Sequence record: PQ850618.1
Origin: Escherichia phage ManiWeber_Bas99
Length of the DNA: 64,000 nt
Strand: one strand, 5' to 3'
Part shown: piece after piece, positions 1 to 64,000 of the stretch
Position numbering within the stretch: position 1 is the stretch's first letter
Layout of the letters: every line of letters begins with the position of its first letter
Notes under the pieces: generated by a model
Told to the model about the DNA's origin: nothing
What the model saw: the letters and a program-made list of their open reading frames with translations, nothing else
Database searches by the model: none
Position numbers and translations under genes: made by a program

Positions 1-1428
1 ATGTACCAGTTGAATCCTGCTTTAAGAGAAGTCTGGAAGACGAAAGCGCGATACAAAGTCATATACGGCGGTCGTGCATCTTCCAAATCGCACGATGCCG
101 CTGGTTTTGCTATTTATTTGGCGGCAAACTTCAAATTAAAATTCCTTTGCGTTCGACAATTCCAGAACAAGATTTCTGAATCAGTATATACGCTATTAAA
201 AGACAAAATAGAGATTTCTGATTTTAAAGATGAGTTCAATTTATTAAAGAACTCTATTGAACATAAAAGAACAAAATCTGAATTCTTATTTTACGGTATC
301 GCACGCAACGTTGACGAAATCAAATCAACAGAAGGTGTTGACGTTCTTTGGCTTGAAGAAGCGCACGCGCTGACTGAAGAGCAGTGGGACATTATTGAGC
401 CGACAATTCGTAAGGAAGGGTCAGAAATATGGATCATATTTAACCCTGATGAAGAGGCTGATTTCGTCTACCAGAACTTTGTCATGCGACCGCCGAAAAA
501 TGCCATCGTTAAGAAGATTAACTGGCAGGACAATCCATTCTTGTCGCAAACAATGCTGGATGTTATCGCTGGCATGTATGAGCGCGACCCGAAAAAGGCA
601 GAACACGTTTATGGCGGAGTGCCGAAGACAGGCGGCGATAAGTCGGTCATCAACCGTGCATTCGTCAAAGCCGCGCTAAACCTCCACAAACACCCTACGC
701 TGGGATGGAGCTTGTCAGGGTCTAACCGTATAGGCTTCGACGTGGCGGACGACGGCGACGACTTAAACGCCACAGCATTTGTCACAGGCAACGTATTACG
801 TGGCATCAAGACATGGGAAGGTCTGGAAGATGAATTGCTTAAGTCCGCAAGCGGAGTCTGGAAAGACGCATTGACATTCGGCGCATCAATCACCTATGAC
901 GCCATCGGTGTTGGTGCATTTGCTGGTTCAAAATTTGATGAGCTTAATGAGTATGCAATCCATGAAAATCCAACATTCCCAAGAATCGAATTTAATGCGT
1001 TCAACGCGCAAGGTGCTGTTGATGATCCTGATGACGTTTTCCTTGAGTTACCACACGTTGAAATACTCAATAAAGACCATTTCGCAAACATAAAAGCGCA
1101 AAAATGGACTGAGATTGCCGAACGATTCAGGAAGACATATGAGTATGCGACAGGGCAGGCCGTATATCCGACTGATGAGTTGATTTCCATCGACACAGAC
1201 GGCATCCCAGAACTTGGGATTCCTGCTTGGACTGCGGAAGAGATTGAGACGTTTCTTTTTGAGATGTCAGCGCCGCGCAAAGATACGTCTGTTCTTGGTA
1301 AGTTCAAAGTTGAATCGAAAAAAGATATGGCAAAGCGTGGAGTCAAATCGCCTAACAAAGCGGACGCCGCAATCATGGCATTGATGAAACCAATTGTTGC
1401 AGCATCCGGCTTCTTCTCTAACCTTTAA
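1..1428 (+). CDS. terminase large subunit
   Basis: 475 aa; N-terminal Walker A-like GGRASSKSHD as in PBSX/terminase_6 large subunits; followed by portal and MuF-like genes. ORF starts at the window edge, so the true start may lie upstream. Confidence 0.8.
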   Translation: MYQLNPALREVWKTKARYKVIYGGRASSKSHDAAGFAIYLAANFKLKFLCVRQFQNKISESVYTLLKDKIEISDFKDEFNLLKNSIEHKRTKSEFLFYGIARNVDEIKSTEGVDVLWLEEAHALTEEQWDIIEPTIRKEGSEIWIIFNPDEEADFVYQNFVMRPPKNAIVKKINWQDNPFLSQTMLDVIAGMYERDPKKAEHVYGGVPKTGGDKSVINRAFVKAALNLHKHPTLGWSLSGSNRIGFDVADDGDDLNATAFVTGNVLRGIKTWEGLEDELLKSASGVWKDALTFGASITYDAIGVGAFAGSKFDELNEYAIHENPTFPRIEFNAFNAQGAVDDPDDVFLELPHVEILNKDHFANIKAQKWTEIAERFRKTYEYATGQAVYPTDELISIDTDGIPELGIPAWTAEEIETFLFEMSAPRKDTSVLGKFKVESKKDMAKRGVKSPNKADAAIMALMKPIVAASGFFSNL

Positions 1429-1431
1429 CAA

Positions 1432-1671
1432 CTAAAGCATTCCGTGCTGAAGGTCAAGCTTTCTTGCGGCAAACGACCTGGCACGGAATCGCTTACCCGC
1501 TCTTACTGCCTGTCGAATCTTCTTTTGCAAACACTTACGGTCAAAATCGTTGCGGTCGACGGCTTCGAGTAAATCGCGACGCAACGCACCCAGTGTCGAC
1601 TTTTCGGAGACTTCAACGCCCAGCGCGGCTGCAACATCTTTCAAAACATCGAGTTCGGTTAAAGTTCTCAT
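1432..1671 (-). CDS. hypothetical protein, basic C-terminus (79 aa)
   Basis: Minus-strand ORF overlapping the upstream gene by 4 nt (ATGA); no recognisable motif. Confidence 0.4.
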   Translation of the reverse strand: MRTLTELDVLKDVAAALGVEVSEKSTLGALRRDLLEAVDRNDFDRKCLQKKIRQAVRAGKRFRARSFAARKLDLQHGML

Positions 1672-2084
1672 TTGATAATCCCCTTGATGTCTGATTCTGC
1701 CATAAATATTGGAGTGCCGCCGCCAGGAACAATCGAGCGTGTGACCTTGTCAAACATATCGTTTTCTTCAACTTGAATACGATAAAATTTATTTTTGGAT
1801 GAAGATGGGCACAATCCCATAAATTTGCCGATGCCGCGAACGCATTCATCTTCAAAGTATACTGTTTCACCTTGAATGGAGTCGATGTCGTCTACTGGAT
1901 AGACCTTGCGACCCAATAGCCACTCATCCAAAGTCGCCTGCAAGACGTTGCGCGCATCTAAAATCCACGGGTCAATAGTAGCACCTTCATATCGCGCAGC
2001 AGTGGCCTTTGCCAGTTCTTCATATTCGCATACGTTAACGACTTCGCCGTTGTGCAAGACGACAAATACAATTGTTGTGCTCAT
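1668..2084 (-). CDS. hypothetical protein (138 aa)
   Basis: Strong SD AAAGGAG 6-7 nt upstream of ATG; own promoter-like element; opposite orientation to flanking packaging genes. Confidence 0.55.
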   Translation of the reverse strand: MSTTIVFVVLHNGEVVNVCEYEELAKATAARYEGATIDPWILDARNVLQATLDEWLLGRKVYPVDDIDSIQGETVYFEDECVRGIGKFMGLCPSSSKNKFYRIQVEENDMFDKVTRSIVPGGGTPIFMAESDIKGIIK

Positions 2085-2112
2085 TTCAATCTCCTTTCGT
2101 TTGGTTAACTAA

Positions 2113-2140
2113 AATATAACTCAAAATGATACAAAAGCAA
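2113..2140 (-). promoter_or_regulatory. sigma70-like promoter (TTGCTT-16-TATATT) for the minus-strand cassette
   Basis: Read on the reverse complement of the 2085-2213 intergenic region; sits upstream of the 1668..2084 gene. Confidence 0.4.
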
Positions 2141-2179
2141 AATATTTTATGAACTATTTATGATCACCATACATATCAT

Positions 2180-2208
2180 TTGCTTACAAACACATGAATA
2201 TTTATAAT
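2180..2208 (+). promoter_or_regulatory. sigma70-like promoter (TTGCTT-17-TATAAT) upstream of portal gene
   Basis: Hexamers TTGCTT at 2180-2185 and TATAAT at 2203-2208 with a 17-nt spacer in an AT-rich intergenic region. Confidence 0.45.
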
Positions 2209-2246
2209 ATAGATTGATTCCCTTTCACTGTCAGGTGGCGTTAACA

Positions 2247-4622
2247 ATGAAAATTCTTGGCATAAAACTCTGGGAGAAGACGCAACCAGAAGCCGAACCA
2301 GCGGAGATGCCGCCAGGCGACCCATTGGCACCGTTTGAACGCCTTGAAAGGCGCGGCAGCGGTCAACGCTGGGAAAAGACTGAAAGCAATCGACCGACCT
2401 TTAAAACGGTTGATGACTTCCCTTTATATGAGCCTGATATTAATGGCGATGGTGTTGCAATCATAAAAGGTCGTTCAGTCGATTCCGCAACAGTATCCAA
2501 AAAGGTTATGGATAATGCCTTAAAGAACATCAGTTCAGAAGGGCAAGTCAACCCATACACAGTACCTATTCAACTTCAAAACTGGTATTTGTCACAGTCA
2601 TTCATCGGCTATCAAGCTTGTGCCATCATCGCACAGCATTGGCTGGTGAACAAGGCGTGTTCCATGGTAGGCCGCGATGCGGTCCGTAAAGGTTGGGAAG
2701 TCAAATCCAGTTCTGAGTCAGAATTGTCAGTACAGGCAAGCGAACGCCTAAAGCAAATTGATAAAGAATTTAATATCAAAGAGCACTTAGTTGAAGCCGA
2801 ACGATTCAAAAATATTTTTGGTATCCGCGTCATCATATTTGATGTGCGTAGCGATGACCCAGAATATTACAGCAAGCCTTTTAACATTGATGGCGTGACA
2901 AAGGGGTCTTATAAGGGAATCATTCAGGTTGACCCTTATTGGATGATGCCGTTTCTGACGTCTGAAAACACAGCAGACCCTGCATCACAGCACTTCTATG
3001 ACCCAGAATATTGGGTAATCAGCGGACAACGTTATCATCGCAGCCACCTCATAATCTTGCGCAACGATGAGCCAGCTGATATTCTCAAGCCGACTTATAT
3101 TTACGGCGGCATTCCTCTGACTCAGCAGATTTATGAACGCATCTATGCCGCTGAACGTACCGCCAACGAAGCGCCATTGCTGGCGATGTCCAAGCGTACA
3201 ACGACGCTGCGGACCGACGTTGACAAGGCTATTGCCAATGAGCGGTCTTTTGCAGAACGTCTGATGATGTGGATCAAGTACCGCGACAACTATGCAGTCA
3301 AAGTGCTTGGCCAAAAAGAAGAGATGGACCAGTTTGACATCAACTTGTCAGACTTCGACAGCATCATCATGAACCAGTACCAGCTTGTGGCCGCAATCGC
3401 AAAAGTTCCGTCGACCAAACTGCTTGGGACTTCGCCAAAAGGCTTTAACGCCACTGGTGAATTCGAGATGGTCAGCTATCACGAAGAGTTGGAAACGTGC
3501 CAGCAGCATGACCTGACAAAAATTCTCGACCGCCATTACAAAATCCTTCTCAAATCAGAAGGGGTGGATGTCGATGTTAAGGTTGCATGGGAACCAGTTG
3601 GCTCACTTACTGCTACTCAACTTGCAGAAATCAATGATAAGCGAGCCAACACTGGCAAAACTCTTATTGATGCTGGCGTCATTTCTCCTGATGAAGAGCG
3701 CGACCGCATCAAAGACGACAAAAACAGCGGCTACAACCGTCTGCCGGAAGACGCAGCAGAAGAAACCCCAGGGATGTCTCCAGAGAATATGGCATTGCTT
3801 GGCAAGTCTGCTGGTGAAGTCCTGCAAGGTAAGGCCGATATTGAACAGGCGAAAGCTGATGTCGTTAAGATGGGCGGCCAGTTCTATAGCGAAACAGGTA
3901 TTATGCCAGAGGGTGCCGCGCGCGGTGAGTTGGCGGAAAACCCTGACAAAGCGCCTGTCGAAATCAACATGGACGATACCGATGATGAATCAAGCCATCA
4001 GGTTGATGTCCTAACGCAGTTGAAAGAAGGGCTGGAGGGTATTGCGGATTACTACCTGAAAGAAGGTCAGGATGTGGATTTTGACCCTCAAAAAGATTCA
4101 CGGTCGGTGCAACCGTCTACCCTTCCAAGCGTTAAAGGACACGTCGTCAACTTACGCCACAACGTGGGTAAAATGGACGCAGCATCATTACCTAAGATGA
4201 AGTTGCACGGAATGATTCTTGGCATTGAGAATCCGCGAAACAGCATTCGTAGAGGAAACAGCCTTGACGGTGAATGGGCCGTGAAGATGCCGCACCACTA
4301 CGGATTCATCAAGGGCACCAAGGGCGCAGACGGTGATGAAGTCGACTGCTTTGTGGGTCCAAATCTGAAGTCGCCGAAAGTCTTTATCGTGAACCAAAAC
4401 GATAACTACTCTGGCGAGTTTGATGAACACAAGTGTATGCTTGGATTCGATTCAGCAGAAGAAGCGAAAGAAGCTTATCAAGCATCATTTGGTAACGGTT
4501 GGAACGGATTCGACTCAATCCACGAATTAGATGTGAACTCATTCAAGGAGTGGTTGAAGGGTGATTGCTCTCAAGCATACGGAGCACTCAATAATCCTAC
4601 TAATTCACCGAAGCAAGGTTGA
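2247..4622 (+). CDS. portal protein with C-terminal inorganic-pyrophosphatase-like domain
   Basis: About 790 aa immediately after TerL and before the MuF-like gene, the expected portal position; ATG at 2247 preceded by AGGTGG. C-terminal ~130 aa contain HHYGFIKGTKGADGDEVDCFV and AEEAKEAYQASF, resembling the PPase motifs YPxNYGxIxxT..DGDPxDVLV and [12 protein letters not shown]. Confidence 0.7.
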   Translation: MKILGIKLWEKTQPEAEPAEMPPGDPLAPFERLERRGSGQRWEKTESNRPTFKTVDDFPLYEPDINGDGVAIIKGRSVDSATVSKKVMDNALKNISSEGQVNPYTVPIQLQNWYLSQSFIGYQACAIIAQHWLVNKACSMVGRDAVRKGWEVKSSSESELSVQASERLKQIDKEFNIKEHLVEAERFKNIFGIRVIIFDVRSDDPEYYSKPFNIDGVTKGSYKGIIQVDPYWMMPFLTSENTADPASQHFYDPEYWVISGQRYHRSHLIILRNDEPADILKPTYIYGGIPLTQQIYERIYAAERTANEAPLLAMSKRTTTLRTDVDKAIANERSFAERLMMWIKYRDNYAVKVLGQKEEMDQFDINLSDFDSIIMNQYQLVAAIAKVPSTKLLGTSPKGFNATGEFEMVSYHEELETCQQHDLTKILDRHYKILLKSEGVDVDVKVAWEPVGSLTATQLAEINDKRANTGKTLIDAGVISPDEERDRIKDDKNSGYNRLPEDAAEETPGMSPENMALLGKSAGEVLQGKADIEQAKADVVKMGGQFYSETGIMPEGAARGELAENPDKAPVEINMDDTDDESSHQVDVLTQLKEGLEGIADYYLKEGQDVDFDPQKDSRSVQPSTLPSVKGHVVNLRHNVGKMDAASLPKMKLHGMILGIENPRNSIRRGNSLDGEWAVKMPHHYGFIKGTKGADGDEVDCFVGPNLKSPKVFIVNQNDNYSGEFDEHKCMLGFDSAEEAKEAYQASFGNGWNGFDSIHELDVNSFKEWLKGDCSQAYGALNNPTNSPKQG

Positions 4623-4623
4623 T

Positions 4624-5475
4624 ATGGCTTTTAAAGCTTCGAAAAAACGTGAACGCCGCTCACCCGATAGAGTCGGGCGCGGCAGTCCGATAATCCCATC
4701 CAACGCTATTGCGATGGCCTATCGTCGTGAGATGAAAGGTCTTTGCTATGCGATGATTGACGACTATCAAGCAGGAATTGCTGAGTGGCTTGAAAAGAAG
4801 CAGGTTAAAAAGTTCTTTGCGCAAGACTCTGCTGATTCAACTTTTCAGACCTTGATGAAGCGACTGCAACTGAAATGGGCAAAAGCTTTCGCCCGTGTCG
4901 GGTCAAAGATTGCCGCAGATTTCATCAAGTCAGTTGAAAAGGGTGCCACTTCTGCTACATTTGCAAGTCTTAAATCTGCAGGAATAGAAGCGCCAAAAGC
5001 CACATATAATAAATTCGTTGAGAACACTCTTAAAACAAGCGAGACGTTCAACACGACTTTAGTGACTAAGGTTGGCGAAGATATTCACAACAGGGTGTAC
5101 GAAGCGGTGATGCTTTCGCTGACTTCGCCAGACCCAGCGCAACAAGGCACGTCAGGCATTCAGGCGGCATTAAGAAATGTAAAACACTTCTCTGCAAAAC
5201 GCGTAGACCTTATCGCTAAAGACCAAACGAGCAAACTTTATTGCGTATTAAGTGATGAAAGGATGCGACAGAATGGCGTTGAGGAATTTGAGTGGGCGCA
5301 TTCAGGAGCAGGCAAAGAGCCGCGAATATCGCATGAGCATGTCGATGGAATGAGATTCAAGCTTGATGACAAACGCTTATGGGAAGTAGGTGGAGAACTT
5401 AAGTTCAAAAAGGGTGACATCGGTCCTCCTGGATGGGCGATACACTGCAAGTGCAGAAAAATACCAATTATCTGA
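4624..5475 (+). CDS. head morphogenesis protein (Mu gpF / SPP1 gp7-like)
   Basis: 284 aa directly after the portal gene; TerL-portal-F synteny typical of Mu-like head modules. Confidence 0.6.
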   Translation: MAFKASKKRERRSPDRVGRGSPIIPSNAIAMAYRREMKGLCYAMIDDYQAGIAEWLEKKQVKKFFAQDSADSTFQTLMKRLQLKWAKAFARVGSKIAADFIKSVEKGATSATFASLKSAGIEAPKATYNKFVENTLKTSETFNTTLVTKVGEDIHNRVYEAVMLSLTSPDPAQQGTSGIQAALRNVKHFSAKRVDLIAKDQTSKLYCVLSDERMRQNGVEEFEWAHSGAGKEPRISHEHVDGMRFKLDDKRLWEVGGELKFKKGDIGPPGWAIHCKCRKIPII

Positions 5476-5482
5476 GGTCATT

Positions 5483-6403
5483 ATGACGATACCAATCAAC
5501 ACATTCCCTCTATCTGGACAAACTCCAGTCTTGCCTGCGGTGTATGCTAATGGCTTGGCGATTGTCTCAGAATTCACTTCTGATAAAAACTTGATTGTTC
5601 CACTGAGCCCGCCGCTTGCATCGGGGTACAACTCAGTAGGTCAATTCTTTATGATTGGCAATGATGGCGATTCGACCAGCAAGCCTAATCTGACATTGTC
5701 TGTACCTAAGATGAACATCACCGACGTTCAAACTGGCTTGACTGCATCAACAATCACCATTGCTTTTGGAGAAGCAGTGATTATAGGAATGGAGTCTGGA
5801 GGGTCCAAGAATGCTGTCGCCGTTAAGGTAGTCAAATCCAGCGACAACCAATACACTTTACCAGCTGCGACGGCTTCCGTTCTCGGCGGCGTCAAAATAG
5901 GAAGCGGAATAAGCGTCGCAGGTGACGGTACAATTAGCGTCACTCAATACTCATTGCCGATTGCGTCAGCATCTACTTTAGGCGGCGTAAAGGTCGGTAC
6001 AACTCTATCAATTGATGGTTCCGGTGTGCTTAACGCAGCGGCAAGCACCGTCCAGAATGCCACGAACAGTGTTAGCAATCCTCCAACCACTTTGGTTAAT
6101 CTGGCAACATTAAACCTTCCTGCAGGCAAGTGGCTGGTCACGGCAAGCCAATTGACCGTTGCAACAGCAGGCGTTCAAGCGAATACCGGAATTACAGTCA
6201 AATTGTCAACAAGCAATTCAGATATTACGGATGATGCATTTACCATGTCAGCTGGCATTCGGGCTGCAGGTCGTTTCGGCGGCAACATCCCAACAAAAGT
6301 AATTACTCTTGCCGCGCCTGGTAATGTGTATTTAAACTATCAGTGCACCGACGCGTTGACATCTACCGTTTACGGACAGATCACCGCAATTAAGCTGAAC
6401 TAA
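5483..6403 (+). CDS. virion protein with tandem LGGVK(I/V)G repeats (fiber-like)
   Basis: ATG at 5483 with GAGGT SD; two repeats ASVLGGVKIGSGISVAGDGTISV and ASTLGGVKVGTTLSIDGSGVLNA; Gly/Thr/Ser-rich. Confidence 0.45.
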   Translation: MTIPINTFPLSGQTPVLPAVYANGLAIVSEFTSDKNLIVPLSPPLASGYNSVGQFFMIGNDGDSTSKPNLTLSVPKMNITDVQTGLTASTITIAFGEAVIIGMESGGSKNAVAVKVVKSSDNQYTLPAATASVLGGVKIGSGISVAGDGTISVTQYSLPIASASTLGGVKVGTTLSIDGSGVLNAAASTVQNATNSVSNPPTTLVNLATLNLPAGKWLVTASQLTVATAGVQANTGITVKLSTSNSDITDDAFTMSAGIRAAGRFGGNIPTKVITLAAPGNVYLNYQCTDALTSTVYGQITAIKLN

Positions 6404-6589
6404 AGAGGAAGTTATGCAAAAGATTATTCAGTCACGTTATGTTAAAGTGCGAAATATTAATTGCAACTCTTTGCTTTCTTGGAAATGGGCTGTTTATGAC
6501 TCGATGTTGATTGGCGTTTTAGTGGCAGGAGTGCTATTTAATATTCACTGAATTCATCGGCAAAGGATTGCCGAGAGTTTTATACGTAT

Positions 6590-6860
6590 AATGACGTATC
6601 ATCCGTATCAAGTAAGTTGTTGTTTTCAAAAGAATCTTACGGATGATACGGATGATACGCGTTGCCGCCGTACTATATAGGAATTCAAATAAATTAATTT
6701 AAAATTATATATCTAATTTAATTTTATTTTTTTATAAACTCTTATATGTGAAAAGTATCCGTATCATCCGTATCATCCGTATCACACCAGTGATAGCGCG
6801 GCTTATACACCGATACGGATAAAAATACGCCTCATTTTATCCGTATCATCCGTATCACAC
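6590..6860. repeat. iteron-like repeat element A
   Basis: Units of CATCCGTATCA in both orientations (6594-6610 forward, 6639-6660 reverse, 6756-6785 forward triple, 6811-6820 reverse, 6839-6858 forward) around an AT-rich core carrying GAATTC; homologous to the element at 58.7 kb. Confidence 0.6.
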
Positions 6861-6914
6861 TAATAAAGGCGCGGCTATATCGGTTGTTATACATATTCAA
6901 ACCATAATTATTGT

Positions 6915-6943
6915 TTGCCTAAGTTTTTTTCATTAGATATAAT
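6915..6943 (+). promoter_or_regulatory. sigma70-like promoter (TTGCCT-17-TATAAT) upstream of scaffold gene
   Basis: Hexamers at 6915-6920 and 6938-6943 with a 17-nt spacer, about 25 nt upstream of the start codon. Confidence 0.4.
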
Positions 6944-6966
6944 ACACAATACTTATTTGAGGGTGG

Positions 6967-8385
6967 ATGCGAATGCAAACGGCACGCGAAATTGACAAAA
7001 ATGGATTCTTGACGATTATGGGTTGTCCGATTTCGTCATTTGGCATTTTTGATTATTCTGCTGGTCAAGTTGGTCTTGATGGTGATCCGAATCGCATCGT
7101 AAAAGTCTATCGCCCTGAGTCAGCGGTGAAAGACCCCGAAGCGATAGATTCATTCAAAAATATCCCTTTCATCGACAATCACGAAATGCTTTCTGGATTT
7201 GAAGGTGATGAGGATAACACAGCACCCGAAGAGTATGGCGTTGATGGCGTTCTAACTGGCAATGTTTATTATGACAAGCCATGGATGCGCGGCGACCTTA
7301 AAGTGTTTAGCCGTCGTCTGAAGAAGGCCATTGATTCTGGAAAGGTTGACTTGTCTTTGGGCTATGACTGTGAATTCATCATACAGTCTGGAGAGTTTGA
7401 CGGGCAGCCGTATGAAGTGGTACAGACAACTCTTCGCGGCAACCACATTGCTCTCGTGGACGTTGGTCGAGTACCAGGTGCACGGGTGCTGGATGGTCGT
7501 TGCTTTGACCATCTTTGTTTGACGACTGTAACACCATCCAACGAGGATTTAGACATGCCAAAACCGTTAAAAGGTAAAGCGCGTGATAATGCTGTTGAAC
7601 AGCTGAAATCACTGATCCCTGCGCTCGAACAATTTCTGAATGAAGAGAGCACCGAAGCGGCTCATCAGGACGAAGTTGAAGTGAAAGCAGAAGAGAAGGA
7701 TTCAACCGAAGAACGTGAAGAAGTGATGGTTGATCCAGAAGTTAAAGCAGAAGCTGAAGAAACTCCAGAAGGTGAAGAGAAGTTTGAAGTTGAAACTGAA
7801 TCTCACGCTGGCGGCGAGCTTCCGCAACTGATCAGCCAAATCGAAGCACTTATTGCAAAACTGAAAGGTGGCGCGGTAGGTGATGAAGAAGAAGTTGAAG
7901 CCGAAGTCAAAGACGAAGAAGTTGAAGTCAAGGCTGAAGATGTATCACCTTGCGACAAAGCTGAAGATGTGGTTAGCGGCCTGCAAAACAGCAACGTAAA
8001 GGGGGCTTCGGTCGAAAAAGATGACAAACCGACAAAAGCGGCGAAAGCGTCGCCAGGTCCAGCAAAAGGGGAACACTCAATGGCATCTGATTCAGCAGTT
8101 GCTGCTTTCTACGCTGATTCTGCTCGTAAGAATAGCCTCTACCAGCGCCTGTCTAAAGTTGTTGGTGCCTTTGATCATGCAACTATGGACTCCAAGTCCG
8201 TAGCGAAATATGGCGCTAAAAAGTTAGGCTTGAAGTGCGTTGATGGTGCTGAGTTTGACGTGGTGGATAATTATCTGCGCGGCGTTGAACACGGTCAAAA
8301 ACAGCGTGTAGTCGCAAAACAAAAGGCCGCTGCGGATTCTGCAGCGACTGACGAAGCATTTGAAGCTTGGTTGAAAGGGGAATAA
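6967..8385 (+). CDS. scaffolding / prohead core protein
   Basis: 472 aa; N-terminal region resembles DUF2213-type phage head proteins (from memory, unverified); central acidic Glu/Lys/Val repeats typical of scaffold proteins; lies upstream of the capsid gene. Confidence 0.5.
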   Translation: MRMQTAREIDKNGFLTIMGCPISSFGIFDYSAGQVGLDGDPNRIVKVYRPESAVKDPEAIDSFKNIPFIDNHEMLSGFEGDEDNTAPEEYGVDGVLTGNVYYDKPWMRGDLKVFSRRLKKAIDSGKVDLSLGYDCEFIIQSGEFDGQPYEVVQTTLRGNHIALVDVGRVPGARVLDGRCFDHLCLTTVTPSNEDLDMPKPLKGKARDNAVEQLKSLIPALEQFLNEESTEAAHQDEVEVKAEEKDSTEEREEVMVDPEVKAEAEETPEGEEKFEVETESHAGGELPQLISQIEALIAKLKGGAVGDEEEVEAEVKDEEVEVKAEDVSPCDKAEDVVSGLQNSNVKGASVEKDDKPTKAAKASPGPAKGEHSMASDSAVAAFYADSARKNSLYQRLSKVVGAFDHATMDSKSVAKYGAKKLGLKCVDGAEFDVVDNYLRGVEHGQKQRVVAKQKAAADSAATDEAFEAWLKGE

Positions 8386-8387
8386 AC

Positions 8388-9005
8388 ATGACTTTCCAAA
8401 CTAGTGTAGGCCGTCAATATACAACTGGCTTTCCTGGCGACATCGTTCGCGACGGCCCACAGCGTGGGAAGCCAGGCCGAATTGCCAACGCTAACGAAGG
8501 CGCAAACGTAAACGCCATCAGCCGTGTGTTCGGTTTTAAGACTGACGTATCCTTAATGGGTACTGGTCAAACCAAAACTTTGGGCGCGCAGGACTTTGAA
8601 GTTGAGCTGGGCGGCACTAACTACTACGGCATCCTCGGCAATAGCAAGCGTTACGCGCTGTATGGCAACTCTACTGGTCCTTTGGGTGCCAGCATGGTCC
8701 TGCCTCAATATAGCGAAGGCGAGTTCTATGATATGTGCACGGGCCTCGTAGTTGAAGTATTCAACCCAAGCACCAGTCCGCAGACGCTTAACTATGGCGA
8801 CCTGCTTGCTTATGTACCTAAAGGCATTTCCAGCGGTAACAACCCGAACAACTTGCCTATTGGTGCAATTATCGCCTATACTGGCTCATTGCCAACTGGC
8901 ATGGTTGCCATCCCAGGCGGTATTGTGATTGACCCGACGACTATTGCCCTTTCCGGCCCAAGCGTCCAGTCTTCCACTTATACCATTGTACAATTGACTC
9001 GTTAA
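8388..9005 (+). CDS. head structural protein (decoration/auxiliary candidate)
   Basis: 205 aa between the scaffold and capsid genes; Gly-rich. Confidence 0.45.
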   Translation: MTFQTSVGRQYTTGFPGDIVRDGPQRGKPGRIANANEGANVNAISRVFGFKTDVSLMGTGQTKTLGAQDFEVELGGTNYYGILGNSKRYALYGNSTGPLGASMVLPQYSEGEFYDMCTGLVVEVFNPSTSPQTLNYGDLLAYVPKGISSGNNPNNLPIGAIIAYTGSLPTGMVAIPGGIVIDPTTIALSGPSVQSSTYTIVQLTR

Positions 9006-9019
9006 TAGGCAGGTGAATA

Positions 9020-10159
9020 ATGACTCGCATTAGCCAAACACACTCTCGCCTCCCAGCGAGCAAGGTGCGCCCTTTTGATATGCAATCCGTGACCGACGCG
9101 GCTGTTTCCCAGCTTGCGCGTATCGGTATTGTGTTTGATTCCGCGATTGTGCGTGATCAGATTGAGCACTTAAACCGTGCAGGCGCTTTCCGCGTAGGTG
9201 ACGCCGCATTTACTGCGCCGCAGACCACGCCATCAATCCCGACCCCGCTGCAGTTCCTGCAACAGTGGCTGCCTGGCTTCGTCAAAATCATGACCGCTGC
9301 CCGTAAAATTGACGAGCTGGTTGGTATTGACACCGTTGGTCAGTGGGAAGATGCAGAAATCGTTCAGGGCATCGTTGAACCAGCTGGCACCGCAGTTGAA
9401 TATGGTGATTTCACCTCTATTCCTCTGGCAAGCTGGAACGTGAACTTTGAACGCCGTTCCATCGTTCGCGGTGAAATGGGCATGGCAGTCGGCATGCTGG
9501 AAGAAGGCCGCGCGTCTGCGATGCGTCTGAACTCTGCAGAGACCAAGCGCCAGCAGGCTGCTGTATCTCTGGAAATCATGCGTAACGCAATCGGCTTCTA
9601 TGGTTGGTATAACGGGAACAACCGCACGTTCGGCTTCCTGAATGATCCAAACCTGCCAGCGGCAATGACTTCAAACACCACTTCCGGCTGGGCTACTGCG
9701 ACCTTCCAACAGGTGACTGCAGACATCCGTTTGATGGTTCGTCAAATCCGTGTCAACTCTCAGGATCAGATTGATCCAGAGAAGGTTGATATGACTCTGG
9801 CGCTGCCGACCAACTCTATTGATTGGCTGTCAAACACCACCGACTTCGGTATTTCTGTACGTGACTGGATCACCCAGACTTATCCGAAGATGAAGATCAA
9901 ATCCGCACCGGAACTCAACGGCGCACTTGGCAGTGACCCGACTTTCCTGAATGTGGCATATCTGTACGCTGATCACATCGATTCCTCAATTGATGGCTCA
10001 AGCGATGATGGTTCCGTATTCAGTCAGCTGGTCCAGACTAAGTTTATGACTCTGGGCGTTGAGAAACGCGCTAAGAGCTACGTTGAAGACTACGCAAACG
10101 CAACAGCAGGCGTTCTGCTCAAGCGTCCTTTCGCAGTCGTCCGTATGACTGGTATCTAA
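9020..10159 (+). CDS. major capsid protein
   Basis: 379 aa; ATG at 9020 with AGGTGA SD; position after scaffold; followed by a stable hairpin as commonly seen after capsid genes. Confidence 0.55.
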
Positions 10160-10184
10160 TTGCTGTGATTACACAGTAAAACAC

Positions 10185-10214
10185 ATGGGGCGTGGTCGAA
10201 AGGCTTCGCCCCAT
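10185..10214 (+). terminator. stem-loop after capsid gene (8-bp stem ATGGGGCG/CGCCCCAT)
   Basis: Perfect 8-bp inverted repeat with a 14-nt loop; no clear U-tract, so possibly an attenuator or RNA stability element. Confidence 0.35.
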
Positions 10215-10274
10215 ATCAATAGACCTCAAGGGCTGTAGGGGCTTATCTGAGGCTTATATAAATAGGACTACAAA

Positions 10275-10739
10275 ATGCCAAAATACATCGTTTCAACTAT
10301 GTCTATGTCAGTCAACTACACTTTCTATACGGAAGTGAAAGAAAACCCGAATGCAAAAGCTGGTTCAGGCGCTCTTCCAAATATTCGCAAACAGATTCTG
10401 ATCAAGGGCGGTGCTGGTCTTACTTCGGCAACTTCCGGCTTTGGTGAAATGGCAAAAGGCGCTGATGGTGCACCTTTGTGGACTCCTGAAGGAATCGTCA
10501 CCGTTGTAAGCGATGCTGATTTTGAACATTTAAAAGATCATCACGTATTCAAGCAGCACCTTGAAAAAGGTCTGGTTAAAGTGGTTAACCACGACATCGT
10601 TGGCAATCATAAAGCTGTCGCTAAAGAAGTGCGCGGCATGTCAGATGACCCGTTCGCGCCTATGACGCGTGAGACGGCTGACAAGCGCATCAAGGTTAAA
10701 TTGAGCGGCGAACAAGAAGATGATTTGTTCCGCGTTTAA
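10275..10739 (+). CDS. hypothetical head/virion protein
   Basis: 154 aa ORF in the structural operon. Confidence 0.5.
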   Translation: MPKYIVSTMSMSVNYTFYTEVKENPNAKAGSGALPNIRKQILIKGGAGLTSATSGFGEMAKGADGAPLWTPEGIVTVVSDADFEHLKDHHVFKQHLEKGLVKVVNHDIVGNHKAVAKEVRGMSDDPFAPMTRETADKRIKVKLSGEQEDDLFRV

Positions 10740-10753
10740 ATAAGGTGAATGCC

Positions 10754-11209
10754 ATGTCATTAGATTACGAAAAGTTCAGAATAAAATTTCCACAGTTTGC
10801 TGATCAGGTAAAATTCCATGATACAACGCTTCAAGTATTCTATGACATGGCATGTGAATTTATTGAATCACAAGACAGTCCTTGTCGTGTTTTAAATGGC
10901 AGTAAATTGGAGCTGGCATTGGAATATATGACGGCTCATCTTTTATGCATAGCCACAGACCAACAGGTGTCTGTGTCTTCTGGTGACGGAGTTGAACAAG
11001 GCGGCTTCGTGACTGGCGCAACAATTGGTGACATCACAGTAAACAAAGTCGCGCCGCCTGCGAGTGATGGCTGGGAATACTGGCTATCAAGCACTCCATA
11101 TGGAATGGCGCTGTGGGCGCTTCTTCAAGCACTGGCCGTTGGCGGCTTGTCATTCGGCGGTCTTCCAGAGCGTGAAGGATTCCGTAAAATTGGTGGGGTA
11201 TTCTGGTGA
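10754..11209 (+). CDS. hypothetical head-tail connector region protein
   Basis: ATG at 10754 preceded by AAGGTGA; structural operon. Confidence 0.5.
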   Translation: MSLDYEKFRIKFPQFADQVKFHDTTLQVFYDMACEFIESQDSPCRVLNGSKLELALEYMTAHLLCIATDQQVSVSSGDGVEQGGFVTGATIGDITVNKVAPPASDGWEYWLSSTPYGMALWALLQALAVGGLSFGGLPEREGFRKIGGVFW

Positions 11210-11592
11210 GGATTCCTGGCGTAAACTTATATCGAGTGGCGACAAAGGTTATCGGTCGCCAACCGATTCAATATTACATGTACAAGGGGCGCACCCTTGA
11301 TAAGATGCGCAACTATGTCACTACATATGAAAAACCAATCACCTTGCTTGCTTCGGTGCAGGCTGTACTTCGAAACCAATACGTTGAGCTTGGTTTAGAG
11401 CTTCAAAAGAACTATGTTAAAATCTGGGTGGACAAAGACGTTGTTGACCTTGACCGCGACGCTTCCGGCGACTATTTTGTGTTTGGTGGCAAAACGTACA
11501 AGATGGAAGATGAAACGACATGGTTTGACCAAGATGGTTGGACGACTTGCCTTGCCGTGGAAGTAAAACAAAGCTTTCCAGTGTCTACTTGA
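11206..11592 (+). CDS. hypothetical structural protein
   Basis: GTG start overlapping the upstream stop (GTGA); 128 aa. Confidence 0.45.
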   Translation: MRIPGVNLYRVATKVIGRQPIQYYMYKGRTLDKMRNYVTTYEKPITLLASVQAVLRNQYVELGLELQKNYVKIWVDKDVVDLDRDASGDYFVFGGKTYKMEDETTWFDQDGWTTCLAVEVKQSFPVST

Positions 11593-11599
11593 GGTGTAT

Positions 11600-12175
11600 A
11601 TGACAGATGTCGACCTGATTGACATGCTGGCAACGCGAATTGAAGAAGGTCTGGCGACGTATAGTCGTGCAGACCTTTCTGCTGTTCCAGTCCAGAAAAA
11701 ATACCAACCGACTCAACAGGGCATTCCGACTGGTGATCAGATTTGGTTTAACCTTTTATTCTCAGTCCCATTCGGTTGGTCAATGAGAAAGAATGAATTT
11801 GTCAATGATGAATCTCAATTTGTTAATGGCAAATTTAAAGATATTGAAGATCAGATATACGCAACACGTTTTCAAATTAGCGGCTTATTTCCAGAAGTTC
11901 CTGGCAATCCAGAAAAGCCTACGGCTAATGACGTTTTGACTTATTTAGCAAGATTCATAACCCACAAGGCTAATTTGAGGGATTGGTTTAAAAGGCATCA
12001 AGCTTCAGTATATAGAGTCGACATGAACAACAATGAAAAGTTCTATGACGACATGTCTCAGTTTGAATCGTTTCCTTCTTTTGATTTGGTGATCCTTCAC
12101 AGAAACGCAATTTCAATTGACACGCCTGCTGTTGCAAGAGCTGTTAATAACGATTTGGGCGATATTCCGGTGTGA
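11600..12175 (+). CDS. hypothetical structural protein
   Basis: ATG at 11600 preceded by GAGG; 191 aa. Confidence 0.5.
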   Translation: MTDVDLIDMLATRIEEGLATYSRADLSAVPVQKKYQPTQQGIPTGDQIWFNLLFSVPFGWSMRKNEFVNDESQFVNGKFKDIEDQIYATRFQISGLFPEVPGNPEKPTANDVLTYLARFITHKANLRDWFKRHQASVYRVDMNNNEKFYDDMSQFESFPSFDLVILHRNAISIDTPAVARAVNNDLGDIPV

Positions 12176-12176
12176 T

Positions 12177-12662
12177 ATGACAAAATCAAAAATGATAGAG
12201 AAACAGATAAAGGCGCTTCAATCAATGAAGGGTCTTACTGTTGAGGCAGGATGGTTTGACTCTACCAGATACCCTTCAGAAACTGGTGGAGAAGGTATTC
12301 TGGTGTCAGAAGTTGCGCGGCTTAATGAATTTGGTCACATAGCCGTTTTGAACTTTGGACAAGGACCAGTCAGGGTAGAAGTGCCACCCAGACCATTCAT
12401 GAGATACGCCTATGAATTATTCGTTAGTGAGCGCAGTGAAATAGAGAATAAAATTGCTAAAAAAATTTTTTCCGGTAAAATAGACGCTAGACAGGCATTG
12501 GGTCAAATTGGGCTTGCGATGGAAGCAAAGATTGTCGAATCAATTAAAAACGGACCGTGGCAGCCAAACGCCAGATATACTGTACGTGTGAAGGGATTCG
12601 ACAAACCTTTGATTCACACCAGCCTCATGTGGCAATCTGTCAGCAGCCAAGTCATTAAATAA
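12177..12662 (+). CDS. hypothetical head-tail joining / tail completion protein
   Basis: ATG at 12177 directly after the upstream stop; 161 aa. Confidence 0.45.
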   Translation: MTKSKMIEKQIKALQSMKGLTVEAGWFDSTRYPSETGGEGILVSEVARLNEFGHIAVLNFGQGPVRVEVPPRPFMRYAYELFVSERSEIENKIAKKIFSGKIDARQALGQIGLAMEAKIVESIKNGPWQPNARYTVRVKGFDKPLIHTSLMWQSVSSQVIK

Positions 12663-12674
12663 GAGGACACCGAC

Positions 12675-14213
12675 GTGATCAGTCAATCTCGTTATATTAA
12701 AATTGTATCAGGGGTCGGAGCAGGCGCGGCTGTTGCAGTTCGCAAACTGTCGCTTCGCGTCATGACTTCTAATACAGTTCTGCCGCCGGGCATTGTAGCA
12801 GAATTTTCAACGGCTGATGCTGTTGGATCATATTTCGGTTATTCTTCCGAAGAATATAAGCGCGCAGCATTATATTTTGGATTCATCAGCAAGCAAATCA
12901 ACTCGCCTGATTCAATCAGCTTCTCGCGTATTGTTTCAACTGCGATTCCAGCAATGGTCATCGGTGATACTGAGCCTAAAGTGCTTGCTACGTTTCAAGC
13001 ATTCACTGGCGCTATTTTAAGCATCACTTATGATGGCACAGACTACCTGACTGACGCAATTAACCTTTCAGCGGCAACAAGTCTGGCGAATGTGGCTGAA
13101 CTTCTGGAAACGGCAATCAATACTAAATTTGCAGCAGAAGGTGGCACGTCGGTGCCTGCACTTGCTGATGCAGAAGTGTATTGGAACGCTAATACTCAGC
13201 AGTTCACGCTGGAAGCAGCGCCGTCGACCGCTGGCGCAGGCAACCTGTCTATCAACGTCACAGGCCAACCGACCGACCCGTCTCAAGCATTGGGTTGGAC
13301 CACCACTGGCACCGTAACCGTTGCAGGCCAGGGCGTTTCAAGTCCGGTAGAAGCAATCGCAGCATCTGTGGAAATCTCCAACAACTTCGGCTCATTCCTT
13401 TTTGCTGGGGCTGACCGAACTCTGGAAGAAATTACCGCTGTGGCAGCGTGGAATCATTCGCAGAATAATATGTACATGTATTTATTCTCGACTTCGTTCG
13501 CTAATATCGGGTCATACTACACCGCTCTGAAAGGGTACTCAGGCGTTGGCATGATGATTCGCGCCACTAACCTTGCAAACGATTACATCGACCAAGCGCC
13601 TGCTGAAATCCTCGCGGCGACGAACTATAATACTGTGAATGCGACTCAAAACTACATGTATTATCAGTTTGATACTCGCAACGTGACTGTTTCAACTGAC
13701 TCTCGCGCAGATACTGCTGATCAAAACCGTGCTAACTACATCGGTGCAACTCAGCAGGCCGGACAAACCTTGGCATTCTTCCAGCGCGGCGTATTGATGG
13801 GCGGGTCTACCGCAGCAGTTGACATGAATACTTATGCCAACGAGATGTGGCTTAAATCTGCTATCACTTCTCAGCTGTTCAGCATGTTCTTGAATCTTGG
13901 TCGCGTGCCTGCAAACGAAGAAGGTAAAGCTACTGTACAAGCCATGATTCAAGTTGCTGTTGACAATGCGAAGGTTAACGGCACCATCTCTGTTGGCAAG
14001 GCGCTGACTGAGATTCAGAAACAATACATCACGCAAACTTCCGGTGACAACACTGCTTGGCGGCAGGTTGAAACTATCGGTTACTGGCTGACTGTAGATT
14101 TTGATACTGAAACCACTTCCGATGGGCGCACCGAATACTATGCAACATACACGCTAATCTACTCTAAAGATGATGCTGTGCGTCGCGTTGAAGGTCGTGA
14201 CGTCCTTATCTAA
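12675..14213 (+). CDS. major tail protein, sheath-like
   Basis: 512 aa; GTG start with AAGAGGA SD; placed before tube-like genes and the tape measure; sheath assignment inferred from size and synteny only. Confidence 0.4.
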   Translation: MISQSRYIKIVSGVGAGAAVAVRKLSLRVMTSNTVLPPGIVAEFSTADAVGSYFGYSSEEYKRAALYFGFISKQINSPDSISFSRIVSTAIPAMVIGDTEPKVLATFQAFTGAILSITYDGTDYLTDAINLSAATSLANVAELLETAINTKFAAEGGTSVPALADAEVYWNANTQQFTLEAAPSTAGAGNLSINVTGQPTDPSQALGWTTTGTVTVAGQGVSSPVEAIAASVEISNNFGSFLFAGADRTLEEITAVAAWNHSQNNMYMYLFSTSFANIGSYYTALKGYSGVGMMIRATNLANDYIDQAPAEILAATNYNTVNATQNYMYYQFDTRNVTVSTDSRADTADQNRANYIGATQQAGQTLAFFQRGVLMGGSTAAVDMNTYANEMWLKSAITSQLFSMFLNLGRVPANEEGKATVQAMIQVAVDNAKVNGTISVGKALTEIQKQYITQTSGDNTAWRQVETIGYWLTVDFDTETTSDGRTEYYATYTLIYSKDDAVRRVEGRDVLI

Positions 14214-14260
14214 ATAATTGCCGCCGTAACTGGCGGCCATCTCTCTGAGAGGAATCTGTA

Positions 14261-14728
14261 ATGATTAACGTTTCCGGTTTTGGCGCTTCGATTCGTTTAG
14301 TGGCATCAAACACTTTTCCAAATGGTGTAACTCTTTCTGATTTCGCAGATGATGCTGATCCGATTGACGCGCCTGATCTTCAAATCTCTGAAGCGGCAAT
14401 GGGATTGAACGGTGACTTGGTAGTCTGGAACCGTGCCAACCCTCTTGAAGTAGGCGTCAACATCATCCCTACTTCTGAAAGCGATGTAAACTTAGATGTT
14501 CTGGCAGCGGCTAACCGTGTAGGCAAGCGCAAGAACTCTGCGAAAGACGTGATCACCCTTATTCTGACCTACCCTTCTGGCATGGTCATCACACTGAATA
14601 AGGGAACTTTGACGACTGGTTCAGTGATTCCTGGCATCCAGTCTCAGGGTCGTGTAAAAACACGTCAATATCGCTTTAAGTTTGAGAACGTAGTCAAAAC
14701 TGGCGTGAGCAACCAAGAGATTTTATAA
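14261..14728 (+). CDS. tail tube-like protein (paralog 1)
   Basis: 155 aa; N-terminus MINVSGFGASIRLVA... parallels the 15679 gene; position after the sheath-like gene. Confidence 0.45.
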   Translation: MINVSGFGASIRLVASNTFPNGVTLSDFADDADPIDAPDLQISEAAMGLNGDLVVWNRANPLEVGVNIIPTSESDVNLDVLAAANRVGKRKNSAKDVITLILTYPSGMVITLNKGTLTTGSVIPGIQSQGRVKTRQYRFKFENVVKTGVSNQEIL

Positions 14729-15057
14729 TGTATCAAATACCACTTGACAGCGTACCTAACCAGAATATCAGCTTTAACGTTGACGGTGCTTATTGGCAGC
14801 TGCACATATTCGCCGCAATTGAGCACATGTGCGCAGATGTTTACCGCAATGGCGAATTGTTGATTCAGGGGGTACGTTGTTTTGGTGGTATACCAATGGT
14901 GCCTTATAAATATCTCATGATTGGGTACGGCAACTTTATTTTTGACAGCGTACCCGATTATGAGCATTTTAACTCTGGCGGCTGTAATTTATATTACATG
15001 TCAGAATCTGAGTTGGCTGAATTCCAGAAAACTGCTGAAGCGGAGTTTGCAATTTGA
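14728..15057 (+). CDS. hypothetical tail protein
   Basis: ATG overlapping the upstream stop (TAATG). Confidence 0.45.
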   Translation: MYQIPLDSVPNQNISFNVDGAYWQLHIFAAIEHMCADVYRNGELLIQGVRCFGGIPMVPYKYLMIGYGNFIFDSVPDYEHFNSGGCNLYYMSESELAEFQKTAEAEFAI

Positions 15058-15410
15058 CAACTCTAACGATTGAAGTTAATGATAACAATGACCTGTTTCT
15101 GCCTGATGGAAGAAATTTGAATATTCTGTCAGGAGAAAAGGCCATGGTACAAGTTATCAAGGCGGCGCATCAAATGCGACTTGGTGAAGACTTGTACGAT
15201 GTTGAAAACGGAGTCGATTATTTAGGCACTGTTTTCAAATCGCCCGTTGATGAAGACGGTGCGAGAAAGTCGATTGCAGATGCTATTCTGAAGAAAGCAG
15301 ACGTTGCCGGAATCGACTCATTGACTGTCACCATCCAAAACGGTATTCTTGGATTCACCGCTGAAGTGGTGACTATTTATGGCGAACGTATAAAGGTGAG
15401 TAATCAATAA
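15054..15410 (+). CDS. hypothetical tail protein
   Basis: TTG start overlapping the upstream stop; 118 aa. Confidence 0.4.
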   Translation: MTTLTIEVNDNNDLFLPDGRNLNILSGEKAMVQVIKAAHQMRLGEDLYDVENGVDYLGTVFKSPVDEDGARKSIADAILKKADVAGIDSLTVTIQNGILGFTAEVVTIYGERIKVSNQ

Positions 15411-15676
15411 TGGCACAAGTAATTCATTTTGCTAATGGCGTCATGAAATTTGGCGAAAAATTTGAAGACGCATCGGAATTATTCAAAAAGACTTCAAACC
15501 CTGTTGCGGAGAAGAAAGAACAGGTTGAAGAGAAGGCAGTAGAATCGAAAGTTGATTTCGATTCAATGAGCGTCTCTGAATTGAAGGCTTATGCAAAGGA
15601 ACATGAGATTGACATCAAGGGTCTTTCTTATAAGGATGAAATTCTTGCTGCAGTTAAATCTGCATCTGCGGAGTAA
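15410..15676 (+). CDS. hypothetical protein, Lys/Glu-rich
   Basis: 88 aa ORF, overlapping start/stop with neighbours. Confidence 0.4.
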   Translation: MAQVIHFANGVMKFGEKFEDASELFKKTSNPVAEKKEQVEEKAVESKVDFDSMSVSELKAYAKEHEIDIKGLSYKDEILAAVKSASAE

Positions 15677-15678
15677 AC

Positions 15679-16176
15679 ATGGTCAATATTAGTGGATTTG
15701 GCACAAGCATTAGAATTGTCGCTCTTCAATCTTTTCCTGTTGGGCTGAATATCAGTTCTTTTTCTGATGACCAGGATTCGCTAATTATTGAGGAAGTTGA
15801 ATCAGTAGGTTATCAACTTACTTACGACGGCAGCATTTGCATATACGACAAAGCCGCCGTCGTTCGCGTATCCATTGCGGTCATTCCAAACACTGAAGAT
15901 GACATAAATCTTAAGCTTTTATTATCTGCCCGTAAAGGTGGATTCAAGTGGTTGCCAATTCAGGATGTGACATCAATGCTTATTACATATCCTGACGGTG
16001 GAAGGGTGGCATTCTCTAACGGAACAATAATCAGCGGTCCGCTTGGTGACTCCATAGAGCAATCAGGCCGTCGCAAGACAAACCGATACACATTTGTGTT
16101 TGCCAGCTACGGCGGCGCGCAGAGCACGTCTCAAATTGCCAAGGGCGTGGTGCAGAGCATATTGGGGTCCATTTAA
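15679..16176 (+). CDS. tail tube-like protein (paralog 2)
   Basis: 165 aa; N-terminus MVNISGFGTSIRIVALQSFP... and C-terminal KTxRYxF match the 14261 gene. Confidence 0.45.
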   Translation: MVNISGFGTSIRIVALQSFPVGLNISSFSDDQDSLIIEEVESVGYQLTYDGSICIYDKAAVVRVSIAVIPNTEDDINLKLLLSARKGGFKWLPIQDVTSMLITYPDGGRVAFSNGTIISGPLGDSIEQSGRRKTNRYTFVFASYGGAQSTSQIAKGVVQSILGSI

Positions 16177-16709
16177 TGGCTATCGATTTACTGTCATATA
16201 GTCTATCAAACAGAAGCTTCACGATAAAGAGCTTCAACCTTGGAGAAGTATCCACGCTTGGATGGGCCATAGTCAACGTCAAAATAAGACTCCAAGCGAA
16301 GATATTCAAAAACCAAAGGGAAGACGGCAGCTATATTGTCGATGGCAGAGTAAAGATGCCGCGAATACTCACTGTCACCGTGATAGCGCAAACGAAAAGT
16401 GCATCAGATGCAATAGCTAAAATGCTGCAAAACAGGTCGACTATATACACAATTAATTCCCGTGGTCTAATATTCGAACGTATGGTGCTGCAAAATAACA
16501 ACTTCAGCCAGGACGCTGACAATATAACGTCTCAGCCCATACAATTGGTCTTCCATGAGATATTAACACAGCAGGATGTGTCTATTCAAACAGCGCAGGC
16601 AGGCGACTCAACAGTAATAGAGCGCGGCATTGCATACATAAAAGAAACTTCTGCCAGCGTCACTGGCGTCGCTACAAAGGTGATGAATGGTATCAAGGGG
16701 ATGTTCTGA
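16176..16709 (+). CDS. hypothetical tail protein
   Basis: 177 aa ORF. Confidence 0.45.
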   Translation: MAIDLLSYSLSNRSFTIKSFNLGEVSTLGWAIVNVKIRLQAKIFKNQREDGSYIVDGRVKMPRILTVTVIAQTKSASDAIAKMLQNRSTIYTINSRGLIFERMVLQNNNFSQDADNITSQPIQLVFHEILTQQDVSIQTAQAGDSTVIERGIAYIKETSASVTGVATKVMNGIKGMF

Positions 16710-17269
16710 TGGACTTCGTTTCGATTCTGCTTTCTGGTCAATCTTTGACCATAACGAATGAGTCAACAGGTCTTCCTGTCTGGACAAGGCTTTCACCTGT
16801 TTCTGCAGAAATAACATCCCCAGCAGAAACAACTCAATTCCCTCTTGCTGGTACAGCCATGCAGGTTGTCGAAGTATCAAGCACGTCATCAGTAAGCAAT
16901 TTACAGGCGGCAAAGGTTGTAATGCCAGCCCATATGGCGTTAAACGTAATTTGCAATGACCAGTCTACAATTGAAAATATCATAAATTCATTTGATGATG
17001 ACGAAGTCACATTTTCAATAACTTCACGAAGCATCATTGCCAGTAAAATGTCGATGTCCGACGTTGAAATAACCCAGTCAGAAGAAAACTTGAATGGAGT
17101 CTCAATAGTAATAACCTTCGAGCAAACGTCATTTAGCATTCAAGGAAGCTTCGACCCTAAACAATCTGCAGACGAATCATCAAATGGTGTTGCTATTAAA
17201 GAACCAGTCAGTTTGACTACAACTGTGAGTTCGTTATATAATAAAATAAAATCAACAGTAGGAATATAA
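16709..17269 (+). CDS. hypothetical tail protein
   Basis: 186 aa, Ser/Thr-rich; start overlaps the upstream stop (TGATG). Confidence 0.45.
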   Translation: MDFVSILLSGQSLTITNESTGLPVWTRLSPVSAEITSPAETTQFPLAGTAMQVVEVSSTSSVSNLQAAKVVMPAHMALNVICNDQSTIENIINSFDDDEVTFSITSRSIIASKMSMSDVEITQSEENLNGVSIVITFEQTSFSIQGSFDPKQSADESSNGVAIKEPVSLTTTVSSLYNKIKSTVGI

Positions 17270-17270
17270 A

Positions 17271-17687
17271 ATGAAGATCACCAACAAACAAACTGGTCGT
17301 ACAGTAGAAATTAAAATCAGCAAAATGACTGCGATGGAAGGCTGGAATATTCAGCGTCGCTTTGTCGAATTTGCAATGTCGAAAGACCCTGCTTTTCGTT
17401 CAGAGTATACGATGGAAGTGTTGAGCTTCGCAAAAGTCGAGCTTGATGTGGGCCAAGAAATCCCATTAAGTACTGGTGCACTAATTGACAACCATCTTGG
17501 TGACTGGGAAAACCTTAAAGAAGTCTTCGAAGCAGTCCTCATGGAGAACGGTATAAACCCAGATACTCACGCCGAGCGTGAAGGCTACTGGGAACAAGCT
17601 GGCGGCGAAATGGCTGCAGCATTCATCGGCGAATCGATGCGATTAATCGCGCCATTCCTCAGCGGCGAGACTCCAAACAAGGGGTAA
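17271..17687 (+). CDS. tail assembly chaperone candidate
   Basis: 138 aa acidic protein directly upstream of the tape measure gene; positional inference. Confidence 0.4.
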   Translation: MKITNKQTGRTVEIKISKMTAMEGWNIQRRFVEFAMSKDPAFRSEYTMEVLSFAKVELDVGQEIPLSTGALIDNHLGDWENLKEVFEAVLMENGINPDTHAEREGYWEQAGGEMAAAFIGESMRLIAPFLSGETPNKG

Positions 17688-17690
17688 ACT

Positions 17691-19871
17691 GTGTCTGACT
17701 CATTAGAAAAATTTGTGCTTCAATATACGGTGGACTTGAAAGAGTCCATCAATCGTCTTGAGCAATTGCAAGATAAAGTTGATCAGACAAACAAAAAGGC
17801 GAAATCCGCTGGCAAAGATTTCTCTGGAGCATTCAAAGATGTTTTTGGCGAGCTAAAGCCGCTTACTGGTGAGCTAGGGTCAATTGACGGAATACTTGCG
17901 CGGCTGACATATCGTTTTGCCGCGCTCGTTCCTGTTGTCGCAGGATTGGCAGTCGTCGTCAAATCCATCGTTGATGTTCGAAAAGAATACGAAGCGCAAA
18001 GAAAGCTTGGTTTTGAAGCCGGACTCTCTCCAATGGGTGTCGAACAACTACAACGACAGTTGAATGAAAGTTCAGGTGGCATCCTTGGCGCACAGGGGTC
18101 GCGAGACTTAATCAGCAAAGCTTCTAATCTGGCATTCAATGCATACACCAACCCCGATGTGATGAACAAGGACAACTTGTTGTTGAACAAGATGGGGACA
18201 AGTCCTTTCAACAGTAACGGCGGCATCAAAGACACGAATCAGCTGCTTGATGAAATTGGAACAAAGCTGAGAAGTGTTAATGAGCAAACCGCTCGTGCCA
18301 TTGGTGCTCTGGCAGGTTTTACCGCCGATGAAGTCCGCGCCCTTCGCGAGCGCAACCAGTCTGTGAAAGAAAGCACACGCATAAGCGATGAGGAAACGGC
18401 AAAGCTGCAGCGCCAACAAGCTGCTCTTGAGACTATACGAAATAGTATGGGGCAAATTCAAGAAGATTGGCGACGTATTGAATTGGTCATCGGTGAAAAC
18501 GTTATGCCTGCATTCTCGACGCTTGTCAGCAAAACCGCCGATACAGTCGAAGGATTCCAGATGATGTTCCAAAGAATGTCTGACGGATGGAGCGAATTTG
18601 TCGACAATTTCATTGCTGACTTGAAACACCCGTTTGATAAACAGGCGGCTGTTAACGAGCGTCACGAGCGTGCCGTTGATAGATGGATCACGCAGATGGC
18701 CGAAGGCGATGTGAAACGCCAGAGGAACCAGGAGCAAAACGCAGCTGAACAACGTTCTGCGCAAGCACTTTTCACTCGCGATATAAACCTGTTTTCAAGC
18801 GCCGTTTCAACATTTGCTGGCGTCATTGATGAGCGACAAGCATGGGCTGCATGGGCTGGTGAAATAGGACGAAGCGCAGGTCAATCTGCCATGCCTGGAA
18901 CACCAGCACTAAGTACTGGCGCGACCGTAGGCAACAACTTGGGATCAGGCAATCCGACCGCTTACGACTCAATCTATGAGGAAGCATCCAAGCGTTATGG
19001 AATCCCTGTTGCGATGATGAAGGCCGTAACAGAAGTCGAATCTGGATTCAACCCCAATGCCGTAAGCGGAGCAGGTGCGACCGGACTGATGCAAATCATG
19101 CCTTCCAACTTCAAGGGTCTTGGTATCACAGACGGCAACGACCCTAGACAAAACATTATGGGCGGCGCTCAACTGTTGAAAGAGTATTTAAACGCTGCCA
19201 ACGGCGATTGGAATCTTGCGCTGACGATGTATCACGGTGGCTACGACCGCAGCGGCTGGGGCAAGAATACACGCGCTTATCCTGGAAAGGTCATGGCCGC
19301 TCTCGACCGACAATCCAATGGTGAGTATGCCACGGCAGCGCCGCAAGGTGCACCAGTTACTCCAGTGCTTAGCGGTAGCGGAGCGGAAGCACCAAAGGGC
19401 AGCTATGCACCAGTACAAGGCCAATCGCGCCAAACGGTGCAATACAGGCAATTGCAAGAAGCCATTGCAGGATACCTGAACGTACCAGTTGAGCAGTTGA
19501 TGCAGGGACAAGTCAACAAAGGCGATATTGACTTTGCTCAAACTTACCTTAAGCTTGGAACGCAAAGGGATTATATTAAAAACATGCAACTGGCTTCAAC
19601 TCCAGGTGTAAGACCGAACATTCAAGCCGAAGCGATGAAAAACGCTCGTCTTGCTGCATTCCAACTTGAAGCATTCCAGAAATACGGCGGCGACCTTTCC
19701 GCGAATAGTCGACCTGGTGGGCGTGATATTACTATGGGTCAGAAAAACGTTGTCATCAACGTCAACGGCGCTCAAGACCCACGCAGCACGGCATTCGAAA
19801 CGAAACGAGTGCTTGAACAAGATGATATCAACGACATAAACAACCTTACTGCTACACCTTTGAAGTGGTGA
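17691..19871 (+). CDS. tape measure protein with lytic transglycosylase (SLT) domain
   Basis: 726 aa; coiled-coil N-terminus with a hydrophobic segment; C-terminal EVESGFNPNAVSGAGATGLMQIMP matches the SLT catalytic-Glu motif. Confidence 0.65.
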   Translation: MSDSLEKFVLQYTVDLKESINRLEQLQDKVDQTNKKAKSAGKDFSGAFKDVFGELKPLTGELGSIDGILARLTYRFAALVPVVAGLAVVVKSIVDVRKEYEAQRKLGFEAGLSPMGVEQLQRQLNESSGGILGAQGSRDLISKASNLAFNAYTNPDVMNKDNLLLNKMGTSPFNSNGGIKDTNQLLDEIGTKLRSVNEQTARAIGALAGFTADEVRALRERNQSVKESTRISDEETAKLQRQQAALETIRNSMGQIQEDWRRIELVIGENVMPAFSTLVSKTADTVEGFQMMFQRMSDGWSEFVDNFIADLKHPFDKQAAVNERHERAVDRWITQMAEGDVKRQRNQEQNAAEQRSAQALFTRDINLFSSAVSTFAGVIDERQAWAAWAGEIGRSAGQSAMPGTPALSTGATVGNNLGSGNPTAYDSIYEEASKRYGIPVAMMKAVTEVESGFNPNAVSGAGATGLMQIMPSNFKGLGITDGNDPRQNIMGGAQLLKEYLNAANGDWNLALTMYHGGYDRSGWGKNTRAYPGKVMAALDRQSNGEYATAAPQGAPVTPVLSGSGAEAPKGSYAPVQGQSRQTVQYRQLQEAIAGYLNVPVEQLMQGQVNKGDIDFAQTYLKLGTQRDYIKNMQLASTPGVRPNIQAEAMKNARLAAFQLEAFQKYGGDLSANSRPGGRDITMGQKNVVINVNGAQDPRSTAFETKRVLEQDDINDINNLTATPLKW

Positions 19872-19875
19872 TAAT

Positions 19876-20748
19876 TTGAAAAAGAGAATCCTTAAAGTCA
19901 CCTTATCTATGCCGGATGGCACAAGCCAAGTGCTTGATGAAGGATTGATGCTTAGATGCCGAATCAAAAAGGCAGCACTTTCCGTGCAAAATAAGGCCAC
20001 AATCGAAGTCGCAGGATTGACAGGGTACTTGAGAGAGTACCTGCTTTCCAACTTCACCGCATTCAACAAACGTCTGCGTGATCAAGGCCAATTGGCGGCG
20101 AATTACGTCAACGTAACAATTGAAGCTGGATATAGAGAAGGCAACGTTGTTAGCAGCAACTTGGTATACAAGGGACAGGTGACGACTGTCGAGATAACAG
20201 CGCCGCCGCCGAACATCGTCATACGCATCACTTGCTACACCAACCAGATAAACAGGACTAAGTTTATCACTCAAGCTGCACCGTCAAACCCAACCTTCAA
20301 AGAGTTTGTGGAGTGGTCAGCAAAGCAAATGGATATTGATACTGTTATATGCGATACGTCGATTAACAATCAGCGCCTTGTTAACCCAGGCCGCACAACA
20401 TATGTTGCAGCAGCCTTGCTGCTTGAGATTCAGAACTATCAAAGGAACTCTATTGCGGCATATATCGATGATGATACGCTCATCGTCAAGGATAAAGACA
20501 AAATTCTGAATCCAGAACAGATAACGGTGATTGAGGAATTTGTCGGAATACCGATGTGGAACGAGTGGGGCGCTGACTTCACTTGCATGTATAACGCGGA
20601 TTTGAAGCTTGCCCAAGGTGTGAAATTCAAATCAGTCTTAAACCCAAGCTTGAACGACACCACATTCGTCATCATGCAACTTGAATATGATTTAGCAAGT
20701 CGTGATGACATATTTACGGTGACGGGCGGCGTTGCACCATCGGCCTAA
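19876..20748 (+). CDS. hypothetical tail/baseplate protein
   Basis: 290 aa after the tape measure; TTG start in track, alternative ATG at 19909. Confidence 0.45.
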   Translation: MKKRILKVTLSMPDGTSQVLDEGLMLRCRIKKAALSVQNKATIEVAGLTGYLREYLLSNFTAFNKRLRDQGQLAANYVNVTIEAGYREGNVVSSNLVYKGQVTTVEITAPPPNIVIRITCYTNQINRTKFITQAAPSNPTFKEFVEWSAKQMDIDTVICDTSINNQRLVNPGRTTYVAAALLLEIQNYQRNSIAAYIDDDTLIVKDKDKILNPEQITVIEEFVGIPMWNEWGADFTCMYNADLKLAQGVKFKSVLNPSLNDTTFVIMQLEYDLASRDDIFTVTGGVAPSA

Positions 20749-20750
20749 AT

Positions 20751-21272
20751 ATGAGAAAGAATAAAGTAATTGAGTTGTTTGGAGTTACTTATGAAATACA
20801 TCAATTCAGCGCAATAGATGCGTTTGAAATGGTTGATGCGATAAGCATATTAACTCCACTTGAATTATTAAGTGAATGTCATGTTATTAAATATGACGGA
20901 ACTAAAGTCAGGTTGAATTCTGAGAAGGCCATCAGTGAAGAAGTGAAAAGTGTGCCAAATCACTTGCCGCCCAACCTTGTATTGAAAGTTCTAATGGAAG
21001 CGGTAAAGAAGCACAATTTTGGATTCCTCAGTGATTGGAAAGGCACTAAGATTCCAAATAGATTCTTGGCTGACGTTCCGACCGTGGAGCCTAATTATCT
21101 TGAGCCGATGGTTGCAAGCCTAATAAACAATGGTCTTGCTTCGTTAAAAGAATTGGAAGAATATTATTCATTGCGTGATGCATTCGCCATGTTTGATGGA
21201 CTAATAGCAAAATCACTTAATGAAGCCTACTCAAACGAAGCTGCCATTAAAGAATCAAAGTCAAATCGCTAA
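20751..21272 (+). CDS. hypothetical baseplate protein
   Basis: 173 aa ORF. Confidence 0.45.
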   Translation: MRKNKVIELFGVTYEIHQFSAIDAFEMVDAISILTPLELLSECHVIKYDGTKVRLNSEKAISEEVKSVPNHLPPNLVLKVLMEAVKKHNFGFLSDWKGTKIPNRFLADVPTVEPNYLEPMVASLINNGLASLKELEEYYSLRDAFAMFDGLIAKSLNEAYSNEAAIKESKSNR

Positions 21273-21329
21273 AATATTGCTTATAGACTCCTTATAGATT
21301 ATAATTTGTTGATCAGATATAAGGAGTCT

Positions 21330-22058
21330 ATGATGGCAGAAAAGTTAACCCAACTTACAAGCCCCAACCAAACTGACAAATCAAGTATGTTTGCCGCGCT
21401 GCAGGGAATGCTGGACCGTGGCAAGTATACCACTGACGGCATGATTCCTGCACAAGTAATATCTTATGACCGCAAACAGAATTTAGCAGTCATAAAGCCT
21501 GTTATTCATTTCGTAAGTCTTGATGATAGACCAGTGGAGCGTCAACCACTGGTGTCAATTCCTGTATTGGCAATCGGCGGCGGCGGCTTCGTAATCAACT
21601 TTCCTCTGAAAGAGGGTGATTTGGGCTGGATATTCGCTGGCGACCGCGAGTTGTCGACATTCCTTGAAGAATTGAAGCCGACCGCGCCTACCAATGGCCG
21701 CGCGAAAACTTTCGCTGATGGACTGTTCATACCGGATGTATTTAGAAAATACACCATAAGCGGAGAGGATGCAGGCTCAATGGTAATCCAGTCACTCAGC
21801 GGCGCTGTCCGCATTGCATTAAGTGATGACTCGATAAACATAACTGCATCGGCTGGAGTAAATGTGAAAACACCAATAACCACTATCGACCAACAATTGA
21901 TAGTTAATGGAAAGGCAACGTTCAATGGTGGTATAGAAGGGAAAGAAGGAACGACGGCAACGCTTCCGACTGGCACAACAATCGGCGGCACAAATGTATC
22001 CACTCACGGTCACATAGGTAACGGACCTGGAAACAGAACTGGGGATATGATAGAATGA
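21330..22058 (+). CDS. baseplate hub/spike-like protein
   Basis: ATG at 21330 after AAGGAG; Gly-rich C-terminus; placed before the baseplate J-like gene. Confidence 0.4.
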   Translation: MMAEKLTQLTSPNQTDKSSMFAALQGMLDRGKYTTDGMIPAQVISYDRKQNLAVIKPVIHFVSLDDRPVERQPLVSIPVLAIGGGGFVINFPLKEGDLGWIFAGDRELSTFLEELKPTAPTNGRAKTFADGLFIPDVFRKYTISGEDAGSMVIQSLSGAVRIALSDDSINITASAGVNVKTPITTIDQQLIVNGKATFNGGIEGKEGTTATLPTGTTIGGTNVSTHGHIGNGPGNRTGDMIE

Positions 22059-23326
22059 GTGCACAATATTCTTACATAGTAAGCACTGGTGTAATAACCA
22101 TCGACACAGCCGATTTGCTGGCTGACGTTCAAAGTGAATGGATTGAGTCATTAGGGGTCGGGCTTGACGTTGATGCCTCGACACCGCAAGGCACCCTAAT
22201 CGCGACAGAGACTTTGGCAAGAACTTCAGTCATGAAGAACAATGCCGAGCTGGGAAGTCTCATCAACCCTAATTATTCATATGGCGTATACCTTGATGCC
22301 ATCGCGGCGTTGCTTGGTATTGAGCGAACGAAAAACATCAGCACGATGTTGAAAGGAATTACCGCAGAAGGAACGCCGCTGTTGGAAATTCCTGCTGGAA
22401 GTTTGCTGACGGATTCAAACGGTACATACTGGTATGTTCTTGAAGACGTTCAAATCACTTCGACTGGCAAGACAGGCAATATGACTCTTGCATCAAAAGA
22501 GTATGGCTCATTTACTGTTGCGCCTGATGAAGAGTTTACCGTGGTGCAAGGATATGACGTCATCGGATGGTCAAGAACGTATTCAACATCAGCAACGACG
22601 ACCGTACCAGGTACGCAATACATGGGCGACGGAGCGTTAAAGGCCGCTCGCGTTAAGCGCCTTTACCAGCAGGGAATTGCATCGCTTGGTGCTATTCGCG
22701 CTCGCGCCATGTCGGTCGACGGCGTGGAATCGGTGATGGTCGTGGAGAACGACACGGGATTGCCTGGAACGGTGCGCGGCATCACCTTTTCAACGCCTAA
22801 CGGTGTCTGGGTGTGCGCAAGCGGAACGTTCGATAAGCAAGTTTTTGCTGAGACTATTTTCAAGGCAAAGATGGGTGGCCAGCCGTGGGACTTTGGTGCT
22901 ACCAACCAGGGTGATCCAGTCAACTCGCCTGATGGAATAGAAGTTGTCGACGAAGAATCGCAACTGTCTTATTTCGTAAAGTTCAACACTGCTGTCATAT
23001 ATGACTTGTATGTCGACATTACTGTTGTAAGAGGCACCGCAACCGCCGATGCCGAATCTATTATTGCCGCTGTGTTGAATTACGGTAATGGAAATTTTAA
23101 CGGCGAGCAAGGATATGCAGTGGGCCAATCTCAATCTTCTTTTGAGATTGCTTCAGCAGTGTCTTGCGAGTATCCAGGTCTGTACATTAAAGATTGCAAA
23201 ATTGCAGCAGTAAAAAGCGGACAGGCAGCGCCAAATTATCCATCCGATTACGGCAGCGAGTGGATTGCCAATCCTTGGGATAAGGCTAATACTATGCGCG
23301 GCTTCATCAACGTTAAATTTGTGTGA
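22055..23326 (+). CDS. baseplate J-like protein
   Basis: 423 aa; size and position typical of a baseplate wedge subunit; no motif verified. Confidence 0.4.
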   Translation: MSAQYSYIVSTGVITIDTADLLADVQSEWIESLGVGLDVDASTPQGTLIATETLARTSVMKNNAELGSLINPNYSYGVYLDAIAALLGIERTKNISTMLKGITAEGTPLLEIPAGSLLTDSNGTYWYVLEDVQITSTGKTGNMTLASKEYGSFTVAPDEEFTVVQGYDVIGWSRTYSTSATTTVPGTQYMGDGALKAARVKRLYQQGIASLGAIRARAMSVDGVESVMVVENDTGLPGTVRGITFSTPNGVWVCASGTFDKQVFAETIFKAKMGGQPWDFGATNQGDPVNSPDGIEVVDEESQLSYFVKFNTAVIYDLYVDITVVRGTATADAESIIAAVLNYGNGNFNGEQGYAVGQSQSSFEIASAVSCEYPGLYIKDCKIAAVKSGQAAPNYPSDYGSEWIANPWDKANTMRGFINVKFV

Positions 23327-23332
23327 GGAACT

Positions 23333-26071
23333 ATGCAAAAGTTTGACACAAACCTGTTGCAAAACCTTAAGTGGATGCAGAACAATGCGCCAAACATCAC
23401 ATCTTTGGTGCAAAAGAAAAGTGACTGGTATGAAAGATACCAAGATCAGTTTTGGACTGACTGGTACAATAACATTTTTAACATTGACACTTGTGATGCA
23501 ATGGGCATTTATATTTGGTGCGACATTCTTTGCATACCAAGAGACTTTGTGGACTTAAGCAATTATGAGCACAACTGGGCGTTTGGACCGACGCGCGACA
23601 ACTTTGAAGGTGCGGACAACATCGGCGGCAACTTCTTTGGTGCTGGCGGGAAGGTTGTAAAGAATATCGAAGAAGCGCGCATACTTCTTAAGCTTCGTTA
23701 TCTGACGCTTACAAGTGATGGCCGCATCGAAAGTATCAACCGCATGCTTAAGTGGATTTTTAACCGTGGAGAGGCTTGGGATTACTCTTCATCACGCTAC
23801 GCATATGTGACCGACAATACTCAAGGTGCGGTGTCTTCATCTGAATCAACAAATGGCTCATTCCTTCTGTACGACTGGCAAGGGTCAACTGAGATTCAGC
23901 ATGATTATAAGCAGATACTTTTAAGCCATGGCAACAACGCCGGGCTGACCATCAGCGGAGTGTCAGGCACCGTGTCACGGATGGCGCACCCAGATTGGTA
24001 CTCATGGGGAAATGGTTCCGGCACAGGGATTGTCGGCGGCGACACCAGACAGTATGGTGGGCCTGATTACTATGGGCAGTTGTGTGGTGATTACCCAGGC
24101 GAGGCCATAGAGAATTTTGCCAACGCAGTAAGGGTCATCAAGACGGCTTCAAGCGGTGAGCCTGTGTATTCTTTGGCCAATAAACCAAGTGCCAAATCAA
24201 TTTCGCTTCCTTCGCAGGCTGGCGTCAACGTTTGCTATAGCTTCTACATAAAGGTGCTTTCTGAAAATGTCGCTTCTGTTTCTGTTACAGAGAATAGTGA
24301 TGCATCGAGTAATGGAAAGCTGTTTGACCCCGTCACTGGCCAGTTCAACTTGGACCCGTCATTGAGCTATTTCATCAAAGGTAAATTCGATGGAGTAAGA
24401 AGGGAATCAAACCGTGGTGGCATAAAAGCAATTGGCGGCGATTGGTATCGAATCTGGATTGTAGAGCAGACGGCAACCGCTGCTTCTGGAGTAAGTACCA
24501 GCTTTTCAATAGAGTTGAAGGCGACTGCCGCTGGATCAACTCAAACTCGTGAATTGCCTGAAGGGTCTGATGCTCTTTTGTTTGGATACTCGATTTGCGT
24601 CTGCGACCCTGTTCAGAATCCAAATGGACCTGAGCCTTATTTTTATGGAACGCAAAACCCTCCTTCTGACGGAACAGCAATCCTGTCTGTAACGGCGGGA
24701 ACGCTCAATAACATCTCCTGTGCAAACGGACCGCTGACGACAAGAAACGGTGTAGTTGGCGAGTCATTCATGCAACCTGGCTCATCACTTGCATACTCTG
24801 GCTCAATCGGCGGCTACCCGTACCCAGGGAACGCCACGCTGATTGCAGAGACTGATGGAATCAGACGCTCATGGAACGTTAGCAGGCTGGATGGAGTACC
24901 GCCGCCGCCGACCGCCGACTATTACATGGAATACGTCATCGGACCTTATTTCGCCAACAACCTGTCTGACAACTTTAAGACGCTAGTTGGCGACAGGAAT
25001 GAAGGATTCTTGCCAGCAAATGCCGGAATACGCTGGCAGCTTTACCAAGAAGTCGCAGACTTATCTGATATCGATTTGACTGTCAGCGACATAACAGACA
25101 CGCGCGTAGGATTTGAAACGGAAGGTGTTGCGTGGATTAACACTGACGGTATCATCAGAGTTGGCGGCATTAACGAGTGGCCACTGAACAACTTCAACGG
25201 TGTGATACGCCAGCTTGAATCTTTGAAAGGTGTAAACCAGGTCGTCGACGGCGCGCTTGTCAACGACTATTCAATCTCAAAAGCATCAAGAGATGACTTT
25301 GGTCGTGAAATACCACGCGCGGCAATCACTAACTATTGGCGCTACACACAGCCAAATGACGGTACATCTTTTGGCAATATCATTGAGGATGGCGCAAACA
25401 CTGTCACAGCGACGCCAATCAGCGGTGCGCCCAACCAGTTCCCATCATTCAAGCTTTCCGCTACAATAGGGACTGTGCCAGCATCCGGTTATGCACGCGC
25501 TGTACTTGCTACTAAATACACTGGCACCCTGACCGGCCCTTTGTCATTTATCGCGATAGTCAAAAACAACACGGTTAACGGTCAAAAACTTTTTGTAACT
25601 GTACCGGACGGGATGGGCGACTATATCCCTAAATTCTACAACATAGGCGCAGGTGATTTGCAACGTATCGAAATTGACCTTGCCGCTGAGATTGTTGAAG
25701 GCGCTACCTGGGATGGATCAACAGGTGGCATCAGCATCGGTTTGATATCAGGGAAAGACTTGCCGACCGAAGTTGGTACGACTCTTGAACTTGATATTTT
25801 AAGCTTGATGCTTGTGTCTGGTAATACGATGAATGCGCTTGCAATTTCAACAAGCGAAGATTTCGCAAAGAAAACTGCGACTTCTATATACATCAAAAAC
25901 CCAGGATCACTTGCCACTGGAGTTCAATTGATTGCTTCTAATGGTGATGTTGTAGCAACAGTAAACTTTCCGAGAAGTGCTGCTGGTGGTTATGTTTCAA
26001 GCATGAACATAACTGACTTAACTGGTGATTGGGCATCAACCCTTTTATCAAAAATTAAATACATCGTGTAG
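23333..26071 (+). CDS. large tail fiber / baseplate-associated protein
   Basis: 912 aa, Gly/Ser/Thr/Asn-rich, in the distal tail module. Confidence 0.5.
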   Translation: MQKFDTNLLQNLKWMQNNAPNITSLVQKKSDWYERYQDQFWTDWYNNIFNIDTCDAMGIYIWCDILCIPRDFVDLSNYEHNWAFGPTRDNFEGADNIGGNFFGAGGKVVKNIEEARILLKLRYLTLTSDGRIESINRMLKWIFNRGEAWDYSSSRYAYVTDNTQGAVSSSESTNGSFLLYDWQGSTEIQHDYKQILLSHGNNAGLTISGVSGTVSRMAHPDWYSWGNGSGTGIVGGDTRQYGGPDYYGQLCGDYPGEAIENFANAVRVIKTASSGEPVYSLANKPSAKSISLPSQAGVNVCYSFYIKVLSENVASVSVTENSDASSNGKLFDPVTGQFNLDPSLSYFIKGKFDGVRRESNRGGIKAIGGDWYRIWIVEQTATAASGVSTSFSIELKATAAGSTQTRELPEGSDALLFGYSICVCDPVQNPNGPEPYFYGTQNPPSDGTAILSVTAGTLNNISCANGPLTTRNGVVGESFMQPGSSLAYSGSIGGYPYPGNATLIAETDGIRRSWNVSRLDGVPPPPTADYYMEYVIGPYFANNLSDNFKTLVGDRNEGFLPANAGIRWQLYQEVADLSDIDLTVSDITDTRVGFETEGVAWINTDGIIRVGGINEWPLNNFNGVIRQLESLKGVNQVVDGALVNDYSISKASRDDFGREIPRAAITNYWRYTQPNDGTSFGNIIEDGANTVTATPISGAPNQFPSFKLSATIGTVPASGYARAVLATKYTGTLTGPLSFIAIVKNNTVNGQKLFVTVPDGMGDYIPKFYNIGAGDLQRIEIDLAAEIVEGATWDGSTGGISIGLISGKDLPTEVGTTLELDILSLMLVSGNTMNALAISTSEDFAKKTATSIYIKNPGSLATGVQLIASNGDVVATVNFPRSAAGGYVSSMNITDLTGDWASTLLSKIKYIV

Positions 26072-26081
26072 AGGAACGGCA

Positions 26082-27866
26082 ATGCCAACACTTATTAACA
26101 GACCTTTCGCGCAAAGCGGTGATGTATCCGTGGTGCCGGATGCAAGTCCAAGCGGTTATGTGAACTTCCAGCGCGGCTACACCCCTGACTATGCACTTGC
26201 CCTGGAAGCCGGAAACGTCGCCGCGAAAGCGGTTGAACGTGAGTCGATGAACTGGTTGCTGAATCTGATCACCGACAACCTTATGTTCATCCAGGACCAC
26301 GGCGCTCAACAGTATTTCTCGTCTGACTTGAAGCCAGATGGATACCCGAAAAATGCCATCGTTGTCAGCAACTCTGGCACCCCTTCAGCGCCTGAATGGC
26401 GCATTTTCCAGAGTGTGGTAGACGGCAACACCAGCGCAGTCCCAGCTAACGGCGAAACGGAATCTTGGCAGGAATTGACGCTGCCTAGCGAAGCGAGAAA
26501 ATATATTCCTATGCCTGCTGGCGGCGATGCGCAAAACCCGTATTTTGTTCGCGGACTGATTTCAAACTTTGTGGACTTTGATAATATCACGACTTCCACA
26601 ACTATTGTCATCCAATCTGACGCCGTTGCCGCTCTCTGCTCTAACATCCCGAACGCGGTTGGTGCGACGAAGGTTGCAGGTCGTCTCCAGGTTTGCGCTT
26701 GGCAGGTTGATGCGCAAACTTTTGCCCTGCAGCAATACACATCAATGAACGGATATGTTTTCACCCGCTCTTATACTTCTGGTGCTTGGAGTGCCTGGAT
26801 TCAAAATGCTACTGTTCAAGACGTGCAAATTGGAACGCCGAATCTTGCATCAGGTAAAGGCGCACAAGATATAATCCTTACCGTTCCAGCAGGTTATTCA
26901 TGGCCTCCGTCAGCAGGTAGTCGCCTGACAATCGTCAATGATGTGACGACTACCGGACCTGTCACCGTGACCATTGGTGTAAACAAAGTTGCCGTTCTTG
27001 GATTCGACGGCAGCGAGTTGCCAGCTGGCGCTATCGTAGGCCTGTTGCCATTCACCATCATCTATGACGGCACTGTTTGGCGTCTTCTTCAGGCATTCGG
27101 CGCGGCGCAAATCGGCGTTGATGCTACGGAGCCGCAGCAGTTTGTTACCAAAAGGCAACTTGACGCGCTTGCCGCGAAGTTGATTACCATGGGCGACGTA
27201 TTCGAAGTTGGTGAGACTCGATTCCTTACCAACGGGACCAACCCAAATACTAAACTGGGCGCTTACGGTCAGGTATGGACAAGGTTGCCTGATAACATGG
27301 TGATTCGCACGTCTGGAACGGCGCGAAACGGTCTTGATACAGGCGGTGCAGACTCTGTTACTCTTACCGCCGCAATGCTTCCACTCCACAATCACAGTGT
27401 GAACATTACCACGCGACAAAGTGGTCCATGGTCCAATACCACTGGAGACGCAGGCAACCATAGCCACACAGGCGATACAAGCCAAAACGGTGCTCACTCT
27501 CACGGTATGGATGCAGCTGGTAACCACCATCACGACAGCGGATGGGGCGAGGCGTATGCCGACCAAGCTCGATACGGAGTTTATGATGGAACAAACAACA
27601 ACATTGGAAGCAGAAAGACGGATTATGATAACTACAAGTTCAACACTTCAACTAACGGCAACCATGTCCACAATATTCAATCTTCTGGTTCACACACCCA
27701 TGGCTTGAATATTCAATTTTCCGGCAATCACAGCCACGGCTATACACTTCCCGCTCACACTCACGATGTGGTCGGTAACACTGGCGATGCAGGGCAGTCG
27801 GTGCCAACGGCTGTTTCAACTCTGCCGCGATACGTTGTTTTGAATGGCTGGTACAGAAGCGCATAA
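26082..27866 (+). CDS. tail fiber protein with C-terminal His-x-His repeats
   Basis: ATG at 26082 with GAGGAA SD; C-terminal NHSH, AHSHG, NHHHD, NHVHN, SHTHG, NHSHG, AHTHD repeats resemble metal-binding HxH motifs of fiber tips. Confidence 0.55.
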   Translation: MPTLINRPFAQSGDVSVVPDASPSGYVNFQRGYTPDYALALEAGNVAAKAVERESMNWLLNLITDNLMFIQDHGAQQYFSSDLKPDGYPKNAIVVSNSGTPSAPEWRIFQSVVDGNTSAVPANGETESWQELTLPSEARKYIPMPAGGDAQNPYFVRGLISNFVDFDNITTSTTIVIQSDAVAALCSNIPNAVGATKVAGRLQVCAWQVDAQTFALQQYTSMNGYVFTRSYTSGAWSAWIQNATVQDVQIGTPNLASGKGAQDIILTVPAGYSWPPSAGSRLTIVNDVTTTGPVTVTIGVNKVAVLGFDGSELPAGAIVGLLPFTIIYDGTVWRLLQAFGAAQIGVDATEPQQFVTKRQLDALAAKLITMGDVFEVGETRFLTNGTNPNTKLGAYGQVWTRLPDNMVIRTSGTARNGLDTGGADSVTLTAAMLPLHNHSVNITTRQSGPWSNTTGDAGNHSHTGDTSQNGAHSHGMDAAGNHHHDSGWGEAYADQARYGVYDGTNNNIGSRKTDYDNYKFNTSTNGNHVHNIQSSGSHTHGLNIQFSGNHSHGYTLPAHTHDVVGNTGDAGQSVPTAVSTLPRYVVLNGWYRSA

Positions 27867-27874
27867 GGTGATTT

Positions 27875-28519
27875 ATGATTAATGCAAACGTAATATCTAA
27901 AGGGACCGGATGCAGCATGGATGTTGCTGAAAAATGGGTCGACCCCTTCAAGCAGGCTTGTGAGCACTACGGAATCAAAAGCAAGAATGCCATCGCGGCG
28001 CTGCTTGCAAACGTAGGAGTGGAAACAGGCAGTCTGAAGACCTTTGTGGAAAACCTGAATTATTCCGCTCAAGGTCTTGCTAATACGTGGCCTAGCCGTT
28101 ACAGCGCCAGCGGTCGTTTCGGTGGCGCACCAAACTCCTTGGCATTGTCGATTGCCCGTAAACCAATGGAAATCGCCAATAATACATATGCAAACCGAAT
28201 GGGAAATGATTCGGTAGCATCTGGCGACGGTTGGAAGTACCGTGGCCGTGGTGCCATTCAGCTGACTGGAAAGGCTAACTATGCAGAGTATTCAAAACAA
28301 TCAGGGTATGACGCATTGAATAACCCTGACATTTTGACTGAGCCGAAATACATCGCTGACAGCGCGGCGTGGTTCTTCAAGAACAGCGGTTGCATTCCAC
28401 TTGCCGATGCGGGTGCATTTGATTCGACCGTGAAGCGGATTAACGGGGCCGCGCCGAATACGGCCAACCACGGGGATTTGCGACGGAAGCGTTACAAGGA
28501 TGCACTAGCAGTTATGTAA
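27875..28519 (+). CDS. endolysin, glycoside hydrolase family 19-like
   Basis: 214 aa; LANVGVETGSL...VENLNYS...YRGRGAIQLTGKANY fits the GH19 catalytic region. Confidence 0.65.
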   Translation: MINANVISKGTGCSMDVAEKWVDPFKQACEHYGIKSKNAIAALLANVGVETGSLKTFVENLNYSAQGLANTWPSRYSASGRFGGAPNSLALSIARKPMEIANNTYANRMGNDSVASGDGWKYRGRGAIQLTGKANYAEYSKQSGYDALNNPDILTEPKYIADSAAWFFKNSGCIPLADAGAFDSTVKRINGAAPNTANHGDLRRKRYKDALAVM

Positions 28520-28520
28520 G

Positions 28521-28551
28521 AAAAAGGCCCATATGGGCCTTTGTTTATTTT
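28521..28551. terminator. bidirectional rho-independent terminator
   Basis: AAAAAGGCCCATATGGGCCTTTGTTTATTTT: GC stem with A-run upstream and T-run downstream, between convergent genes. Confidence 0.6.
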
Positions 28552-28775
28552 ACGGCTTCAACCTGGACGGGTGGCGCGGAACTTGTATCAATGTCTGGCA
28601 AGTCGAAGTAATACCCCGCCATGCCAATCACGCCAACAATCGCGGCCCGTGCCACCTTGTTGCTAATTGACTCCCCAATAAGCTTTACCAACAGGGACAA
28701 GATTTGAGACGTCAAAGCCTTTTTCAGCCTTTTGTTTTCTTCCAAATCTTTCTGCATAACTACCACCCATGTCAA
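28545..28775 (-). CDS. small membrane protein (holin-like candidate)
   Basis: 76 aa with one hydrophobic segment AAIVGVIGMAGYYF; close to the endolysin but on the opposite strand. Confidence 0.35.
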   Translation of the reverse strand: MTWVVVMQKDLEENKRLKKALTSQILSLLVKLIGESISNKVARAAIVGVIGMAGYYFDLPDIDTSSAPPVQVEAVK

Positions 28776-29314
28776 CGCACATCCTGTGTCTTAACATTAC
28801 CTGAAGCATCTCTTAAGGGCAGTGGATAGTAGGCCATTTGGTAGTCTGATACGCCTTCAACATGATAAAACACGATTACGTCTTTGCTGTTGATGAGCAT
28901 GTTAACGACATCTGATTTATCTTCTGGAGTGAGTATGAGTGCGCCGCCTGTCCTGCTGTCTACTGCAACAGGGTATGTCTTGTCGACAAGGCCGCTGTCC
29001 AATGTATTATACCTGACAACGATTTCAGCGGCATCAACTTTTGCAATTGACATTCCGAACACAAACGAAACGACTTGGCGACCGCGATCATTCATTACGC
29101 ACATCTTTTCCTTATCAAACCTTTCCTTTATCACATCATATTTGTTCCAGCAAAATTCGAACGATTGGCCGTTGTTAAAATATCTCGTTAACACTTTGGC
29201 ATTACTATTTGGTGGCGTAAACATACTTTCAGCCGCTGCACTTTTGGTGAAGAACAAGACTGTCAGCATAGCCATGATGGTGATCAAAACAATCTTTAAA
29301 GTTTTCGATTTCAT
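28772..29314 (-). CDS. secreted protein of unknown function
   Basis: 180 aa with N-terminal signal peptide MKSKTLKIVLITIMAMLTVLFFTKSAAA. Confidence 0.5.
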   Translation of the reverse strand: MKSKTLKIVLITIMAMLTVLFFTKSAAAESMFTPPNSNAKVLTRYFNNGQSFEFCWNKYDVIKERFDKEKMCVMNDRGRQVVSFVFGMSIAKVDAAEIVVRYNTLDSGLVDKTYPVAVDSRTGGALILTPEDKSDVVNMLINSKDVIVFYHVEGVSDYQMAYYPLPLRDASGNVKTQDVR

Positions 29315-29385
29315 TATAATTCACCTTTTGATTACGAATATTAATAGTATAGGCCGAAGGTTTTGAAAGTAAATAAGGCGAAAGG

Positions 29386-29418
29386 TAAATAAAAGAAAAG
29401 CCGGAGATTTCCGGCTTT
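29386..29418 (-). terminator. rho-independent terminator after ligase gene
   Basis: Stem AGCCGGA/TCCGGCT with a 4-nt loop and a U-tract on the minus strand. Confidence 0.5.
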
Positions 29419-29490
29419 ATGTATACACTGTATATTAAATTCTATAAAACGACGAGATAGATTATCCGCACCAATTATTTATCTAGTGTC

Positions 29491-30453
29491 TTAAAAATAC
29501 TCCATATCGGTAATATCACGGAAGCATTTATACAAAGCAGAGCGCGGCACGTCGACGATGCCAAAGTTAAAGAATTTATACGTTAGGTATTTATCGCGAT
29601 AGTTCTCGCGATTCTCCCAAAGCATTTTACGCTCTGCCATAGGCATTGAACCAGCGGAGACGCGGAAAGGAATCATTTCACCTTTCTCATCCACATATTT
29701 TGGATTGACGACTACGAATGAGCCAAGGCATCCTTTCGCAACTAAACCTTCAGCCTCTTTTGAACGTTTGGTGCGACCCAATTCGTCAATGAATGCTTCG
29801 TTGTTGTTCTCCATCATCTCAACGAAGTCTATGATCAACCCTTCTTCATCGGTCCACGGCTTGTCCTTCCACACATCACGTGACTTCGGCGTCGCGCGCC
29901 CATGCTTATATTTGCCCGTCCAAGACTTGCCATACAAGCCTTCATATCCAAGCTGGTCTGCTTCGATTTGCATCGCCGCGTACTGTTCCATATTTTCGAT
30001 GTTTCGATATTCGAGAGCGCGAAGGAATGGGCGTCGACCATGGTTGATGAGATGTTGATTAACTTCAGCAACTCTAGCTCGATAGTTTGCATAACGCTTT
30101 TCAAAAGGCAGATCAGGGTCGCTGAAGTCATCAAACACCCACCATGTAAAGTTAGTGATTGCATCAGTATTCATGCATGCAGTATAGGCCTGTTGCATGA
30201 CGTTCTTATCATTTGGATTGCCGTCGATTAGCTCTCCATCAAGTCCGTGAATTAGTTCACCCAAAAAGAGGAACTCTTTTTTGATTTGAACGTTGCGCAA
30301 CGGCATGCCGGAAGTGCCCATTGGCAAGTTGTCATACGCCATTGCACGTATGCCATCGACCTTGAATGACAGTCCGCAAGGCAGCGGCACGTCCTCGCCG
30401 CGCTCGATAATCTGCTTACGTTGGCAACCCTTCATTGGTTTTAATGCTGTCAT
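29491..30453 (-). CDS. ATP-dependent DNA ligase
   Basis: 320 aa; nucleotidyltransferase motif I KVDGIR and DGELIDG. Confidence 0.65.
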   Translation of the reverse strand: MTALKPMKGCQRKQIIERGEDVPLPCGLSFKVDGIRAMAYDNLPMGTSGMPLRNVQIKKEFLFLGELIHGLDGELIDGNPNDKNVMQQAYTACMNTDAITNFTWWVFDDFSDPDLPFEKRYANYRARVAEVNQHLINHGRRPFLRALEYRNIENMEQYAAMQIEADQLGYEGLYGKSWTGKYKHGRATPKSRDVWKDKPWTDEEGLIIDFVEMMENNNEAFIDELGRTKRSKEAEGLVAKGCLGSFVVVNPKYVDEKGEMIPFRVSAGSMPMAERKMLWENRENYRDKYLTYKFFNFGIVDVPRSALYKCFRDITDMEYF

Positions 30454-30455
30454 AA

Positions 30456-31079
30456 TTATTGTCCTGTAACTTCTCTGATCACACGGTCTTCAAGTTCCAG
30501 CTTCTTTACCATTTTGCAGGAGTGCTCATAAGCCTGATCAGTCGATTTGATGAATGTGCCGTTGTACATGACACCTTTTCGGTCTTTAATGTCTTCGTAG
30601 GCAGCTTGCGCACAGTCGGATAAGCGAAGGCCATAATCATGAGCTACGCCGGAAAGGTAATCGACTGCGGCCATGATGGTCACGTCAATATCCATGGTCT
30701 GATTCTTAGCGATTGCATCACCAAGTCGTCCAAGGGTCTTTGCCAGGCGAAGGATAAATGAATGAGGGTGAGCACCTTTATCAGCGCAACCGCCGCCATT
30801 AATGTTTTCGATTTCAGTACCGTTTTGCGCTGCCAGGATGGTCAACACAACAAGGCAATCGCCGATGTCATCCTTAATTGCGGCCTGCAAGTCACAGATG
30901 GCCTGCTCTGTATATCCAATTTCAGGGTCAAAGAACACAAGGTCATGTAATTGATCAACGTGGTCTGTCAACTCCCCAAACTCGCTAATAAGCTTCGGGT
31001 ATTGGTCCTTAAGGTCGCAGCCTTGGATGATGTTACGGTCAGAAGCCCACTGGCGAATGTTTGCATAAATCTGGTTCAT
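30456..31079 (-). CDS. MazG-like nucleotide pyrophosphohydrolase
   Basis: 207 aa; ISEFGELTDHV and DDIGDCLVVLTILAA resemble MazG/HisE acidic helix motifs. Confidence 0.45.
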   Translation of the reverse strand: MNQIYANIRQWASDRNIIQGCDLKDQYPKLISEFGELTDHVDQLHDLVFFDPEIGYTEQAICDLQAAIKDDIGDCLVVLTILAAQNGTEIENINGGGCADKGAHPHSFILRLAKTLGRLGDAIAKNQTMDIDVTIMAAVDYLSGVAHDYGLRLSDCAQAAYEDIKDRKGVMYNGTFIKSTDQAYEHSCKMVKKLELEDRVIREVTGQ

Positions 31080-31594
31080 TTATTTTCCTTTGATGCATTG
31101 AATTGATCGATTTTAATTTTAGCCTGATTATAAGTATCAATCAAGCTATTAACTTTCTCTTTTAATCGATTTGTTTCTGCGGCGAACTGAACAAGAAATC
31201 TGACATCCTCTTCTGATAGTCCACAGTTTCCTTCTGGGATAGAGAGGCGTCCAGTGGTCGCAGAGTCGGGCACACTCCTGAGTAACTCACGGGAGCAGCT
31301 GAGTTGCTCGCGCAACTTGACATTCCCAGACTTGTAACGAGCAATAGTGCCATCAGCAACCAGTTGCGCTTCCTGGCGACCCTTCTCATATGCCGATGCC
31401 GATTCAACCTGTAAAGTTGCAATTTGCTCTTCGAGTGCATTTATCTTGTCCTTACGCTCATTAAGCGATGTCAGATATTGATTATACTTGGCCAGTGATG
31501 CGTTGGTTTGCTGCAGGTCTTCAACGTATGATCCAGCGGCAAACGCGCCAACAAGGGCCAGAATCTTCAGGAGCGGTACAATTCTTTCTATCAT
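31076..31594 (-). CDS. Rz: i-spanin (Rz-like)
   Basis: 172 aa; N-terminal transmembrane segment then coiled-coil region; contains an embedded out-of-frame lipoprotein ORF. Confidence 0.55.
   Translation of the reverse strand: MIERIVPLLKILALVGAFAAGSYVEDLQQTNASLAKYNQYLTSLNERKDKINALEEQIATLQVESASAYEKGRQEAQLVADGTIARYKSGNVKLREQLSCSRELLRSVPDSATTGRLSIPEGNCGLSEEDVRFLVQFAAETNRLKEKVNSLIDTYNQAKIKIDQFNASKENK
31162..31389 (-). CDS. Rz1: o-spanin (Rz1-like) embedded in the i-spanin gene
   Basis: Alternate frame within Rz; MRRVARKRN + hydrophobic stretch + relaxed lipobox GMSS-C, then short Pro-containing mature peptide. Confidence 0.45.
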   Translation of the reverse strand: MRRVARKRNWLLMALLLVTSLGMSSCASNSAAPVSYSGVCPTLRPLDASLSQKETVDYQKRMSDFLFSSPQKQID

Positions 31595-31651
31595 GATGCA
31601 CCAGATAAATAAAAGGCCGCCAATCGGCAGCCTTGTTGATTTGATTGTCGA

Positions 31652-32512
31652 TTAAAACTCTTCTGCGTCGGTCGGAGTTTCATTGACAGGACCAGCGGCA
31701 CCGCTTGCTTCTTCCTGCTTGCTGCGGTCAATGTTAACATTGCCGCCAACTACGTCGTTGTGGAATGCCTTGGCGACTTCGTACAGGCCTTTGTCCTGCA
31801 CCAGACCTTCCAGCTCAAACTTCAGAACAGACCAGGTGTTGCCGTCTTTGGACTGGGATGCAGTGCCCATGCGAACGATGTTCATAAAGGTCGGCGGCGT
31901 TTTCAGACCCTGCGGAGTCTGAACTTTCTTCTGCTGCAGAGCGGTCATCAGCATGCGAGACGGCTTGATCATGGAAGAAGTCAGAGACAGCATTGCGCTA
32001 CCAAATTCACCAGTTTCTTCGTTCAACAGAATTACGAAGTGGTTGCGTGTATCTGCGTAGTAAGGAGATTTCTTCTCGTGCACCTTGCCGTTTTCGTCCG
32101 GCACGAATACCTTACCGTTGATCTCAACAGCGCGGCCTGCTGCGACTTCTGCATCAACGTGCTCTTTGGTGAATTCACCTTTAAAGCCTTTATCGTCGGA
32201 CTCGCGACCGCCCCAAAGAATGAAGGTGCGTTTGAATGCGCAAGGGATGATCTGCACGCCTTTCTTGCCGTCATACAACTCACCAGTAACGGTGTTGTAA
32301 AGCATGCCAGCTTTTGCGCCAGGAACGTGTTTCGGATCATCTTCGTCGACCATAGGAGACATCTTCTGCAGTACGACGATAAAAGGAATGGCATACGCAT
32401 CGGCATCGGCACCTTCAAAACCAGCGCCAAAATCGGTCATGTCGACAAAATCAGCCATAGCGGACATCTGGGTGTTTTTCACTGCAACTTCGGTGGTTTC
32501 TTTCTTAGACAT
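31652..32512 (-). CDS. ssDNA-binding / annealing protein candidate
   Basis: 286 aa; Gly-rich, acidic C-terminal tail ending ...TDAEEF as in T7 gp2.5-type SSBs; in the replication module. Confidence 0.4.
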   Translation of the reverse strand: MSKKETTEVAVKNTQMSAMADFVDMTDFGAGFEGADADAYAIPFIVVLQKMSPMVDEDDPKHVPGAKAGMLYNTVTGELYDGKKGVQIIPCAFKRTFILWGGRESDDKGFKGEFTKEHVDAEVAAGRAVEINGKVFVPDENGKVHEKKSPYYADTRNHFVILLNEETGEFGSAMLSLTSSMIKPSRMLMTALQQKKVQTPQGLKTPPTFMNIVRMGTASQSKDGNTWSVLKFELEGLVQDKGLYEVAKAFHNDVVGGNVNIDRSKQEEASGAAGPVNETPTDAEEF

Positions 32513-32571
32513 TTGATATTTTCCTATAGTATCAAGTTTCGTGGCAACCTGATTTCAAGATAAAGGTTAAA

Positions 32572-33129
32572 TTACTTTTTGCTTTTAGGCAAGGTTATTT
32601 TAGCTTCTTTGTATTCAAAAACGCTAATATCTTCACTAACTGGATTGCCCGCTTCCAGCTGTTCTTTTACAAACGACTTCAGTGTAGCAGAATGAACGCC
32701 TTGTTTCAACGTGGCTTCAACACCATCTTCACGCAGCGCGGCAACAATCTCTTGCGCCTGTTCGATTTCTTCGCGACCGAACTCAGCCGTGACGCTGGAC
32801 TTGATCAAGCCGCCGTAACCGTTGTTGACAAGCCAATCGAAAACTTTTAATTCGTTTTCTTTCTTGATTGAAGCGTTCACCTTGGACTCGACCTTGATTT
32901 TGGTCTTGTCCTCAAGCTTGATTTCGGACACGCCAAGCTCATCCATAACGCCAGGAAGCAGAACAGTTTTGATTTCACTGATTCGCTGCTTTTGCATATC
33001 AGCTTCATCTTCAAGCTCTGTCAAAGCTTCTTGGCGTTCTGCCAGTTCAGATACTAAGCGCGCAAGGCGCTCTTGAATGCTCTCAGGAGCGACCTGCGGC
33101 AAATCATCTTCCCAATTAATATTGCTCAT
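32572..33129 (-). CDS. hypothetical coiled-coil protein
   Basis: 185 aa acidic ORF. Confidence 0.45.
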   Translation of the reverse strand: MSNINWEDDLPQVAPESIQERLARLVSELAERQEALTELEDEADMQKQRISEIKTVLLPGVMDELGVSEIKLEDKTKIKVESKVNASIKKENELKVFDWLVNNGYGGLIKSSVTAEFGREEIEQAQEIVAALREDGVEATLKQGVHSATLKSFVKEQLEAGNPVSEDISVFEYKEAKITLPKSKK

Positions 33130-33446
33130 ATTTTACCTTCTTGCATTAGCCCTTCAACACGGGTCATTTGATAACGTTCAGGTTTCCAAGCCGCCAAAGC
33201 CTTCTCAGCGCCTTTCAATGTTTTATATGCCTTGATGCCAGGCATAATAACGGTATTCACCCCAGCACCGTTGCCATAATCAAACTCTTTAACAACGCGG
33301 AACATCCCGTCAATTTCTTTGACCAAAAGACGTTTGAAAGCGATTGCACCAGTAGCTTCATTTTTTGTAACGTTCAAGGATGCGTACCATTTTGTATTCC
33401 TCTGTTTCGTTTCGATGAAGTAATTATGACTCATCTTCCGTGACAA
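33126..33446 (-). CDS. hypothetical protein
   Basis: 106 aa ORF overlapping the downstream start. Confidence 0.45.
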   Translation of the reverse strand: MSRKMSHNYFIETKQRNTKWYASLNVTKNEATGAIAFKRLLVKEIDGMFRVVKEFDYGNGAGVNTVIMPGIKAYKTLKGAEKALAAWKPERYQMTRVEGLMQEGKI

Positions 33447-33464
33447 GTCAAATTATTTTTGATA

Positions 33465-34988
33465 TTAATTCATCTTTTTGCCGTCGAGGATGTGATCAGC
33501 AAGCATAGACTTCATACTTAATGAACGCTGAATTTCTTCGTCGATGGTATCAACACCAATAAAATCAACATACAACACGCTTGATTTTGTGCCGATTCGG
33601 TGATTTCGGTCTTCAGATTGCTTGCGCAACTCGTTGTCATAGTTGCAAGAATAATAGATTGCCAAGTCGGCGGCGGTAAGCGTGATACCGATTCCTGCCG
33701 CTGCAGCGTGACAAACAAGCACTTGCGTCCCACCGTTCTCGACTGTGTTCTTCTGGAAGTCATCAATCAAGAACTCGCGCTGCTCTTTTGACGTCTCACC
33801 GTTATATACACCAGTGACCACTCCTTCAGACTCAAGCCAATCCTTAATCTGGTTCATCTCTTCCTTAAAGATGGCCCAAACAATGAATTTGCGCTCTGGG
33901 TCGTCTTCCAGCACCCCTTCCACATAGTCCTTAAAGGCCGTGAATCGTGGGTTGTCTTCCATGTAGACCATCTCATCATACACCTTAACAAAGCCTGATG
34001 TAACCTGCTTCATCTTAGTGCGAGATGCGATCATCTCAAACTTAACGTTTTCTTCTTCGCCCTTGTATTCCATCAAATAGTTGTACTCATTCTTGAGTTC
34101 ATCGTAGACATCGCGTTGTTTAGGCGACAGCTCGAAGTCGATAAACTTATACACCTTCTCTGGAAGGTCAGGCAAGTATTCCGCTTTTGTCGCACGAAAA
34201 TAGTGCGGTTCCATCAGCCGGATAAGCTTGTCAAGGTTTTTGTACATCGGTCGGCCAAACTGGTCTTTGCGCGGCACTTGCGGAATCCCATAGCCATTGC
34301 CGCCGATTTTCTTGAGGATGGCTTGCATTTCTGGGTCGTGCGCTTCAAGTAGCACAGTGAATTCAGAGTTGAAGGCGCGGAAAGATTTGGTGCCGAGCAA
34401 GCCTGCTTCAAGGAAGTGATATTGCATGTAAATATCCGCAGGCGAGCGCGGCAGCGGCGTGCCAGAAAGGATTCGACGGGCCTTTGCCAGCCGACCCAAT
34501 TCCACGACCTTGATGGAGCGTTTTGCTGTGTTATTTTTGATGCGAGTCGATTCATCAATGATCATCAGGCAGCGGTATTTCTTCAAGACCGACTCGATGT
34601 GTTGATAACCTACTGGTGTGTTGACGGTATCGATGTTGAATGAGAAGATGCGCGCAGGCACTTCGCCTTCAGGGTAGTGATCAGCAAACATCTTCTCCCA
34701 AAGCGCCTTGCCCTTTTTAGTCTTCATCTTGTCGTTGCCGCGCCAGTAGTGCCCAATCCACTTGATGGAAAGGTGTTCTGGTGCTTCACGACGAATCCAG
34801 TTGGAGTGGACACCGTTTGGAGCGATGACGACCATGGCATCGAACGCGCCAGCAGTGAAGTGCTTTTCAAACTCTGCCAAAGCGGTCCAAGTTTTACCAA
34901 GACCCTGTTCCATGAAATAGGCAAAGTATTTTCTGCGGCCTGCTTTATCAAGCGCCAGAAGCTGGTGGCGCATCCCTTGTGTTTTCAT
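33465..34988 (-). CDS. SNF2-family helicase
   Basis: 507 aa; GLGKT Walker A, DExx box LMIIDESTRI, and a C-terminal helicase region. Confidence 0.7.
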   Translation of the reverse strand: MKTQGMRHQLLALDKAGRRKYFAYFMEQGLGKTWTALAEFEKHFTAGAFDAMVVIAPNGVHSNWIRREAPEHLSIKWIGHYWRGNDKMKTKKGKALWEKMFADHYPEGEVPARIFSFNIDTVNTPVGYQHIESVLKKYRCLMIIDESTRIKNNTAKRSIKVVELGRLAKARRILSGTPLPRSPADIYMQYHFLEAGLLGTKSFRAFNSEFTVLLEAHDPEMQAILKKIGGNGYGIPQVPRKDQFGRPMYKNLDKLIRLMEPHYFRATKAEYLPDLPEKVYKFIDFELSPKQRDVYDELKNEYNYLMEYKGEEENVKFEMIASRTKMKQVTSGFVKVYDEMVYMEDNPRFTAFKDYVEGVLEDDPERKFIVWAIFKEEMNQIKDWLESEGVVTGVYNGETSKEQREFLIDDFQKNTVENGGTQVLVCHAAAAGIGITLTAADLAIYYSCNYDNELRKQSEDRNHRIGTKSSVLYVDFIGVDTIDEEIQRSLSMKSMLADHILDGKKMN

Positions 34989-35407
34989 GACAATTCCTCT
35001 AAATACTTGATGATGTGATGGATGGACCCGCTCGCGGCGACCATAGCCAGAATCTCATGCTTAGTATATTCTTTTAATCGCAATGAAGGGTGAACTAAAT
35101 AATAAGCCTTTTCAGAGTCCACCTTCAGCAACACGAATGACGAGAATTTCCAATCACTCCAAGAAGTCAAAAAGCTTTGTTGACCTTTCTCAAATGCGCT
35201 CTTGAAAGGAAGAGTGGTGGCCCTTGCAGGCCACGATTCAAAGAACTTCATTTCAAGCCAAAAGCCGCGCCCTTTCCGGTTGGTGCCGATTACGTCCGGC
35301 ACACCATCACCCGTCATTGATTCGATTCTTTGAAGCTTCAAGATTGATTCTGAATGCTTCTTCAAAGGCACGAATATGTATTTCTGTTCACGGTTATTTG
35401 TTGCCAT
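34985..35407 (-). CDS. VRR-NUC / PD-(D/E)xK nuclease
   Basis: About 140 aa; GVPDVIG...GFWLEMKF gives a D..E.K catalytic arrangement; ATGA overlap with the SNF2 gene. Confidence 0.55.
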   Translation of the reverse strand: MATNNREQKYIFVPLKKHSESILKLQRIESMTGDGVPDVIGTNRKGRGFWLEMKFFESWPARATTLPFKSAFEKGQQSFLTSWSDWKFSSFVLLKVDSEKAYYLVHPSLRLKEYTKHEILAMVAASGSIHHIIKYLEELS

Positions 35408-38291
35408 CTGGATACACCTGTTTGATAACGTCGACGATGAACATGTCAATGCCTTCAAGTTTGCGGCCTTTCATCAGGAAGAATGCGCCGTTCCCGACGT
35501 TCTCTGCAATGTATTTCCCGTATTTCTGGAACTTCTCTGGACGAATCCTGAAGCGCATTGGCGAGTCGGTCGAATCGTCCTTGCACATAAGGTCAATGAA
35601 CTGAGTCTCAAGCTTGTTTCCATACTGGTCAAACTCTGCGTAGCGGCCATCAGCTTGAAGACCCTTTTTAAGTTTGCCGTGCTTTGTATAAATGCCGCGC
35701 TCAAGACGTTTACGGATGCGTGTCGCTTCGTTCTCGTCAGCCAGCACTTTCTTGGTCAACTTGCCGATCACTATTGCACGCTCGTCATCGCCGACTTCCT
35801 TCATCTGGCGTATTGAAGCACCGGAAGTAACGCCAATCAGATAGGGGTCATTATATGCCCATCCGAACTTTGTGTGCATCTCTGTAAGGTCGCCGTATTT
35901 GACTTCAGCATTGGCCAATGCATCCTTTTGCTTTTGCGTTAAGGTTCCGGCTTCACGTGCTTCGATATACTTCATTGCCTTCACCATGCCATATCCTTTT
36001 GCGTTCATGATGCCGCCGATTAGCTTTCCGTTAGCGATGGTCCAGTTCATTGAAGAGTGGTCAGGGTCGATTGGCACATAATCCACGCCTTCCTTCGCAA
36101 GTTCACGTAATATCGCAATCGTCTGGTCTTCGTCCTTAGCAGCGCGTAAGCAGGCAGCGGCAAATTCCAACGGGTAGTGTCGCTTAAGCCACAAGGTCCA
36201 GTAGGTCACGACCGCGTATGATACGGAGTGTGACTTGTTAAAGCCCCATGACCCGAACGTCGCCATCGCTTGCCAAAGCTTTCTTGCATCCGCTTCCGGT
36301 ACGCCGTTATTTATTGCTCCTGCAACGAAGTCTTCGCCAAGCTTGTTAAAGTATTCCTCACCCTTACGACCTGACATCGCCTTACGTACAGCGGATGTTT
36401 TCGCCCAGTCAAATGAACCAATCTCTTTAACCACGGCCATGATTTGCTCTTGGTAAAGAAACACGCCGTAAGTCTCTTTTAAGTACGGCTCAAGCTGCGG
36501 CACGTCGTACTCAATCGGCGCACGTCCTGCCGCGCGTTCAATGTATTTCTGGGCCATACCGGACGACAACGGGCCAGGTCGGCCAAGTGCTGTCAGGTTA
36601 TCGATTTTGTTAAAGTTATCAACGTGCACAAAGTTGGTTACTGAGCGTACAGCGTCGCCTTCAAACTGGAAGATGCCTGACATCTTGTTTTCGTTAAGGA
36701 TGTCAAGGACGCTTTGGTCATCAAGCTTGATTCCGTACAGCGTTTCAGCATCTATCACGCCAGTATCAGAAATGATTCCGAGAGTACGAAGGCCCAGCGC
36801 ATCAAGCTTCAAAAGGTTTAGGTATTCGCTGTCAGGCTTATCGATTTGCGCAATACCTTCTGCAGTTACAGTACAGTAATCAGAGATTGGGTCATTACAC
36901 ACAATGATTCCCGCTGCGTGAACACCTGTGTGAGACGGGTGAATCTCAAGGTCACCCATGCAACGCGCGGCGTCAGGATATTTCGCCACAAACTCTTGGC
37001 CCGTGGTCGTTGTTGCAAAGGTATCCTCCAGGCCGTGACCATAACGGGCGTCACCGGATGAGTATTCAAGCAGTGCGTTTTTAATGTTGGCCGTTTCGTG
37101 GTATCCAATGTTGAACTTCTTACCAACCTGCGCCATTACTGAGTTGGCCTTAAGCGTGTTGATGTTGCCAAGCTTTGCAACGTTCATTTCGCCATATTTC
37201 TCTTTAAGATAATCAAACACCATGTAGCGTTTGGTATCTTCAAAGTCGATGTCGATGTCAGGAAGGTCGGCGCGGCTTACGTCGATGAATCGGGCAAACA
37301 GCAGCTTATACGGGATTGGGTCCACTTCCGTGATGCCGAGGCAATAGCAAACAAGTGAACCAGCCGATGAGCCGCGCGCAGGACCGACGAGCATTTTTGT
37401 TTTTGCGAATCGCACAAGGTCCGCTACCACCAGAAAGTATGAGTCGAAATCTTTCAGCTGAATCTGGTGAATCTCTTCGTTGAAGCGGTCCTCATATTCC
37501 TGAGTCCATTCTTTGATGTGACCTGCTTTTAGACGGTACTCCATCCCCTCACGAGCAAGCTTTACCATGTCACCAGCAAGGTGAATAATCGGTGCCTTAC
37601 GCAATTTCAAGTCAAGTCCGACTATGCCGTTTGCTATGTCAACAGCATTGGCCGTTGCCTGATCAAGTTCATCTTCAGTCAAGATGCCTTTAAGCTGTTT
37701 GCGCAAATCTTCCACGTCAACGATGCAATGCGGCTTGACCGTGTCGCGCACTTCCCAAGCATAAGCAAAGTCAACGTGCTCAGGTGAAGGCATGTGGTTG
37801 TATCCGGTTAAAACCAGCGGCCTTCCACCGCTACGATGAGCCAATGCCTGGCGCTTTGCCAAAAGGAACGATGATGGGTTGACGTCTATATAGTCGTAGT
37901 CCTCTGGCCGCAGCAACTCCACGGCACCGCCACAGAATTTAACGACGCCATCGAGCGCACCGAACTCTGCACGGGTAAGCCCACCGCGCTGCGTTGAAAG
38001 TGTTGTAGCGTTGTAAAAAGATTTTAAGTCAAGGGCCAATATCCAAGCCTTCGGTTTGAATCCCTTTTTCGGGTCCGCATCAGGGTCGATGATTGGAATC
38101 TCCATCCCAAACATAGGCTTAATATCATTTTTCTGGCATTCCTTTTCCCAGCGAACGTGACCCCATGTGTTGTTATCAACTAATGCCGCGACTTCGCAGC
38201 CCAACTCTTTGAGCCGTGCTATAATTTCAGGATGCCGTCCATAAACTTCTTTGAACGTGTAACCGCTGCGAACTCTCAATTGTGGAAACAT
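35394..38291 (-). CDS. dnaE: DNA polymerase III alpha-type (DnaE-like)
   Basis: 965 aa; N-terminal PHP-like region; GPARGSSAGSLVCYCLGITEVDP and DIDIDFE match conserved DnaE motifs. Confidence 0.8.
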   Translation of the reverse strand: MFPQLRVRSGYTFKEVYGRHPEIIARLKELGCEVAALVDNNTWGHVRWEKECQKNDIKPMFGMEIPIIDPDADPKKGFKPKAWILALDLKSFYNATTLSTQRGGLTRAEFGALDGVVKFCGGAVELLRPEDYDYIDVNPSSFLLAKRQALAHRSGGRPLVLTGYNHMPSPEHVDFAYAWEVRDTVKPHCIVDVEDLRKQLKGILTEDELDQATANAVDIANGIVGLDLKLRKAPIIHLAGDMVKLAREGMEYRLKAGHIKEWTQEYEDRFNEEIHQIQLKDFDSYFLVVADLVRFAKTKMLVGPARGSSAGSLVCYCLGITEVDPIPYKLLFARFIDVSRADLPDIDIDFEDTKRYMVFDYLKEKYGEMNVAKLGNINTLKANSVMAQVGKKFNIGYHETANIKNALLEYSSGDARYGHGLEDTFATTTTGQEFVAKYPDAARCMGDLEIHPSHTGVHAAGIIVCNDPISDYCTVTAEGIAQIDKPDSEYLNLLKLDALGLRTLGIISDTGVIDAETLYGIKLDDQSVLDILNENKMSGIFQFEGDAVRSVTNFVHVDNFNKIDNLTALGRPGPLSSGMAQKYIERAAGRAPIEYDVPQLEPYLKETYGVFLYQEQIMAVVKEIGSFDWAKTSAVRKAMSGRKGEEYFNKLGEDFVAGAINNGVPEADARKLWQAMATFGSWGFNKSHSVSYAVVTYWTLWLKRHYPLEFAAACLRAAKDEDQTIAILRELAKEGVDYVPIDPDHSSMNWTIANGKLIGGIMNAKGYGMVKAMKYIEAREAGTLTQKQKDALANAEVKYGDLTEMHTKFGWAYNDPYLIGVTSGASIRQMKEVGDDERAIVIGKLTKKVLADENEATRIRKRLERGIYTKHGKLKKGLQADGRYAEFDQYGNKLETQFIDLMCKDDSTDSPMRFRIRPEKFQKYGKYIAENVGNGAFFLMKGRKLEGIDMFIVDVIKQVYPDGNK

Positions 38292-38833
38292 TATTTACTC
38301 CAGATGTCATATACGCCAATTTGTTGGCAGACTTTGTGCAGTAATATTACGTCGTCTAATGCACGGTGTTTCTGTTCATATTTTCCGAAATATAATTCAT
38401 ACAGCTCTTGAAGCTTAACTCTTCGGCCAAAAATAGGCAAGGTTTGCTCAACTGTACAAATGTTTATTTCTGGAAAATTAACATCATCAAGCGTAAGTCC
38501 TTCGCGCTGTAGTGCATAATCAAGAATGTTTTTATCGAACGCATGGTTGTGCGCGATAGTGGCATCCGTCTTCTTGAAGATTTCTTTTAGCTGCGGGACA
38601 AAATTGATGAATGGTGGATTGCACTCAAGGTCTTCATTTGTTAATCCGGTAATCTTTGTGATAATTTCTTCAATCACGATTTCAGGATTAATTATGAATT
38701 CAAACGTTTCAAGAATCTCTTTGCCGTCTGTCAACAGACCTGCAAATTCAATAGGGCGCGGCTGCATCCCAAGCGGCGCTTTCGGGTGCACGGTCAATCC
38801 GGTTGTTTCGAAGTCATAAGGGAGAAATAACAC
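38291..38833 (-). CDS. DnaQ-like 3'-5' proofreading exonuclease
   Basis: 180 aa; Exo I YDFETTG, Exo II AHNHAFD, Exo III HRALDD. Confidence 0.75.
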   Translation of the reverse strand: MLFLPYDFETTGLTVHPKAPLGMQPRPIEFAGLLTDGKEILETFEFIINPEIVIEEIITKITGLTNEDLECNPPFINFVPQLKEIFKKTDATIAHNHAFDKNILDYALQREGLTLDDVNFPEINICTVEQTLPIFGRRVKLQELYELYFGKYEQKHRALDDVILLHKVCQQIGVYDIWSK

Positions 38834-38845
38834 ATTAGCCTCCTA

Positions 38846-38872
38846 CAAAAAGGCCGCCCATTAGGACGGCCA
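38846..38872 (-). terminator. rho-independent terminator
   Basis: Minus-strand hairpin GGCCGTCC-TAAT-GGGCGGCC (one G-U pair) followed by TTTTT. Confidence 0.45.
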
Positions 38873-38887
38873 CAGATTCACGATTTG

Positions 38888-39439
38888 TTATACAGTGTAC
38901 GGAGTACCGTCTTGATTCAACCGCACGATGAATTTAAGGTCGACACCGATGATTTCACGAGTATCAAAGATTACATAGTTGTAACGACGCTGACCAGCAA
39001 TGTTTGGGTTGGTGTGAGAGTCGGTCACAACTTCCTGCGCAACCTGAATGCCTTCTTCTTTAAAGAACTTGCGCCATTCAGCAAGTTCAGCGGCAGTCAC
39101 GTGCATACCAAGATGGCTAACCTGATTGTCGTGCGCATCGATGTATTCGATGTTTTCGTGAATCCAGTTGCAACCTTTTGTATAGTCAAGAATTTCAAGC
39201 TCAAGAGGCTTACCAGCGCCGCCATCGGTGCCGTTGCCAGCCTGATAGTTGAAGCGCAAGTCAGCTTCGTTGGTGCAATCGCCGCGCTGACCCTTAAAGA
39301 CATCAGCTTCAAATACGCGACCAGTAGCAACAACGTGATCATGGAACCATTCTGTCAGGCCGATTTTAGCCAGGAAATTCTGTGCGCGCTGAGCACCTGG
39401 AATTGACAGGGCGATTTGTTCAATTTTAAAATGTGGCAT
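38888..39439 (-). CDS. hypothetical protein
   Basis: 183 aa ORF with no confident motif. Confidence 0.45.
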   Translation of the reverse strand: MPHFKIEQIALSIPGAQRAQNFLAKIGLTEWFHDHVVATGRVFEADVFKGQRGDCTNEADLRFNYQAGNGTDGGAGKPLELEILDYTKGCNWIHENIEYIDAHDNQVSHLGMHVTAAELAEWRKFFKEEGIQVAQEVVTDSHTNPNIAGQRRYNYVIFDTREIIGVDLKFIVRLNQDGTPYTV

Positions 39440-39459
39440 TTTGTTTCCTTAATTAAATA

Positions 39460-39630
39460 TTATTGATTAATTACTGTGTTGCCTTCGATGGAATAAGTCT
39501 CAATGGAACCGACGCGCTCGTGGTTAATCTTTGCGTTTTCGATTCTTATTACTTCAAATCCAACACCTTCTTGATCAATCTTCACTTCTGCTACGTCGCC
39601 AATCACTTCTACAACAACTTTGATAGTCAT
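39460..39630 (-). CDS. small hypothetical protein (56 aa)
   Basis: Fills the gap between two minus-strand genes; weak RBS; not in the ORF track. Confidence 0.3.
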   Translation of the reverse strand: MTIKVVVEVIGDVAEVKIDQEGVGFEVIRIENAKINHERVGSIETYSIEGNTVINQ

Positions 39631-39633
39631 GAT

Positions 39634-40317
39634 TTATTTCCCAAATGGAATATCAGTACCAGACATAAAGCGCCATGCGCCCGTAATTAAGATATGGCGA
39701 ATGAAGTCAGCAATTACTTGCGGCTCAGTCTCCAATCCATTCATCAGCGCCTTTTTCTGGTATTCAGCAGCATACTCAGGAGTCCAGCCGCGAGTCGCGC
39801 AAACAGCATCTTCAATCTGTTTGGACATGCCAGTACCACGTAGCTTATTAGGACTAATAGAAAATACCGTGATCCCGTATTTAGGCGTAAGCTCGTGAGC
39901 CATCTGCTTGCTAATCATGAGCGCAGCAGCCTTGGAAGCATTATAACACAAGCTGGATGTCATAGGAATATGCGCAGCGTTGGAAACGATATTGATCACA
40001 AAACCTTTGTTGTCGATAAGACTTTTCAGCGCGGCTTGAGTCGTGTTGACGAAAGAGAAGGCGTTGGTGTGCATAACGCGATTGAACTCTTCGTAGTTAA
40101 CATCTTCAAACCAGTTGTTGGAGTTGACGCCAGCACAGTTGATCAAGCCTTCTACATCATATGGGCTTAAAATTTCTTTCATCTGTTTCGCGTCGCGGAC
40201 GTCATATCCGTATGCTGAATCGATTCCAAGCACGTTATGACCGTAAGCGCCAAGGGTGTCAAAAATAGATTTACCAAGACCGGAATTGGAACCTGTTACA
40301 ACAATTACTTTTTTCAT
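39634..40317 (-). CDS. short-chain dehydrogenase/reductase (SDR)
   Basis: 227 aa; VTGSNSGLGKS (TGxxxGxG NAD(P)-binding) and YNASK (catalytic YxxxK). Confidence 0.7.
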   Translation of the reverse strand: MKKVIVVTGSNSGLGKSIFDTLGAYGHNVLGIDSAYGYDVRDAKQMKEILSPYDVEGLINCAGVNSNNWFEDVNYEEFNRVMHTNAFSFVNTTQAALKSLIDNKGFVINIVSNAAHIPMTSSLCYNASKAAALMISKQMAHELTPKYGITVFSISPNKLRGTGMSKQIEDAVCATRGWTPEYAAEYQKKALMNGLETEPQVIADFIRHILITGAWRFMSGTDIPFGK

Positions 40318-40382
40318 TTATTTATCCTTTTTGGACTTCGTTTCAATGAGATAAATATAACTCATCGAAACGCACAAGTAAA

Positions 40383-41255
40383 CTATTTATTGAAATTAAT
40401 ATTGTGGGTGTTGACGAGACGTTCACACATGGCGCTGTAAACACCATCGTCGTGTATAGAGTCTTCGTGCTTCAGGCCGCTGATTGCAAAGCGTGTAAGC
40501 TTGACAATCTTAAGCTCGAACAGATGCCACATGTGGTAGTCTTCCGGCGTTTTCAACGTTACGCCATTAGGGAAAAGCACCTGCATAACCTGGCCAACCA
40601 TCACGGCATTATCGCCATAGACAGCGTTGCGCTCACGGAAGGTTGCTGCCATTGCATCAAGAATATCGGCGGCAGTTGCCGGAGATTGTTCAACTTCCAC
40701 AGCCTTAGTCTCTTCTTGCCCTGTTGCGCTTGGATCAATTGCTAATTGTTGCACCACTTCACCTGCCTTGCAAAGATTAAATGTAAAAGCGATTTTATTT
40801 TGAGCAACGGAATTATAATACAATGCTTCATCTTGCATCCGCGCGAGCACGTCTTGTCGGTCGTCGAATACATTGATGATTCGATAATCGCCGTGCCGCA
40901 ATGCGTGCGATAGCCATGCAGATTTCATAATAGTTGATGGACGTTTGTCGCCATAGTCTCTCATCTTGATTGTAAATTCATCAAAAGGAAAAACATTGTC
41001 CAGACGTTCAAAAGTCACTTGTCTGTATTTTTCTGGCCTTGCAGTCCAATATTCAACCGCCTCACCGCGAAGAGATGCCGACTCTACTGCTGATGCAATG
41101 TGAGGATAGAACTGATCATAACCAATACCGCTGTGATAGTCATCATAGTCTGACAACGGACCTGCCACCTTGATGCGGTCTAAGCGCCAACGGTCATCAA
41201 ACAGCGTTCCGTCAAGGTCGAATACGTTTAATATTTGGTTATTTTTAATACTCAT
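40383..41255 (-). CDS. HAD-superfamily phosphatase fused to a domain of unknown function
   Basis: 290 aa; N-terminal FDLDGTLFDD is the HAD DxDGT nucleophile motif; C-terminal half unassigned. Confidence 0.5.
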   Translation of the reverse strand: MSIKNNQILNVFDLDGTLFDDRWRLDRIKVAGPLSDYDDYHSGIGYDQFYPHIASAVESASLRGEAVEYWTARPEKYRQVTFERLDNVFPFDEFTIKMRDYGDKRPSTIMKSAWLSHALRHGDYRIINVFDDRQDVLARMQDEALYYNSVAQNKIAFTFNLCKAGEVVQQLAIDPSATGQEETKAVEVEQSPATAADILDAMAATFRERNAVYGDNAVMVGQVMQVLFPNGVTLKTPEDYHMWHLFELKIVKLTRFAISGLKHEDSIHDDGVYSAMCERLVNTHNINFNK

Positions 41256-42061
41256 CCCTTTGACACTCCATCTTTAGCAACTGGATTGTTTGTGATTGGC
41301 GCGGCATCCCAAAACTGGATGCGCAACTCTTCTTGCTGTGCCGTGGTATCCATCCAATCACGATACCACGGGCAATGGGCTTTGCCATGACGAGGAAACG
41401 CGCATTTACCCATACCGATGCATTGCGGCTGTAGTAAAGGATTAGCCCATGGGTGCACCTTGAGGACTTCCGCAACCATTGCGCGAAATACTTCTTGATA
41501 CTCACCTTGTGTGCGCGTGCACAAGCGGTTTGACGCCATCTGCTGCAGCGTGCGCAAGTTGAACTTTGCCATGATATGCGTTTGCATATTAGAAGGCAAC
41601 ACGGCACGTGCATCCTGAATCTCTGCGCCAGCCGCGCGAAGTTCTTGATACAAAGCATCGATAGTCGCCATTGCATCATCCCATTTCTCTGCCAATGAGT
41701 GATGTCTTATGTGCACATCATCAAATGCATTTTCATCATTGCAGTCAGAAGGGTGCTCGAATGCCTTCGGACGAATCGCATCAAATGCAGAAGATTCCTG
41801 AGCGCGGCTGGTGCGTTCTTGGTATGCACCTGTGCGTGTGCGTACCATCTGATGAGTCATATTCTTTGATACAGCGGTGATGTCAAAGATATAGTCCACA
41901 AAGTCAAAAGGCGACTTGATGGTGTCAAGCATGTAGCGCCAATGCTCTTGCTTCTCTGATTCCGTCATCTCAGAGACAGGCTTACCAGTCATGCGCGTGT
42001 TCTTTGTTTCCAGCAAAAGGTCAAGTGCATCTTGGGTGTATCGAATTAATTCAACTTTCAT
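41252..42061 (-). CDS. thyX: flavin-dependent thymidylate synthase-like (ThyX family, variant motif)
   Basis: 269 aa; HQMVRTRTGAYQERTSR aligns with the ThyX RHRx7-8S signature but has Thr in place of His. Confidence 0.6.
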   Translation of the reverse strand: MKVELIRYTQDALDLLLETKNTRMTGKPVSEMTESEKQEHWRYMLDTIKSPFDFVDYIFDITAVSKNMTHQMVRTRTGAYQERTSRAQESSAFDAIRPKAFEHPSDCNDENAFDDVHIRHHSLAEKWDDAMATIDALYQELRAAGAEIQDARAVLPSNMQTHIMAKFNLRTLQQMASNRLCTRTQGEYQEVFRAMVAEVLKVHPWANPLLQPQCIGMGKCAFPRHGKAHCPWYRDWMDTTAQQEELRIQFWDAAPITNNPVAKDGVSKG

Positions 42062-42074
42062 TTTAATTATCCTA

Positions 42075-42521
42075 TTAACGGTAATTTACTAGTTGCTGAT
42101 CACCAGAGAAGGTGCAATGATAAACGAATTGTGCGTTATAAAGCAACTGAAAACTTTTCTTTGGTTCATTATTAGAACTCATTGATGTAAAGATTTCTGC
42201 ACCAGAACGATTTTCACCAATCAGGTTGATAAAGCCGCCAGTTGAACGAGGCTGAACGAAAGTGAAACGTTGCATCCACGGAGTGCGGTTGGCACCTTTC
42301 CCTGTGAATCCTTGAATCTGAATATTCAGGCCTTCTTGCTCGTTCACACCGATGTAAGTGGTAATTGTTGCGCCAGTCGTTGCTGCGGTCTTGCCGTCCA
42401 TCGCTTCGCAATCGTAAACAGCGATTGAATCTGAAGTACGGACAGCGGCTTCAGTCGCTTCCATATACATGGTTCCGAGAATAGCAGTTGCGGCAAGCGC
42501 GATTCCAGTGATTCGTTTCAT
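42075..42521 (-). CDS. secreted protein of unknown function
   Basis: 148 aa with N-terminal signal peptide MKRITGIALAATAILGTMYMEA. Confidence 0.5.
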   Translation of the reverse strand: MKRITGIALAATAILGTMYMEATEAAVRTSDSIAVYDCEAMDGKTAATTGATITTYIGVNEQEGLNIQIQGFTGKGANRTPWMQRFTFVQPRSTGGFINLIGENRSGAEIFTSMSSNNEPKKSFQLLYNAQFVYHCTFSGDQQLVNYR

Positions 42522-42586
42522 TTTCGTTTCCTCTATGAGTTCTGCTTCAATGATTAAAGTATACGCCCATTGAAGCAGAAAGCAAA

Positions 42587-43582
42587 TTATTTATTAGCAA
42601 TATAAGCAAATTTTTGATAGTTATTTGCTTTGATGAGTTTTTCAACTTCAACAAGGTCATGAGCAACGTCATCAAGCAAAATGTTTCGCCAAGTAGCGAA
42701 TCGACCGACACTAAATACGTTCAAATCCATGGTCAGCTGTAGGAGTAGAGCGTGTCGCAAGTCTTTCGGAATGTCGACAATCTTGCCATACTTCTGGTCG
42801 ACCTTTTCAACTTCTTCGAGAGCGATGTCACTCCATGAGAGGCCAAAGGCCGTCAACACTTCGTCGACTTCTGCGCGCAGCTTGATGTCACGGTAACGAG
42901 TAATGCCGCCAGCGGCTTCAACTGCGGCTTCACTTACGCTAACCAAAGGAATTGTTTCAATGATCAGCGTGTCACCAGTGATTGATGCGCGGTAAGTTCT
43001 GACGGAGTAGTCAGGAAAGTAAATGGTTTGATACAGTTCACACTTGCGTTTAATCTTAAAGCGGTAAACACGAATGTTTGCCTTGTCGAATGAGAAATCA
43101 ATCTTTTGATCAATCCCAGCAAGCTTCATTATGACTGGCAGCGGCGATGTGTTGATGATTGGCGTCTCGCTATAGCCGCAAAGAGTATCAACAGGAGTAT
43201 TAAAGAATATGCGGTCACCCAGTTTGTCGACAAGCTGATCATAAAAGTCATCAGGCGCAATATAACGCGTTGCAGTTTTAAGCTTCATGATTGAACGGCT
43301 GCCAAACTGATTGGTGACCTTCATGGAATACATATTGGCAAGGTTGATTGGGCAATGGTCGTGGTAGTAGTTGCCGCGAAAATACACAGCCTTGTCAACT
43401 GTCACGGCTTTAAAAGGGATTCCGGTAATACGGCTTACTTCTTCGCTGCGAAAGCGTAGCAATGCCTTGTGCTGTGGCGCTCGCTCCCCTGCTTCGTACA
43501 CAATAGAGTTCGGGAAGTGACACGCGGTAATAAGTCCTGCCAAACCGCCGCCGATAATCATTACAGGTTGTTTCATGTTCAT
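42587..43582 (-). CDS. Rossmann-fold FAD/NAD(P)-binding protein
   Basis: 331 aa; N-terminal VMIIGGGLAGL dinucleotide-binding motif; substrate unknown. Confidence 0.5.
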   Translation of the reverse strand: MNMKQPVMIIGGGLAGLITACHFPNSIVYEAGERAPQHKALLRFRSEEVSRITGIPFKAVTVDKAVYFRGNYYHDHCPINLANMYSMKVTNQFGSRSIMKLKTATRYIAPDDFYDQLVDKLGDRIFFNTPVDTLCGYSETPIINTSPLPVIMKLAGIDQKIDFSFDKANIRVYRFKIKRKCELYQTIYFPDYSVRTYRASITGDTLIIETIPLVSVSEAAVEAAGGITRYRDIKLRAEVDEVLTAFGLSWSDIALEEVEKVDQKYGKIVDIPKDLRHALLLQLTMDLNVFSVGRFATWRNILLDDVAHDLVEVEKLIKANNYQKFAYIANK

Positions 43583-43717
43583 TTGTCCTTTGTGGGTGAT
43601 ATGAGAAGTATAATAGCTAAATTATTTTACAGCAACAAGTCATTTCTATTTAGTACAGACGAAAAAAAGACCCACAACAAGTGTGGGTCAATTACCGCTA
43701 TATAACCGTCCTACAGG

Positions 43718-44563
43718 TTATTCCGCTTGATCACCGTCTTCAGCATCGTCGTTGGATTCAACATCGACAAACTCGATGTGACCCATCTCTTCCAGCTTGC
43801 TCAGGTAGGAGCGAACGGAAGCGCCAAACAGTTGATCTTTAACTTTTTCGCCCAGCTCATCGATAGACTGTGCCACACCAACTTCGCCTTCTTTGATCGC
43901 CGCCAGAACGCGTCCACGGGTGGAATGCTCTTGCGGCTGGCTCAGGCCGTTGCCAGTGTAGATGAAGTGAGTGGCTTTTGCACGACGCTGACCGTTTGCC
44001 TTTTTAGCAGCCTTACGTTCTGCGATGGCTTTGCGACGTTCTTCAGCTTCTTTCTTACGCTGTTCTTTCTGCTGTTCTGCAGCTTCTTTAGCCGCAATCT
44101 TAGCAGCTTCACGCTCTGCCTTGCGTTTCGCTTTAGCTTCTTCTTTGGCCTTTTCTTTTTCGGCCTTCGCTGCAGCACGGGCTTGATCACGCTCTGCTTT
44201 CTTGGCCGCAGCCTGCTCAGCTTTCAGGCGCTTGGCTTCTTCTTTAGCCTTTGCCTTTTCGATTTCTTTTGCTGCTTTAGCGGCTTCACGCTCTGCTTTC
44301 TTAGCAGCAGCCTTTTCTGCACGCTCTTTAGCTTTCTTAGCTGCTTCTTCAGCACGCTTCTGAGCCTTCTCATCAGCAGCCTGCTTGCGTTTCAACGCAG
44401 CTTCTTCACGCTTGGCTTGTTTTTCCTGCTCACGCTTCTGGCGTTTTTCTTCGGCTTCTTTCTTTTTAGCCAGGCGTTTTTCTTCAGCCACGCGACGACG
44501 TTCTGCTGCGGCTGCTTGTTTTTCTTCTTTAGATAATACTTTGATTGCTTCGGCCATATTCAC
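43718..44563 (-). CDS. Lys/Ala/Glu-rich low-complexity protein with globular acidic C-terminus
   Basis: 281 aa; about 170 aa of KAEREAAKAAKE-type repeats, then a non-repetitive domain ending in an acidic tail. Confidence 0.55.
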   Translation of the reverse strand: MNMAEAIKVLSKEEKQAAAAERRRVAEEKRLAKKKEAEEKRQKREQEKQAKREEAALKRKQAADEKAQKRAEEAAKKAKERAEKAAAKKAEREAAKAAKEIEKAKAKEEAKRLKAEQAAAKKAERDQARAAAKAEKEKAKEEAKAKRKAEREAAKIAAKEAAEQQKEQRKKEAEERRKAIAERKAAKKANGQRRAKATHFIYTGNGLSQPQEHSTRGRVLAAIKEGEVGVAQSIDELGEKVKDQLFGASVRSYLSKLEEMGHIEFVDVESNDDAEDGDQAE

Positions 44564-44716
44564 AGTCCTTAAATAAATTAGTTTATTTTATATTCCCCGT
44601 TTGGGATAACTTAATTATGCCTTCAGTTGCCGCCAGTAGCAACTAAAAACTATGGCGGCAATGCCACTTTAATTAAACTGATTTTCAGTTTTATTTTTCG
44701 TAAATTTACGTCAACA

Positions 44717-45901
44717 TTAACGCGCTTTCAAATCACGGTACACGGTCAGATTCTTCTTAGCACGGGTGATAGCGGTGTACATCATCTTGGAGTACGGAAC
44801 GCCGCGCAAGATTTCTTCCAGCACGCACACATTGTCCCACTCGCTGCCTTGCGATTTGTGCACCGTGATGACATAGCCGTAGTCCATCCCGCCAACAGCA
44901 CGTTGCGCTTCTTTGCGCACTTCCTGATCAGTAGAGAAGGAAAGAGGATTAATCTTTACCTTTATATCTTTACCATCAGTCAATGAACGCAAGTTGACAT
45001 ACATTATTTCATTCGACTCATCTTCATCCCTTTCAAAGTCCGGCACTGGCTCATAGCTAATAACAATCCCTTGCTCGCCATTACAGAATCCTGGCCCGTG
45101 CTGGTTGAAGGTGCAAATAACTTTCTCGCCGATTCCTGGCATTGGCGTTATACGTCCGCTCACTTGCCGTAATAATGAATTCCATTTATCTTTGGTGCTA
45201 TTATAGGAGCAAATAATTTGATCATCTTCGCCCATGAATTTCTTCAATGCAGTAACGCGCGGCGATTCTGCCAATACTTTGACGTCATCGTATTCACGCG
45301 GAGGAAGGCGGTTGCCTTGGCGCACGAAGAAGGAGGCGCGGATTATATTGGACTCTTTCCCTTGCCGCATGATTTCTGTTAACAGTACGTCAACGGCATC
45401 TTCAGTAAAGTAGGCGGCGGCTTTTACCGGAGGGACTTGTCCAATGTCGCCTAATGCCAGGACAGGGATGCGGTGATCAAGAAGGCGCTCTGTGTCCCAC
45501 TCGCCAACCATCGACGCTTCATCGAGTACAACAAGGTGCGGCCTTTCATCCAGCTTTGACTTTCTCGAAAAGATTGGCTCATTGTCGTCATTTACGCCGC
45601 GCACGTTATAGATGAACTGGTGAAGGGTCTTAGCGCCACGACAGCCTTTTTGCTTTAATCGGCTTGCAGCCTTTCCGGTCGGCGCAATATAGATAGCTCC
45701 ATACTCACCGACACAACGGCGCACAATCTCGCGAGCAATAGAGGTTTTACCAGTTCCTGCATAGCCAGCGATGAAAAACACGCGCTTCGTCGTTTTACCG
45801 TCCTGCAATCGCTTGTACCATGCAACGGCTTTCTCGATGGCGTCGATTTGTTGCGCGTTAAACTGAATCACTGGCTCATCATTAAATTCTGGAATGTTCA
45901 T
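44717..45901 (-). CDS. Dda/RecD-like SF1B DNA helicase
   Basis: 394 aa; Walker A AGYAGTGKTS, Walker B LVVLDEASMV, C-terminal helicase motifs. Confidence 0.7.
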   Translation of the reverse strand: MNIPEFNDEPVIQFNAQQIDAIEKAVAWYKRLQDGKTTKRVFFIAGYAGTGKTSIAREIVRRCVGEYGAIYIAPTGKAASRLKQKGCRGAKTLHQFIYNVRGVNDDNEPIFSRKSKLDERPHLVVLDEASMVGEWDTERLLDHRIPVLALGDIGQVPPVKAAAYFTEDAVDVLLTEIMRQGKESNIIRASFFVRQGNRLPPREYDDVKVLAESPRVTALKKFMGEDDQIICSYNSTKDKWNSLLRQVSGRITPMPGIGEKVICTFNQHGPGFCNGEQGIVISYEPVPDFERDEDESNEIMYVNLRSLTDGKDIKVKINPLSFSTDQEVRKEAQRAVGGMDYGYVITVHKSQGSEWDNVCVLEEILRGVPYSKMMYTAITRAKKNLTVYRDLKAR

Positions 45902-46227
45902 TATAACTCCACTACGCTTTCAAGGTCCAGATATACTGGAATAAAATGGCAATCTTCTTTTCGTTCAAACATCTCACCATCAACATGGCTGAAGAAAACA
46001 GTCGTGTTTGGTATCTTCCATCCTTTCTCGTCGCGCACTAAGTACGCCATGGATTCAACAGGGATGTACAGCGATACCGGATTTGCGGCAAAAATAAATT
46101 TGATTCTGTCTGGCTGACCCAGGAATCGCATGATTGTTAGGCTTGAGTTCATTCGGGTATTAAGGAAGGACTCAACGATGCCGACGTGTGTTGCACGTTC
46201 GCGTTGCTTCGTATCTTTTTCGTTCAT
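45901..46227 (-). CDS. hypothetical protein
   Basis: 108 aa, first gene of the leftward operon. Confidence 0.45.
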   Translation of the reverse strand: MNEKDTKQRERATHVGIVESFLNTRMNSSLTIMRFLGQPDRIKFIFAANPVSLYIPVESMAYLVRDEKGWKIPNTTVFFSHVDGEMFERKEDCHFIPVYLDLESVVEL

Positions 46228-46265
46228 TTCAGGCGACCTTTGTTAGTGCGGAAATATTTTCTGAT

Positions 46266-46294
46266 AGTATAATTGCAGATATAGTATAAAGCAA
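46266..46294 (-). promoter_or_regulatory. leftward sigma70-like promoter (TTGCTT-17-TATACT)
   Basis: Read on the reverse complement; in the divergent intergenic region upstream of the minus-strand replication operon. Confidence 0.45.
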
Positions 46295-46330
46295 AGTAAA
46301 TCGAAATTGTGAACTAAATGGTAAATATTG

Positions 46331-46358
46331 TTGACTTTGTATCACTCAATATTATACT
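46331..46358 (+). promoter_or_regulatory. rightward sigma70-like promoter (TTGACT-16-TATACT)
   Basis: TTGACT at 46331-46336 and TATACT at 46353-46358, about 30 nt upstream of the primase start. Confidence 0.45.
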
Positions 46359-46387
46359 GCAGGTATTGATCACCGAAGGAAAGAAAG

Positions 46388-47470
46388 ATGGCTAGTTTAA
46401 GAGAAGAAGCAAAAATAATCGAAGAGTTTTTAACAGAACTCCAAAGAGGCATTCCAGAAGATGAGCGCGTCATGACGGTGTTTGCGCCTGAAGCAACGGT
46501 GCAGACTGACGAGCGCGGCAAGAAGATTAACAGCAGCTTCTGGCCTAAGCCTTGGAAGTTGGGCAAGCCGCTCATGCAGCACCAAAACGGCTATGCCTGC
46601 ATCAGTTCAATGCGTAAGTCTCCCAACCCGAAGACGGGTGAGATGCGATACTGGCGTACAGAGTCAGCCTTTGGTCACGGTATGGCGATGATGGTCGACG
46701 ACATCGGTCACGGTAAAGGGTCCAAAGGCGATTTAGATTTGGAATTCTTTTTCGAGCGACTGAAGCCGACTGTCATTGTCGAGACGTCACCGAACAACCA
46801 CCAGCTGTGGTACTTCTTTAAAGAACCAATTGACCATCTTATTCAGTTCAAAGCATTCCTTGGGTCTTTCGTAAACATGGTACTCAAGAAGGGCGGCGAC
46901 AACACGATTAAAGACGTAACGCGCGTGGGCCGTGTTCCTGGGTGCATCAACAACAAGCGCGTGACTCACGACGGCCCCTATAAATATGTCGATGAGAACG
47001 GCGACCCGTTCCGCTGCCGACTTGTCCATGCAGATTACTCCTTGCGCTACACCATCGAAGACATTTGTCAGGCATTCGGCTTTCACGTTGTAATGCCGCA
47101 AAAGCGTGAGATTCAAATTGACGTCGATGAATACAAATACGATGCTGTTTGGTATAAGATAGCCCAGCAGATTCTAGCGCGCAACAAGATGGGTGAAGGG
47201 TCTGATGGCGACGTTATCGAGAATATGTCAGGTAAGTGTCGCATAATCTGTCCTTGGGGTGAAGAGCACACCAACGGCGACCCGTATGGCGCTTACTTTC
47301 GCGGCCCTATCCCTGGTGCAGAACATGAATTTGTGTTCGGTTGCGCCCACGACTGTCACCGGAAAGGGGAAGGCAAGAAAGGTTGGACCGCTTTTGTTGA
47401 AGCAATCGTCATGCCTTATATTGAGAATCAACTTGACATGATAAATCGTCGTGCAGGTGGCATAAAATAG
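46388..47470 (+). CDS. DNA primase, archaeo-eukaryotic (prim-pol) type
   Basis: 360 aa; MVDDIG (acidic DxD-like) and SPNNHQLWYFF resemble AEP catalytic motifs; C-terminal Cys/His cluster. Confidence 0.5.
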   Translation: MASLREEAKIIEEFLTELQRGIPEDERVMTVFAPEATVQTDERGKKINSSFWPKPWKLGKPLMQHQNGYACISSMRKSPNPKTGEMRYWRTESAFGHGMAMMVDDIGHGKGSKGDLDLEFFFERLKPTVIVETSPNNHQLWYFFKEPIDHLIQFKAFLGSFVNMVLKKGGDNTIKDVTRVGRVPGCINNKRVTHDGPYKYVDENGDPFRCRLVHADYSLRYTIEDICQAFGFHVVMPQKREIQIDVDEYKYDAVWYKIAQQILARNKMGEGSDGDVIENMSGKCRIICPWGEEHTNGDPYGAYFRGPIPGAEHEFVFGCAHDCHRKGEGKKGWTAFVEAIVMPYIENQLDMINRRAGGIK

Positions 47471-47528
47471 TTTGCTTTTATTTTTATAGCAACTATAATC
47501 ATTTTATGAACTGAAGCAGAGGTGGTTT

Positions 47529-47675
47529 ATGCAAAGCGAAGAATTGAACATCGAGGTTGAAGGTCTGTTAAAGGCGTTAGAACCTAAACCAGTAGAGCTT
47601 CCGACCCTTCAAGGCGTCATGGCTCACCATCAAGCGGCTGCGGCCCAATACTACTCTGAATTTGTTAAGGAATAA
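47529..47675 (+). CDS. small hypothetical protein (48 aa)
   Basis: Strong SD AGAGGTGG; tightly packed with the next gene; not in the ORF track. Confidence 0.4.
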   Translation: MQSEELNIEVEGLLKALEPKPVELPTLQGVMAHHQAAAAQYYSEFVKE

Positions 47676-47678
47676 AAG

Positions 47679-47969
47679 ATGAACGAACCAAAAATGATGA
47701 CTGTTGAAGAAGCGCAAAAGCTTCGTGTTGAAAACGAGCTTAAGCTTGTCAACCAGATTCTTCCCTTGTTTGCAGGCTACGCAGTGGAAGAAGTTGTTGG
47801 TGCAATCCTTAACGTATCCACGCATGTAGCTATGAATCTCCAGGCCGAACGATTCAACACGCTGCTGACTATTAAAAACCTTACGGTCAGTGCAACATTC
47901 ACCGTTGAGCCAGTCAATTTTGACGAAGCTTCAGCCGCGATTCAACAGCAAAGAGATCAAGAGGTGTAG
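47679..47969 (+). CDS. hypothetical protein
   Basis: 96 aa ORF. Confidence 0.45.
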   Translation: MNEPKMMTVEEAQKLRVENELKLVNQILPLFAGYAVEEVVGAILNVSTHVAMNLQAERFNTLLTIKNLTVSATFTVEPVNFDEASAAIQQQRDQEV

Positions 47970-47970
47970 C

Positions 47971-48234
47971 ATGGGCGCTTTCCGTAACGAGTTCATCTGG
48001 AACGTTACCAGCAATCTCTCGACTTGTCCTAACTGTGCGAGCGATGTTATCAAGGTGCGGCAGCATCGCAACGCGGAGGAAGGTGCCTGGGAAGATGGCG
48101 ACCTTGTAGAGTGCCAGTGCTGCTCTCATGAAGGTGTTGTTGAGCTTCAAGCTGGTGAAGGTTGCCCACCAGCAGAACGCACGGCACGCGTTGAATGGGA
48201 TGCGACAGACTCCATTGGTGATCCTCAACAGTAA
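47971..48234 (+). CDS. Cys-rich zinc-ribbon-like protein
   Basis: ATG at 47971; CPNC...CQCCSH...C cysteine pattern. Confidence 0.45.
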   Translation: MGAFRNEFIWNVTSNLSTCPNCASDVIKVRQHRNAEEGAWEDGDLVECQCCSHEGVVELQAGEGCPPAERTARVEWDATDSIGDPQQ

Positions 48235-48252
48235 ATTTAGGTATAGATACTT

Positions 48253-48357
48253 ATGAAAGCCGTAAAGAAATACACATTAATCATTTCCCTTGTCATCATC
48301 CTGGGGCTATTATATGTATTGGATATGGCATATTATTTGGCAGGGGTGAGTGGATGA
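48253..48357 (+). CDS. small single-pass membrane peptide (34 aa)
   Basis: MKAVKKYTLIISLVIILGLLYVLDMAYYLAGVSG; stop overlaps the next start; not in the ORF track. Confidence 0.3.
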   Translation: MKAVKKYTLIISLVIILGLLYVLDMAYYLAGVSG

Positions 48358-48644
48358 ATATTGTAATTCTTTATGGTGAAAATATCAGCGATGACGACAT
48401 CGAAGTTGCCGTTGATGTTTACGGTATCGATGAGGTGAAACGTGTTGAAGAAATTAGTGGCGCAAATCTCAATGAGATTGTCAAAGAAACTGGCTGCCCT
48501 TCGGAAGAGATTCTGGTGGTTACTAACGATGACCTGTCTTCTATGGATCATTTGCGCCGCATCTTCACCGATTGCCAATACCTTCATGCTGTTCAATCAG
48601 TAAACAAATTGAGAAAGGCATACGCCAACCAATTTCCTTGCTGA
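48354..48644 (+). CDS. hypothetical protein
   Basis: 96 aa ORF followed by a terminator. Confidence 0.45.
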   Translation: MNIVILYGENISDDDIEVAVDVYGIDEVKRVEEISGANLNEIVKETGCPSEEILVVTNDDLSSMDHLRRIFTDCQYLHAVQSVNKLRKAYANQFPC

Positions 48645-48696
48645 TAGTTCACCAGTTATATTGCTTTAAATTGAGTTTTACTATATTAATATACAA

Positions 48697-48719
48697 CGCC
48701 AGATTTCTGGCGTTTATTT
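48697..48719 (+). terminator. rho-independent terminator
   Basis: CGCCAGA-TT-TCTGGCG hairpin followed by TTTATTT. Confidence 0.5.
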
Positions 48720-48780
48720 ACCGCACCCTGAAAGGATATATCCATGCAACAATATAACAAAGCCGTATCAGGAGGATTAA

Positions 48781-50451
48781 ATGTCAATTAATAATGACAA
48801 TCTTCCAGAGGATACAGGTGATGAATTTGGTGCAATCTTTGACGAAATTCAAGATGCAGGCGTTTCGGAAGAAATGCAGGCAGCAGAGCAGCAAGGCACC
48901 AGAGCTAAAATCAGCCTTCAACATAAAGCCGTTGAAAAAGATTCAGAGCGCATGGAATGCTACGGTGAAGAAGACTTGGTTGAAAGAGCACGCTTGCTCG
49001 CCTCACTTCAGGTAATCAAGTTCCCTCACTACAAGCCTACCAAAGATGACTTCGTTCTACAGGCAGACCGGACGAGTGACATGAACCGTTATGCGGTTTT
49101 CGACGCGTTGTTTGATAAGGGAAGTGGCATTGTTCCATTCCCTCACAAAGATACTTTTCGTGGGCGCTTAGTCGACCATCGCGGCGAAACATTCACTGAC
49201 CGTACCTTGGAAGTCACAGAGATAGTTGCCGCTGTCGACGCAGCAGGGCTGTCCAACCCAAACTCACGTCAGGTCGCTCAATCCTATAAGGAATGGGCCA
49301 TGCGTTATCAGCGCGACGACCTGATGGACTTCTTCTACAAGAAGCTGCCTGAATGGGACGGTACTGCGCGCATCGAGAAATACCTTATCGAGCTATTCCG
49401 ACCGTTCGATACAGAGTTAAACCGACGAATCGGTGTGTATTTTTGGCTATCGCTCTATAACCGCCTGACCAACCCTGGCTGTCAAGCGCCAATCTCCATC
49501 GCGCTCATCGGCGGCCAGAACGCAGGGAAGAGTTATTTTAGCAAGCTGCTTTGCGAAGCTATTATGAACGACCGCCACGCAACACCGATTCCGTTGAACT
49601 TAGCCGCGCAAAACTTCAACCCGTTCTTGCGCGCCATCACGGGTCGCTCCATTATCGCGAACGTTGGCGAGATGACAGGCTTTAAAAAGGCTGACATCGA
49701 AAACATGAAAGCATTCCTGACTAAGACGGAAGACGACCTGGACTTCAAATTTGAAGATACACAGGTTAAACCACGCCAGTGGATTGCTATTATGGACGGC
49801 AACGAATACGCAGGCATGCAGCGTGATGACACGGGCAACCGTCGTGTGTATCCTATCTTTGTTGGCCAACTTGCCGACAAGGACGGGCAGCCGAACTGGT
49901 CGAAAGACTTCCAAGCTGACCTTTCCACTTTGAAAGAAGACGTTTGGCAGTTGATGGCTGAGTGCGCTGCGTGGATGGAGAAGCACGGCGAAGCAGGCTA
50001 TAACGCGTTTGTTGGTGAAACATCTCGCATGCTTACTGAGTTCAGTAAAAACGAAATGGAACGCGCTCGCGGCGTTATCCGTGATGAGATGGTTGACAAC
50101 GACCTTGTTGAAGTCGTCATCACCGCGCCTTATGACCGACATCACAGCGGACGCTGGCACATCACCAGTGGTGCTATTGCTATGGGATTCAGAGCGAAGT
50201 GTGGCAAGTCGCCTTTCTCTCGTACCCTTGCGCCACACATGTCGAAGCTTGGTTTTGAGCCTGCAACCTATCGCAACCAGCGCGGTTACTTTACGCCGCT
50301 GATTAAGAATGAAGCAGGAGAATACATTTCTGATTTGATGACCATCTTAGCGTATCTTATTCGCGATGAGTCTGACCCTGAAGATATTGAATTCTTGAAG
50401 AAGGTTATCGAGCGTAAACGTTCTTTGGGAAGAGATAAGGATGAATTCTGA
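48781..50451 (+). CDS. P-loop NTPase, primase-associated helicase candidate
   Basis: 556 aa; Walker A GGQNAGKS; resembles P4-alpha/VirE-type helicase regions (from memory); same operon as the primase. Confidence 0.55.
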   Translation: MSINNDNLPEDTGDEFGAIFDEIQDAGVSEEMQAAEQQGTRAKISLQHKAVEKDSERMECYGEEDLVERARLLASLQVIKFPHYKPTKDDFVLQADRTSDMNRYAVFDALFDKGSGIVPFPHKDTFRGRLVDHRGETFTDRTLEVTEIVAAVDAAGLSNPNSRQVAQSYKEWAMRYQRDDLMDFFYKKLPEWDGTARIEKYLIELFRPFDTELNRRIGVYFWLSLYNRLTNPGCQAPISIALIGGQNAGKSYFSKLLCEAIMNDRHATPIPLNLAAQNFNPFLRAITGRSIIANVGEMTGFKKADIENMKAFLTKTEDDLDFKFEDTQVKPRQWIAIMDGNEYAGMQRDDTGNRRVYPIFVGQLADKDGQPNWSKDFQADLSTLKEDVWQLMAECAAWMEKHGEAGYNAFVGETSRMLTEFSKNEMERARGVIRDEMVDNDLVEVVITAPYDRHHSGRWHITSGAIAMGFRAKCGKSPFSRTLAPHMSKLGFEPATYRNQRGYFTPLIKNEAGEYISDLMTILAYLIRDESDPEDIEFLKKVIERKRSLGRDKDEF

Positions 50452-51098
50452 TGAATAAAGCAATCAACATCGCTAAATTCTTTCAACATCTTGGTGAACT
50501 GAACAAAGAAAGTGATGTTCATGGCGAAGAAATGAACCGGATGATTTCAACCGTGTTGCGTGGCTTTGGTTATGATAAGGACTCAATCACTTGCAAGCGC
50601 ACAAAGCTTGTCGATGAGTCTTATCTTTACTACGTAGAGTTGCGCATCGGGAAAGATGTGATGATCATTGACCCTAAACTGGAAGGGGCGCACTGTTTTG
50701 GCGCTCACCCTCGTGCGAGTGAATTCAAGGGTCGCGGTCGCAACCGAATCCAAAAGCTTGATGATGCAGGCGACTTGAACATTGCTATGTTCCTTAAAGA
50801 GTTCCTTGCGCTACCGAAGGTTGCATCATCCACTGGTCGTGATGACCCTTGCAAGATTGGATTCCGAACTAAAGATTTGCGCAATGCGCTACGCAAGAAG
50901 GGATTTGTGCCTTCTTATGACAATGTCGCCGCGCTGATGGCTTCAATGGAGGAAGCTGAAGCGATGGACAAGGTGCGCGGCTATTTCCTGAATACAGGCT
51001 TCACCATGTATGAATGGCACACGAAGGGATTGACTGTCGCCGACTTCATCTATTCATTAGAGCAGAAGTATGTACGCAATATGCAGGCCACAGGATAA
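50451..51098 (+). CDS. hypothetical protein
   Basis: 215 aa ORF with overlapping start/stop. Confidence 0.45.
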   Translation: MNKAINIAKFFQHLGELNKESDVHGEEMNRMISTVLRGFGYDKDSITCKRTKLVDESYLYYVELRIGKDVMIIDPKLEGAHCFGAHPRASEFKGRGRNRIQKLDDAGDLNIAMFLKEFLALPKVASSTGRDDPCKIGFRTKDLRNALRKKGFVPSYDNVAALMASMEEAEAMDKVRGYFLNTGFTMYEWHTKGLTVADFIYSLEQKYVRNMQATG

Positions 51099-51137
51099 TT
51101 ATCATCAAAATATTTGCTTTTCTGACGAGGTGATATT

Positions 51138-51362
51138 ATGATTAATTTAGACAGGATTGAGTTAGCACTTAGTACCTTAATCAAATATTACCAGTTTGCT
51201 TTTAAGGCTAGTTTGTTTGGCTTGTTCAATCCTCATCAAGCAGCAAAGGCGCGAAGCAATGCCAACCGCCTGCGCTGCACTGGTATAGTCATCCATGACC
51301 GGATATTGACAGAGGGTAGATTCAGCCATGAATACACAGGGGAGAATAACAAATCAACGTAG
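51138..51362 (+). CDS. hypothetical protein
   Basis: ATG preceded by GAGGTGA; 74 aa. Confidence 0.4.
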   Translation: MINLDRIELALSTLIKYYQFAFKASLFGLFNPHQAAKARSNANRLRCTGIVIHDRILTEGRFSHEYTGENNKST

Positions 51363-51537
51363 GGCTTTACAAGTCCTCATCCACTACCTGTCACGCCTTT
51401 ATCCAACGGCGCACGAGCAGAATCCAGAAACTGGTCATCTGTTTAAGCGCCGTAACCTTTCGCTAAAAACATTCGCTTTAATCCAATATGACCGCTACCT
51501 GGACGGGCGCTACTGCGGCCCGAAGGATTCTCTATGA
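51328..51537 (+). CDS. hypothetical protein
   Basis: 69 aa ORF overlapping the previous ORF; start uncertain. Confidence 0.3.
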   Translation: MNTQGRITNQRRALQVLIHYLSRLYPTAHEQNPETGHLFKRRNLSLKTFALIQYDRYLDGRYCGPKDSL

Positions 51538-51812
51538 TTACTACATACAAAGTATTCTTTGTCAAGTGCACATCATCTATTGATGACCAATTTACTGCTG
51601 GCAAGAATTATCCCGTGATTTCTGAGTCAAAGCTAGATATAATCTTGAACGATCATGAAATCTATGAGCCGATGCCAGCGACTGCGTTTGATGTTATCGG
51701 TCACGTTCGGATTAAGACTAATGTTGATACGATGCATGATCCGTTGTTCAAGAAGCAAATCAAGAATGCCATGCAAGACTTTTGCGCGGCCATGTTTAAA
51801 TATTATAAGTGA
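51534..51812 (+). CDS. hypothetical protein
   Basis: 92 aa ORF. Confidence 0.45.
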   Translation: MITTYKVFFVKCTSSIDDQFTAGKNYPVISESKLDIILNDHEIYEPMPATAFDVIGHVRIKTNVDTMHDPLFKKQIKNAMQDFCAAMFKYYK

Positions 51813-51819
51813 GTTGAAG

Positions 51820-52041
51820 ATGAGCAAGAAAACCCTTAAGGCTGGCGACCGTATCCGTTGGGTGTCAGGACAGCACATGCGTGCCGGCACCATCCTTGAG
51901 CTGGATGAATACCTTACCGATTCTCGCGGTCGCAATCATTACCGTGTAAGAATCGATACAGTAAAAGAAGATGACAAATCAATGGTTGGTGAAGTGGTCA
52001 TCGTTACTCCACGTCAAATTAAGGCGGCTTGTGAAGCATGA
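51820..52041 (+). CDS. hypothetical protein
   Basis: ATG at 51820; 73 aa. Confidence 0.45.
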   Translation: MSKKTLKAGDRIRWVSGQHMRAGTILELDEYLTDSRGRNHYRVRIDTVKEDDKSMVGEVVIVTPRQIKAACEA

Positions 52042-52193
52042 ATAAATATCAATTTAGCGATAATAAAATCAGTAAGGCAGATGCAATCAAGCAGCTTCGC
52101 CGCGTACTTGAAGCCAGCGGACATACGAAAGAGCGTGCACGCGTCCTGGCCAAAGAGCATTATAAACGTTTTGTGTCACAAATCAGAGGTTAA
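52038..52193 (+). CDS. small hypothetical protein (51 aa)
   Basis: ATGA overlap with the upstream gene; not in the ORF track. Confidence 0.35.
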   Translation: MNKYQFSDNKISKADAIKQLRRVLEASGHTKERARVLAKEHYKRFVSQIRG

Positions 52194-52195
52194 TT

Positions 52196-52687
52196 ATGAT
52201 CATTCATCGCCCTTTAATGTTAAACAAAGAAGAGTGTGAAGAAATTTTACACGCATTGAGACGTGCAGAGGCAGATGTCAACATTCGTGTAAAGGTAAGA
52301 AACTTTATCATGAATGAGTTTAAAAGTTTTGATGTTGACTATGCCATCGATGAATTACTGAAGCGAAACGTCAAGGGTGCAACAAGACCTATTCACCATC
52401 AATCACGTTGCGTAAGAGTTCCTATTAAAACTTATGTTGATAAAAAGCCGCGCCTTAAGCCAATTGACATATTTGACATAAAGAACGGCGACTCAATCAT
52501 AAGCAAGGACGCGGAAGAGGGTGCAATTCCTGTCAATGGCCGAGTGATTCACGTGTCGCACGATGCTGATCAGACTTTAATTCAATGGGTAAGGTTTGAT
52601 AACACTGGCGGCGGCAAATATCGCTACTATGGCGACGAGCGATTCACCACTAAATTCTATAAGGTACTCGACCATGGCTCATGTTAA
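52196..52687 (+). CDS. hypothetical protein
   Basis: 163 aa ORF. Confidence 0.45.
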   Translation: MIIHRPLMLNKEECEEILHALRRAEADVNIRVKVRNFIMNEFKSFDVDYAIDELLKRNVKGATRPIHHQSRCVRVPIKTYVDKKPRLKPIDIFDIKNGDSIISKDAEEGAIPVNGRVIHVSHDADQTLIQWVRFDNTGGGKYRYYGDERFTTKFYKVLDHGSC

Positions 52688-53021
52688 AGACGAAGTGTTG
52701 TTTGGCGCAGAGATTAAGAAACGTGTCAGAGAAATGGCAGGAGAAGAAAGAATGAAGTTGCTGCGAAAAGGTTTTGATCACATCAATGGCGTATCCGGCA
52801 CGAAGGAGATGGGCGTGTTGGTAAAAGACATTCGCATTGGCGATGTCATGGTCATCGACCGACAAGCGCGCGTCGTTATCCAGGTACAGCCGAACGATGA
52901 TGAAGGTTGTGTCCTATTGAAGTTGAAGAAGCTTTCATCAAGCCCAGCGAAGGCCGTCATCAAGAAGGTATGGCCCGAAGGATTGCGCAAACTCATTCGT
53001 CGACCAGTGGAGAATGTATAA
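52674..53021 (+). CDS. hypothetical protein
   Basis: ATG at 52674; 115 aa. Confidence 0.45.
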   Translation: MAHVKDEVLFGAEIKKRVREMAGEERMKLLRKGFDHINGVSGTKEMGVLVKDIRIGDVMVIDRQARVVIQVQPNDDEGCVLLKLKKLSSSPAKAVIKKVWPEGLRKLIRRPVENV

Positions 53022-53257
53022 TGGAAGATTATATCAACGCTATGTATATGGCATTCTATGTCGTGCAACTTCCGAATGGCGCGGTATTCTATGGCGAGTA
53101 TACCTTTGACGTTCAATATGACGTTTCAGAGCGTACAGTGTTAACAAGGGAGTTGATTGCGGACCTTAAGGACGACATCAAACGCGTCGCGCGGCAGCAG
53201 TTCAATTTGGATGACACGGTCATCGTTCGAATTACCGGAATAACAGAGGTGCAGTGA
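53021..53257 (+). CDS. hypothetical protein
   Basis: ATG overlapping the upstream stop (TAATG); 78 aa. Confidence 0.45.
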   Translation: MEDYINAMYMAFYVVQLPNGAVFYGEYTFDVQYDVSERTVLTRELIADLKDDIKRVARQQFNLDDTVIVRITGITEVQ

Positions 53258-53586
53258 TGACCCGTGATCAGATACTCGCCGCGCATGAGCGTGAAAAGGT
53301 GAAAGAAATCTGGAAAAGACACAACGCCTTTGCCGAGTCCTATTACTTCTTAAAGAGGTGCATAAAAGAGAATGTGAGGATGGGCGATACCGTTTTGACA
53401 TTTAACATTTTGTCTTATGGTAATAAGCTTAATGCAATATATGCTTGTCGACTAGCCAACATGAAGTTCGATAGAGGAGGTGACGGAGAGTTGACCATCT
53501 ATCGATTCTCTCACCGGACGGGTGATACAAAGATAACAAGGACACGTGACCAGATAGAGATTGACCTACTCCACTATGTAAAATGA
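53254..53586 (+). CDS. hypothetical protein
   Basis: 110 aa ORF followed by a terminator. Confidence 0.45.
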   Translation: MMTRDQILAAHEREKVKEIWKRHNAFAESYYFLKRCIKENVRMGDTVLTFNILSYGNKLNAIYACRLANMKFDRGGDGELTIYRFSHRTGDTKITRTRDQIEIDLLHYVK

Positions 53587-53594
53587 ATATCAAA

Positions 53595-53625
53595 AAAGGT
53601 GAGCTAAATGCTTGCCTTTTCTTTT
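53595..53625 (+). terminator. rho-independent terminator (copy 1 of a duplicated cassette)
   Basis: AAAGGUGAGC-UAAAU-GCUUGCCUUU (two G-U pairs) followed by UCUUUU. Confidence 0.5.
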
Positions 53626-53640
53626 ATCAATACTTATACT
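53612..53640 (+). promoter_or_regulatory. sigma70-like promoter (TTGCCT-17-TATACT) overlapping the terminator
   Basis: The -35 lies inside the terminator 3' arm; -10 TATACT at 53635-53640. Confidence 0.4.
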
Positions 53641-53671
53641 CTTTTCATCAAGATGAAAAGCGAGGTGAATT

Positions 53672-53989
53672 ATGATTTACTTAGGAATGGACGAAGATGC
53701 GCACAAAGACCTTTCAAGGGTGCCAAACGTTAAGTTAGACACAGCTGTACACATCAAGCCTTGGCCAATCGCCCACCCTGACGTAGTTGTACCAGTCGCG
53801 CCTGGCACGCGTTACGTGGCCATTGATGACGACGGAGTGATTCACTGTTATTCGGAAAAACCAAAGTATATAAAGCAATATCACGGTTGGTTTTTGGACG
53901 AGCGTGCAATGGCGCGTTACTGCGGCGAAGTCGGACTGGAAGGCTGGAGCTTCGAGGCTAGTGAATCGTGTGTCGAGGTGCAATTATGA
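53672..53989 (+). CDS. hypothetical protein
   Basis: 105 aa ORF. Confidence 0.45.
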   Translation: MIYLGMDEDAHKDLSRVPNVKLDTAVHIKPWPIAHPDVVVPVAPGTRYVAIDDDGVIHCYSEKPKYIKQYHGWFLDERAMARYCGEVGLEGWSFEASESCVEVQL

Positions 53990-54204
53990 ATGCCGCGCTG
54001 GGTAAGTTGTCTTTCAATAAACGCAACGAGTTGCGCATGGTGTCGGCTTTTCAGCGCACCCTTAATGCCATGTCAAGCGTTGCCATCACGATGCTTCGCG
54101 CTGATTGCCCTGCTGAAAAGCGTGAGACTTTATTCGAACGTCACCAACAATTACAAAAGGCGGCATTTAAGCTGCAGCAATATGCCATGGAGTATGCAAA
54201 ATGA
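53986..54204 (+). CDS. hypothetical protein
   Basis: ATG at 53986; 72 aa. Confidence 0.4.
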   Translation: MNAALGKLSFNKRNELRMVSAFQRTLNAMSSVAITMLRADCPAEKRETLFERHQQLQKAAFKLQQYAMEYAK

Positions 54205-54584
54205 GAATGAAGCGTTGCCCTTACTGCCACGATGTAATGCACCTTCCACACGAAGAGTTTGTGCAGCACATGACTAACTGTGATAAGAATCCTAATAGCG
54301 AAAGCCAACTTGAAGAAAGAATGTTCTTGGTGTCATTCAAAGCTTCTGCTTATGAAGTGCAACGTTCTTACGGCGCACCAAGTACGATTTACTGTCCAAC
54401 AACATTGAGAAGCGACATCGACTCAATTCAGCTTGCGGCCTGGATTAACGTTAAGGAAGGAATCACGCCGCACTTTATTGCGCGCATCCAATCTCAGATT
54501 CTACAAATCAAGCGCGAATACAACCGTGACATCACTGAAGTGAAGGTGTTGTCTATCACGCCTATGAATAAGGAGTTGCCGTGA
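54201..54584 (+). CDS. zinc-finger-like protein
   Basis: N-terminal CPYCH...H...C motif; 127 aa. Confidence 0.45.
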   Translation: MRMKRCPYCHDVMHLPHEEFVQHMTNCDKNPNSESQLEERMFLVSFKASAYEVQRSYGAPSTIYCPTTLRSDIDSIQLAAWINVKEGITPHFIARIQSQILQIKREYNRDITEVKVLSITPMNKELP

Positions 54585-54841
54585 ACAAGGGTCCGATGAC
54601 TAAGTTAGCCGTTGCCGCGCGGAAGCTTCGACAAGCCGTTAATGGGTCACGGCCCGTGGTGTTAACACTCGACGACGCAAAGGAACTGGTAGAGCTACTC
54701 GACGAGCACAACCGACGCAAGAATAGAGAGCGCACATTAAAGTACCGCGTCACGCCAGCCGGACGCGAGTGTGAAAAGAAAGCTTACTTGCGGCGGAAGT
54801 TAAGGTCGGTCGGTCTACACGAAGAAGCCGATCAGATTTAA
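54581..54841 (+). CDS. hypothetical basic protein
   Basis: 86 aa ORF followed by a terminator. Confidence 0.45.
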   Translation: MNKGPMTKLAVAARKLRQAVNGSRPVVLTLDDAKELVELLDEHNRRKNRERTLKYRVTPAGRECEKKAYLRRKLRSVGLHEEADQI

Positions 54842-54846
54842 TTCAA

Positions 54847-54877
54847 AAAGGTGAGCTAAGTGCTTGCCTTTTTATTT
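54847..54877 (+). terminator. rho-independent terminator (copy 2 of the duplicated cassette)
   Basis: Near-identical to the 53595 hairpin, followed by TTATTT. Confidence 0.5.
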
Positions 54878-54891
54878 GTCTGTATTATACT
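54864..54891 (+). promoter_or_regulatory. sigma70-like promoter (TTGCCT-16-TATACT) overlapping the terminator
   Basis: Same architecture as the 53612 promoter. Confidence 0.4.
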
Positions 54892-54919
54892 TAATTCATC
54901 AAGCAAAGGAGAGGTTATT

Positions 54920-55225
54920 ATGAGTACCGAAGCGATGAAGAGCAAGTTGTTGAAGGTTATGCAAGCCGCTGTCGAGTGCGGTGCTATTCAGGAGTTCAAA
55001 GAGACGCAAGAAGGCGGTGAGCCAGTATTCTTCTTTAAGAACAAGAAAGGTGCGGCAGCTGCTGTTATGCTCTTGAAGAACAGCGACATGACCTTTATTC
55101 TTTGCGCAGGCGGTTATGACCTTGTTGCCGATGACGCTTACATCACCTGCGCGACGGGCCTTAATCCTATGTTAACGTTTGAGCGTCGCGGTATTCGTGT
55201 TGCGACATTTGGAGGCGTTTTATGA
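54920..55225 (+). CDS. hypothetical protein
   Basis: ATG at 54920 preceded by AGGAGAGG; 101 aa. Confidence 0.5.
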   Translation: MSTEAMKSKLLKVMQAAVECGAIQEFKETQEGGEPVFFFKNKKGAAAAVMLLKNSDMTFILCAGGYDLVADDAYITCATGLNPMLTFERRGIRVATFGGVL

Positions 55226-55407
55226 GTACCGAAGTCCACAACGCATCAGCACTGGTAAGCTTTTACCGCAACAAAGGCGTGTCTCTCGTTAAAACGTCGC
55301 AAGGCATGCTGTTCTTTGGCACGCGATTCCTTAAAGCTTCGGAGCGTGAAACGCTGTCCAAGTTTGATCAGAAAACATTACAAGCAGTTTGGAGACGACA
55401 ACAATGA
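55222..55407 (+). CDS. hypothetical protein
   Basis: 61 aa ORF. Confidence 0.4.
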   Translation: MSTEVHNASALVSFYRNKGVSLVKTSQGMLFFGTRFLKASERETLSKFDQKTLQAVWRRQQ

Positions 55408-55700
55408 AACTAAGTTTAGCACAAGTCCAAACATTATACCGTATGGAAGACGGGACGCGATATATGTTGCGTGGCGATTGCAAGAAGGCTCATGAGAAGC
55501 GCCCATCGCTGTTTCATGACGTCAATGCACCATCAATCCCTGTTTTGTTTCGCCTTGGGCTTGTTGATTGGGCGGTTCAAGGAGAAAAAGACCCAAGGCT
55601 ATATTCATTTGTGGTGATGACAAAGAAGGGTCGCGAGGCATTACAAGGAATTAAAGAGAATATGAGAGGAGGAAAATACTATTATGACATCCAATCTTAA
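55404..55700 (+). CDS. hypothetical protein
   Basis: ATG at 55404; 98 aa. Confidence 0.45.
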   Translation: MKLSLAQVQTLYRMEDGTRYMLRGDCKKAHEKRPSLFHDVNAPSIPVLFRLGLVDWAVQGEKDPRLYSFVVMTKKGREALQGIKENMRGGKYYYDIQS

Positions 55701-55920
55701 AGCCCGTTTATTATTCATCAAGCCGCATGTGCCGTATAAGATTAGTAAGCGCACCTGGCTTAACATTTACAACCGCAGCGGCGACCGTTGTTTGTACAAG
55801 GCAAAGCGGCGCAAGAAGGTATATTTAAAGGCGGTGATGTCCCAGCCCGTCGATGCATTCAACATCGGCGAAAATGAATTGTCAATCGGCTATCAAATTG
55901 AACTAGGAGCAAAGAAATGA
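55684..55920 (+). CDS. hypothetical basic protein
   Basis: 78 aa ORF. Confidence 0.4.
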   Translation: MTSNLKARLLFIKPHVPYKISKRTWLNIYNRSGDRCLYKAKRRKKVYLKAVMSQPVDAFNIGENELSIGYQIELGAKK

Positions 55921-56417
55921 AAATCGAACAACTCGAAGCAGTATTGGAAATGGCTGTAAAGGCAGGCGCAATCAGAAGCTATAGCCGCGAGAAGTCGGAT
56001 GATGCTGCGCACTTTTGTCGCAACTTCTATATTGTCGGCAACCTTAACGACCACTACACCATCGAGTGGTATACTAATATGATGACGCTTAAGTCGCGCA
56101 CCATGGAGCTTTGGTGCAATGACATTTGCTTATCCAACACTCATCCATCCTACGACGTGGCATTGGCATTCTATTACGGAAGTCATCAACCAGTAGCCCA
56201 CATTGGTGAGAAGCATGAGCACTTGAAGAAGCCAGAAGAATCTCATGAAGGTTGGATTGAATGGTCTGGCGGCAAGAATCCGGTGCCTGGTAAAAAGGTC
56301 ATGTTGATGTGGAGGAATGAAGAGAAGTCTTCTTATTCATCCAATTCAGAAGGATGGCTATGGCAGCACAACGGAAGCATTTATGACATTATCGCTTATC
56401 GCGTCGTGGAGGAATAA
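55917..56417 (+). CDS. hypothetical protein with GG-NPVPGK / AYRVV C-terminal domain
   Basis: 166 aa; C-terminal WIEWSGGKNPVPGKKV...IIAYRVVEE shared with the 57299 gene. Confidence 0.45.
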   Translation: MKIEQLEAVLEMAVKAGAIRSYSREKSDDAAHFCRNFYIVGNLNDHYTIEWYTNMMTLKSRTMELWCNDICLSNTHPSYDVALAFYYGSHQPVAHIGEKHEHLKKPEESHEGWIEWSGGKNPVPGKKVMLMWRNEEKSSYSSNSEGWLWQHNGSIYDIIAYRVVEE

Positions 56418-56758
56418 TGGAAGAGCAAGAAGGCCGTGAGCTAACGTTCGACGAGCAAATGCAAGAGCTTCAGCGCACATCGCCGCTGCGCGGTAAGGTT
56501 GTTGACATCGAGGCGAGCGAATCCAATCTCACCCAGTGGCGGCTTAAGTGCACCAGCACAAGCAAGGATATGTTAAGCTTCAAGGTCGGTCAGACCTATT
56601 TGCTTTATGAGGCAAAAGGACTTATTATTGATGGAAGGCAAATTGTCTTCACGGTAGTCAGCGGAATGCGTTGGTTTGTGAAGCGTGATGTCGAGGGCCG
56701 TGACATGTTTGTCGCAGGCTTTCCAGAAACAAGATTCCAATTGGAGAAGGTTAAATGA
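56417..56758 (+). CDS. hypothetical protein
   Basis: 113 aa ORF. Confidence 0.45.
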   Translation: MEEQEGRELTFDEQMQELQRTSPLRGKVVDIEASESNLTQWRLKCTSTSKDMLSFKVGQTYLLYEAKGLIIDGRQIVFTVVSGMRWFVKRDVEGRDMFVAGFPETRFQLEKVK

Positions 56759-57087
56759 AATTGAAATGGTATGTGGACCCTGAGCCGACAGGCTCATACA
56801 GGTCATTCCAACGTCGCGGCTGGCCGATTTGTTACAGCGGCAATCCCGATAAAGAAGACTGCGAGGTGCTTGCCGCGATAGTAAGTCTTAATCATGACGG
56901 CTATGAAGGCCACTACGCGAGAGCAACCAACCTTCGTCTCAAGGTGCGCATCCATTTCAAGGTCGCAGGCGAGGACCGCACCGGACTCTCCAAGGAAGAG
57001 TTCAGCAGCATTGCCGAAGCAAAGGCATGGCTCAAGGCGTTCTACAAGAACAATCCTAAATTTTATCCAACTAAGGGTGCATTATGA
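56755..57087 (+). CDS. hypothetical protein
   Basis: 110 aa ORF. Confidence 0.45.
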   Translation: MKLKWYVDPEPTGSYRSFQRRGWPICYSGNPDKEDCEVLAAIVSLNHDGYEGHYARATNLRLKVRIHFKVAGEDRTGLSKEEFSSIAEAKAWLKAFYKNNPKFYPTKGAL

Positions 57088-57302
57088 CCGATAATCAATA
57101 CGCAGTCGGGCAACGTGACATCGAGCAACTCGACGAGGGCGGCTATTATACGCGCCACATCTATGCCATGACTCATGAAGGACTTTACAGCAAGTCGGAC
57201 ATCGCCGCTGAACTGGCCCATCGTGACTTGCAAATTGACCTTCTCAAGATAGAAATTCAAAACTTACGCAACACCCTGTTAAACACCTGGAGCTTAAAAT
57301 GA
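57084..57302 (+). CDS. hypothetical protein
   Basis: 72 aa ORF. Confidence 0.4.
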   Translation: MTDNQYAVGQRDIEQLDEGGYYTRHIYAMTHEGLYSKSDIAAELAHRDLQIDLLKIEIQNLRNTLLNTWSLK

Positions 57303-57724
57303 TACAGCGTTACGACCTGACATATGACGTGGCATCAGACGATTTCGCCGTCACTCCCGTTCCAGAAAGTCATGAAGGACGTTTTGTTGCATATGAGGAC
57401 TATGAATCACTACTCAAGCTTAATGAGTCGCTAACAAAAGAGATTGAGCAATACCGCGAGCGCATCAAAGCCGCTGAAGATGTTATCAAGCTTTTTAGCG
57501 AGGCTGTTGAGAAATACAAGGAGCGAAACGTACCGATTAAGGAGGAAGCGTGGACCGTGTGGTTTGGTGGCGTGAATCCGGTGCCTGGGAAGATGGTTGA
57601 GTTTGAATTACTCAACGGTTATAAGTCAAAAGGTGCTGTTCCTTCGGATAGTTTGACATGGGATAAAGTCACAAGCCCGACTGGTGCAAAGATTGTTGCT
57701 TATCGGGTCGTTAAGGAGGGGTGA
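57299..57724 (+). CDS. hypothetical protein with GG-NPVPGK / AYRVV C-terminal domain
   Basis: 141 aa; C-terminal WTVWFGGVNPVPGKMV...IVAYRVVKEG paralogous to the 55917 gene. Confidence 0.45.
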   Translation: MIQRYDLTYDVASDDFAVTPVPESHEGRFVAYEDYESLLKLNESLTKEIEQYRERIKAAEDVIKLFSEAVEKYKERNVPIKEEAWTVWFGGVNPVPGKMVEFELLNGYKSKGAVPSDSLTWDKVTSPTGAKIVAYRVVKEG

Positions 57725-58173
57725 TGGGTAACAAGCTTATCGCCGCTGGTTGGGCCATACCGAAGTGGGCTCATCGTGCGCACTACTTTGATGAAGGAGA
57801 AGTGCAAAGCCTTTGCGGTCGCGCAACGTATTTCGGTGATGAGCGCGTCAGCGGCGATTACATTGACTCGCTTTTAGGTAAAGGTGATTGCAAGAAATGT
57901 CAGGATATATTAAGAGATATTCTGACGCAAAAAGGATTGCTTGAGCTTGATGAGTCGGAGGAAGTAATAGAGCTTAAGCTTGAAGCCAATCACCTTATTA
58001 ATATGTTCAAGAATTATTACTTAACGAATATGCGCTCAAAGATGCGTGAGGAAGTAATAAAAGAGGTGCTCACTTACAATCCGTTAAGGATGAATAAAAC
58101 TAAACTGAAGAAGTTTAATGCAATGGTAAGAAAGGAATTTAGACGGCTTGGAGTGAAGAATTTTATATTTTAA
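57721..58173 (+). CDS. hypothetical protein
   Basis: 150 aa; last gene of the rightward early operon, followed by a terminator. Confidence 0.45.
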   Translation: MMGNKLIAAGWAIPKWAHRAHYFDEGEVQSLCGRATYFGDERVSGDYIDSLLGKGDCKKCQDILRDILTQKGLLELDESEEVIELKLEANHLINMFKNYYLTNMRSKMREEVIKEVLTYNPLRMNKTKLKKFNAMVRKEFRRLGVKNFIF

Positions 58174-58190
58174 TTATGATTAATGTTAAG

Positions 58191-58214
58191 AGGGCCAATC
58201 GGCCCTTTTTATTT
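58191..58214 (+). terminator. rho-independent terminator
   Basis: AGGGCC-AATC-GGCCCT hairpin followed by TTTTATTT. Confidence 0.6.
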
Positions 58215-58710
58215 GCCTGTGTAATGGGAGGCTTTTGTGGTTATTTACGATTCAAGGCTGTAATTTAAGAGAGCGAAAATATTATAATAATTTATCAAGA
58301 TTATTGCATATTGTGGCAATCAACGTTTATACGTATTTATGACAGTTTAATCCACTAAATAATACGGATAGAACAGTGAGGAAAATACAGCGGTGTATTT
58401 TAGTGTAAATATTGAATCAAAAATAAATAATTATGGTGCTATTATATACGCAGATTGTTTGTAATTTATAGGATATTTTATCGTGGAGTATTGGCTAACG
58501 GTGCGTTAGCCGTGGGTCTTGGTGCTTGTGGTGTTGATGCTCAGAATTTTAATAATGTTTTTAGTTTTAGTAATCGTAGTCAATGATGATACGTATAAGA
58601 AAATGAGAGTCACCCCTTCACAGGATATTGTACCGTGGCCCTGTGGCGCGCCGCGCCTGGGATTGCTGGTATACACTGGTGCTATTTTGCCGCGAAGGCA
58701 GTCATTCATA

Positions 58711-58952
58711 CGTATCATGACGTATCATTGGGCTATTGATTTATAAGGAAAAATACGCTGATACGGATGATACGGATGCAAACATAATATATATAGAATT
58801 CCAGAAAATTAATTAACTCCATTTTGAATTAATTTAAATTAATTTTTTTCTACATCCTCATACTTATACTAAACTTATATTTATACGTATTATCCGTAAG
58901 ATATAAGTAAAAACAAAGACTTGCGGCAATACGGATGATACGTCATGATACG
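58711..58952. repeat. iteron-like repeat element B
   Basis: CGTATCATGACGTATCA (58711-58727), GATACGGATGATACGGATG (58759-58778), AT-rich core with GAATTC, TTATCCGTAAG (58889-58899), ATACGGATGATACGTCATGATACG (58929-58952); same units and core as the element at 6.6 kb. Confidence 0.6.
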
Positions 58953-59166
58953 CTTCAACCAGCCAGCAGCGGCTAAGTCATTGATTTGCATAGCAAGCGG
59001 CGAAAGGGATGGATTTCTTTTATACGTATCAAACAGTACACCACGCACCACGGTCCGTTATCCATTCAGCAATATGATTTGTGTACGTTTATAGCCATAA
59101 TGAACATCAATCTGCACTTGAATATAATGTTCATCCATTGTATAATTCACACTATTAATTTGCACT

Positions 59167-59655
59167 ATGGGATTTTGCACTATGAGTCAAGATTATGTAG
59201 CGATGCCTGAAGACTTTGAAGACCCGCGATTTGCAGAGCACAATCAGGCTTTATTCGATGAGTTCATTGACCTTGTTATTCAGGGCCATGACATGCGCGC
59301 AGCTTTTGCACTAGTATTTGGAATGGAAGTTGCAACGGATAACTACACTGGCCAGCGAATCCTTTGCACGCAACGCAATCCATACTACAAGATGCGCTTC
59401 AAAAAGCGTATGGAAGAGATGCCACTCAAGGATTTGTGGAGCGTAAAAGGTGCAATTCACAATTTGGTTAAGCTTGTGCGTGATCCAGAAGTCGCAGCGT
59501 CAGCCAAGCTTAATGCTATTCGTGAACTGAATATCATCTACGGCATCACGATGATTGATGAAAACGGCAATAGTAAAATGGGCCGTTCCATGGACGATTT
59601 CTACAAGGATTTTGGAGAGGCGGCCAAAGAAGGTGAGCAATTCTCCCGCCACTAG
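59167..59655 (+). CDS. hypothetical protein
   Basis: 162 aa (alternative ATG at 59182); both candidate starts are immediately preceded by a copy of the TTTGCACTAT motif. Confidence 0.45.
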   Translation: MGFCTMSQDYVAMPEDFEDPRFAEHNQALFDEFIDLVIQGHDMRAAFALVFGMEVATDNYTGQRILCTQRNPYYKMRFKKRMEEMPLKDLWSVKGAIHNLVKLVRDPEVAASAKLNAIRELNIIYGITMIDENGNSKMGRSMDDFYKDFGEAAKEGEQFSRH

Positions 59656-59666
59656 CCAATTTGCAC

Positions 59667-59708
59667 TATAAAACGGCCCTAGAACACATCTTCTCCACTT
59701 CTAGGGCC
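59667..59708 (-). terminator. hairpin terminator candidate (10-bp stem GGCCCTAGAA/TTCTAGGGCC)
   Basis: Perfect 10-bp inverted repeat with a 14-nt loop between convergent genes; U-rich tract on the minus strand. Confidence 0.35.
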
Positions 59709-59769
59709 ATCGGTAATACGACGGGGAAGGTTACAACCATAAACGCGTTAGAAAGTGTATTATTATAAG

Positions 59770-60033
59770 TCATCTTTTAGTCACTTTACGTAACAATTTA
59801 CGACCTTCAGCCGTCCAATCGAACGACTCCACCAGCAGATTCGCACTATAACCTAAGATGATGCGCCCTTTCTCGTTATCGACCCGCCAACAAGTCTCGA
59901 ATAGCATTCGATTTGCACTATTAACTATCGCCGCAACGCGCGTAGGGTAAACGCAATTTGCACTATGGTCATAAAGGGATAAGGTGCGACCACTTCCGAT
60001 GGACAACGTAGCGATGAGAATGAGCGTATTCAT
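59770..60033 (-). CDS. hypothetical protein
   Basis: 87 aa; contains three in-frame SAN tripeptides encoded by the antisense of the repeated motif. Confidence 0.4.
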   Translation of the reverse strand: MNTLILIATLSIGSGRTLSLYDHSANCVYPTRVAAIVNSANRMLFETCWRVDNEKGRIILGYSANLLVESFDWTAEGRKLLRKVTKR

Positions 60034-60083
60034 AAGCCACCAATTTGCACTATGAAAAGCGACCCCGAAGGGCCGCCATTCGA

Positions 60084-60710
60084 TTAGATAATCTGGAAGG
60101 TGTAGGACTTGTTGCCGAACTCGAAGTTCAAGCGCCCAGCTTCCTTAAGCTTCATGCGGAAGCGAATGTGCTTGCTATCCGGTAATCCCAGCGCGGCGAA
60201 CGCTACGCGGACCGATTTGAACTCGCCTACACCCTCGACCATGACACCGTTACGGGTAAGACGCTTTTGCGCCACTTCCTTATTATCCCAGCTTTTTGCA
60301 ATACCTTCGCTATTCGAACGGCGATGGGAAGGAGTTCCATTTTGCACTACGCAATTTGCACTATCGTTTAAACCGCTCTTAACGAAGGCTTCATATTCTT
60401 CGTCGGTCATCGCGTCGAGTTCTTCCTGGGTCGGCTCAGCCTTTTTAACGACCGCACGCGCCTTATGCGTTTTTACATCGCTGGACACTTCCTCGCGCGA
60501 CTTCGCGTCTGGGATGGGCGATTCGTTGGACGGCTCATCTAGCGCGTTTAAGGACTCGATTAACGCGATGACGCGAGTCTCAGCGGTCCGGCGGTCCGAA
60601 AATTTCTTAATCGGCTTCGAACCGGAATTTGCATTATAAAATGCAACGAGGTCGGCGGTCTTAGTTGCGATAACGTCGCCGCTAGTCGAGAAACGATTTA
60701 AGCTAACCAT
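60084..60710 (-). CDS. hypothetical acidic protein
   Basis: 208 aa; SD AGGAG upstream of ATG; carries the motif as DSANCVVQ. Confidence 0.5.
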   Translation of the reverse strand: MVSLNRFSTSGDVIATKTADLVAFYNANSGSKPIKKFSDRRTAETRVIALIESLNALDEPSNESPIPDAKSREEVSSDVKTHKARAVVKKAEPTQEELDAMTDEEYEAFVKSGLNDSANCVVQNGTPSHRRSNSEGIAKSWDNKEVAQKRLTRNGVMVEGVGEFKSVRVAFAALGLPDSKHIRFRMKLKEAGRLNFEFGNKSYTFQII

Positions 60711-60790
60711 AATAAACTCCTATTTGTTAGGGCGCTAGGCGCGAAAGAATTTTATTAAAGCGCCGCGCACGACGCTCTAAAAATCCTCTC

Positions 60791-61075
60791 TTACGCTTCG
60801 ACGAGGGAGAAGGTCTCAAATTCTTCTTCGCCCATAACGAGTAAGATATTACCGATTTCGACCGCTTCGAAGAAATATCCGTTAACGTTTACTTCGAAGG
60901 CTTCGCGGTCCGATTCCGGTAGCGCCGCGTAAAGTTTAAAAGCCTCGGCGACCGTTACCCCACCCGCCTCGATAGTTTGGCCTACGTTCGCGGCGTAGAC
61001 TTCGGATAAAATTTGTTTTACGCCGTAGTTCTCGACGATAGCGTTACGAATAGAAGAAACGTTAAGAATAGCCAT
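60791..61075 (-). CDS. small protein, paralog family member 1
   Basis: 94 aa; N-terminus MAILNVSSIRN and internal VNVNGYFFEAVEIG parallel the 61710 gene; conserved CAACTAGGAG upstream. Confidence 0.5.
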   Translation of the reverse strand: MAILNVSSIRNAIVENYGVKQILSEVYAANVGQTIEAGGVTVAEAFKLYAALPESDREAFEVNVNGYFFEAVEIGNILLVMGEEEFETFSLVEA

Positions 61076-61299
61076 TTTAAACTCCTAGTTGGGAGAGGCG
61101 TTAACGACCTATTCGTTAACTCATCCCGTCCCGATATGAGTACATTATAATATAGTGTAGAAAAAAGTAAAGCACTTTTTCGATAAAAATGCGATAAATT
61201 ATTTTATCTTTTTTCTTTACTTCTTCGTACACTCGCGTATACTTGTTTATATCGAGACGGGCGATGGCCCTTTCTTCTACTAGCATCGGGAGCTTTATT

Positions 61300-61602
61300 A
61301 TGACTACTTTAATCTCTTCCATCCTTACTTACGACGAAGACCGCTTAACCGTTCGCTCTCTTATCGCCGCCGTTAACGCGGAACTAGAATCTAGCGCCAT
61401 TAAGGTCCGCGCGGTCGCCTTCATCGGCCTTTCCTTCGACGATATGAAGTATGCCGAACGTAGCGCCATCCGCTTCGCGAAGACCGACGACGAAGCCGTT
61501 ACCCTTATCGAGACGGTTACGCCGCGCGGCGAAGCGTTAATTATCGTCGAGTATATCGACGTAGAAGGCGATAAATCTTATAAACATTTTATCGCAGAAT
61601 AA
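61300..61602 (+). CDS. small protein, paralog family member 2
   Basis: 100 aa from ATG 61300 (GGGAG SD); MTTLISSIL... with conserved upstream TTTACTTCTTCGTACACT box. Confidence 0.5.
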   Translation: MTTLISSILTYDEDRLTVRSLIAAVNAELESSAIKVRAVAFIGLSFDDMKYAERSAIRFAKTDDEAVTLIETVTPRGEALIIVEYIDVEGDKSYKHFIAE

Positions 61603-61709
61603 CGAAAAAGTGCTTTACTTCTTCGTACACTAAGACTATAATGTTTTATATCGAGAGGGGATGAGGTAGCGAATAGGTCGCTGCCCTCCCGACCAACTAG
61701 GAGATTATT

Positions 61710-62000
61710 ATGATTACTTTAGCCGCTATCCGTTCCGCTCGCGTCGAGACTTCCGAAAACTCTAACGTATTTGGCGAAACCTTAGAGAGCGTTTATCTCT
61801 CTAACGTAGACGCAACTATCGAATCCATTTATGAGCCGATCAACTTCCTCGACCTTTACAAGTATCGCGATGAGGACATCGTGTCTTGCCGCGTAACGAT
61901 CAACGGCTTCGTCTATACGATTACCGAAATCGGCGGCGAATATCTCGCGGTCCCGCAACTCGGCGGCGAAGTAACTTATTTTAAAATCGTCTCCTTATAA
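61710..62000 (+). CDS. small protein, paralog family member 3
   Basis: 96 aa; MITLAAIRS...VTINGFVYTITEIGGEYLAV; conserved upstream box and CAACTAGGAG SD. Confidence 0.5.
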   Translation: MITLAAIRSARVETSENSNVFGETLESVYLSNVDATIESIYEPINFLDLYKYRDEDIVSCRVTINGFVYTITEIGGEYLAVPQLGGEVTYFKIVSL

Positions 62001-62019
62001 TACCCTTCCGTTACTAATA

Positions 62020-62045
62020 GGCCGCGCTTAGTCGCGGCTTTTCTT
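62020..62045 (+). terminator. rho-independent terminator
   Basis: GCCGCG-CTTAGT-CGCGGC hairpin followed by TTTTCTT. Confidence 0.55.
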
Positions 62046-62642
62046 CGCCCCTATCTCGGTGCGCTCCTACGCGAAAACTCCTTTATCCTTACCTTCGTCG
62101 TCGCATAATCTTCGTCGAGATGCTCCTTAGTTCGCATAACAGGTATTACGTTAAATGGAGAACATCGCGTAAGTCGTTGTTTTATATAGACACCTATATC
62201 GGACCGTTAGCGAGGGTCGCGTAAGTCGTTGTTTTATAAAGGCGCAAAACTTTCCCTTCGTTCCGAACTAAAACGAGGAATATGCCGACCCTTCGCCCGA
62301 AAATAGTACGCATGCGATATTACCGACATCTAGAATAATCCCTCCCGATATTATTACGCGCTCAATCATTAGCTTTCGAATCATTATGCTGCATACTATT
62401 ATGCGCCAAATCATTAGCCTTCGAATTGTAACGCTGGAAACTGTAACGTCGATTGATTATTGCGTTCGTGTGGTTTTTAGGACATGGGTCTTTTGGTGCG
62501 TTTTGCTACTTGATGGAATTTGCAGTACACTAATCAAAATACGACACATTTGGTCCACTAACTTTTCAAAGAAAAAGTCCTAGACAGTACCGTACTATTT
62601 TGTACCCACAGGAAATTTGCCGTACACTCCTGCGCGGCAGGC

Positions 62643-62670
62643 AAAAATAAAGGGCCGCACTAAGCGACCC
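62643..62670 (-). terminator. rho-independent terminator
   Basis: Minus-strand GGGTCGC-TTAGT-GCGGCCC hairpin followed by TTTATTTTT, downstream of the 62707 gene. Confidence 0.55.
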
Positions 62671-62706
62671 ACAACCCACGATTCACGGTTAAATCAGCAA
62701 CACCCA

Positions 62707-63087
62707 CTATTCACTCTTATGGGCATCACCAAAGCCATCAGCAATCTGGCTGATCAACGACTCAATGGACACGGTTTTACCAATTGATCGAGCGGTAATA
62801 GCAAGCATATTATCAATCAAACCACGATTGACTTCACATGTTCCAGGCTTTGACTCATCTTTAGGACCACCAAAAAGCTGGTCGCGCAGACTTTCAAGAG
62901 AACGCTCAATATTTTCCAACTTCTCTTCTAAATCGGATTGGCGACGTAAAACCCACGTCAAGTCACGGTTGCCAACTTCCAATCCATCAGAATAGCAAGG
63001 TGGAGCGTCAATTTTGATGCTGGAACCAAAAGCAATGCCGCTGCCTTTAGTATATGTGTGGCTAATAGAATCATTTTTATTTGACAT
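62707..63087 (-). CDS. hypothetical protein
   Basis: About 126 aa from the internal ATG at 63087 (the track ORF extends to 63153); coiled-coil-like centre. Confidence 0.45.
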   Translation of the reverse strand: MSNKNDSISHTYTKGSGIAFGSSIKIDAPPCYSDGLEVGNRDLTWVLRRQSDLEEKLENIERSLESLRDQLFGGPKDESKPGTCEVNRGLIDNMLAITARSIGKTVSIESLISQIADGFGDAHKSE

Positions 63088-63266
63088 ATCATTACCTTTA
63101 ATATTTGGGTGATTAACAATAACTATAATAAAGCCGCATAGCGCGGCATTCAAATCGGTTTGTTAATTGTAACGATTGAATTTACTTATCCAACCAATCA
63201 ATAAGCGCAATCATGGCTACAACAAATACTGCACTTATTGCTAATATGATCAAAAACATCACGAAA

Positions 63267-63503
63267 TCAACGTTCATCAATCGATACCAATTGTGCAGGG
63301 TCGCCGGATACAGTTGCGCCGATGATACCCATCTGAGAGAAAAATTCTGAATAAACTTCCTTCCAGTACTTGCGCGCAGCTTTCTGGGCTTGACCTTTTC
63401 GCTTGTAGCTTTTACCTTGAAAGATGAAACGGTCGCTTGTCGCGCGATACTCCACCACGCCTTCCAGCCATTGCAAGAATGCTGCTGATTCATTTTTATT
63501 CAT
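63267..63503 (-). CDS. hypothetical basic protein
   Basis: 78 aa ORF. Confidence 0.45.
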   Translation of the reverse strand: MNKNESAAFLQWLEGVVEYRATSDRFIFQGKSYKRKGQAQKAARKYWKEVYSEFFSQMGIIGATVSGDPAQLVSIDER

Positions 63504-63510
63504 GTTAACC

Positions 63511-63906
63511 TCAATATTTTAATAAGAAAGCACCCAACCAACTTTCCTCAATCTCGCGGCCAGTAGCCACACGGTCGGTCTTGGCTATGGGTCTGGATTC
63601 GCCGCAGGGCAATCCGTATTGTAGTTGTGTACTATTGCCAATTCTCACCATGACCTTTCCATCAGGGTCGATATAAGCGCGACAACCCATGATTTCGAGT
63701 CGTTGTAGACACTGGCGAATCGTTTTCAGCCTTTCACCGGACCGGATTGAGCGCGGTCGCGACCGCTGACCGTTCTTGTTCACTGTCCGCTTAACGACCG
63801 GAATATCATTGCTGCGCTGCGACTTGGGTCGATAATAGGCTTCTTCGCCAGGAGTCGCACCTGGCGTCAATTCGCGCTTAAGCGCCTTTTCAATATCGAT
63901 GATCAT
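63511..63906 (-). CDS. hypothetical basic protein
   Basis: 131 aa, Arg/Lys-rich ORF. Confidence 0.45.
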   Translation of the reverse strand: MIIDIEKALKRELTPGATPGEEAYYRPKSQRSNDIPVVKRTVNKNGQRSRPRSIRSGERLKTIRQCLQRLEIMGCRAYIDPDGKVMVRIGNSTQLQYGLPCGESRPIAKTDRVATGREIEESWLGAFLLKY

Positions 63907-64000
63907 GATTCATGCCGCTGCAGCGTAAACAATTGCATAAGCAATTCCAAACAGCGCGGCAATACATACCGTGCCCCAAAATGCAAAGCGTCGTGACTCT

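Follow-up and report, generated by a model that had tools for sequence, protein, structure and literature searches.

The stretch of DNA that was analysed, referred to here as the window, comprises 64,000 nucleotides of Escherichia phage ManiWeber_Bas99 and begins with the ATG start codon of TerL, which encodes the large terminase. The phage belongs to Wifcevirus, a genus of E. coli and Shigella myoviruses of about 68 kb. Identity of the window to Escherichia phage EC150 and other Wifcevirus was 98.9%, and the first 5 kb were 92-99% identical to 28 Wifcevirus records, among which EC150, WFH, ECML-117, FEC19 and the BASEL isolates Bas98, Bas100 and Bas101. The Pseudomonas phages of the genus Pbunavirus are distant relatives of Wifcevirus (BASEL paper, PMC11990801).

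Two small genes, designated ORF-A and ORF-B, are located on the minus strand between TerL and the portal gene (Table 1). ORF-B and TerL are convergent, with their stop codons 3 nt apart, and ORF-A is divergent from the portal gene, with which the plus-strand structural block begins. The original prediction, made from the letters of the window, described this pair as a cassette interrupting a plus-strand packaging operon. Comparison with relatives does not bear this out, as TerL stands alone on the plus strand in phages Mansfield, Kyle, tabernarius, 14-1 and E217, flanked on either side by genes of the minus strand.

Table 1. Position of the genes and regulatory features between TerL and the portal gene, and of the small terminase gene, in the window.
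Feature	Position	Strand	Remarks
Large terminase (TerL)	1..1428	+	Pfam Terminase_3, E 3e-37
Weak terminator-like hairpin in the 3' end of TerL, downstream of ORF-B	1364..1381	-	5-bp stem; fold z-score -1.97
ORF-B	1432..1671	-	79 aa, pI 10.34
ORF-A	1668..2084	-	138 aa, pI 4.62
ORF-A/portal divergent regulatory region	2085..2246		162 bp, AT-rich; nearly invariant within the genus
Shine-Dalgarno sequence of ORF-A, AAAGGAG	2091..2097	-	Spaced 6 nt from the ATG; identical in five Wifcevirus loci
Leftward promoter-like site, TTGCTT-16-TATATT	2140..2113	-	Would drive ORF-A and ORF-B; hexamers invariant in five Wifcevirus loci
Rightward promoter-like site, TTGCTT-17-TATAAT	2180..2208	+	Would drive the portal gene and structural operon; hexamers invariant in five Wifcevirus loci
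Portal protein with C-terminal InPase domain	2247..4622	+	Pfam Phage_portal_3, E 3e-88; InPase, E 3e-46
Small terminase (TerS)	59167..59655	+	162 aa; 41% identity to E217 gp78 (tblastn); E 6e-34 versus PDB 7UXE

The two ORFs, the ATGA overlap between them and the consensus Shine-Dalgarno sequence of the first gene were all found where they had been predicted, and the description of a small acidic protein with a small basic partner agrees with the calculated isoelectric points. The stop codon of ORF-A and the start codon of ORF-B share the ATGA (tcat on the plus strand, 1668-1671), through which ORF-B is probably translationally coupled to ORF-A. ORF-B also has a ribosome-binding site of its own, AAGGGGA, 8 nt before its ATG. 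Upon comparison with Bas98 and with a more divergent Wifcevirus contig (L087), the dN/dS ratio was 0.07-0.12 for ORF-A and 0.06-0.09 for ORF-B, with values of 0.012-0.018 for TerL and portal in the same comparison. Because of these ratios (0.06-0.12), ORF-A and ORF-B are real protein genes under purifying selection. At the convergent TerL/ORF-B junction no clear terminator was found, only weak hairpins with z-scores from -1.7 to -2.0; the hairpin in the 3' end of TerL (Table 1) is a possible end of the ORF-A/ORF-B transcript.

The intergenic region between ORF-A and the portal gene had been predicted to be 128 bp long and to hold divergent sigma70-like promoters. Both sites are present, but the gap measures 162 bp, the portal start being the ATG at 2247 as annotated in Bas98 and Mansfield. 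A TTG codon at 2214 lies approximately where a transcript from the -10 box at 2203-2208 would begin, and would thus be unusable as portal start if the rightward promoter is used. Among five Wifcevirus loci, five of the 162 positions vary, versus 22-49% of the third-codon positions of the flanking genes, and none of these five is situated within a promoter hexamer or the Shine-Dalgarno sequence. The part from 2085 to 2213 is 100% identical to Bas98; such conservation is not special to this gap, 100% identity to Bas98 being found in several other intergenic regions with promoters as well.

A generic sigma70 scan of positions 1-7000 gave 12 sites versus 11.9 in shuffled sequences, so without an excess, and resemblance to the consensus alone therefore proves nothing. 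The more specific pattern TTGCTT-N15-18-TAWWWT occurred eight times in the window versus 0.57 expected, a number reached by none of 100 shuffles. With a relaxed pattern, 10 of the 21 matches were located in non-coding DNA, which makes up 7% of the window. These non-coding matches precede replication and structural genes alike, so the TTGCTT class is no indicator of early or late expression. A class of phage promoters sharing TTGCTT as -35 element is a useful by-product of this analysis.

Back-to-back promoter-like sites in the ORF-A/portal gap were also observed in Pantoea phage Kyle and in the metagenomic contigs L007 and L089. On the ORF-A side, sites of similar form were found in these three phages. 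Comparable sites on the portal side were present in Kyle, L007, 14-1 (a clear one) and L089, and in L014 a TATAAT is found at this place; the GenBank record of 14-1 lists a sigma70 promoter in front of the portal gene. The divergent promoters at 2113-2140 and 2180-2208 are regarded as well supported, though unproven, predictions. The proposal that the cassette has its own promoter is supported to this extent: ORF-A and ORF-B would form a separate leftward transcription unit, whose promoter-like site faces that of the portal gene across a conserved regulatory region.

Neither protein matched any Pfam, NCBIfam or PADLOC family at E-values up to 1, apart from sub-threshold noise (PADLOC covers defence proteins only). 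A scan against PHROGs yielded only weak hits with phrog_5124 and phrog_2130, both families of unknown function, and searches of PDB sequences with the ORF-A and ORF-B family profiles gave nothing below E 0.25. An AlphaFold2 model of ORF-A, based on an alignment of 15 sequences (pLDDT 75.7), shows a beta-beta-alpha-beta domain at the N-terminus (residues 1-43) and a beta-barrel at the C-terminus (about 61-138), joined by a linker of low confidence (46-58). The barrel is five-stranded and strongly bent, and is predicted to be of the SH3/Tudor/Sm-like type. It resembles the members of the SH3-like barrel superfold (Sm/LSm, Tudor, PWWP, KOW and chromo domains) at 3-20% identity, a match without specificity at the level of a family, and the N-terminal domain gave no match of its own in the fold search. 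In BFVD, the only significant match of ORF-A was its own family; matches with T4-like ‘transcriptional regulators’ were non-significant (E 0.06-0.17, TM about 0.3) and were not relied on. The residues invariant in the ORF-A family are W40, G72, D79, G84, G86, I133 and G135. Since these are glycines, a tryptophan, hydrophobic residues and a single aspartate, ORF-A would be a binding protein rather than an enzyme.

The charge of ORF-B is concentrated in its basic C-terminal 35 residues (45-79), with a pI of 12, and its N-terminal half is acidic. The AlphaFold2 model, of moderate confidence like that of ORF-A (pLDDT about 76), was built on a very shallow alignment of three near-identical sequences. 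From this model, ORF-B is tentatively taken to be helical and SAP/HeH-like, with a basic tail, the N-terminal half fitting the bipartite SAP/HeH pattern by eye. The Pfam profiles SAP, Rho_N and HeH found no match in five ORF-B family members, even at E-values up to 10. Compared with the SAP/HeH domains of Siz1, PIAS1 and FAN1 and with the N-terminal subdomain of Rho, helix 1 of ORF-B appears two residues shorter than the canonical SAP helix, and two extra helices are added, one of which is strongly basic.

The distribution of both genes was determined among related phages. ORF-A and ORF-B were present in all 28 Wifcevirus records with 94-100% amino acid identity, and are thus fixed in this genus. 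In Pantoea phage Kyle, the orthologues are KYLE_28 for ORF-A (BLASTP E 7e-10) and KYLE_26 for ORF-B (E 6e-11), separated by KYLE_27, which encodes a lipoprotein-type serine protease, and followed by two more genes. A protease gene is likewise present between both homologues in the Kyle-like contig L007. An exhaustive HMMER search with ORF-A returned only four further related clusters at 50% identity and one probably spurious match, with P0014, a repeat protein of 1410 aa. The ORF-A family profile recognised the Pseudomonas phage proteins Epa7 gp61 and HTN3 (E 1e-33 to 1e-34), and upon iteration also ORF16 of phage 14-1 (E 2e-34). In total, the family was found in 298 Pbunavirus records. Homologues were also detected in a metagenomic phage lineage of 67.7 kb (L089-L091) and in L014 (iterated profile, E 1e-20). 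The orthologues of ORF-A are thereby 14-1 ORF16 and E217 gp18 (locus tag) in Pbunavirus, and Kyle gp28; the homology with 14-1 ORF16 and Kyle gp28 is significant over the full length. ORF-B was detected only in Wifcevirus, Kyle and L007. No homologue of ORF-B was found among the island proteins of 14-1, nor was one detectable in Pbunavirus.

In the window, Kyle, L007, the Pbunavirus loci (L009, L010, L017, L086 and L092), L089-L091 and L014, the ORF-A family member invariably comes first among the genes diverging from the portal gene. A search of 5,426 complete E. coli genomes and of the PLSDB plasmids gave no match with the DNA of the cassette. This distribution rules against the accessory insertion that was originally proposed: both genes occur in the whole genus, ORF-A occupies the same position in Kyle, 298 Pbunavirus records and two metagenomic lineages, and the DNA is absent from E. 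coli genomes and plasmids. Patchy presence among close relatives, by which a moron or an anti-defence insertion is recognised, was not observed, with the pair found in 28 out of 28 Wifcevirus records. The original prediction had named universal conservation in relatives, combined with an assigned structural or packaging role, as the finding that would speak against it. The first half of this was found, since the genes are conserved across relatives; a structural or packaging role is not assigned to them.

A set of 80 related viral contigs was gathered via TerL, and portal proteins with at least 45% identity were taken as closely related. In the phages with such a portal protein, TerL and the portal gene are 0.5-6.6 kb apart, and this space is filled mostly with minus-strand genes. 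Among the recurrent members of this island are a DUF2786/DUF7168 protein of about 250 aa and a CxxC zinc-finger protein of about 305 aa, belonging to the 14-1 ORF12 family. In distant relatives, with TerL about 50% identical and genomes of 40-50 kb, TerL is followed by the portal gene within 200-400 bp. Because of the minus-strand-filled gap of 0.5-6.6 kb found across relatives, the TerL-portal island is an old and variable feature of the whole Pbunavirus/Wifcevirus/Kylevirus group. ORF-A, with which transcription away from the portal promoter always begins, is the anchor of this island, and the island of Wifcevirus, with only ORF-A and ORF-B, is the smallest ORF-A-bearing version found. No island genes of Pbunavirus or Kyle were found elsewhere in the window by tblastn, a search of low sensitivity. 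For Pbunavirus, two island genes, gp12 and gp11/YIP, have been described as early-region genes. The gp12 of 14-1 has been described as an inhibitor of transcription, presumably interacting with the alpha subunit of RNA polymerase, gp11 (YIP) of the same phage binds the diguanylate cyclase YfiN, and in a screen of 38 Pbunavirus early ORFans few were growth-inhibitory (PMC8085984; PMC10914365).

Several other explanations for the pair were considered. A small terminase encoded on the opposite strand beside TerL would be in line with the fact that no small terminase is annotated in the Wifcevirus records, and ORF-B is a small predicted DNA binder adjoining TerL. However, the TerS of E217, of which the structure has been solved (gp78, which matches PDB 7UXE at E 2e-126), has a clear homologue in the ORF at 59167-59655, and neither ORF-A nor ORF-B matches any terminase family or PDB chain. 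As the small terminase is encoded elsewhere, this explanation can practically be dismissed. In E217, the TerS gene lies about 58 kb from TerL (PMC9611059), and the separation of both genes in the window matches that arrangement. The location of the previously unannotated small terminase of Wifcevirus is a useful by-product; another ORF considered for this function, at 60084-60710, gave no PDB match. A toxin-antitoxin, anti-defence or exclusion pair had been suggested in the original prediction. As in type II toxin-antitoxin operons, a conserved promoter region is followed in the cassette by two small genes that overlap by 4 nt, an acidic protein being encoded first and a basic one second; on this reading ORF-A would be the antitoxin and ORF-B the toxin of a coupled, autoregulated operon. 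The cassette differs from these operons in that no match of either protein with a toxin or antitoxin family in Pfam, NCBIfam or PADLOC was obtained, in that the pairing is not obligate (split by the protease gene in Kyle and L007, and with ORF-A lacking ORF-B in the 298 Pbunavirus records), and in that no copy of it was found on E. coli chromosomes or on plasmids. In addition, the model of ORF-B is helical and SAP-like and would correspond to no known toxin fold, and the screen of Pbunavirus early-region ORFans revealed very few growth-inhibitory proteins (PMC8085984, in which inclusion of the ORF-A orthologue is not stated). With the homology lacking, the genes separable and bacterial copies absent, the toxin-antitoxin reading fails and is judged highly improbable.

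A role in anti-defence or superinfection exclusion, in which ORF-A, ORF-B or both would neutralise host immunity or block competing phages early in infection from their own promoter, would suit small uncharacterised proteins encoded in a region with a gene content that differs strongly from genus to genus. Wifcevirus phages are considerably resistant to restriction in E. coli K-12 (PMC11990801) and several anti-defence genes are known in Pbunaviruses (PMC12390725). Those of Banzai are numbered 071rev, 087 and 105, with the structural genes at 018-048 and TerL at 001 (PMC12390725), and by these locus numbers they are situated outside the TerL-portal island. The presence of the pair, moreover, is invariant in Wifcevirus. 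Counter-defence genes track host immunity; conservation of ORF-A across phages of Escherichia, Pantoea and Pseudomonas would be unusual for such a gene, and an anti-defence role fits poorly with it. This role is therefore considered unlikely. The constant position of ORF-A beside the portal gene would equally fit a function in head assembly or in regulation of the structural operon, with ORF-A aiding or regulating the portal operon and ORF-B aiding DNA handling during packaging. Consistent with this, the module formed by ORF-A, the divergent promoters and the portal gene is conserved in at least five lineages, mutual regulation is common between neighbouring genes with divergent transcription, the barrel of ORF-A resembles the KOW and Tudor domains that contact the transcription machinery, and ORF-B is predicted to bind DNA. 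On the other hand, the small terminase is a different gene, gp18 (the ORF-A orthologue of E217) is not named in the main text of the cryo-EM paper on the E217 virion, in which 19 gene products were built, and ORF-B, being absent from Pbunavirus, is no universal packaging factor. Beyond the generic barrel, no specific match with CarD, Mfd or NusG was obtained either. A head-assembly, packaging or late-operon factor is thus kept as a minor possibility. A bolder variant, in which ORF-A and ORF-B are a phage-specific regulatory pair for the divergent promoter region, appears quite unlikely: ORF-B would bind the 162-bp region and ORF-A would make contact with RNA polymerase or with the transcript being formed, jointly controlling or sustaining transcription of the structural operon of about 26 kb. 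If true, ORF-A would be a hitherto unrecognised transcription factor, conserved widely within a phage group of therapeutic importance.

The likeliest explanation, in our opinion, is that the two phage genes of the cassette are non-structural and make up a conserved unit transcribed leftward, the Wifcevirus version of the group-wide minus-strand island between TerL and portal. For this conserved unit, a sigma70-type promoter at 2140..2113 would produce a bicistronic ORF-A/ORF-B mRNA with a short leader. ORF-A would be translated from its strong Shine-Dalgarno sequence, and ORF-B by coupling through the ATGA overlap. According to the structural models, ORF-A may act as a non-enzymatic adaptor, its SH3/Tudor/Sm-like barrel binding a protein or nucleic acid partner, and ORF-B may bind DNA with a SAP/HeH-like helix-loop-helix and its Arg/Lys-rich tail. 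By analogy with other island genes of Pbunavirus, both would serve phage development, for example in transcription, DNA handling or host takeover, rather than act as a toxin-antitoxin or defence module.

The backward-facing pair is then a minimal form of the island shared with Pbunavirus and not a recent mobile insertion, which is mainly a matter of tidying the annotation. It also links ORF-A of Wifcevirus with an orthologue that about 300 Pbunavirus genomes carry, in each case next to the portal gene. As Pbunavirus is a genus widely used in phage therapy, ORF-A is a conserved core gene worth characterising. Both genes were already present in public records as hypothetical proteins, and nothing in the results on ORF-A and ORF-B challenges current understanding.

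The arrangement mirrors a known feature of Pbunavirus, where a minus-strand cluster (ORF05-ORF16 in 14-1, gp6-gp18 in E217) is likewise located between a solitary TerL and a structural operon led by the portal gene. In 14-1, ORF16 adjoins the portal gene ORF17 and heads a cluster which runs from ORF16 to ORF05 and ends at TerL (ORF04), so that the homologue of ORF-A (profile E about 1e-34) takes the same promoter-proximal slot. Back-to-back promoter-like sites in the gap are also shared by most lineages of the group that were examined. The islands differ in size, with 12-13 genes in Pbunavirus versus two in Wifcevirus, and in content: Wifcevirus lacks gp12, gp11/YIP and the DUF2786 protein, whereas Pbunavirus lacks ORF-B. 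The island of Kyle (Kylevirus, genes 24-28) has both ORF-A (KYLE_28) and ORF-B (KYLE_26), in equal order and orientation beside the portal gene. It differs in the protease gene KYLE_27 between them and in two further genes, one of which encodes a DUF2786-like protein of 249 aa. Because KYLE_27 separates both genes in Kyle, the coupling of ORF-A and ORF-B through the ATGA overlap would be specific to Wifcevirus.

Gene A, the promoter-proximal gene of the leftward two-gene unit (A and B) between the large terminase gene terL and the portal gene, was found to be markedly divergent in L087, a Wifcevirus genome present as a 68.6 kb contig (ABADYA010000024.1) within E. coli assembly GCA_018093385.1. 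Gene A showed 80% nucleotide identity between L087 and the window with a dS of 0.94, while B, terL and the portal gene were far less diverged (91–93% identity, dS 0.3–0.5) and the intergenic region between A and the portal gene was 97.5% identical. Because A is so much more diverged than its surroundings, this comparison of sequences suggests a recombination patch limited to this gene.

Two proteins recur in the variable islands of mostly minus-strand genes at this position in related phages (TerL-portal gaps of L001, L007, L008, L010, L011, L014, L016, L018, L024-L026 and L089): a DUF2786/DUF7168 protein of about 250 aa with the motif KIKERIAKLL...SPNEAAIAA, and a CxxC zinc-finger protein of about 305 aa belonging to the 14-1 gp12 family. 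Neither was found in the window by tblastn.

At the other end of the unit, the stop codons of terL (TAA, 1426-1428) and B (TAG, 1432-1434, read on the minus strand) converge with just 3 nt between them. Only weak hairpins and no clear bidirectional terminator were found at this junction (1426-1434). Given this spacing and the lack of a clear terminator, the leftward A-B transcript and the terL transcript may overlap as antisense RNA.

The leftward and rightward promoter-like sites within the divergent A-portal region belong to a class, wwTTGCTTw-N15-18-TAWWWT, that is enriched in the window, with eight strict matches against 0.57 expected. Sites of this class cluster in intergenic regions 5' of replication genes and structural genes alike, and the gaps bearing them are typically 100% conserved with the relative Bas98. 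The TGCTT core with its A/T-rich 5' flank resembles the MotA box of T4 middle promoters.

Features located in the window
Feature	Position	Strand	Remark
GTTAAC-centred palindrome	2100-2113		leader of A
Inverted repeat, AAATGATA paired with TATCATTT	2124-2131 / 2174-2181		
TTGCTT-class site	2140	-	
TTGCTT-class site	2180	+	
TTGCTT-class site	21277	+	
TTGCTT-class site	42584	-	
TTGCTT-class site	46293	-	
TTGCTT-class site	47472	+	
TTGCTT-class site	48661	+	
TTGCTT-class site	51115	+	
TTGCTT-class site	61174	-	
InPase domain of portal protein	residues ~648-770 of 2247-4622 product	+	PF18823, E 3e-46
Small terminase homologue, 162 aa	59167-59655	+	PDB 7UXE, E 6e-34, 41% identity

Short inverted repeats are also present in the divergent promoter region. 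In the AAATGATA/TATCATTT repeat, one arm falls within the leftward promoter's spacer, and its partner directly adjoins the −35 box of the rightward promoter. This repeat and the palindrome could be operator sites, or could have arisen by chance in AT-rich DNA.

The portal protein bears a C-terminal 'InPase' (inorganic pyrophosphatase-like) domain. Portal homologues of Pantoea phage Kyle and of tabernarius are of similar length (about 800 aa), and those of L087 and L089 have the identical Pfam pair on record. In the cryo-EM model of Pbunavirus E217, the portal was built for residues 97-528 of 765 only.

A small terminase is missing from the Bas98 annotation and from the examined region of Mansfield, another relative. 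The ORF at 59167-59655 encodes a protein with clear homology to the solved small terminase of E217; its Bas98 counterpart, Bas98_0096, is labelled only 'hypothetical protein'. As in E217, the small terminase gene of the window is distant from terL.

What the first reader, a model, noticed from the sequence alone, without database searches (positions are those of the whole stretch)
4150..4622. Portal protein carries a C-terminal inorganic-pyrophosphatase-like domain
The single ORF 2247..4622 has the expected portal position (TerL, portal, MuF-like) but is 200-250 aa longer than typical portals. Its last ~130 residues contain MPHHYGFIKGTKGADGDEVDCFV, DNYSGEFDEHK and AEEAKEAYQASF. These line up with the family I pyrophosphatase active-site region (E. 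coli Ppa [44 protein letters not shown]), and the three metal-binding Asp of the DGDxxD cluster are retained. I do not know of a portal-pyrophosphatase fusion having been described.
Basis: partly seen in the sequence, partly recalled or inferred. Interest (0 to 1): 0.75.

Follow-up and report, generated by a model that had tools for sequence, protein, structure and literature searches.

The report
Phage portal with pyrophosphatase-like tail domain
The portal protein of this E. coli phage really does end in a small pyrophosphatase-like enzyme domain that travels inside the virus head, but this fusion was described in 2017 and is common, so the only open question is what the enzyme does.

Summary

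The novelty claim fails. Iyer, Burroughs and Aravind (2017) defined this InPase domain and named portal fusions, citing the BcepF1 orthologue. All 120 best database relatives carry the fusion, and the domain family has about 12,000 cluster representatives. New context found here includes split-gene versions at the same position, an independent fusion to an HK97-type portal, fusions to the prohead protease and DarA_N, and variants extended by an ADP-ribosyltransferase. Together these mark InPase as capsid-interior cargo. Its activity, substrate and release are untested.

The parts
2247..4622 (+). Complete portal::InPase gene (791 aa plus stop)
   Evidence: Single ORF. PHROG 4660 covers aa 16-777. 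Orthologous to Pa193 gp19 portal, PDB 9b41, E=5.6e-251 over aa 14-779. Intact in 28 phage genomes.
2247..2564 (+). Variable N-terminal region (aa 1-106), predicted disordered
   Evidence: Mean identity 0.27 among 45 orthologues. pLDDT <50. Not seen in the E217 or Pa193 maps. Peptides aa 12-32 and 45-53 are nevertheless present in Wifcevirus virion MS.
2610..3650 (+). Portal core, Phage_portal_3 (aa 122-468)
   Evidence: PF06381 E=3.3e-88. E217 gp19 8fvh E=9.5e-190. Mean identity 0.68 with 97 invariant columns.
3783..3896 (+). Predicted C-terminal barrel helix (aa 513-550)
   Evidence: AF2 helix 513-550. The E217 and Pa193 papers describe an alpha-helical barrel that projects into the head and is modelled up to residue 528.
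3897..4181 (+). Flexible acidic linker (aa 551-645) containing one predicted helix (aa 580-603)
   Evidence: Mean identity 0.24, no invariant column, length 86-135 aa among orthologues. pLDDT <50 at aa 553-579 and 617-636. 89 % covered by fully tryptic virion peptides.
4182..4571 (+). InPase domain (aa 646-775; Pfam envelope aa 649-771): a trimmed family-I-pyrophosphatase fold
4224..4238 (+). I-E-N-P-R strand (aa 660-664); E661 is proposed to be equivalent to E. coli Ppa E20
   Evidence: E661 and N662 are invariant in 45 orthologues, and E661 also in 19 distant homologues. Greedy hhalign pairs IENP with IEIP, and R668 with K29 (low confidence).
4287..4355 (+). Core active-site stretch MPHHYGFIKGTKGADGDEVDCFV (aa 681-703): Y685=Y55, D695=D65, D697=D67, D700=D70 of E. 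coli Ppa
   Evidence: phmmer and hhalign alignments. 0 of 300 shuffles reach 11/23 identities. D695 and D700 are invariant; D697 is D in 40, E in 4 and N in 1 of 45.
4419..4433 (+). F-D-E-H-K strand (aa 725-729): invariant D726, E727 and K729, proposed equivalents of the Ppa D102/K104 region
   Evidence: Invariant in both alignments. The equivalence is inferred from strand order in the AF2 model, not from a residue-level structural alignment.
1..1428 (+). Context: terminase large subunit
   Evidence: PF04466 E=3.1e-37. Annotated TerL in phage Mansfield.
4624..5475 (+). Context: MuF-like minor head protein immediately downstream
   Evidence: PF04233 E=4.4e-7. The same order portal-(InPase)-MuF is found in BcepF1 and in the split-gene phages.
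6967..8385 (+). Context: DUF2213 / Pa193_gp24-type protease-scaffold protein
   Evidence: PF09979 E=5e-35. Annotated capsid maturation protease in Mansfield. It has by far the highest score and PSM count (852) of the proteins read in part 1 of the ECML-117 MS table.

Best explanation
The gene encodes the genuine dodecameric portal of a Wifcevirus. Its C-terminus continues past the barrel helix into a ~100-residue flexible linker and a ~130-residue InPase domain (Pfam PF18823). InPase is a trimmed branch of the family I inorganic pyrophosphatase fold.

Shown:
- The fold and homology.
- Strict conservation of the metal-binding and phosphate-binding residues (E661, R668, Y685, D695, D697, D700, D726, E727, K729).
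- Physical presence of the linker and InPase parts in purified virions.
- Their invisibility in cryo-EM maps of the orthologous portals, which fits mobility.

Inferred:
- The domain is an active Mg2+-dependent hydrolase of a P-O-P (phosphoanhydride) bond. A water activated by the Asp-bound metal pair would attack pyrophosphate or a small nucleotide-like diphosphate.
- Twelve copies sit inside the capsid around the inner mouth of the portal.
- The portal is simply one of several capsid-interior vehicles that load this enzyme as cargo, so that it is present at the very start of the next infection. Other vehicles are the ClpP-type prohead protease, DarA_N internal head proteins and giant polyvalent proteins, and some phages use a separate gene between portal and MuF.
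- Reaching the cytoplasm would require proteolytic release. The ~100-aa tether (about 35 nm fully extended, my estimate) is much shorter than the ~130-150 nm tail of the Pbunavirus relatives.

The architecture is the one already described by Iyer et al. in 2017.
For: Identity and fold:
- PF06381 and PF18823 hits.
- PHROG 4660 covers the full length.
- PDB 9b41 and 8fvh are orthologous portals.
- AF2 domain model, pLDDT 87.
- 27 PPases are hit by the InPase profile.
- Some InPase members pass the PF00719 cut-off, bridging the two families.

Selection on catalysis:
- The catalytic-type residues are invariant in 19 distant and 45 orthologous sequences, while the flanking linker has no invariant column.
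- InPase is 42 % identical between phages whose portals are only 20 % identical.

Virion location:
- ECML-117 and vB_Eco4M-7 virion MS peptides cover 89 % of the linker and 58 % of InPase. They include GADGDEVDCFVGPNLK and the C-terminal peptide aa 772-789.
- No density for residues 529-765 in Pa193 or E217.

Cargo logic:
- Portal, InPase and MuF occur as separate genes with an ATGA start/stop overlap.
- Independent fusion to a PF04860 portal.
- InPase+ClpP in Cbastviruses, one annotated as a virion structural protein, and InPase+DarA_N in an 'internal head protein'.
- A stand-alone InPase next to DarA_N genes.
- Relatives extended by a C-terminal ADP-ribosyltransferase.
- Prior description by Iyer et al. 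2017.
Against: - No enzymatic assay exists for any PF18823 member.
- The domain lacks recognisable equivalents of several Ppa active-site residues. E31 becomes G670.
- Twelve enzyme copies are negligible next to the host's own abundant Ppa (my estimate; copy numbers were not measured here), so bulk PPi clearance is not a convincing role.
- The MS data are shotgun tryptic data. They cannot tell whether the domain is still attached to the portal, and preparations may contain non-virion protein.
- No cleavage site or ejection has been demonstrated.
Confidence: 0.8

Rival explanations
1. The physiological substrate is not inorganic pyrophosphate. It is instead a nucleotide-derived molecule with a P-O-P bond, such as an alarmone, an ADP-ribose-type or NAD-derived immune signal, or a dinucleoside polyphosphate. 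The released domain would be an injected counter-defence enzyme.
For: - Iyer et al. proposed nucleotide-like substrates from NUDIX, GNAT and TmrB associations.
- The domain keeps company with anti-defence and effector modules: DarA_N, ADP-ribosyltransferase, 2H phosphoesterase and DarB-like polyvalent proteins.
- Residues that bind the leaving-group phosphate in Ppa (R43, K142) are not identifiable, while InPase-specific aromatic and polar residues (W677, H684, Q717, F725, W752) are conserved.
- A low copy number per virion suits a low-abundance signal better than bulk PPi (inference).
Against: - No biochemical data.
- The fusion to an ATP-dependent DNA ligase, which releases PPi, fits true PPi hydrolysis.
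- The retained residues are exactly those that bind metals and phosphate in PPases.
- A tethered domain cannot reach the cytoplasm unless it is cleaved, and cleavage has not been shown.
Confidence: 0.3
2. The domain stays covalently attached to the portal for the life of the virion and acts inside the capsid or procapsid. It could be a structural, assembly or DNA-end-handling module at the inner mouth of the portal channel, with or without catalysis.
For: - Virion MS shows contiguous fully tryptic coverage of the linker with no reported semi-tryptic peptide.
- N-terminal peptides are also retained.
- The E217 barrel is ordered only when DNA is present, so the C-terminal arm lies next to packaged DNA.
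- The domain is fused to two unrelated portal families.
Against: - In related phages the same domain is a free-standing gene, or is fused to other head-interior proteins, so covalent attachment to the portal is not needed.
- A purely structural role does not explain invariant catalytic-type residues across about 12,000 family representatives in many architectures.
- No ordered density is seen.
Confidence: 0.25
3. The domain is a catalytically dead relic of a pyrophosphatase, kept only as a folded spacer or binding module.
For: - Several Ppa active-site residues have no identifiable counterpart.
- It is below the PF00719 threshold.
- D697, the general-base equivalent, varies to E or N in 5 of 45 orthologues.
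Against: E661, R668, Y685, D695, D700, D726, E727 and K729 are invariant at about 50 % overall identity and in 19 more distant homologues. The PROSITE-type signature is intact.
Confidence: 0.08
4. The long ORF is an assembly or sequencing artefact, or an unnoticed frameshift that joins a portal gene to a separate downstream pyrophosphatase gene.
For: Split portal and InPase genes do exist in distant phages.
Against: - The ORF is intact in 28 independently sequenced phages and in all 120 best clusters.
- The split forms lack the ~100-aa linker and use an ATGA overlap, so they are a different gene arrangement.
- Virion peptides run through the linker in the same frame.
- The PDB 9b41 entry lists the 765-aa fused sequence.
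Confidence: 0.01

Closest known systems
BcepF1.124 (YP_001039808.1 / ABL96855.1), portal-InPase protein of Burkholderia phage BcepF1, the example cited by Iyer, Burroughs and Aravind 2017
   Same: Same two Pfam domains in the same order (PF06381 aa 138-484, PF18823 aa 667-794). Same synteny TerL ... portal::InPase - MuF ... prohead protease-like gene. About 53 % identity over 97 % of the query.
   Different: 862 aa rather than 791 aa, with a longer linker and tail. Different host genus. Nothing functional is known for either protein.
Pseudomonas Pbunavirus portals gp19 of Pa193 (PDB 9b41) and E217 (PDB 8fvh)
   Same: Orthologues (E=5.6e-251 and 9.5e-190). The alignment runs through the InPase domain, including the identical HHYGFIKGTKGADGDEVDCFVGPNL stretch.
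   Different: Only residues 94/97-528 were modelled. Residues 529-765 had no density, and neither paper mentions a pyrophosphatase domain. In Pa193 the first 93 residues were not found by LC-MS, whereas N-terminal peptides are found in Wifcevirus virions.
Family I soluble inorganic pyrophosphatase (E. coli Ppa; Pfam PF00719)
   Different: Below the PF00719 cut-off. About 45 residues shorter. According to Iyer et al. it lacks the beta-hairpin after strand 1. E31 is replaced by Gly, and R43, D97, Y141 and K142 could not be identified. It is a domain of a virion protein, not a free cytoplasmic hexamer. No activity has been measured.
Packaged and injected phage effectors: T4 Alt ADP-ribosyltransferase, P1 DarA/DarB internal head proteins, MuF-fused toxins (as reviewed in PMC5512222)
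   Same: An enzyme carried inside the head next to the portal/MuF module. InPase is found fused to or beside DarA_N, ADP-ribosyltransferase and MuF-neighbouring genes.
   Different: Here the carrier is the portal itself, a permanent structural ring, so delivery would need a cleavage that has not been shown. Injection of any InPase protein has not been demonstrated.
Split-gene arrangement portal / InPase / MuF in uncultured phages (loci L007, L009)
   Same: Same head-module order. The InPase is 42 % identical to the window domain.
   Different: InPase is a separate 144-148 aa protein with no linker. The portals are only about 20 % identical.

Membership tests
Pfam InPase (PF18823), the phage/polyvalent-protein branch of type I pyrophosphatases | Score above the curated gathering threshold over most of the model | tested here: met
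   157.1 bits against a cut-off of 26.8, model positions 12-135 of 135, E=2.9e-46.
Pfam InPase (PF18823), the phage/polyvalent-protein branch of type I pyrophosphatases | Conserved acidic residues that coordinate the metal ions (Iyer et al. 2017) | tested here: met
   D695, D700, D726 and E727 are invariant. D697 is D or E in 44 of 45. E661 is invariant.
Pfam InPase (PF18823), the phage/polyvalent-protein branch of type I pyrophosphatases | Absence of the beta-hairpin insert between the first and second core strands that all solved PPases have | tested here: inconclusive
   hhalign needs gaps on the InPase side between the K29 and Y51 equivalents, and the domain is about 45 aa shorter than Ppa.
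Pfam InPase (PF18823), the phage/polyvalent-protein branch of type I pyrophosphatases | Occurrence in (pro)phage virion-associated or polyvalent proteins | tested here: met
   Portal fusion within the head module. Peptides found in virion MS. Relatives occur in ClpP, DarA_N and giant polyvalent proteins.
Classical family I inorganic pyrophosphatase (PF00719 / EC 3.6.1.1) | Score above the PF00719 gathering threshold | tested here: not met
   18.0 bits for the whole protein and 20.2 bits for the domain alone, against a cut-off of 23.5. Only model positions 32-56 are matched.
Classical family I inorganic pyrophosphatase (PF00719 / EC 3.6.1.1) | Signature D-[SGDN]-D-[PE]-[LIVMF]-D-[LIVMGAC] (PROSITE PS00387, pattern recalled from memory) | tested here: met
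   Single match, DGDEVDC at aa 695-701.
Classical family I inorganic pyrophosphatase (PF00719 / EC 3.6.1.1) | PPase-type beta-barrel fold | tested here: met
Classical family I inorganic pyrophosphatase (PF00719 / EC 3.6.1.1) | Full set of polar active-site residues (E. coli numbering E20, K29, E31, R43, Y51, Y55, D65, D67, D70, D97, D102, K104, Y141, K142) | tested here: not met
   Identifiable: E20 (E661), K29 (R668), Y55, D65, D67, D70, and the D102/K104 region (D726/E727/K729). Changed: E31 to G670 and Y51 to M681. Not identifiable: R43, D97, Y141, K142.
Classical family I inorganic pyrophosphatase (PF00719 / EC 3.6.1.1) | Mg2+-dependent hydrolysis of PPi | not testable with these tools
Phage portal protein (Phage_portal_3, PF06381) | Profile match plus orthology to a portal seen as a dodecamer in a virion structure | tested here: met
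   PF06381 E=3.3e-88. E217 gp19 and Pa193 gp19 cryo-EM portals match at E=9.5e-190 and 5.6e-251. Position between TerL and MuF.
Polyvalent / virion-delivered effector proteins (Iyer et al. 2017) | Packaged in the virion | tested here: met
   Published MS of purified vB_Eco4M-7 and ECML-117 particles contains 6 InPase and 7 linker peptides, all exact matches to the window protein.
Polyvalent / virion-delivered effector proteins (Iyer et al. 2017) | Delivered into the host cell with the DNA | not testable with these tools
   No ejection or cleavage data were found. The tether-length argument is inference only.

The most novel reading that the evidence does not exclude
The portal arm is a disposable delivery tether. 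During head maturation or ejection the InPase domain is cut from the portal and injected ahead of or with the DNA. There it hydrolyses a host nucleotide-derived alarm or immune signal that contains a pyrophosphate bond, rather than bulk PPi. That would make InPase a very widespread (about 12,000 cluster representatives) and so far uncharacterised class of pre-packaged anti-defence enzyme.
Probability: 0.2. Interest if true: 0.7.

Novelty: already known. Interest (0 to 1): 0.25.

Why it matters
As a discovery it does not matter much. The fusion, the domain family (Pfam PF18823) and the hypothesis of virion delivery were all published in 2017, and the window is a known phage genus.

It still matters as an open experimental problem. 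[quoted passage not shown] Two high-resolution virion structures left these 237 residues unmodelled and unmentioned. No member of a family with about 12,000 cluster representatives has been assayed.

The material collected here makes the question directly testable in tractable E. coli (BASEL Bas98-101) and Pseudomonas phages. That material comprises the virion peptides, the split and fused gene arrangements, the independent fusion to a second portal family, and the ADP-ribosyltransferase-extended variants.

Tried and rejected
- Residue-level mapping of the whole active site onto E. coli Ppa failed. hhalign aligns only aa 681-704 with confidence. Greedy modes gave near-zero-confidence alignments for the C-terminal half, pairing EFDEHK with the unrelated Ppa EYDHIK. 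Model coordinates are not exposed, so no superposition was possible.
- The word-indexed homologue search with the domain alone returned only 22 short proteins. Several of these are probably fragments of portal fusions from 1-3 kb contigs.
- Gel-band evidence for portal processing was not obtainable. The Pa193 supplements are not held. The PB1-like proteome paper (Ceyssens 2009) is not held. The SCUT-S1 supplement has no peptide lists.
- Literature searches for PF18823 and for portal-borne ejected effectors found nothing experimental. The BASEL Wifcevirus section does not mention the domain.
- Internal translation start for a free InPase: the ATGs at 4173, 4197 and 4212 have no convincing Shine-Dalgarno sequence upstream. 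Not pursued further.
- Rfam and tRNA scans of the window found nothing.
- The assembly-artefact explanation was rejected.
Full report
WHAT IS THERE

The window is the genome of an Escherichia/Shigella Wifcevirus. The portal region is 99.7 % identical to Shigella phage CWP003 and Wifcevirus WFH, and 98.9 % to ECML-117. ORF 2247..4622 is a single uninterrupted frame of 791 codons. It lies between the large terminase (1..1428, PF04466) and a MuF-like gene (4624..5475, PF04233). Further downstream are a head-fibre-like gene, a DUF2213/Pa193_gp24 protease-scaffold gene and a cement protein.

Pfam finds two domains above threshold: Phage_portal_3 (aa 122-468, E=3e-88) and InPase PF18823, 'Inorganic Pyrophosphatase' (aa 649-771, 157 bits against a cut-off of 26.8, E=3e-46). 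The classical Pyrophosphatase model PF00719 matches only aa 679-703 and stays below its cut-off (18-20 bits against 23.5). PHROG 4660 covers aa 16-777 in one stretch, so the two-domain protein is itself a recognised phage protein family.

IS THE PYROPHOSPHATASE RESEMBLANCE REAL?

Yes.

- An AlphaFold2 model of aa 629-791, built on 19 homologues, is confident (pLDDT 87.4, pTM 0.80).
- The 50 best Foldseek hits are all family I pyrophosphatases, best E=2e-4. TM-scores are only 0.4-0.48, so the relationship is distant.
- A profile of the domain hits 27 distinct PDB pyrophosphatases and nothing else apart from the orthologous portal.
- hhalign aligns M681-G704 with Ppa Y51-P75 at 89 % probability. 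This gives Y685=Y55, D695=D65, D697=D67 and D700=D70.
The protein contains exactly one match to the PPase signature pattern, DGDEVDC at aa 695-701.
- Some InPase family members (P0144, P0145, P0146) do pass the PF00719 cut-off, which links the two families.

In DNYSGEFDEHK the invariant residues are D726, E727 and K729, and the first Asp (D719) is D in only 26 of 45 orthologues. AEEAKEAYQASF against [12 protein letters not shown] gives 7/12 identities, reached by 1.7 % of shuffles. A greedy hhalign puts that helix on Ppa helix A, not helix B, with negligible confidence. Which Ppa helix it corresponds to remains unresolved.

Greedy alignment and strand order suggest E661=E20 and R668=K29, with E31 replaced by G670. 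R43, D97, Y141 and K142 could not be located. The domain is therefore a trimmed pyrophosphatase fold that keeps the metal cluster and part of the phosphate-binding set.

NOT AN ARTEFACT, AND UNDER SELECTION

The ORF is intact in 28 phage genome records. All of the best 120 protein clusters found with the full-length query carry PF06381 plus PF18823, mostly on 65-74 kb contigs.

In an alignment of 45 orthologues at about 50 % identity, mean identity to the window protein by region is as follows:

- N-terminus: 0.27
- Portal core: 0.68
- Barrel region: 0.49
- Linker (aa 541-645): 0.24, with no invariant column and length 86-135 aa
- InPase domain: 0.61, with 21 invariant columns

E661, N662, R668, W677, Y685, D695, D700, Q717, D726, E727, K729 and Y744 are invariant. 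D697 is D in 40, E in 4 and N in 1.

The full-length AF2 model (pLDDT 67) shows a barrel helix at aa 513-550, disorder at 553-579, a helix at 580-603, disorder at 617-636, and then the well-folded domain at 646-775.

IS IT IN THE VIRION?

The orthologous Pseudomonas portals have been solved in situ: E217 gp19 (8fvh) and Pa193 gp19 (9b41). They match the window protein at E=9.5e-190 and E=5.6e-251. Both papers model residues 94/97-528 only and state that residues 529-765 have no density. Neither mentions a pyrophosphatase.

Necel et al. 2020 (PMC7048862) report shotgun MS of purified vB_Eco4M-7 and ECML-117 particles. The 88.6-88.7 kDa portal was identified with 20-22 peptides. I mapped the 22 ECML-117 peptides from their Supplementary Table S3 onto the window protein, and all are exact matches. 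Coverage by region is as follows:

- N-terminus: 28 %
- Portal core: 19 %
- Linker: 89 %
- InPase domain: 58 %

The InPase peptides include the active-site peptide GADGDEVDCFVGPNLK, VFIVNQNDNYSGEFDEHK, and the C-terminal GDCSQAYGALNNPTNSPK (aa 772-789). The vB_Eco4M-7 table shows the corresponding peptides.

The linker and enzyme domain are therefore present in virion preparations and are translated in one frame with the portal. These data cannot say whether they are still covalently attached.

WHAT COMPANY THE DOMAIN KEEPS

tblastn finds the domain in 470 phage records, including 294 Pseudomonas, 70 Vibrio and 26 Escherichia. An exhaustive profile search finds 12,047 representatives of 50 %-identity clusters, 8,022 of them at E<=1e-30. 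Most of the top hits are proteins of 1,000-6,650 aa.

Architectures verified here:

- Portal+InPase in BcepF1, with the same synteny as the window.
- InPase+ClpP protease in Cellulophaga phage phiST (annotated virion structural protein) and Tenacibaculum phage Larrie.
- InPase+DarA_N in a Xanthomonas 'internal head protein'.
- A stand-alone InPase next to two DarA_N genes and LydB in a Vibrio element.
- Portal - InPase - 250-370 aa - ADP-ribosyltransferase in close relatives of the window protein.
- An HK97-type portal (PF04860) with a C-terminal InPase, which is an independent fusion to a different portal family.
- InPase with an ATP-dependent DNA ligase, with GNAT, and with a 2H phosphoesterase.

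In two distant phages the order is TerL ... portal (474-545 aa) - InPase (144-148 aa) - MuF, as separate genes. In L007 the portal stop overlaps the InPase start (ATGA), and in L009 an 89-aa ORF lies between portal and InPase. Neither split form has the linker. In L007 the InPase is 42 % identical to the window domain while the portal is only 20 % identical.

The common denominator is a location inside the head. The carrier varies.

HOW IT MOST LIKELY WORKS

Shown: fold, conserved catalytic-type residues, presence in virions, flexible attachment.

Inferred:

- The domain is an active metal-dependent phosphoanhydride hydrolase.
- Twelve copies hang from the portal barrel into the capsid.
- The portal is one of several vehicles that load this enzyme so that it is available at the first moment of the next infection.

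Because the ~100-aa tether is far shorter than the tail, action in the cytoplasm would need proteolytic release, which has not been shown.

On the substrate, the ligase fusion favours genuine PPi removal. The low copy number, the missing leaving-group residues and the anti-defence neighbours favour a nucleotide-derived pyrophosphate compound, as Iyer et al. also suggested. I rate fold and homology at about 0.95, catalysis at about 0.75, delivery to the host at about 0.4 and PPi as the physiological substrate at about 0.4.

COMPARISON WITH WHAT IS KNOWN, AND NOVELTY

Iyer, Burroughs and Aravind (J Bacteriol 2017, PMC5512222) defined the InPase domain of polyvalent proteins. They noted that it lacks the beta-hairpin of solved type I PPases. 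[quoted passage not shown]

BcepF1.124 is the orthologue of the window gene. Pfam PF18823 derives from that work. UniProt names several viral proteins 'Inorganic pyrophosphatase domain-containing protein', and GenBank names one orthologue 'inorganic pyrophosphatase' (P0083).

The finding is therefore already known as an architecture. What remains unknown is the biochemistry and biology, and no experimental paper was found.

VERDICT

Interest is low to moderate (0.25).

Noticed in passing
Relatives P0038, P0044, P0094, P0108, P0124 (1191-1321 aa), found with window 2247-4619: Close relatives of this portal continue beyond the InPase domain for another 250-370 residues of unknown function and end in an ADP-ribosyltransferase exotoxin domain (PF03496). 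This gives portal-InPase-?-ART in a single polypeptide.
   Followed up: partly
L007 4367-7316 and L009 4298-7402: In distant phages with the same head-gene order, the InPase is a separate 144-148 aa gene placed between portal and MuF. In L007 it has an ATGA stop/start overlap with the portal gene and is 42 % identical to the window domain, although the portals are only 20 % identical.
   Followed up: yes
P0175 / L010 6001-8229: An HK97-type portal (PF04860), unrelated to Phage_portal_3, also carries a C-terminal InPase. The contig also encodes GTP cyclohydrolase I, QueC and QueF (a 7-deazaguanine pathway) and an intein-containing protein.
   Followed up: partly
window 1432-2084, minus strand: Two small ORFs (79 and 138 aa) sit on the opposite strand between terL and the portal gene, inside an otherwise plus-strand head module. 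They are annotated as hypothetical proteins in phage Mansfield and have no Pfam hit.
   Followed up: partly
window 6967-8385: The DUF2213/Pa193_gp24 protein has by far the highest score and PSM count (852) of the proteins read in part 1 of the ECML-117 virion MS table. Its peptides come both from the N-terminal protease-like part and from the acidic middle. It therefore persists in mature virions, as reported for Pa193 gp24.
   Followed up: partly
window 4287-4313 (peptide MPHHYGFIK, aa 681-689): In both published virion MS data sets this single InPase peptide has 170-180 spectral matches, far more than any portal-core peptide (1-4 each in ECML-117). The linker and InPase parts are much better covered than the core. 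Whether this reflects accessibility or an excess of free C-terminal fragment is unknown.
   Followed up: no
window 5483-6403: A head-fibre-like protein (PF11133, E=3e-6) contains an internal near-repeat: LPAATASVLGGVKIGSGISVAGDGTISV and LPIASASTLGGVKVGTTLSIDGSGVLNA.
   Followed up: no
window 6404-6966: A stretch of about 560 bases between the head-fibre-like gene and the DUF2213 gene has no ORF of 50 aa or more on either strand. Phage Mansfield annotates only a 45-aa CDS there. There is no Rfam hit.
   Followed up: no
window 3984-4055 (aa 580-603): Within the otherwise unconserved and disordered linker, AF2 predicts one helix with moderate confidence. The orthologue consensus there shows a Leu heptad-like pattern (LxxLxxxLxxxxD), followed by a conserved PSV...PSVxG segment just before the InPase domain. 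This could be a docking or processing site.
   Followed up: no

Follow-up and report, generated by a model that had tools for sequence, protein, structure and literature searches.

The window, by which we mean the whole 64,000-nucleotide stretch that was analysed, belongs to a Wifcevirus, a PB1-like myovirus of E. coli, and carries two homologous elements, A (6582-6858) and B (58708-59033), separated by 52 kb. Element A is located between a Mu-F-like head morphogenesis gene (4624-5475), which is followed by two ORFs, and a protease gene that begins at 6967. The original prediction described the gene context of both elements correctly except in one respect: the gene 3' of A, named there as a scaffold gene, is annotated as a head maturation protease (PF09979). 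Element A and its surroundings contain the following features.

6311..6321, plus strand: GCCGCGCCTGG box, 274 bp left of the first unit of A
6557..6574, plus strand: terminator-like hairpin that ends the upstream head-gene transcript directly before A
6582..6611, plus strand: left outer array of A, three units (CGTATAAT, CGTATCAT, CGTATCAA) at spacings of 10 and 9 bp
6634..6659, minus strand: left inner array of A, three units (CGTATCAT twice, CGTAAGAT) at 9-bp spacing
6660..6755, no strand: AT-rich core of A, 90% AT over 6674-6753, a putative DNA-unwinding region
6756..6785, plus strand: right inner array of A, three units (CGTATCAT twice, CGTATCAC)
6812..6820, minus strand: lone inverted unit of A, GATACGGAT
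6839..6858, plus strand: right outer array of A, two units
6915..6943, plus strand: sigma-70-like promoter TTGCCT-17-TATAAT of the protease/decoration/major capsid operon, downstream of A

Element A also contains an internal direct repeat, made up of units, a CACAC.. stretch and GCGCGGCT. The repeat had been given as 45 bp long; it is real but shorter, with 38 nt at 87% identity (6766-6803 versus 6839-6876).

The next gene after element B is terS, and the region is organized as follows.

58650..58660, plus strand: GCCGCGCCTGG box, left of B
58708..58728, plus strand: left outer array of B, two units CGTATCATGACGTATCAT at 10-bp spacing
58757..58778, minus strand: left inner array of B, two units
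58779..58884, no strand: AT-rich core of B, 85% AT over 58805-58884
58811..58826, plus strand: terminus box AATTAACTCC/ATTTTG, the packaged DNA starting by homology at 58821 (after the slash), the left boundary of the direct terminal repeat
58883..58902, plus strand: right inner array of B, two degenerate units (CGTATTAT, CGTAAGAT)
58926..58952, minus strand: right outer array of B, three units
59022..59033, plus strand: outlying unit ATACGTATCAAA
59118..59146, plus strand: sigma-70-like promoter TTGAAT-17-TATAAT for terS
59182..59655, plus strand: terS, encoding the small terminase subunit, 361 bp right of the terminus

An 18-nt inverted repeat without mismatches bounds B, pairing 58711-58728 with the array at 58926..58952 across 206 nt, and it sets the limits of 58711..58952 that had been proposed for this element.

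Elements A and B are paralogues built from a shared unit

In both elements, as originally noticed, units in direct and inverted orientation surround an AT-rich core. With degenerate copies included, A comprises 12 units and B 10-11, or about six per core side, with a consensus of (A/C)CGTATCAT and a spacing of 9-10 bp. The layout is dyad-symmetric around the core, [>>> <<<] core [>>> <<<], and the inner arrays, of minus sense to the left of the core and of plus sense to its right, are directed away from it. The 8-mer CGTATCAT occurs 14 times in the window versus 1.8±1.3 times expected from 100 dinucleotide-preserving shuffles, among which 14 copies were never reached (0/100). Twelve of the 14 copies reside inside the elements, six in A and six in B. 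All 10 occurrences of the 9-mer ATCCGTATC in the 64 kb are likewise in A (eight) or B (two), with ~0.24 expected per strand.

The ~100-bp cores represent the two most AT-rich 80-bp stretches of the window (90% and 85% versus a mean of 54%) and share the core string that had been pointed out before, TATATAGGAATTCAAATAAATTAATT in A and TATATAGAATTCCAGAAAATTAATT in B. The blastn alignment of A with B in inverted orientation spans 207 columns at 70% identity (E 2e-19), and that in direct orientation 250 columns at 63%. Local alignment scores of 58 and 56 compared with 14.7±2.1 (maximum 23) for shuffled B. Unit enrichment and the alignment of A with B, at z≈20 over shuffles, uphold the claim of two homologous elements at these positions. 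When the repeat units were omitted, the cores still aligned in direct orientation (score 29 versus 16.9±2.3 shuffled), whereas in inverted orientation they produced no alignment above shuffles (score 18). Therefore, the similarity of A and B is more than AT-rich low complexity, an objection that the pairwise alignment had been meant to address, and the two elements are co-oriented paralogues.

A scan of the whole genome of a close relative, Bas98, revealed no third copy of the element in the 4.4 kb absent from the window. An apparent third site in some records was discarded, as it reflected A and B cross-matching in both orientations. As single-stranded DNA, each of the four half-sites can form a stem of 13-16 bp (dG -10 to -18 kcal/mol, z -2.8 to -5.6); an Rfam scan of the window gave no matches.

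The exact 11-mer GCCGCGCCTGG has just two copies in the window, at 6311 and 58650. One copy per A locus and one per B locus were found in all Wifceviruses examined, and the box is also present in L032 and MyoSmar. At 58650 it has been kept although the rest of the left flank of B is mosaic between lineages; the inner array at 58757..58778 is the sole left-flank part of B retained across all Wifcevirus lineages. The copy at 6311 lies within coding sequence, so its tie to A is weak.

Element A is under purifying selection stronger than that on synonymous sites. In A, 5-6% of columns vary, compared with 12-35% when third codon positions in the genes to either side are counted. Among eight Wifceviruses the core of A is nearly invariant, and the stretch 6886-6966 is invariant across eight genomes. 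In Bas101, the left inner array of A is short by exactly one 9-bp unit.

By homology, the left genome end maps to the core of element B

The product of terS was identified by a profile of the protein and its homologues, which matched the small terminase of phage E217 (PDB 7UXE, E 1.5e-45); the predicted fold matches 7UXE as well. The records of phages WFC and Mansfield include terminal repeats, and the first base of both aligns to window position 58821, in the core of B. WFC carries an exact 3784-bp repeat at both ends, and Mansfield a 3673-bp repeat predicted by PhageTerm (PMC6563267; PMC6753283). These two starts indicate that B holds the left genome end. Homology thus places the left terminus of the packaged genome, with its terminal repeats, between 58820 and 58821, and the earlier suggestion of a packaging-related site holds for B on the same grounds, with the left end of the relatives' genomes in the B core.

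The terminus box is invariant in eight Wifceviruses and retained in L030, a relative whose TerS is 69% identical. Its CTCC is absent from A, and none of the records starts at A. The record of Kyle likewise starts in its own B-like element, the virion end of Myosmarvirus falls within ~30 bp of the B core, and the Pbunavirus Ab27 has a single fixed read end inside its B-like element (PMC4482731). In Wifcevirus and Pbunavirus, A departs from B precisely where the cut is made.

The conserved 208-aa product of the terS neighbour (60084-60710) was considered as a nuclease or DNA binder and rejected, as domain and PDB searches yielded no match; neither Pfam, NCBIfam nor the PDB contained one, and its homologues, all 97-100% identical, are too alike for an informative alignment.

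The pair recurs in at least four genera with genus-specific units

The A/B pair occupies the same two positions in Wifcevirus, Kylevirus, Pbunavirus and Myosmarvirus, that is, in at least four genera, and A is conserved as strongly as B in all four. The unit differs from genus to genus, yet within each genus it is common to A and B:

Wifcevirus (window): unit CGTATCA; nine in A, seven in B, six elsewhere in 63 kb
Kylevirus (Kyle): unit GGTTATT; six in A, seven in B, none elsewhere in 22.6 kb
Pbunavirus (PS44): unit GTAATTT; two in A, two in B, none elsewhere in 25 kb
Myosmarvirus (MyoSmar): unit TACTTTTCG

The unit thus changes in concert in A and B across genera. That a genus-specific unit is always common to the genus's own A and B points to a single co-evolving phage protein. 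Searching related phages for the repeat, as had been advised, recovered the double 9-mer in the known Wifceviruses; an exact search of viral contigs found it only there, apart from single, probably chance, matches. The literature that we searched held no description of the pair. Two of our observations, the terminus inside B and the occurrence of the pair in at least four genera with genus-specific units, go beyond the original prediction.

A helicase with a hypervariable C-terminus is a candidate initiator

Two genes of the replication region are relevant to how the elements might function.

46388..47470, plus strand: RepB-type primase, partner of the helicase (Pfam PF16793, E 4.5e-36)
48781..50451, plus strand: VapE-like SF3 helicase, a candidate initiator that would bind the origin and load itself (Pfam PF05272, E 2.6e-28)

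The helicase matches the SaPI1 Rep1-DNA complex (PDB 7PDS, E 7e-11). Among the replication-region proteins, Pfam scans returned only the RepB primase, VapE, and Dda-like and SNF2 helicases; neither these scans nor the annotation contained a DnaB-type helicase or a loader. Compared with its MyoSmar orthologue, the helicase is 58-66% identical in the core and 18-28% identical over the last ~106 residues, which is the pattern expected of a specificity domain. A single-sequence model of this C-terminal domain (pLDDT 43) was too poor for fold assignment, and its profile had no matches in the PDB. Pfam scans of 23 small ORFs, either early or in the terminal repeat, returned no DNA-binding domain.

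In the window neither element adjoins the helicase gene, from which B is 8.3 kb away on the downstream side. In Ab27 the B-like element follows the helicase gene at 368 bp, and in MyoSmar B comes directly after it.

A and B as candidate twin origins

We propose that A and B are twin replication origins and that B doubles as the packaging cut site, a combination to which we assign about an even chance of being correct. We infer that replication starts at both elements and that a protein reads their units. As a reading of the pair, origin function, which the original prediction had offered and which we retain as a proposal, is the best supported for three reasons: the SaPI-like architecture, the encoded Rep1-homologous helicase, and the location of A at the position of the SPP1 oriR. 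The units would be read by a phage-encoded protein, most likely the SF3 helicase related to VapE and SaPI Rep (48781-50451), through its hypervariable C-terminal domain. Hexamers would load, one per core side, and melt the core, where the RepB-type primase and the phage polymerase could begin synthesis. Element A might be a second origin or, alternatively, a firmly bound fork barrier in the head-gene cluster.

In SaPI origins, 6-12 iterons surround an AT-rich centre, with two or more of them to each side in opposite orientation; the self-loading Rep helicase attaches through its C-terminal winged helix and needs no loader (PMC9371898). A and B resemble them in the number of short units, the AT-rich centre and the opposed units, of which there are at least two per side. 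SaPI Rep is an SF3-type helicase initiator with a variable C-terminal DNA-binding domain and no loader (PMC9371898); the VapE-like helicase of the window, a sequence homologue of SaPI1 Rep1, would be its counterpart. The SaPI origin lies immediately 3' of rep, an arrangement matched by B of Pbunavirus and Myosmarvirus but not by the window, where the distance is 8.3 kb. Because the window elements lie away from the helicase gene, we describe them as elements that would work like a SaPI-type origin, not as members of that class. The phage also differs in having two copies per genome, one of them in the head-gene cluster, in units of 8-9 bp versus SaPI iterons of 5-6 bp, and in the virion DNA end inside one copy.

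The two origins of SPP1, oriL and oriR, are likewise homologous and combine repeats with an AT-rich unwinding element, and oriR is placed like A, between the Mu-F-like gene 7 and the scaffold gene and bracketed by transcription signals (PMC6316719). Forks are proposed to stall at oriR-bound initiator, which would set off concatemer synthesis (PMC6316719). SPP1 relies on the initiator gp38, the DnaB-type helicase gp40 and the loader gp39, none of which was detectable in the window by Pfam scans; lacking such counterparts, A and B are comparable to the SPP1 origins in layout and are not members. In SPP1, moreover, oriL resides inside the initiator gene and pac is separate from both origins, unlike A and B, and packaging is by headful, whereas this phage group uses fixed terminal repeats.

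Cumulative GC skew, which had been suggested as a check of the origin reading, was uninformative: it climbs where genes are on the plus strand and drops where they are on the minus strand. Since GC/AT skew follows only the direction of transcription, we rejected it as an origin marker. A published skew analysis of Pbunavirus placed putative origins within replication genes (PMC12390725), which counts against the origin reading, as does the lack, to our knowledge, of a precedent for a virion end within the unwinding region of an origin.

A DnaA-dependent, oriC-like origin was considered and rejected. The TTATCCACA boxes mismatch the unit context TTATCCGTA at positions 7 and 9, and the TTATCC prefix accompanies just one or two units. 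Readings of the units as DnaA boxes or IHF sites are at odds with the unit sequence and with its complete change between genera that infect related hosts.

Alternative explanations

Taken alone, B bears the signature of a packaging site, with terS adjoining and the virion end in its core, and this speaks against the origin reading. A and B could instead both be recognition sites of TerS, the leading alternative, which we regard as possible but doubtful. A ring-shaped TerS decamer would touch one unit after another, at every helical turn, to either side of a bendable AT-rich centre. At B, the large subunit would cut between the arrays and generate the left genome end, as at SPP1 pacL-pacC-pacR or P1 pac; A would be an uncut paralogue that titrates or regulates TerS, or the partner of B in a T4-style two-ring synapsis sensing concatemer maturity. 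Such sites agree with the virion ends in the B core of Wifcevirus and Kylevirus, near it in Myosmarvirus and inside the B-like element of Ab27, and with terS as the next gene. They agree also with the divergence of A from B right at the cut position in Wifcevirus and Pbunavirus, as expected if A must stay uncut. The units of 8-9 bp at 9-10 bp spacing fit a ring of helix-turn-helix domains, with successive DNA-binding domains of TerS, equally well. Repeats around a cut are the design of pac in SPP1, a phage whose TerS also acts as a repressor at its own promoter (PMC6316719). E217 TerS is reported to form higher-order oligomers (PMC9611059). On the other side, this homologous protein showed no appreciable DNA binding in vitro (PMC9611059). 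Furthermore, A lies ~16 kb from terS, is associated with no known end and is conserved like B in four genera, and it has no established role under TerS recognition, which also leaves unexplained why no other spots of the genome are as AT-rich as the two cores. The dyad symmetry is unaccounted for as well, given that a rotationally symmetric ring would favour direct repeats.

A terminator precedes each element and a near-consensus sigma-70 promoter follows it, and in the sequences of Kyle and MyoSmar, too, both elements are followed by TATAAT-type promoters. Late genes with host-type promoters would need timing control, and A and B might accordingly be duplicated operator or enhancer regions through which a phage transcription regulator acts on the terS and head protease-capsid promoters, the position of the terminus in B being incidental. 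We consider this improbable: the arrays are set back by 60-330 bp from the -35 hexamers downstream and enclose a 100-bp AT-rich core that would be superfluous for a simple operator, Pfam returned no DNA-binding domain for the 23 small ORFs scanned, and the genome end in the B core of several genera is left unexplained. The RepB-type primase and the stems of 13-16 bp in all four half-sites raise another prospect, that the inverted arrays serve mainly as single-strand hairpins, priming signals read by a RepB'-type primase, and not as duplex units for protein binding. In RSF1010 oriV, ssiA and ssiB are priming signals of this kind. Yet the folding potential is an automatic consequence of inverted arrays, and the perfect complementarity in B links the outer arrays across the core rather than the parts of one half-site. 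Unit spacings of 11 versus 9 bp between the arms in Kyle would yield bulged stems, and a tandem short unit favours protein binding, which makes a primarily hairpin-based function very improbable. Finally, two copies per genome, one of them bounded by a perfect 18-nt inverted repeat, might suggest a selfish or mobile, MITE-like element with terminal inverted repeats and no role for the phage. We give almost no credence to this explanation in view of the same two positions in four genera, the concerted change of the unit, selection on A exceeding that on synonymous sites, the absence of a transposase, and the zero further copies outside Wifceviruses in exact searches of viral contigs.

Returning to twin origins, it seems unlikely, but deserves mention, that a replication origin both marks the place of the left genome end and brings this end about. 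Origin B would fire on the concatemer and the 3.7-kb terminal-repeat region would be re-replicated, leaving a double-strand end exactly in the unwound core. An end at this point would solve the duplication of the repeat and give the terminase its start site, and the twin A would be either a second origin or a bound barrier to forks by which replication shifts to concatemer synthesis. If true, an end made inside an origin would constitute a new coupling of replication and packaging in phages with long terminal repeats, and origin recognition and packaging initiation would be a single physical site throughout the PB1-like phage group.

Relation to other phage systems and significance

Like B, the pacL-pacC-pacR site of SPP1 lies just upstream of terS and has its DNA end flanked by repeats (PMC6316719). 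A virion end within the site, placed by homology, and an adjoining terS are found at B only and not at A. The subunit-binding repeats near the cut in P1 pac and in lambda cosB-cosN are comparable to B as well. The phage departs from these sites in its second, uncut copy 16 kb away, its extreme AT-rich centre and its dyad-symmetric units.

In P4, ori and crr are separate iteron-containing regions read by the C-terminal domain of the alpha primase-helicase, much as we propose here. Unlike A and B, they sit on either side of the alpha gene in a stretch of a few kb, are both needed in cis for a single origin function and have no link to a genome end. T7, whose terminal repeats are also fixed, has one origin ~15-20% into its genome and origin-like elements beside the repeat boundaries; similarly, A lies at ~22% of the genome and B at the left repeat boundary. 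The T7 origins consist of phage-RNA-polymerase promoters and AT-rich DNA without iterons, and the T7 end is not inside an origin.

PB1-like phages, that is, Pbunavirus and its relatives, are among those most used in Pseudomonas therapy, and we know of no origin mapped in them. Conserved and easily spotted, the A/B pair provides concrete candidate sites for their origin and packaging signal. Such sites would aid the rebooting or engineering of PB1-like genomes, on whose ends the reports are contradictory (PMC12390725).

Besides the unit, we considered GCGGC boxes as an enriched motif and rejected them, with three and five per 400 bp compared with a 99th percentile of five. They are notable solely for their orientation pattern and their recurrence across genera.

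Two homologous iteron elements

The window covers 64 kb out of a unit genome of about 68.4 kb. The phage is a Wifcevirus, one of the PB1-like myoviruses, and infects E. coli; the window is about 96% identical to HermannAdler (Bas98). It starts with the large terminase gene and is laid out as follows.

1-28.5 kb, plus strand: structural genes
28.5-46.4 kb, minus strand: DNA metabolism genes
46.4-58.2 kb, plus strand: two primase/helicase genes and about 25 small early genes

A gene-free stretch of about 1 kb follows the early genes and is succeeded by terS, the small terminase gene. The original prediction held that two homologous iteron elements lie 52 kb apart, and unit counts, mutual alignment and AT-rich cores all bear this out for A, in the head-gene cluster (6582-6858), and B (58708-59033). 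The string CGTATCAT occurs 14 times in the window (1.8±1.3 in shuffles), 12 of these inside A or B, as are all ten copies of ATCCGTATC. In the pairwise alignment proposed with that prediction, A and B scored 58 in direct and 56 in inverted orientation, against 14.7±2.1 for shuffled B. When the units were removed, the cores still aligned in direct orientation (29 versus 16.9±2.3), with no inverted alignment above shuffles. Thus, A and B are co-oriented paralogues, whose flanks look alike in both directions because they are dyad-symmetric. No other 80-bp window in the 64 kb is as AT-rich as the two cores (90% and 85%). The 4.4 kb of genome outside the window, scanned in Bas98, hold no third copy.

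The repeat unit, (A/C)CGTATCAT, recurs head to tail with a period of 9 or 10 bp. On each side of either core, a plus-oriented array and an inverted one face each other across about 30 bp, giving about six units per side.

Half-sites of A and B (strand of units in brackets)
A left: 6582-6611 (+), 6634-6659 (-); 3 + 3 units
A right: 6756-6785 (+), 6812-6820 (-), 6839-6858 (+); 3 + 1 + 2 units
B left: 58708-58728 (+), 58757-58778 (-), outlier at 58586; 2 + 2 (+1) units
B right: 58883-58902 (+), 58926-58952 (-), 59022-59033 (+); 2 + 3 + 1 units

Both elements are preceded by a terminator-like hairpin and followed by a near-consensus sigma-70 promoter. Within Wifcevirus, A has 5-6% variable columns versus 12-35% at synonymous sites, which marks it as selectively constrained. 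In phage Bas101 the A left inner array is shorter by exactly one 9-bp unit (6634-6642); unit number therefore varies by slippage while the element is retained.

A genome end within B

The genome of phage WFC, as deposited in GenBank, begins and ends with identical copies of a 3784-bp repeat, and its authors give a terminal repeat of ~3.7 kb (PMC6563267). For phage Mansfield, the record lists a direct terminal repeat of 3673 bp, a PhageTerm prediction (PMC6753283). Both records start at the base aligned to position 58821, in the core of B between AATTAACTCC and ATTTTG. Homology to these two phages thus places the physical genome end inside B. A comparison of eight Wifceviruses shows conserved sequence on the right of 58821, inside the repeat, and on the left a mosaic that cannot be aligned from one lineage to another. 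Kept within this mosaic flank are the terminus box (a short string spanning the end at 58820/58821), the inner unit array about 45-60 bp upstream of the end point, and a GCCGCGMCTGG box; every lineage has extra unit copies in its own divergent left flank.

Concerted change of the unit in relatives

We collected relatives via TerS, the small terminase protein, and the head protease. Both elements are present in a metagenomic relative of 72.5 kb whose TerS is 69% identical; its units have drifted slightly, and its terminus box is the same as in Wifcevirus. Two more distant contigs retain the B architecture upstream of terS with ACGGAT(A/G) and ATACGGAAG units. Kyle, a Pantoea phage with a 43% identical TerS and an exact terminal repeat of 3603 bp, carries A and B at the equivalent two positions with GGTTATT/AATAACC units; GGTTATT occurs six times in A, seven times in B and not once in 22.6 kb of sequence outside them, and the Kyle record starts inside the core of its B. 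The pair is also present in Pbunavirus PS44/Ab27, with GTAATTTGG units and long stretches common to A and B; the one fixed read end reported for Ab27 (PMC4482731) falls within its B-like element. In Serratia phage MyoSmar (PhageTerm repeat of 3559 bp) the units are TACTTTTCG, the two elements align with each other (E 4e-13), and B holds the boundary of the repeat.

Four genera have four distinct units, and in every genome one unit is common to A and B. Such concerted change is what a single co-evolving, phage-encoded, sequence-specific binding protein would be expected to produce. The pair is old; we found no description of it in the Wifcevirus and Pbunavirus literature searched.

Candidate binding proteins and the role of A and B

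Two candidate binders flank B in gene order, a helicase upstream and TerS downstream. Genes of the early operon include one for a RepB-type primase and one for a VapE-like helicase of 556 aa, which is homologous in sequence to SaPI1 Rep1 (7PDS, E 7e-11). SaPI Reps are self-loading initiator-helicases whose C-terminal winged helix reads a set of 6-12 iterons distributed over both sides of an AT-rich centre; each side has two or more in opposite orientation and probably receives one hexamer (PMC9371898). A and B fit this description, and a hexamer would correspond to the some six units of a half-site. Neither a DnaB-type helicase nor a loader was found among the phage genes. Between Wifcevirus and MyoSmar the helicase core is 58-66% identical and the last ~106 residues 18-28%; in Ab27 and MyoSmar the 3' end of the helicase gene directly adjoins B. 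The terS gene starts 361 bp right of the genome end, and the identity of its product is firm from both profile and predicted fold, each matching the Pbunavirus E217 small terminase structure (7UXE; profile E 1.5e-45).

Replication origins, duplicated control regions and packaging-related sites had all been proposed. Packaging gains support for B, through the end placed there by homology, and the reading we adopt, with an even chance of being right, is that A and B are twin origins, with B doubling as the site of left-end formation. The helicase C-terminus would then read the units, the cores would melt and replication would start at A and B; A would serve as a second origin or as a bound barrier to forks. 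Promoter control regions we consider improbable. A tentative competitor, clearly behind the twin origins, is that both elements are TerS-binding arrays: classical pac sites, such as that of SPP1, have a cut site set among repeats (PMC6316719), and a spacing of 9-10 bp would fit DNA-binding domains arranged in a ring, but in vitro the E217 homologue showed no appreciable DNA binding (PMC9611059) and A would be left without an established job. That the half-sites are single-strand priming hairpins for the RepB-type primase seems a shade less probable even than promoter control; the half-sites do fold (z -2.8 to -5.6), but this follows from how they are built. A selfish element is hardly credible.

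The position of A has a close precedent in SPP1, whose two homologous origins each combine repeats with an AT-rich unwinding element; its oriR lies among the assembly genes, after gene 7 (Mu-F-like) and before the scaffold gene, with transcription signals on both sides, and the initiator on oriR is proposed to stall forks, leading to concatemer synthesis (PMC6316719). A and B would work in the manner of SaPI-type origins and share the oriL/oriR layout, A occupies the genome position of oriR, and B behaves like a pac or terminal-repeat boundary site. We nevertheless assign the pair to none of SaPI-type origins, SPP1 oriL/oriR or pac-type sites, because in this genome neither element adjoins the helicase gene, the SPP1 initiator set is absent and TerS is a candidate binder only.

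Further observations

Homology puts the right boundary of the terminal repeat at ~62494 when taken from Mansfield or at ~62576 when taken from WFC; the end of the Kyle record aligns to the spot homologous to ~62494, ~44 nt upstream of CAGTACACTAATCA. Positions 62360-62580 contain no CGTATCAT units. This region has AATCATTAGCyTTCGAAT at 62364-62381 and 62409-62426, TGTAACG twice at 62427-62448, and AATCATTAGCCTTC, found at the Kyle boundary too; it is possibly a separate right-end recognition site. Two short metagenomic Logan contigs from distant relatives, L031 (1-6380) and L032 (1-3983, about the length of the terminal repeat), start 100-190 bp left of a B-like core and extend rightwards through terS, perhaps because assembly broke at a repeat of double coverage.

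Two copies of TTTGCACTATG (59159-59184) overlap the terS start codon; the relative with 69% identical TerS has three of TGCACTATG at the equivalent position, and L032 has related copies. These repeats possibly serve translational or autoregulatory control of terS. Inside the terminal repeat, a gene for a 208-aa protein (60084-60710, minus strand; phrog_4730) is always convergent to terS in Wifcevirus, Kyle, PS44 and the metagenomic relatives; the protein is 97-100% conserved in the genus and had no match in Pfam, NCBIfam or PDB.

GC skew along the window led nowhere as an origin marker, and no lead came from Rfam on the window, a pattern scan of viral contigs for the unit, Pfam on small ORFs or a model of the helicase C-terminus.

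Each core is flanked by GCGGC(A/T) boxes (6663-6668, 6798-6802, 6871-6875, 58650-58693 and 58923-59001); all eight follow one pattern, minus-sense when left of a core and plus-sense when right of it. Their count is not over-represented; the pattern recurs in Kyle, PS44/Ab27 and MyoSmar despite the different main unit, and the boxes may be a second, genus-independent recognition motif. The exact 11-mer GCCGCGCCTGG occurs twice in the window (6311-6321 and 58650-58660), on the plus strand and each time left of an element, and is kept at every A and B locus of Wifcevirus as well as in L032 and MyoSmar. It includes CTGG(G), the reported core of phage-specific promoters of Pbunavirus 14-1 (PMC10914365), and could be such a promoter firing into A and B.

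Follow-up and report, generated by a model that had tools for sequence, protein, structure and literature searches.

The region studied here carries two genes for tube-like tail proteins with three small genes between them, which raises the question of which copy builds the tail tube and what role falls to the other. A sequence-only reading of the window (the whole 64,000-nt stretch of Escherichia phage ManiWeber_Bas99, PQ850618.1) had proposed that the two genes are paralogs, one encoding the tube and the other a tube initiator, a terminator or a baseplate-tube adaptor. Both ORFs were found where that reading had placed them, on the + strand and with ATG starts (14261..14728, 155 aa, hereafter A; 15679..16176, 165 aa, hereafter B), and so were the three genes that separate them (14728..15057, 15054..15410 and 15410..15676). 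They are part of a late operon on the + strand that runs from the capsid genes through the neck, sheath, tube and baseplate genes to the fibres (Table 1). The 8 kb of the tail region (12000..20000) shared 97.3% DNA identity with Escherichia phage HansTraber_Bas100 and 94–95% with WFC, WFH and other Wifcevirus members; judged by its sequence, the window is assigned to Wifcevirus, as an E. coli myophage distantly related to the Pseudomonas Pbunavirus phages.

Table 1. Features of the late region with their most probable assignments and the matches on which these are based
Feature	Coordinates	Strand	Basis
Major head protein	9020..10159	+	
E217 gp29 counterpart (terminator-like neck ring)	11594..12175		BLASTP to E217 proteins
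E217 gp30 counterpart (second neck ring)	12177..12662		BLASTP to E217 proteins
Tail sheath, ortholog of E217 gp31	12675..14213	+	PF11863 (DUF3383) E = 2.3e-120; phrog_205 'tail sheath'
Tail tube (paralog A), ortholog of E217 gp32 / Pa193 gp33	14261..14728	+	PF22764, PDB matches, gene position
Baseplate adaptor, 'helical bundle' or plug, ortholog of E217 gp33 / Pa193 gp34	14728..15057	+	PF22479 (Pam3_gp18) E = 4.8e-16
Sheath initiator, ortholog of E217 gp34 / Pa193 gp35, TTG start	15054..15410	+	9b45_G 'gp35 Sheath initiator' E = 4.6e-23
88-aa protein with SAP/HeH-like C-terminal motif, slot of E217 gp35	15410..15676	+	phrog_10541 (unknown function)
Baseplate tube / tail tube-B (paralog B), ortholog of E217 gp36 / Pa193 gp37	15679..16176	+	PF22764, PDB matches, synteny
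Ripcord-1, ortholog of E217 gp37 / Pa193 gp38	16176..16709	+	9b45_S 'gp38 Ripcord-1' E = 1.1e-20; 8eon_A E = 2.9e-20
Ripcord-2, ortholog of E217 gp38 / Pa193 gp39	16709..17269	+	PF22760 (Gp38_E217) E = 1.8e-71; 9b45_V 'gp39 Ripcord-2' E = 1.3e-27
Ortholog of E217 gp39	17271..17687	+	52% identity to E217 gp39; phrog_4627 (unknown function)
Tape measure with lytic transglycosylase domain, ortholog of E217 gp40	17691..19871	+	PF01464 (SLT) E = 2.8e-24
Tail hub, ortholog of E217 gp41 (predicted trimer under the ripcord ring)	19909..20748	+	48% identity, E = 1e-92
Tail tip or spike, ortholog of E217 gp43	21333..22058	+	44% identity, E = 2.5e-67; annotated 'baseplate spike'

The proposed paralogy was borne out by pairwise alignment, in which the similarity of A and B was far above chance: BLASTP aligned them with 48/143 identities (34%), 62% positives and no gaps (E = 1e-33), and the Smith-Waterman score was 259, as compared with 30.8 ± 4.8 for 1000 shuffles (maximum 53; z = 47). 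The termini of the two proteins are alike, as had been noted, but the resemblance is not confined to them and spans the whole tube core (residues 1–143). The N-terminal motif said to be shared over 30 residues is real, but it comprises 15 residues, 11 of them identical, and the identity over the first 30 residues is 17/30. The C-terminal block is likewise present in both proteins, at residue 133, reading KTRQYRF in A and KTNRYTF in B; its consensus is, however, K-T-x-x-Y-x-F, and the arginine of the K-T-x-R-Y-x-F given earlier occurs in B only. Over the aligned codons, A and B had only 44.5% nucleotide identity, and the duplication is therefore old and not a recent repeat. The same follows from the presence of both copies in nearly all of ~380 related genomes, as a tblastn search with B gave 741 matching places spread over 381 phage records, nearly all of them with two; the phages concerned infect Escherichia, Serratia, Burkholderia, Pseudomonas and others. 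A recent tandem-like duplication or an assembly artefact was rejected on the grounds of this low nucleotide identity and the conservation of both copies across genera.

Both proteins fall into PF22764 (E217_Gp32), which was the sole family returned by a Pfam scan at E ≤ 1, with 202.5 bits for A (profile positions 1–143 of 144) and 183.6 bits for B (positions 2–143 of 144), at a gathering score of 27 bits; both also match phrog_2420. The two copies were told apart by comparison with the solved tails of E217 and Pa193 (the gene numbering of the latter is shifted by one relative to E217). A matched the tail tubes best, i.e., Pa193 gp33 (9b42_M; E = 1.9e-48, 167 bits, residues 1–150) and E217 gp32 (8fuv_T; E = 5.8e-42), vs. 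E = 3.4e-25 (92 bits) for the baseplate tube of Pa193 (gp37, 9b45_M) and E = 4.8e-25 for that of E217 (gp36, 8env_I). For B the order was reversed, with the highest scores for Pa193 gp37 (9b45_M; E = 1.1e-52, 181 bits, residues 1–162) and E217 gp36 (8env_I, carrying the labels 'Ripcord gp36' and 'Baseplate component gp36'; E = 2.1e-49), vs. E = 1.3e-22 (84 bits) for the tail tube of Pa193 (gp33, 9b42_M) and E = 1.8e-16 for that of E217 (gp32, 8fuv_T). The nomenclature is inconsistent here, PDB 8env labelling E217 gp36 'Ripcord' while it is 'tail tube-B' in PMC10329688. In terms of identity, A was 53% identical to E217 gp32 vs. 38% to gp36, and B about 51–52% to gp36 vs. 33% to gp32, the whole matrix giving 53% and 52% within the ortholog pairs and 32–39% across pairs. 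From these reciprocal identities it follows that the duplication predates the split between Wifcevirus and Pbunavirus. As each paralog best matches its own solved counterpart over the full length, the assignment of tube vs. baseplate tube is considered settled, and we give the reading of A as the tail tube and B as the baseplate tube (tail tube-B) a probability of about 0.93. Thus, the part of the sequence-only reading that took one copy for the tube and the other for a baseplate-tube adaptor or initiator is supported by the solved-structure matches of both proteins. Given full-length identities of 51–53% to solved structures, we infer a tube-type beta-sandwich fold for A and B; AlphaFold2, run on two-sequence alignments (each paralog with the other), returned models too poor to inform on the fold (mean pLDDT 33.0 and 31.3).

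Gene A directly follows the sheath gene, with its start codon 47 nt past the sheath stop, and is preceded by the Shine-Dalgarno sequence GAGAGGA, while B lies immediately upstream of the ripcord-1/ripcord-2 pair, as in E217. Beyond the tube core, B carries a C-terminal extension (residues 144–165), in which residues 144–162 (SYGGAQSTSQIAKGVVQSIL) align with residues 146–164 of Pa193 gp37 (SYLGAQTARQAISNVIQSVL); A ends ~10 residues earlier than B and has no equivalent of this extension.

The surrounding genes were compared with E217 gp24–gp44 by all-against-all BLASTP of 21 window proteins, and 20 of these had their positional counterpart as best match, in the same order; the sole exception was the 88-aa ORF, which occupies the slot of the 143-aa, low-complexity gp35. 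The order common to both phages is sheath, tube, adaptor, sheath initiator, small ORF, tube-B, ripcord pair, gp39, tape measure, hub, gp42, tip and wedge. The sheath protein is 54% identical to E217 gp31 over its full length, the adaptor (43% identity to E217 gp33) matched 9b45_A, the 'gp34 helical bundle', with E = 7.1e-26 and 8env_G with E = 1.4e-25, and the sheath initiator (45% identity to E217 gp34) matched 8env_H with E = 1.3e-21 and phrog_120, 'baseplate wedge subunit', with E = 7e-21. Ripcord-1 had Pfam matches to PF22760 and Dit_like, and the two ripcords constitute a second paralog pair of the module. The tape measure, 29% identical to E217 gp40, matched phrog_2013 ('lytic tail protein') with E = 4.8e-139, and the counterpart of the hub in HansTraber_Bas100 is annotated 'baseplate hub'. 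An ortholog of E217 gp42 lies between hub and tip, and the wedge gene comes after the tip. The product of the gp39-like gene had no Pfam match and, by its position only, is a putative tape-measure chaperone; a frameshifted extension of the kind known from G/GT-type chaperones was also searched for, and no + strand ORF of at least 40 aa overlaps the 3' end of this gene.

Alternatively, A and B might both supply the bulk of the tube, either together, in a heteromeric or alternating tube, or as two alternative tube proteins. They do belong to one Pfam family, both genes have ribosome-binding sites, and Pakpunavirus P7-1 has three coaxial tube-like proteins, namely tube, tube-B and tube-C (PMC12697256). 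In E217 and Pa193, however, the gp32/gp33 ortholog alone polymerises into the tube and the B ortholog contributes just one ring, while B bears the conserved C-terminal extension that is peculiar to baseplate tubes, so we regard a shared bulk role as very unlikely. The codon usage of B is also less like that of highly expressed structural genes: a crude index of codon usage, with the capsid and sheath genes as reference, was 0.66 for A and 0.47 for B, which weakly suggests a high-copy A and a low-copy B.

B could instead close the tube at its head-proximal end, as a terminator or tail completion protein; a terminator was one of the options listed in the earlier reading. A fold related to that of tube proteins is known from the terminators of some tailed phages. 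Still, the best matches of B are baseplate components in the E217 and Pa193 reconstructions, and by gene order B belongs with the ripcord, hub and tape measure instead of the neck. In E217, two neck rings lie at the head-proximal end of the tail, the terminator-like gp29, which is seated on the tube and recruits the sheath, and gp30 as the second (PMC10329688). The window encodes the orthologs of both as separate upstream genes (11594..12175 and 12177..12662), and no match between B and E217 gp29 or gp30 was found by BLASTP. The terminator option is consequently dropped for the second copy, being even less probable than a shared bulk role. That B is a decaying or functionless duplicate has nothing in its favour beyond the duplication itself and is next to negligible, given that its ORF is intact, its product is 98.8% identical in the other Wifcevirus genomes listed and ~51% identical to the Pbunavirus orthologs, a second copy is present in nearly all of ~380 genomes, and its ortholog is a resolved virion component.

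For the assignment of A as tail tube and B as baseplate tube, the structures of the Pseudomonas relatives supply a detailed template. The E217 tube consists of 34 stacked gp32 hexamers, i.e., 204 copies (PMC10329688; Li et al., Nat Commun 2023). Its 'tail tube-B', gp36, superimposes on gp32 with an RMSD of 3.6 Å and forms one hexameric ring concentric with gp32, to which three gp37/gp38 heterodimers of the baseplate cap attach; these take the 6-fold symmetry to the 3-fold symmetry of hub gp41 and tip gp43, and after contraction gp36, gp37/gp38 and gp41 remain at the tube tip as a 'cap' (PMC10329688). The arrangement in Pa193 is the same, and its sheath initiator binds the baseplate tube and ripcord-1 by their C-termini, which extend outward (PMC11456595). 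The contacts described around the adaptor differ, as the C-termini of gp37/gp38 are bound by gp33 in E217 (PMC10329688) and, in the numbering of Pa193 that is shifted by one, those of gp37/gp38 by gp35 in Pa193 (PMC11456595).

Paralogy, orthology, synteny and the conserved extension are direct results for the window, while the oligomeric states, virion positions, copy numbers and contacts proposed below are transferred from E217 and Pa193 at 51–53% identity. A would polymerise as stacked hexamers around the tape measure and inside the sheath, and the number of rings is probably somewhat smaller than the 34 of E217, because the tape measure is shorter (726 vs. 858 aa). B would form a single hexameric ring (six copies per virion), coaxial with the tube, as the first tube-like layer of the baseplate 'cap'. 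As known for E217 and Pa193, this ring is expected to follow the last tube ring and precede the ripcord ring, with its distal face on a pseudo-hexamer of three ripcord-1/ripcord-2 heterodimers, which in turn would lower the symmetry from 6-fold to that of the 3-fold hub and tip. Its proximal face would offer the tube-like surface on which polymerisation of A starts and, as a template for A, B would therefore act as a tube initiator or adaptor. By analogy with Pa193, the C-terminal extension of B may project outward to the sheath initiator, encoded two genes upstream, and help to position it; this contact is the least secure step of the model.

The closest known systems agree with this scheme in most respects. 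E217 (Pbunavirus; PDB 8fuv, 8env, 8eon) also has two PF22764 paralogs, gp32 and gp36, which are 51–53% identical to their orthologs in the window. Unlike E217, the phage of the window infects E. coli and belongs to Wifcevirus. Moreover, the small ORFs before tube-B are unrelated (88 aa with a SAP/HeH-like motif vs. the low-complexity gp35 of 143 aa), the tape measures differ in length, as given above, and the tube-B of E217 has a 2-residue insertion after about residue 93 relative to B. Pa193 (PDB 9b42, 9b45; PMC11456595), whose gp33 and gp37 are the best-scoring solved homologs of A and B, with an alignment to gp37 that covers the extension, differs from the window in the same ways. Further afield, the tube initiator gp17 of cyanophage Pam3 combines a tube-like beta-barrel with an outward C-terminal domain, a design as in B, but it is a single initiator sitting directly on the hub, whereas in the window, as in E217, a ripcord heterohexamer would be interposed between tube-B and hub (PMC9942802). 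The same tube-fold paralog design is seen in tube-B gp78 and tube-C gp79 of Pakpunavirus P7-1 (PMC12697256). In such initiators, a single hexameric ring (or a few) of a tube-fold paralog on the hub templates the tube, while the C-terminal part reaches baseplate components (PMC9942802, PMC12697256). In the Pfam search at E ≤ 1, which gave PF22764 only, neither A nor B was a member of the initiator families of Pam3, P7-1 or T4. The T4 tube initiators gp48/gp54 are of the same design.

The tube/tube-B arrangement is already known, the E217-type family having two atomic structures, and a duplicated tube-fold gene is the standard tube-initiator or baseplate-tube solution of contractile tails, so the discovery value of the locus is small. 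Its practical value lies in annotation. In the deposited HansTraber_Bas100 record, the tube, tube-B and both ripcords are labelled 'tail fiber protein', following the PHROG (2420 for A and B) and Pfam names, and GenBank records of Wifcevirus and Pbunavirus call the same four proteins by this name. We rejected A and B as tail fiber proteins, since their solved homologs are a tube and a baseplate tube and the real fibre genes lie downstream (the fibre of E217 is gp46; PMC10329688); for both, 'tail fiber protein' is a wrong legacy label. The BASEL paper had annotated the structural genes of Wifcevirus from the Pbunavirus cryo-EM structure, given their clear homology (PMC11990801). With a wrong fiber label, efforts to engineer the host range or receptor-binding proteins of Wifcevirus and Pbunavirus phages could be misdirected. 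The Pseudomonas relatives of Wifcevirus rank among the most widely used phages in personalised therapy (PMC11990801).

The 88-aa protein in front of tube-B had sub-threshold Pfam matches only (DUF6887, SAP and Rho_N) and, by tblastn, was found in Wifcevirus genomes only. No match was obtained against PDB sequences, nor by BLAST against E217 gp24–gp44 (E ≤ 0.01), and homology with E217 gp35 was rejected on the latter result. By eye, a short N-terminal resemblance to gp35 (I-x-F/Y-A-N-G) can be seen, which we do not take as evidence. Conceivably, it is a factor specific to the genus and not part of the virion, with a role in initiating the baseplate or tube or in linking tail assembly to nucleic acid.

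In a promoter and terminator scan of 12000..18000, counts were just modestly above those of shuffles, and no convincing + strand terminator was found inside the tail module. A new role for the 88-aa protein, or a regulatory RNA in the sheath–tube intergenic GC hairpin that sets expression ratios of the tail operon, appears rather doubtful. Either would leave untouched the account of the tube/tube-B pair, which is complete. The position of this hairpin is conserved, but its sequence is not.

The tail module holds a second paralog pair, encoded by adjoining genes whose products correspond to ripcord-1 and ripcord-2 of Pseudomonas phage E217 (listed below together with the other features considered here), which in that phage build a heterohexameric ring. 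Public names are misleading for this part of the module: GenBank records name the counterparts of the tube, the baseplate tube and both ripcords (window 14261-17269) 'tail fiber protein', the entries concerned in Escherichia phage HansTraber_Bas100 (PQ850605.1) being Bas100_0017 and Bas100_0021-0023, and the same label is found in PHROGs 2420 and 2580 as well as in the PF22764 description. For E217 itself, gp36 is 'Ripcord' in PDB 8env but tail tube-B in the paper on the phage (PMC10329688).

Features of the tail module and of the E217 counterpart region
Feature	Sequence	Position	Remarks
Ripcord-1 ortholog (E217 gp37)	window	16176-16709	matches PF22760 (Gp38_E217) and Dit_like
Ripcord-2 ortholog (E217 gp38)	window	16709-17269	matches PF22760 (Gp38_E217) and Dit_like
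Tape measure protein	window	17691-19871	726 aa; internal SLT lytic transglycosylase domain
Perfect GC-rich hairpin GCCGCC-GTAACT-GGCGGC	window	14220-14237	sheath-tube intergenic spacer
Hairpin GCGGCGGA-CTCGA-TCCGCCGC	E217	about 6384-6404	sheath-tube spacer
88-aa ORF	window	15410-15676	C-terminal SAP/HeH/Rho_N-like motif

The tape measure protein is shorter than that of E217 (858 aa), with which it shares only 29% identity. Under linear scaling of length, a proportionally shorter tail would follow, with roughly 29 tube rings vs. 34 in E217.

The hairpin between the sheath and tube genes lies 7 nt past the sheath stop codon, and no T-run is present at it on the + strand. Its position is conserved in E217 while its sequence differs, and the folding z-scores are modest (-1.9 and -2.8). 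The element may stabilise the mRNA or serve in its processing rather than act as a terminator. Further downstream, the sheath-initiator gene has TTG as its apparent start codon (window 15054), in a 4-nt overlap with the upstream gene that takes in that gene's stop codon; ATGA/TAATG-type overlaps occur at several gene junctions of the module, which suggests translational coupling.

Of the 21 window genes set against E217 gp24-gp44, the 88-aa ORF alone had no detectable E217 counterpart; it fills the slot that is occupied in E217 by gp35 (143 aa, low-complexity). Its tblastn matches were confined to Wifcevirus genomes. As its product is just 86% identical to the HansTraber counterpart, whereas the flanking DNA is 97% identical, sequence comparison suggests that this slot is locally mosaic or fast-evolving.
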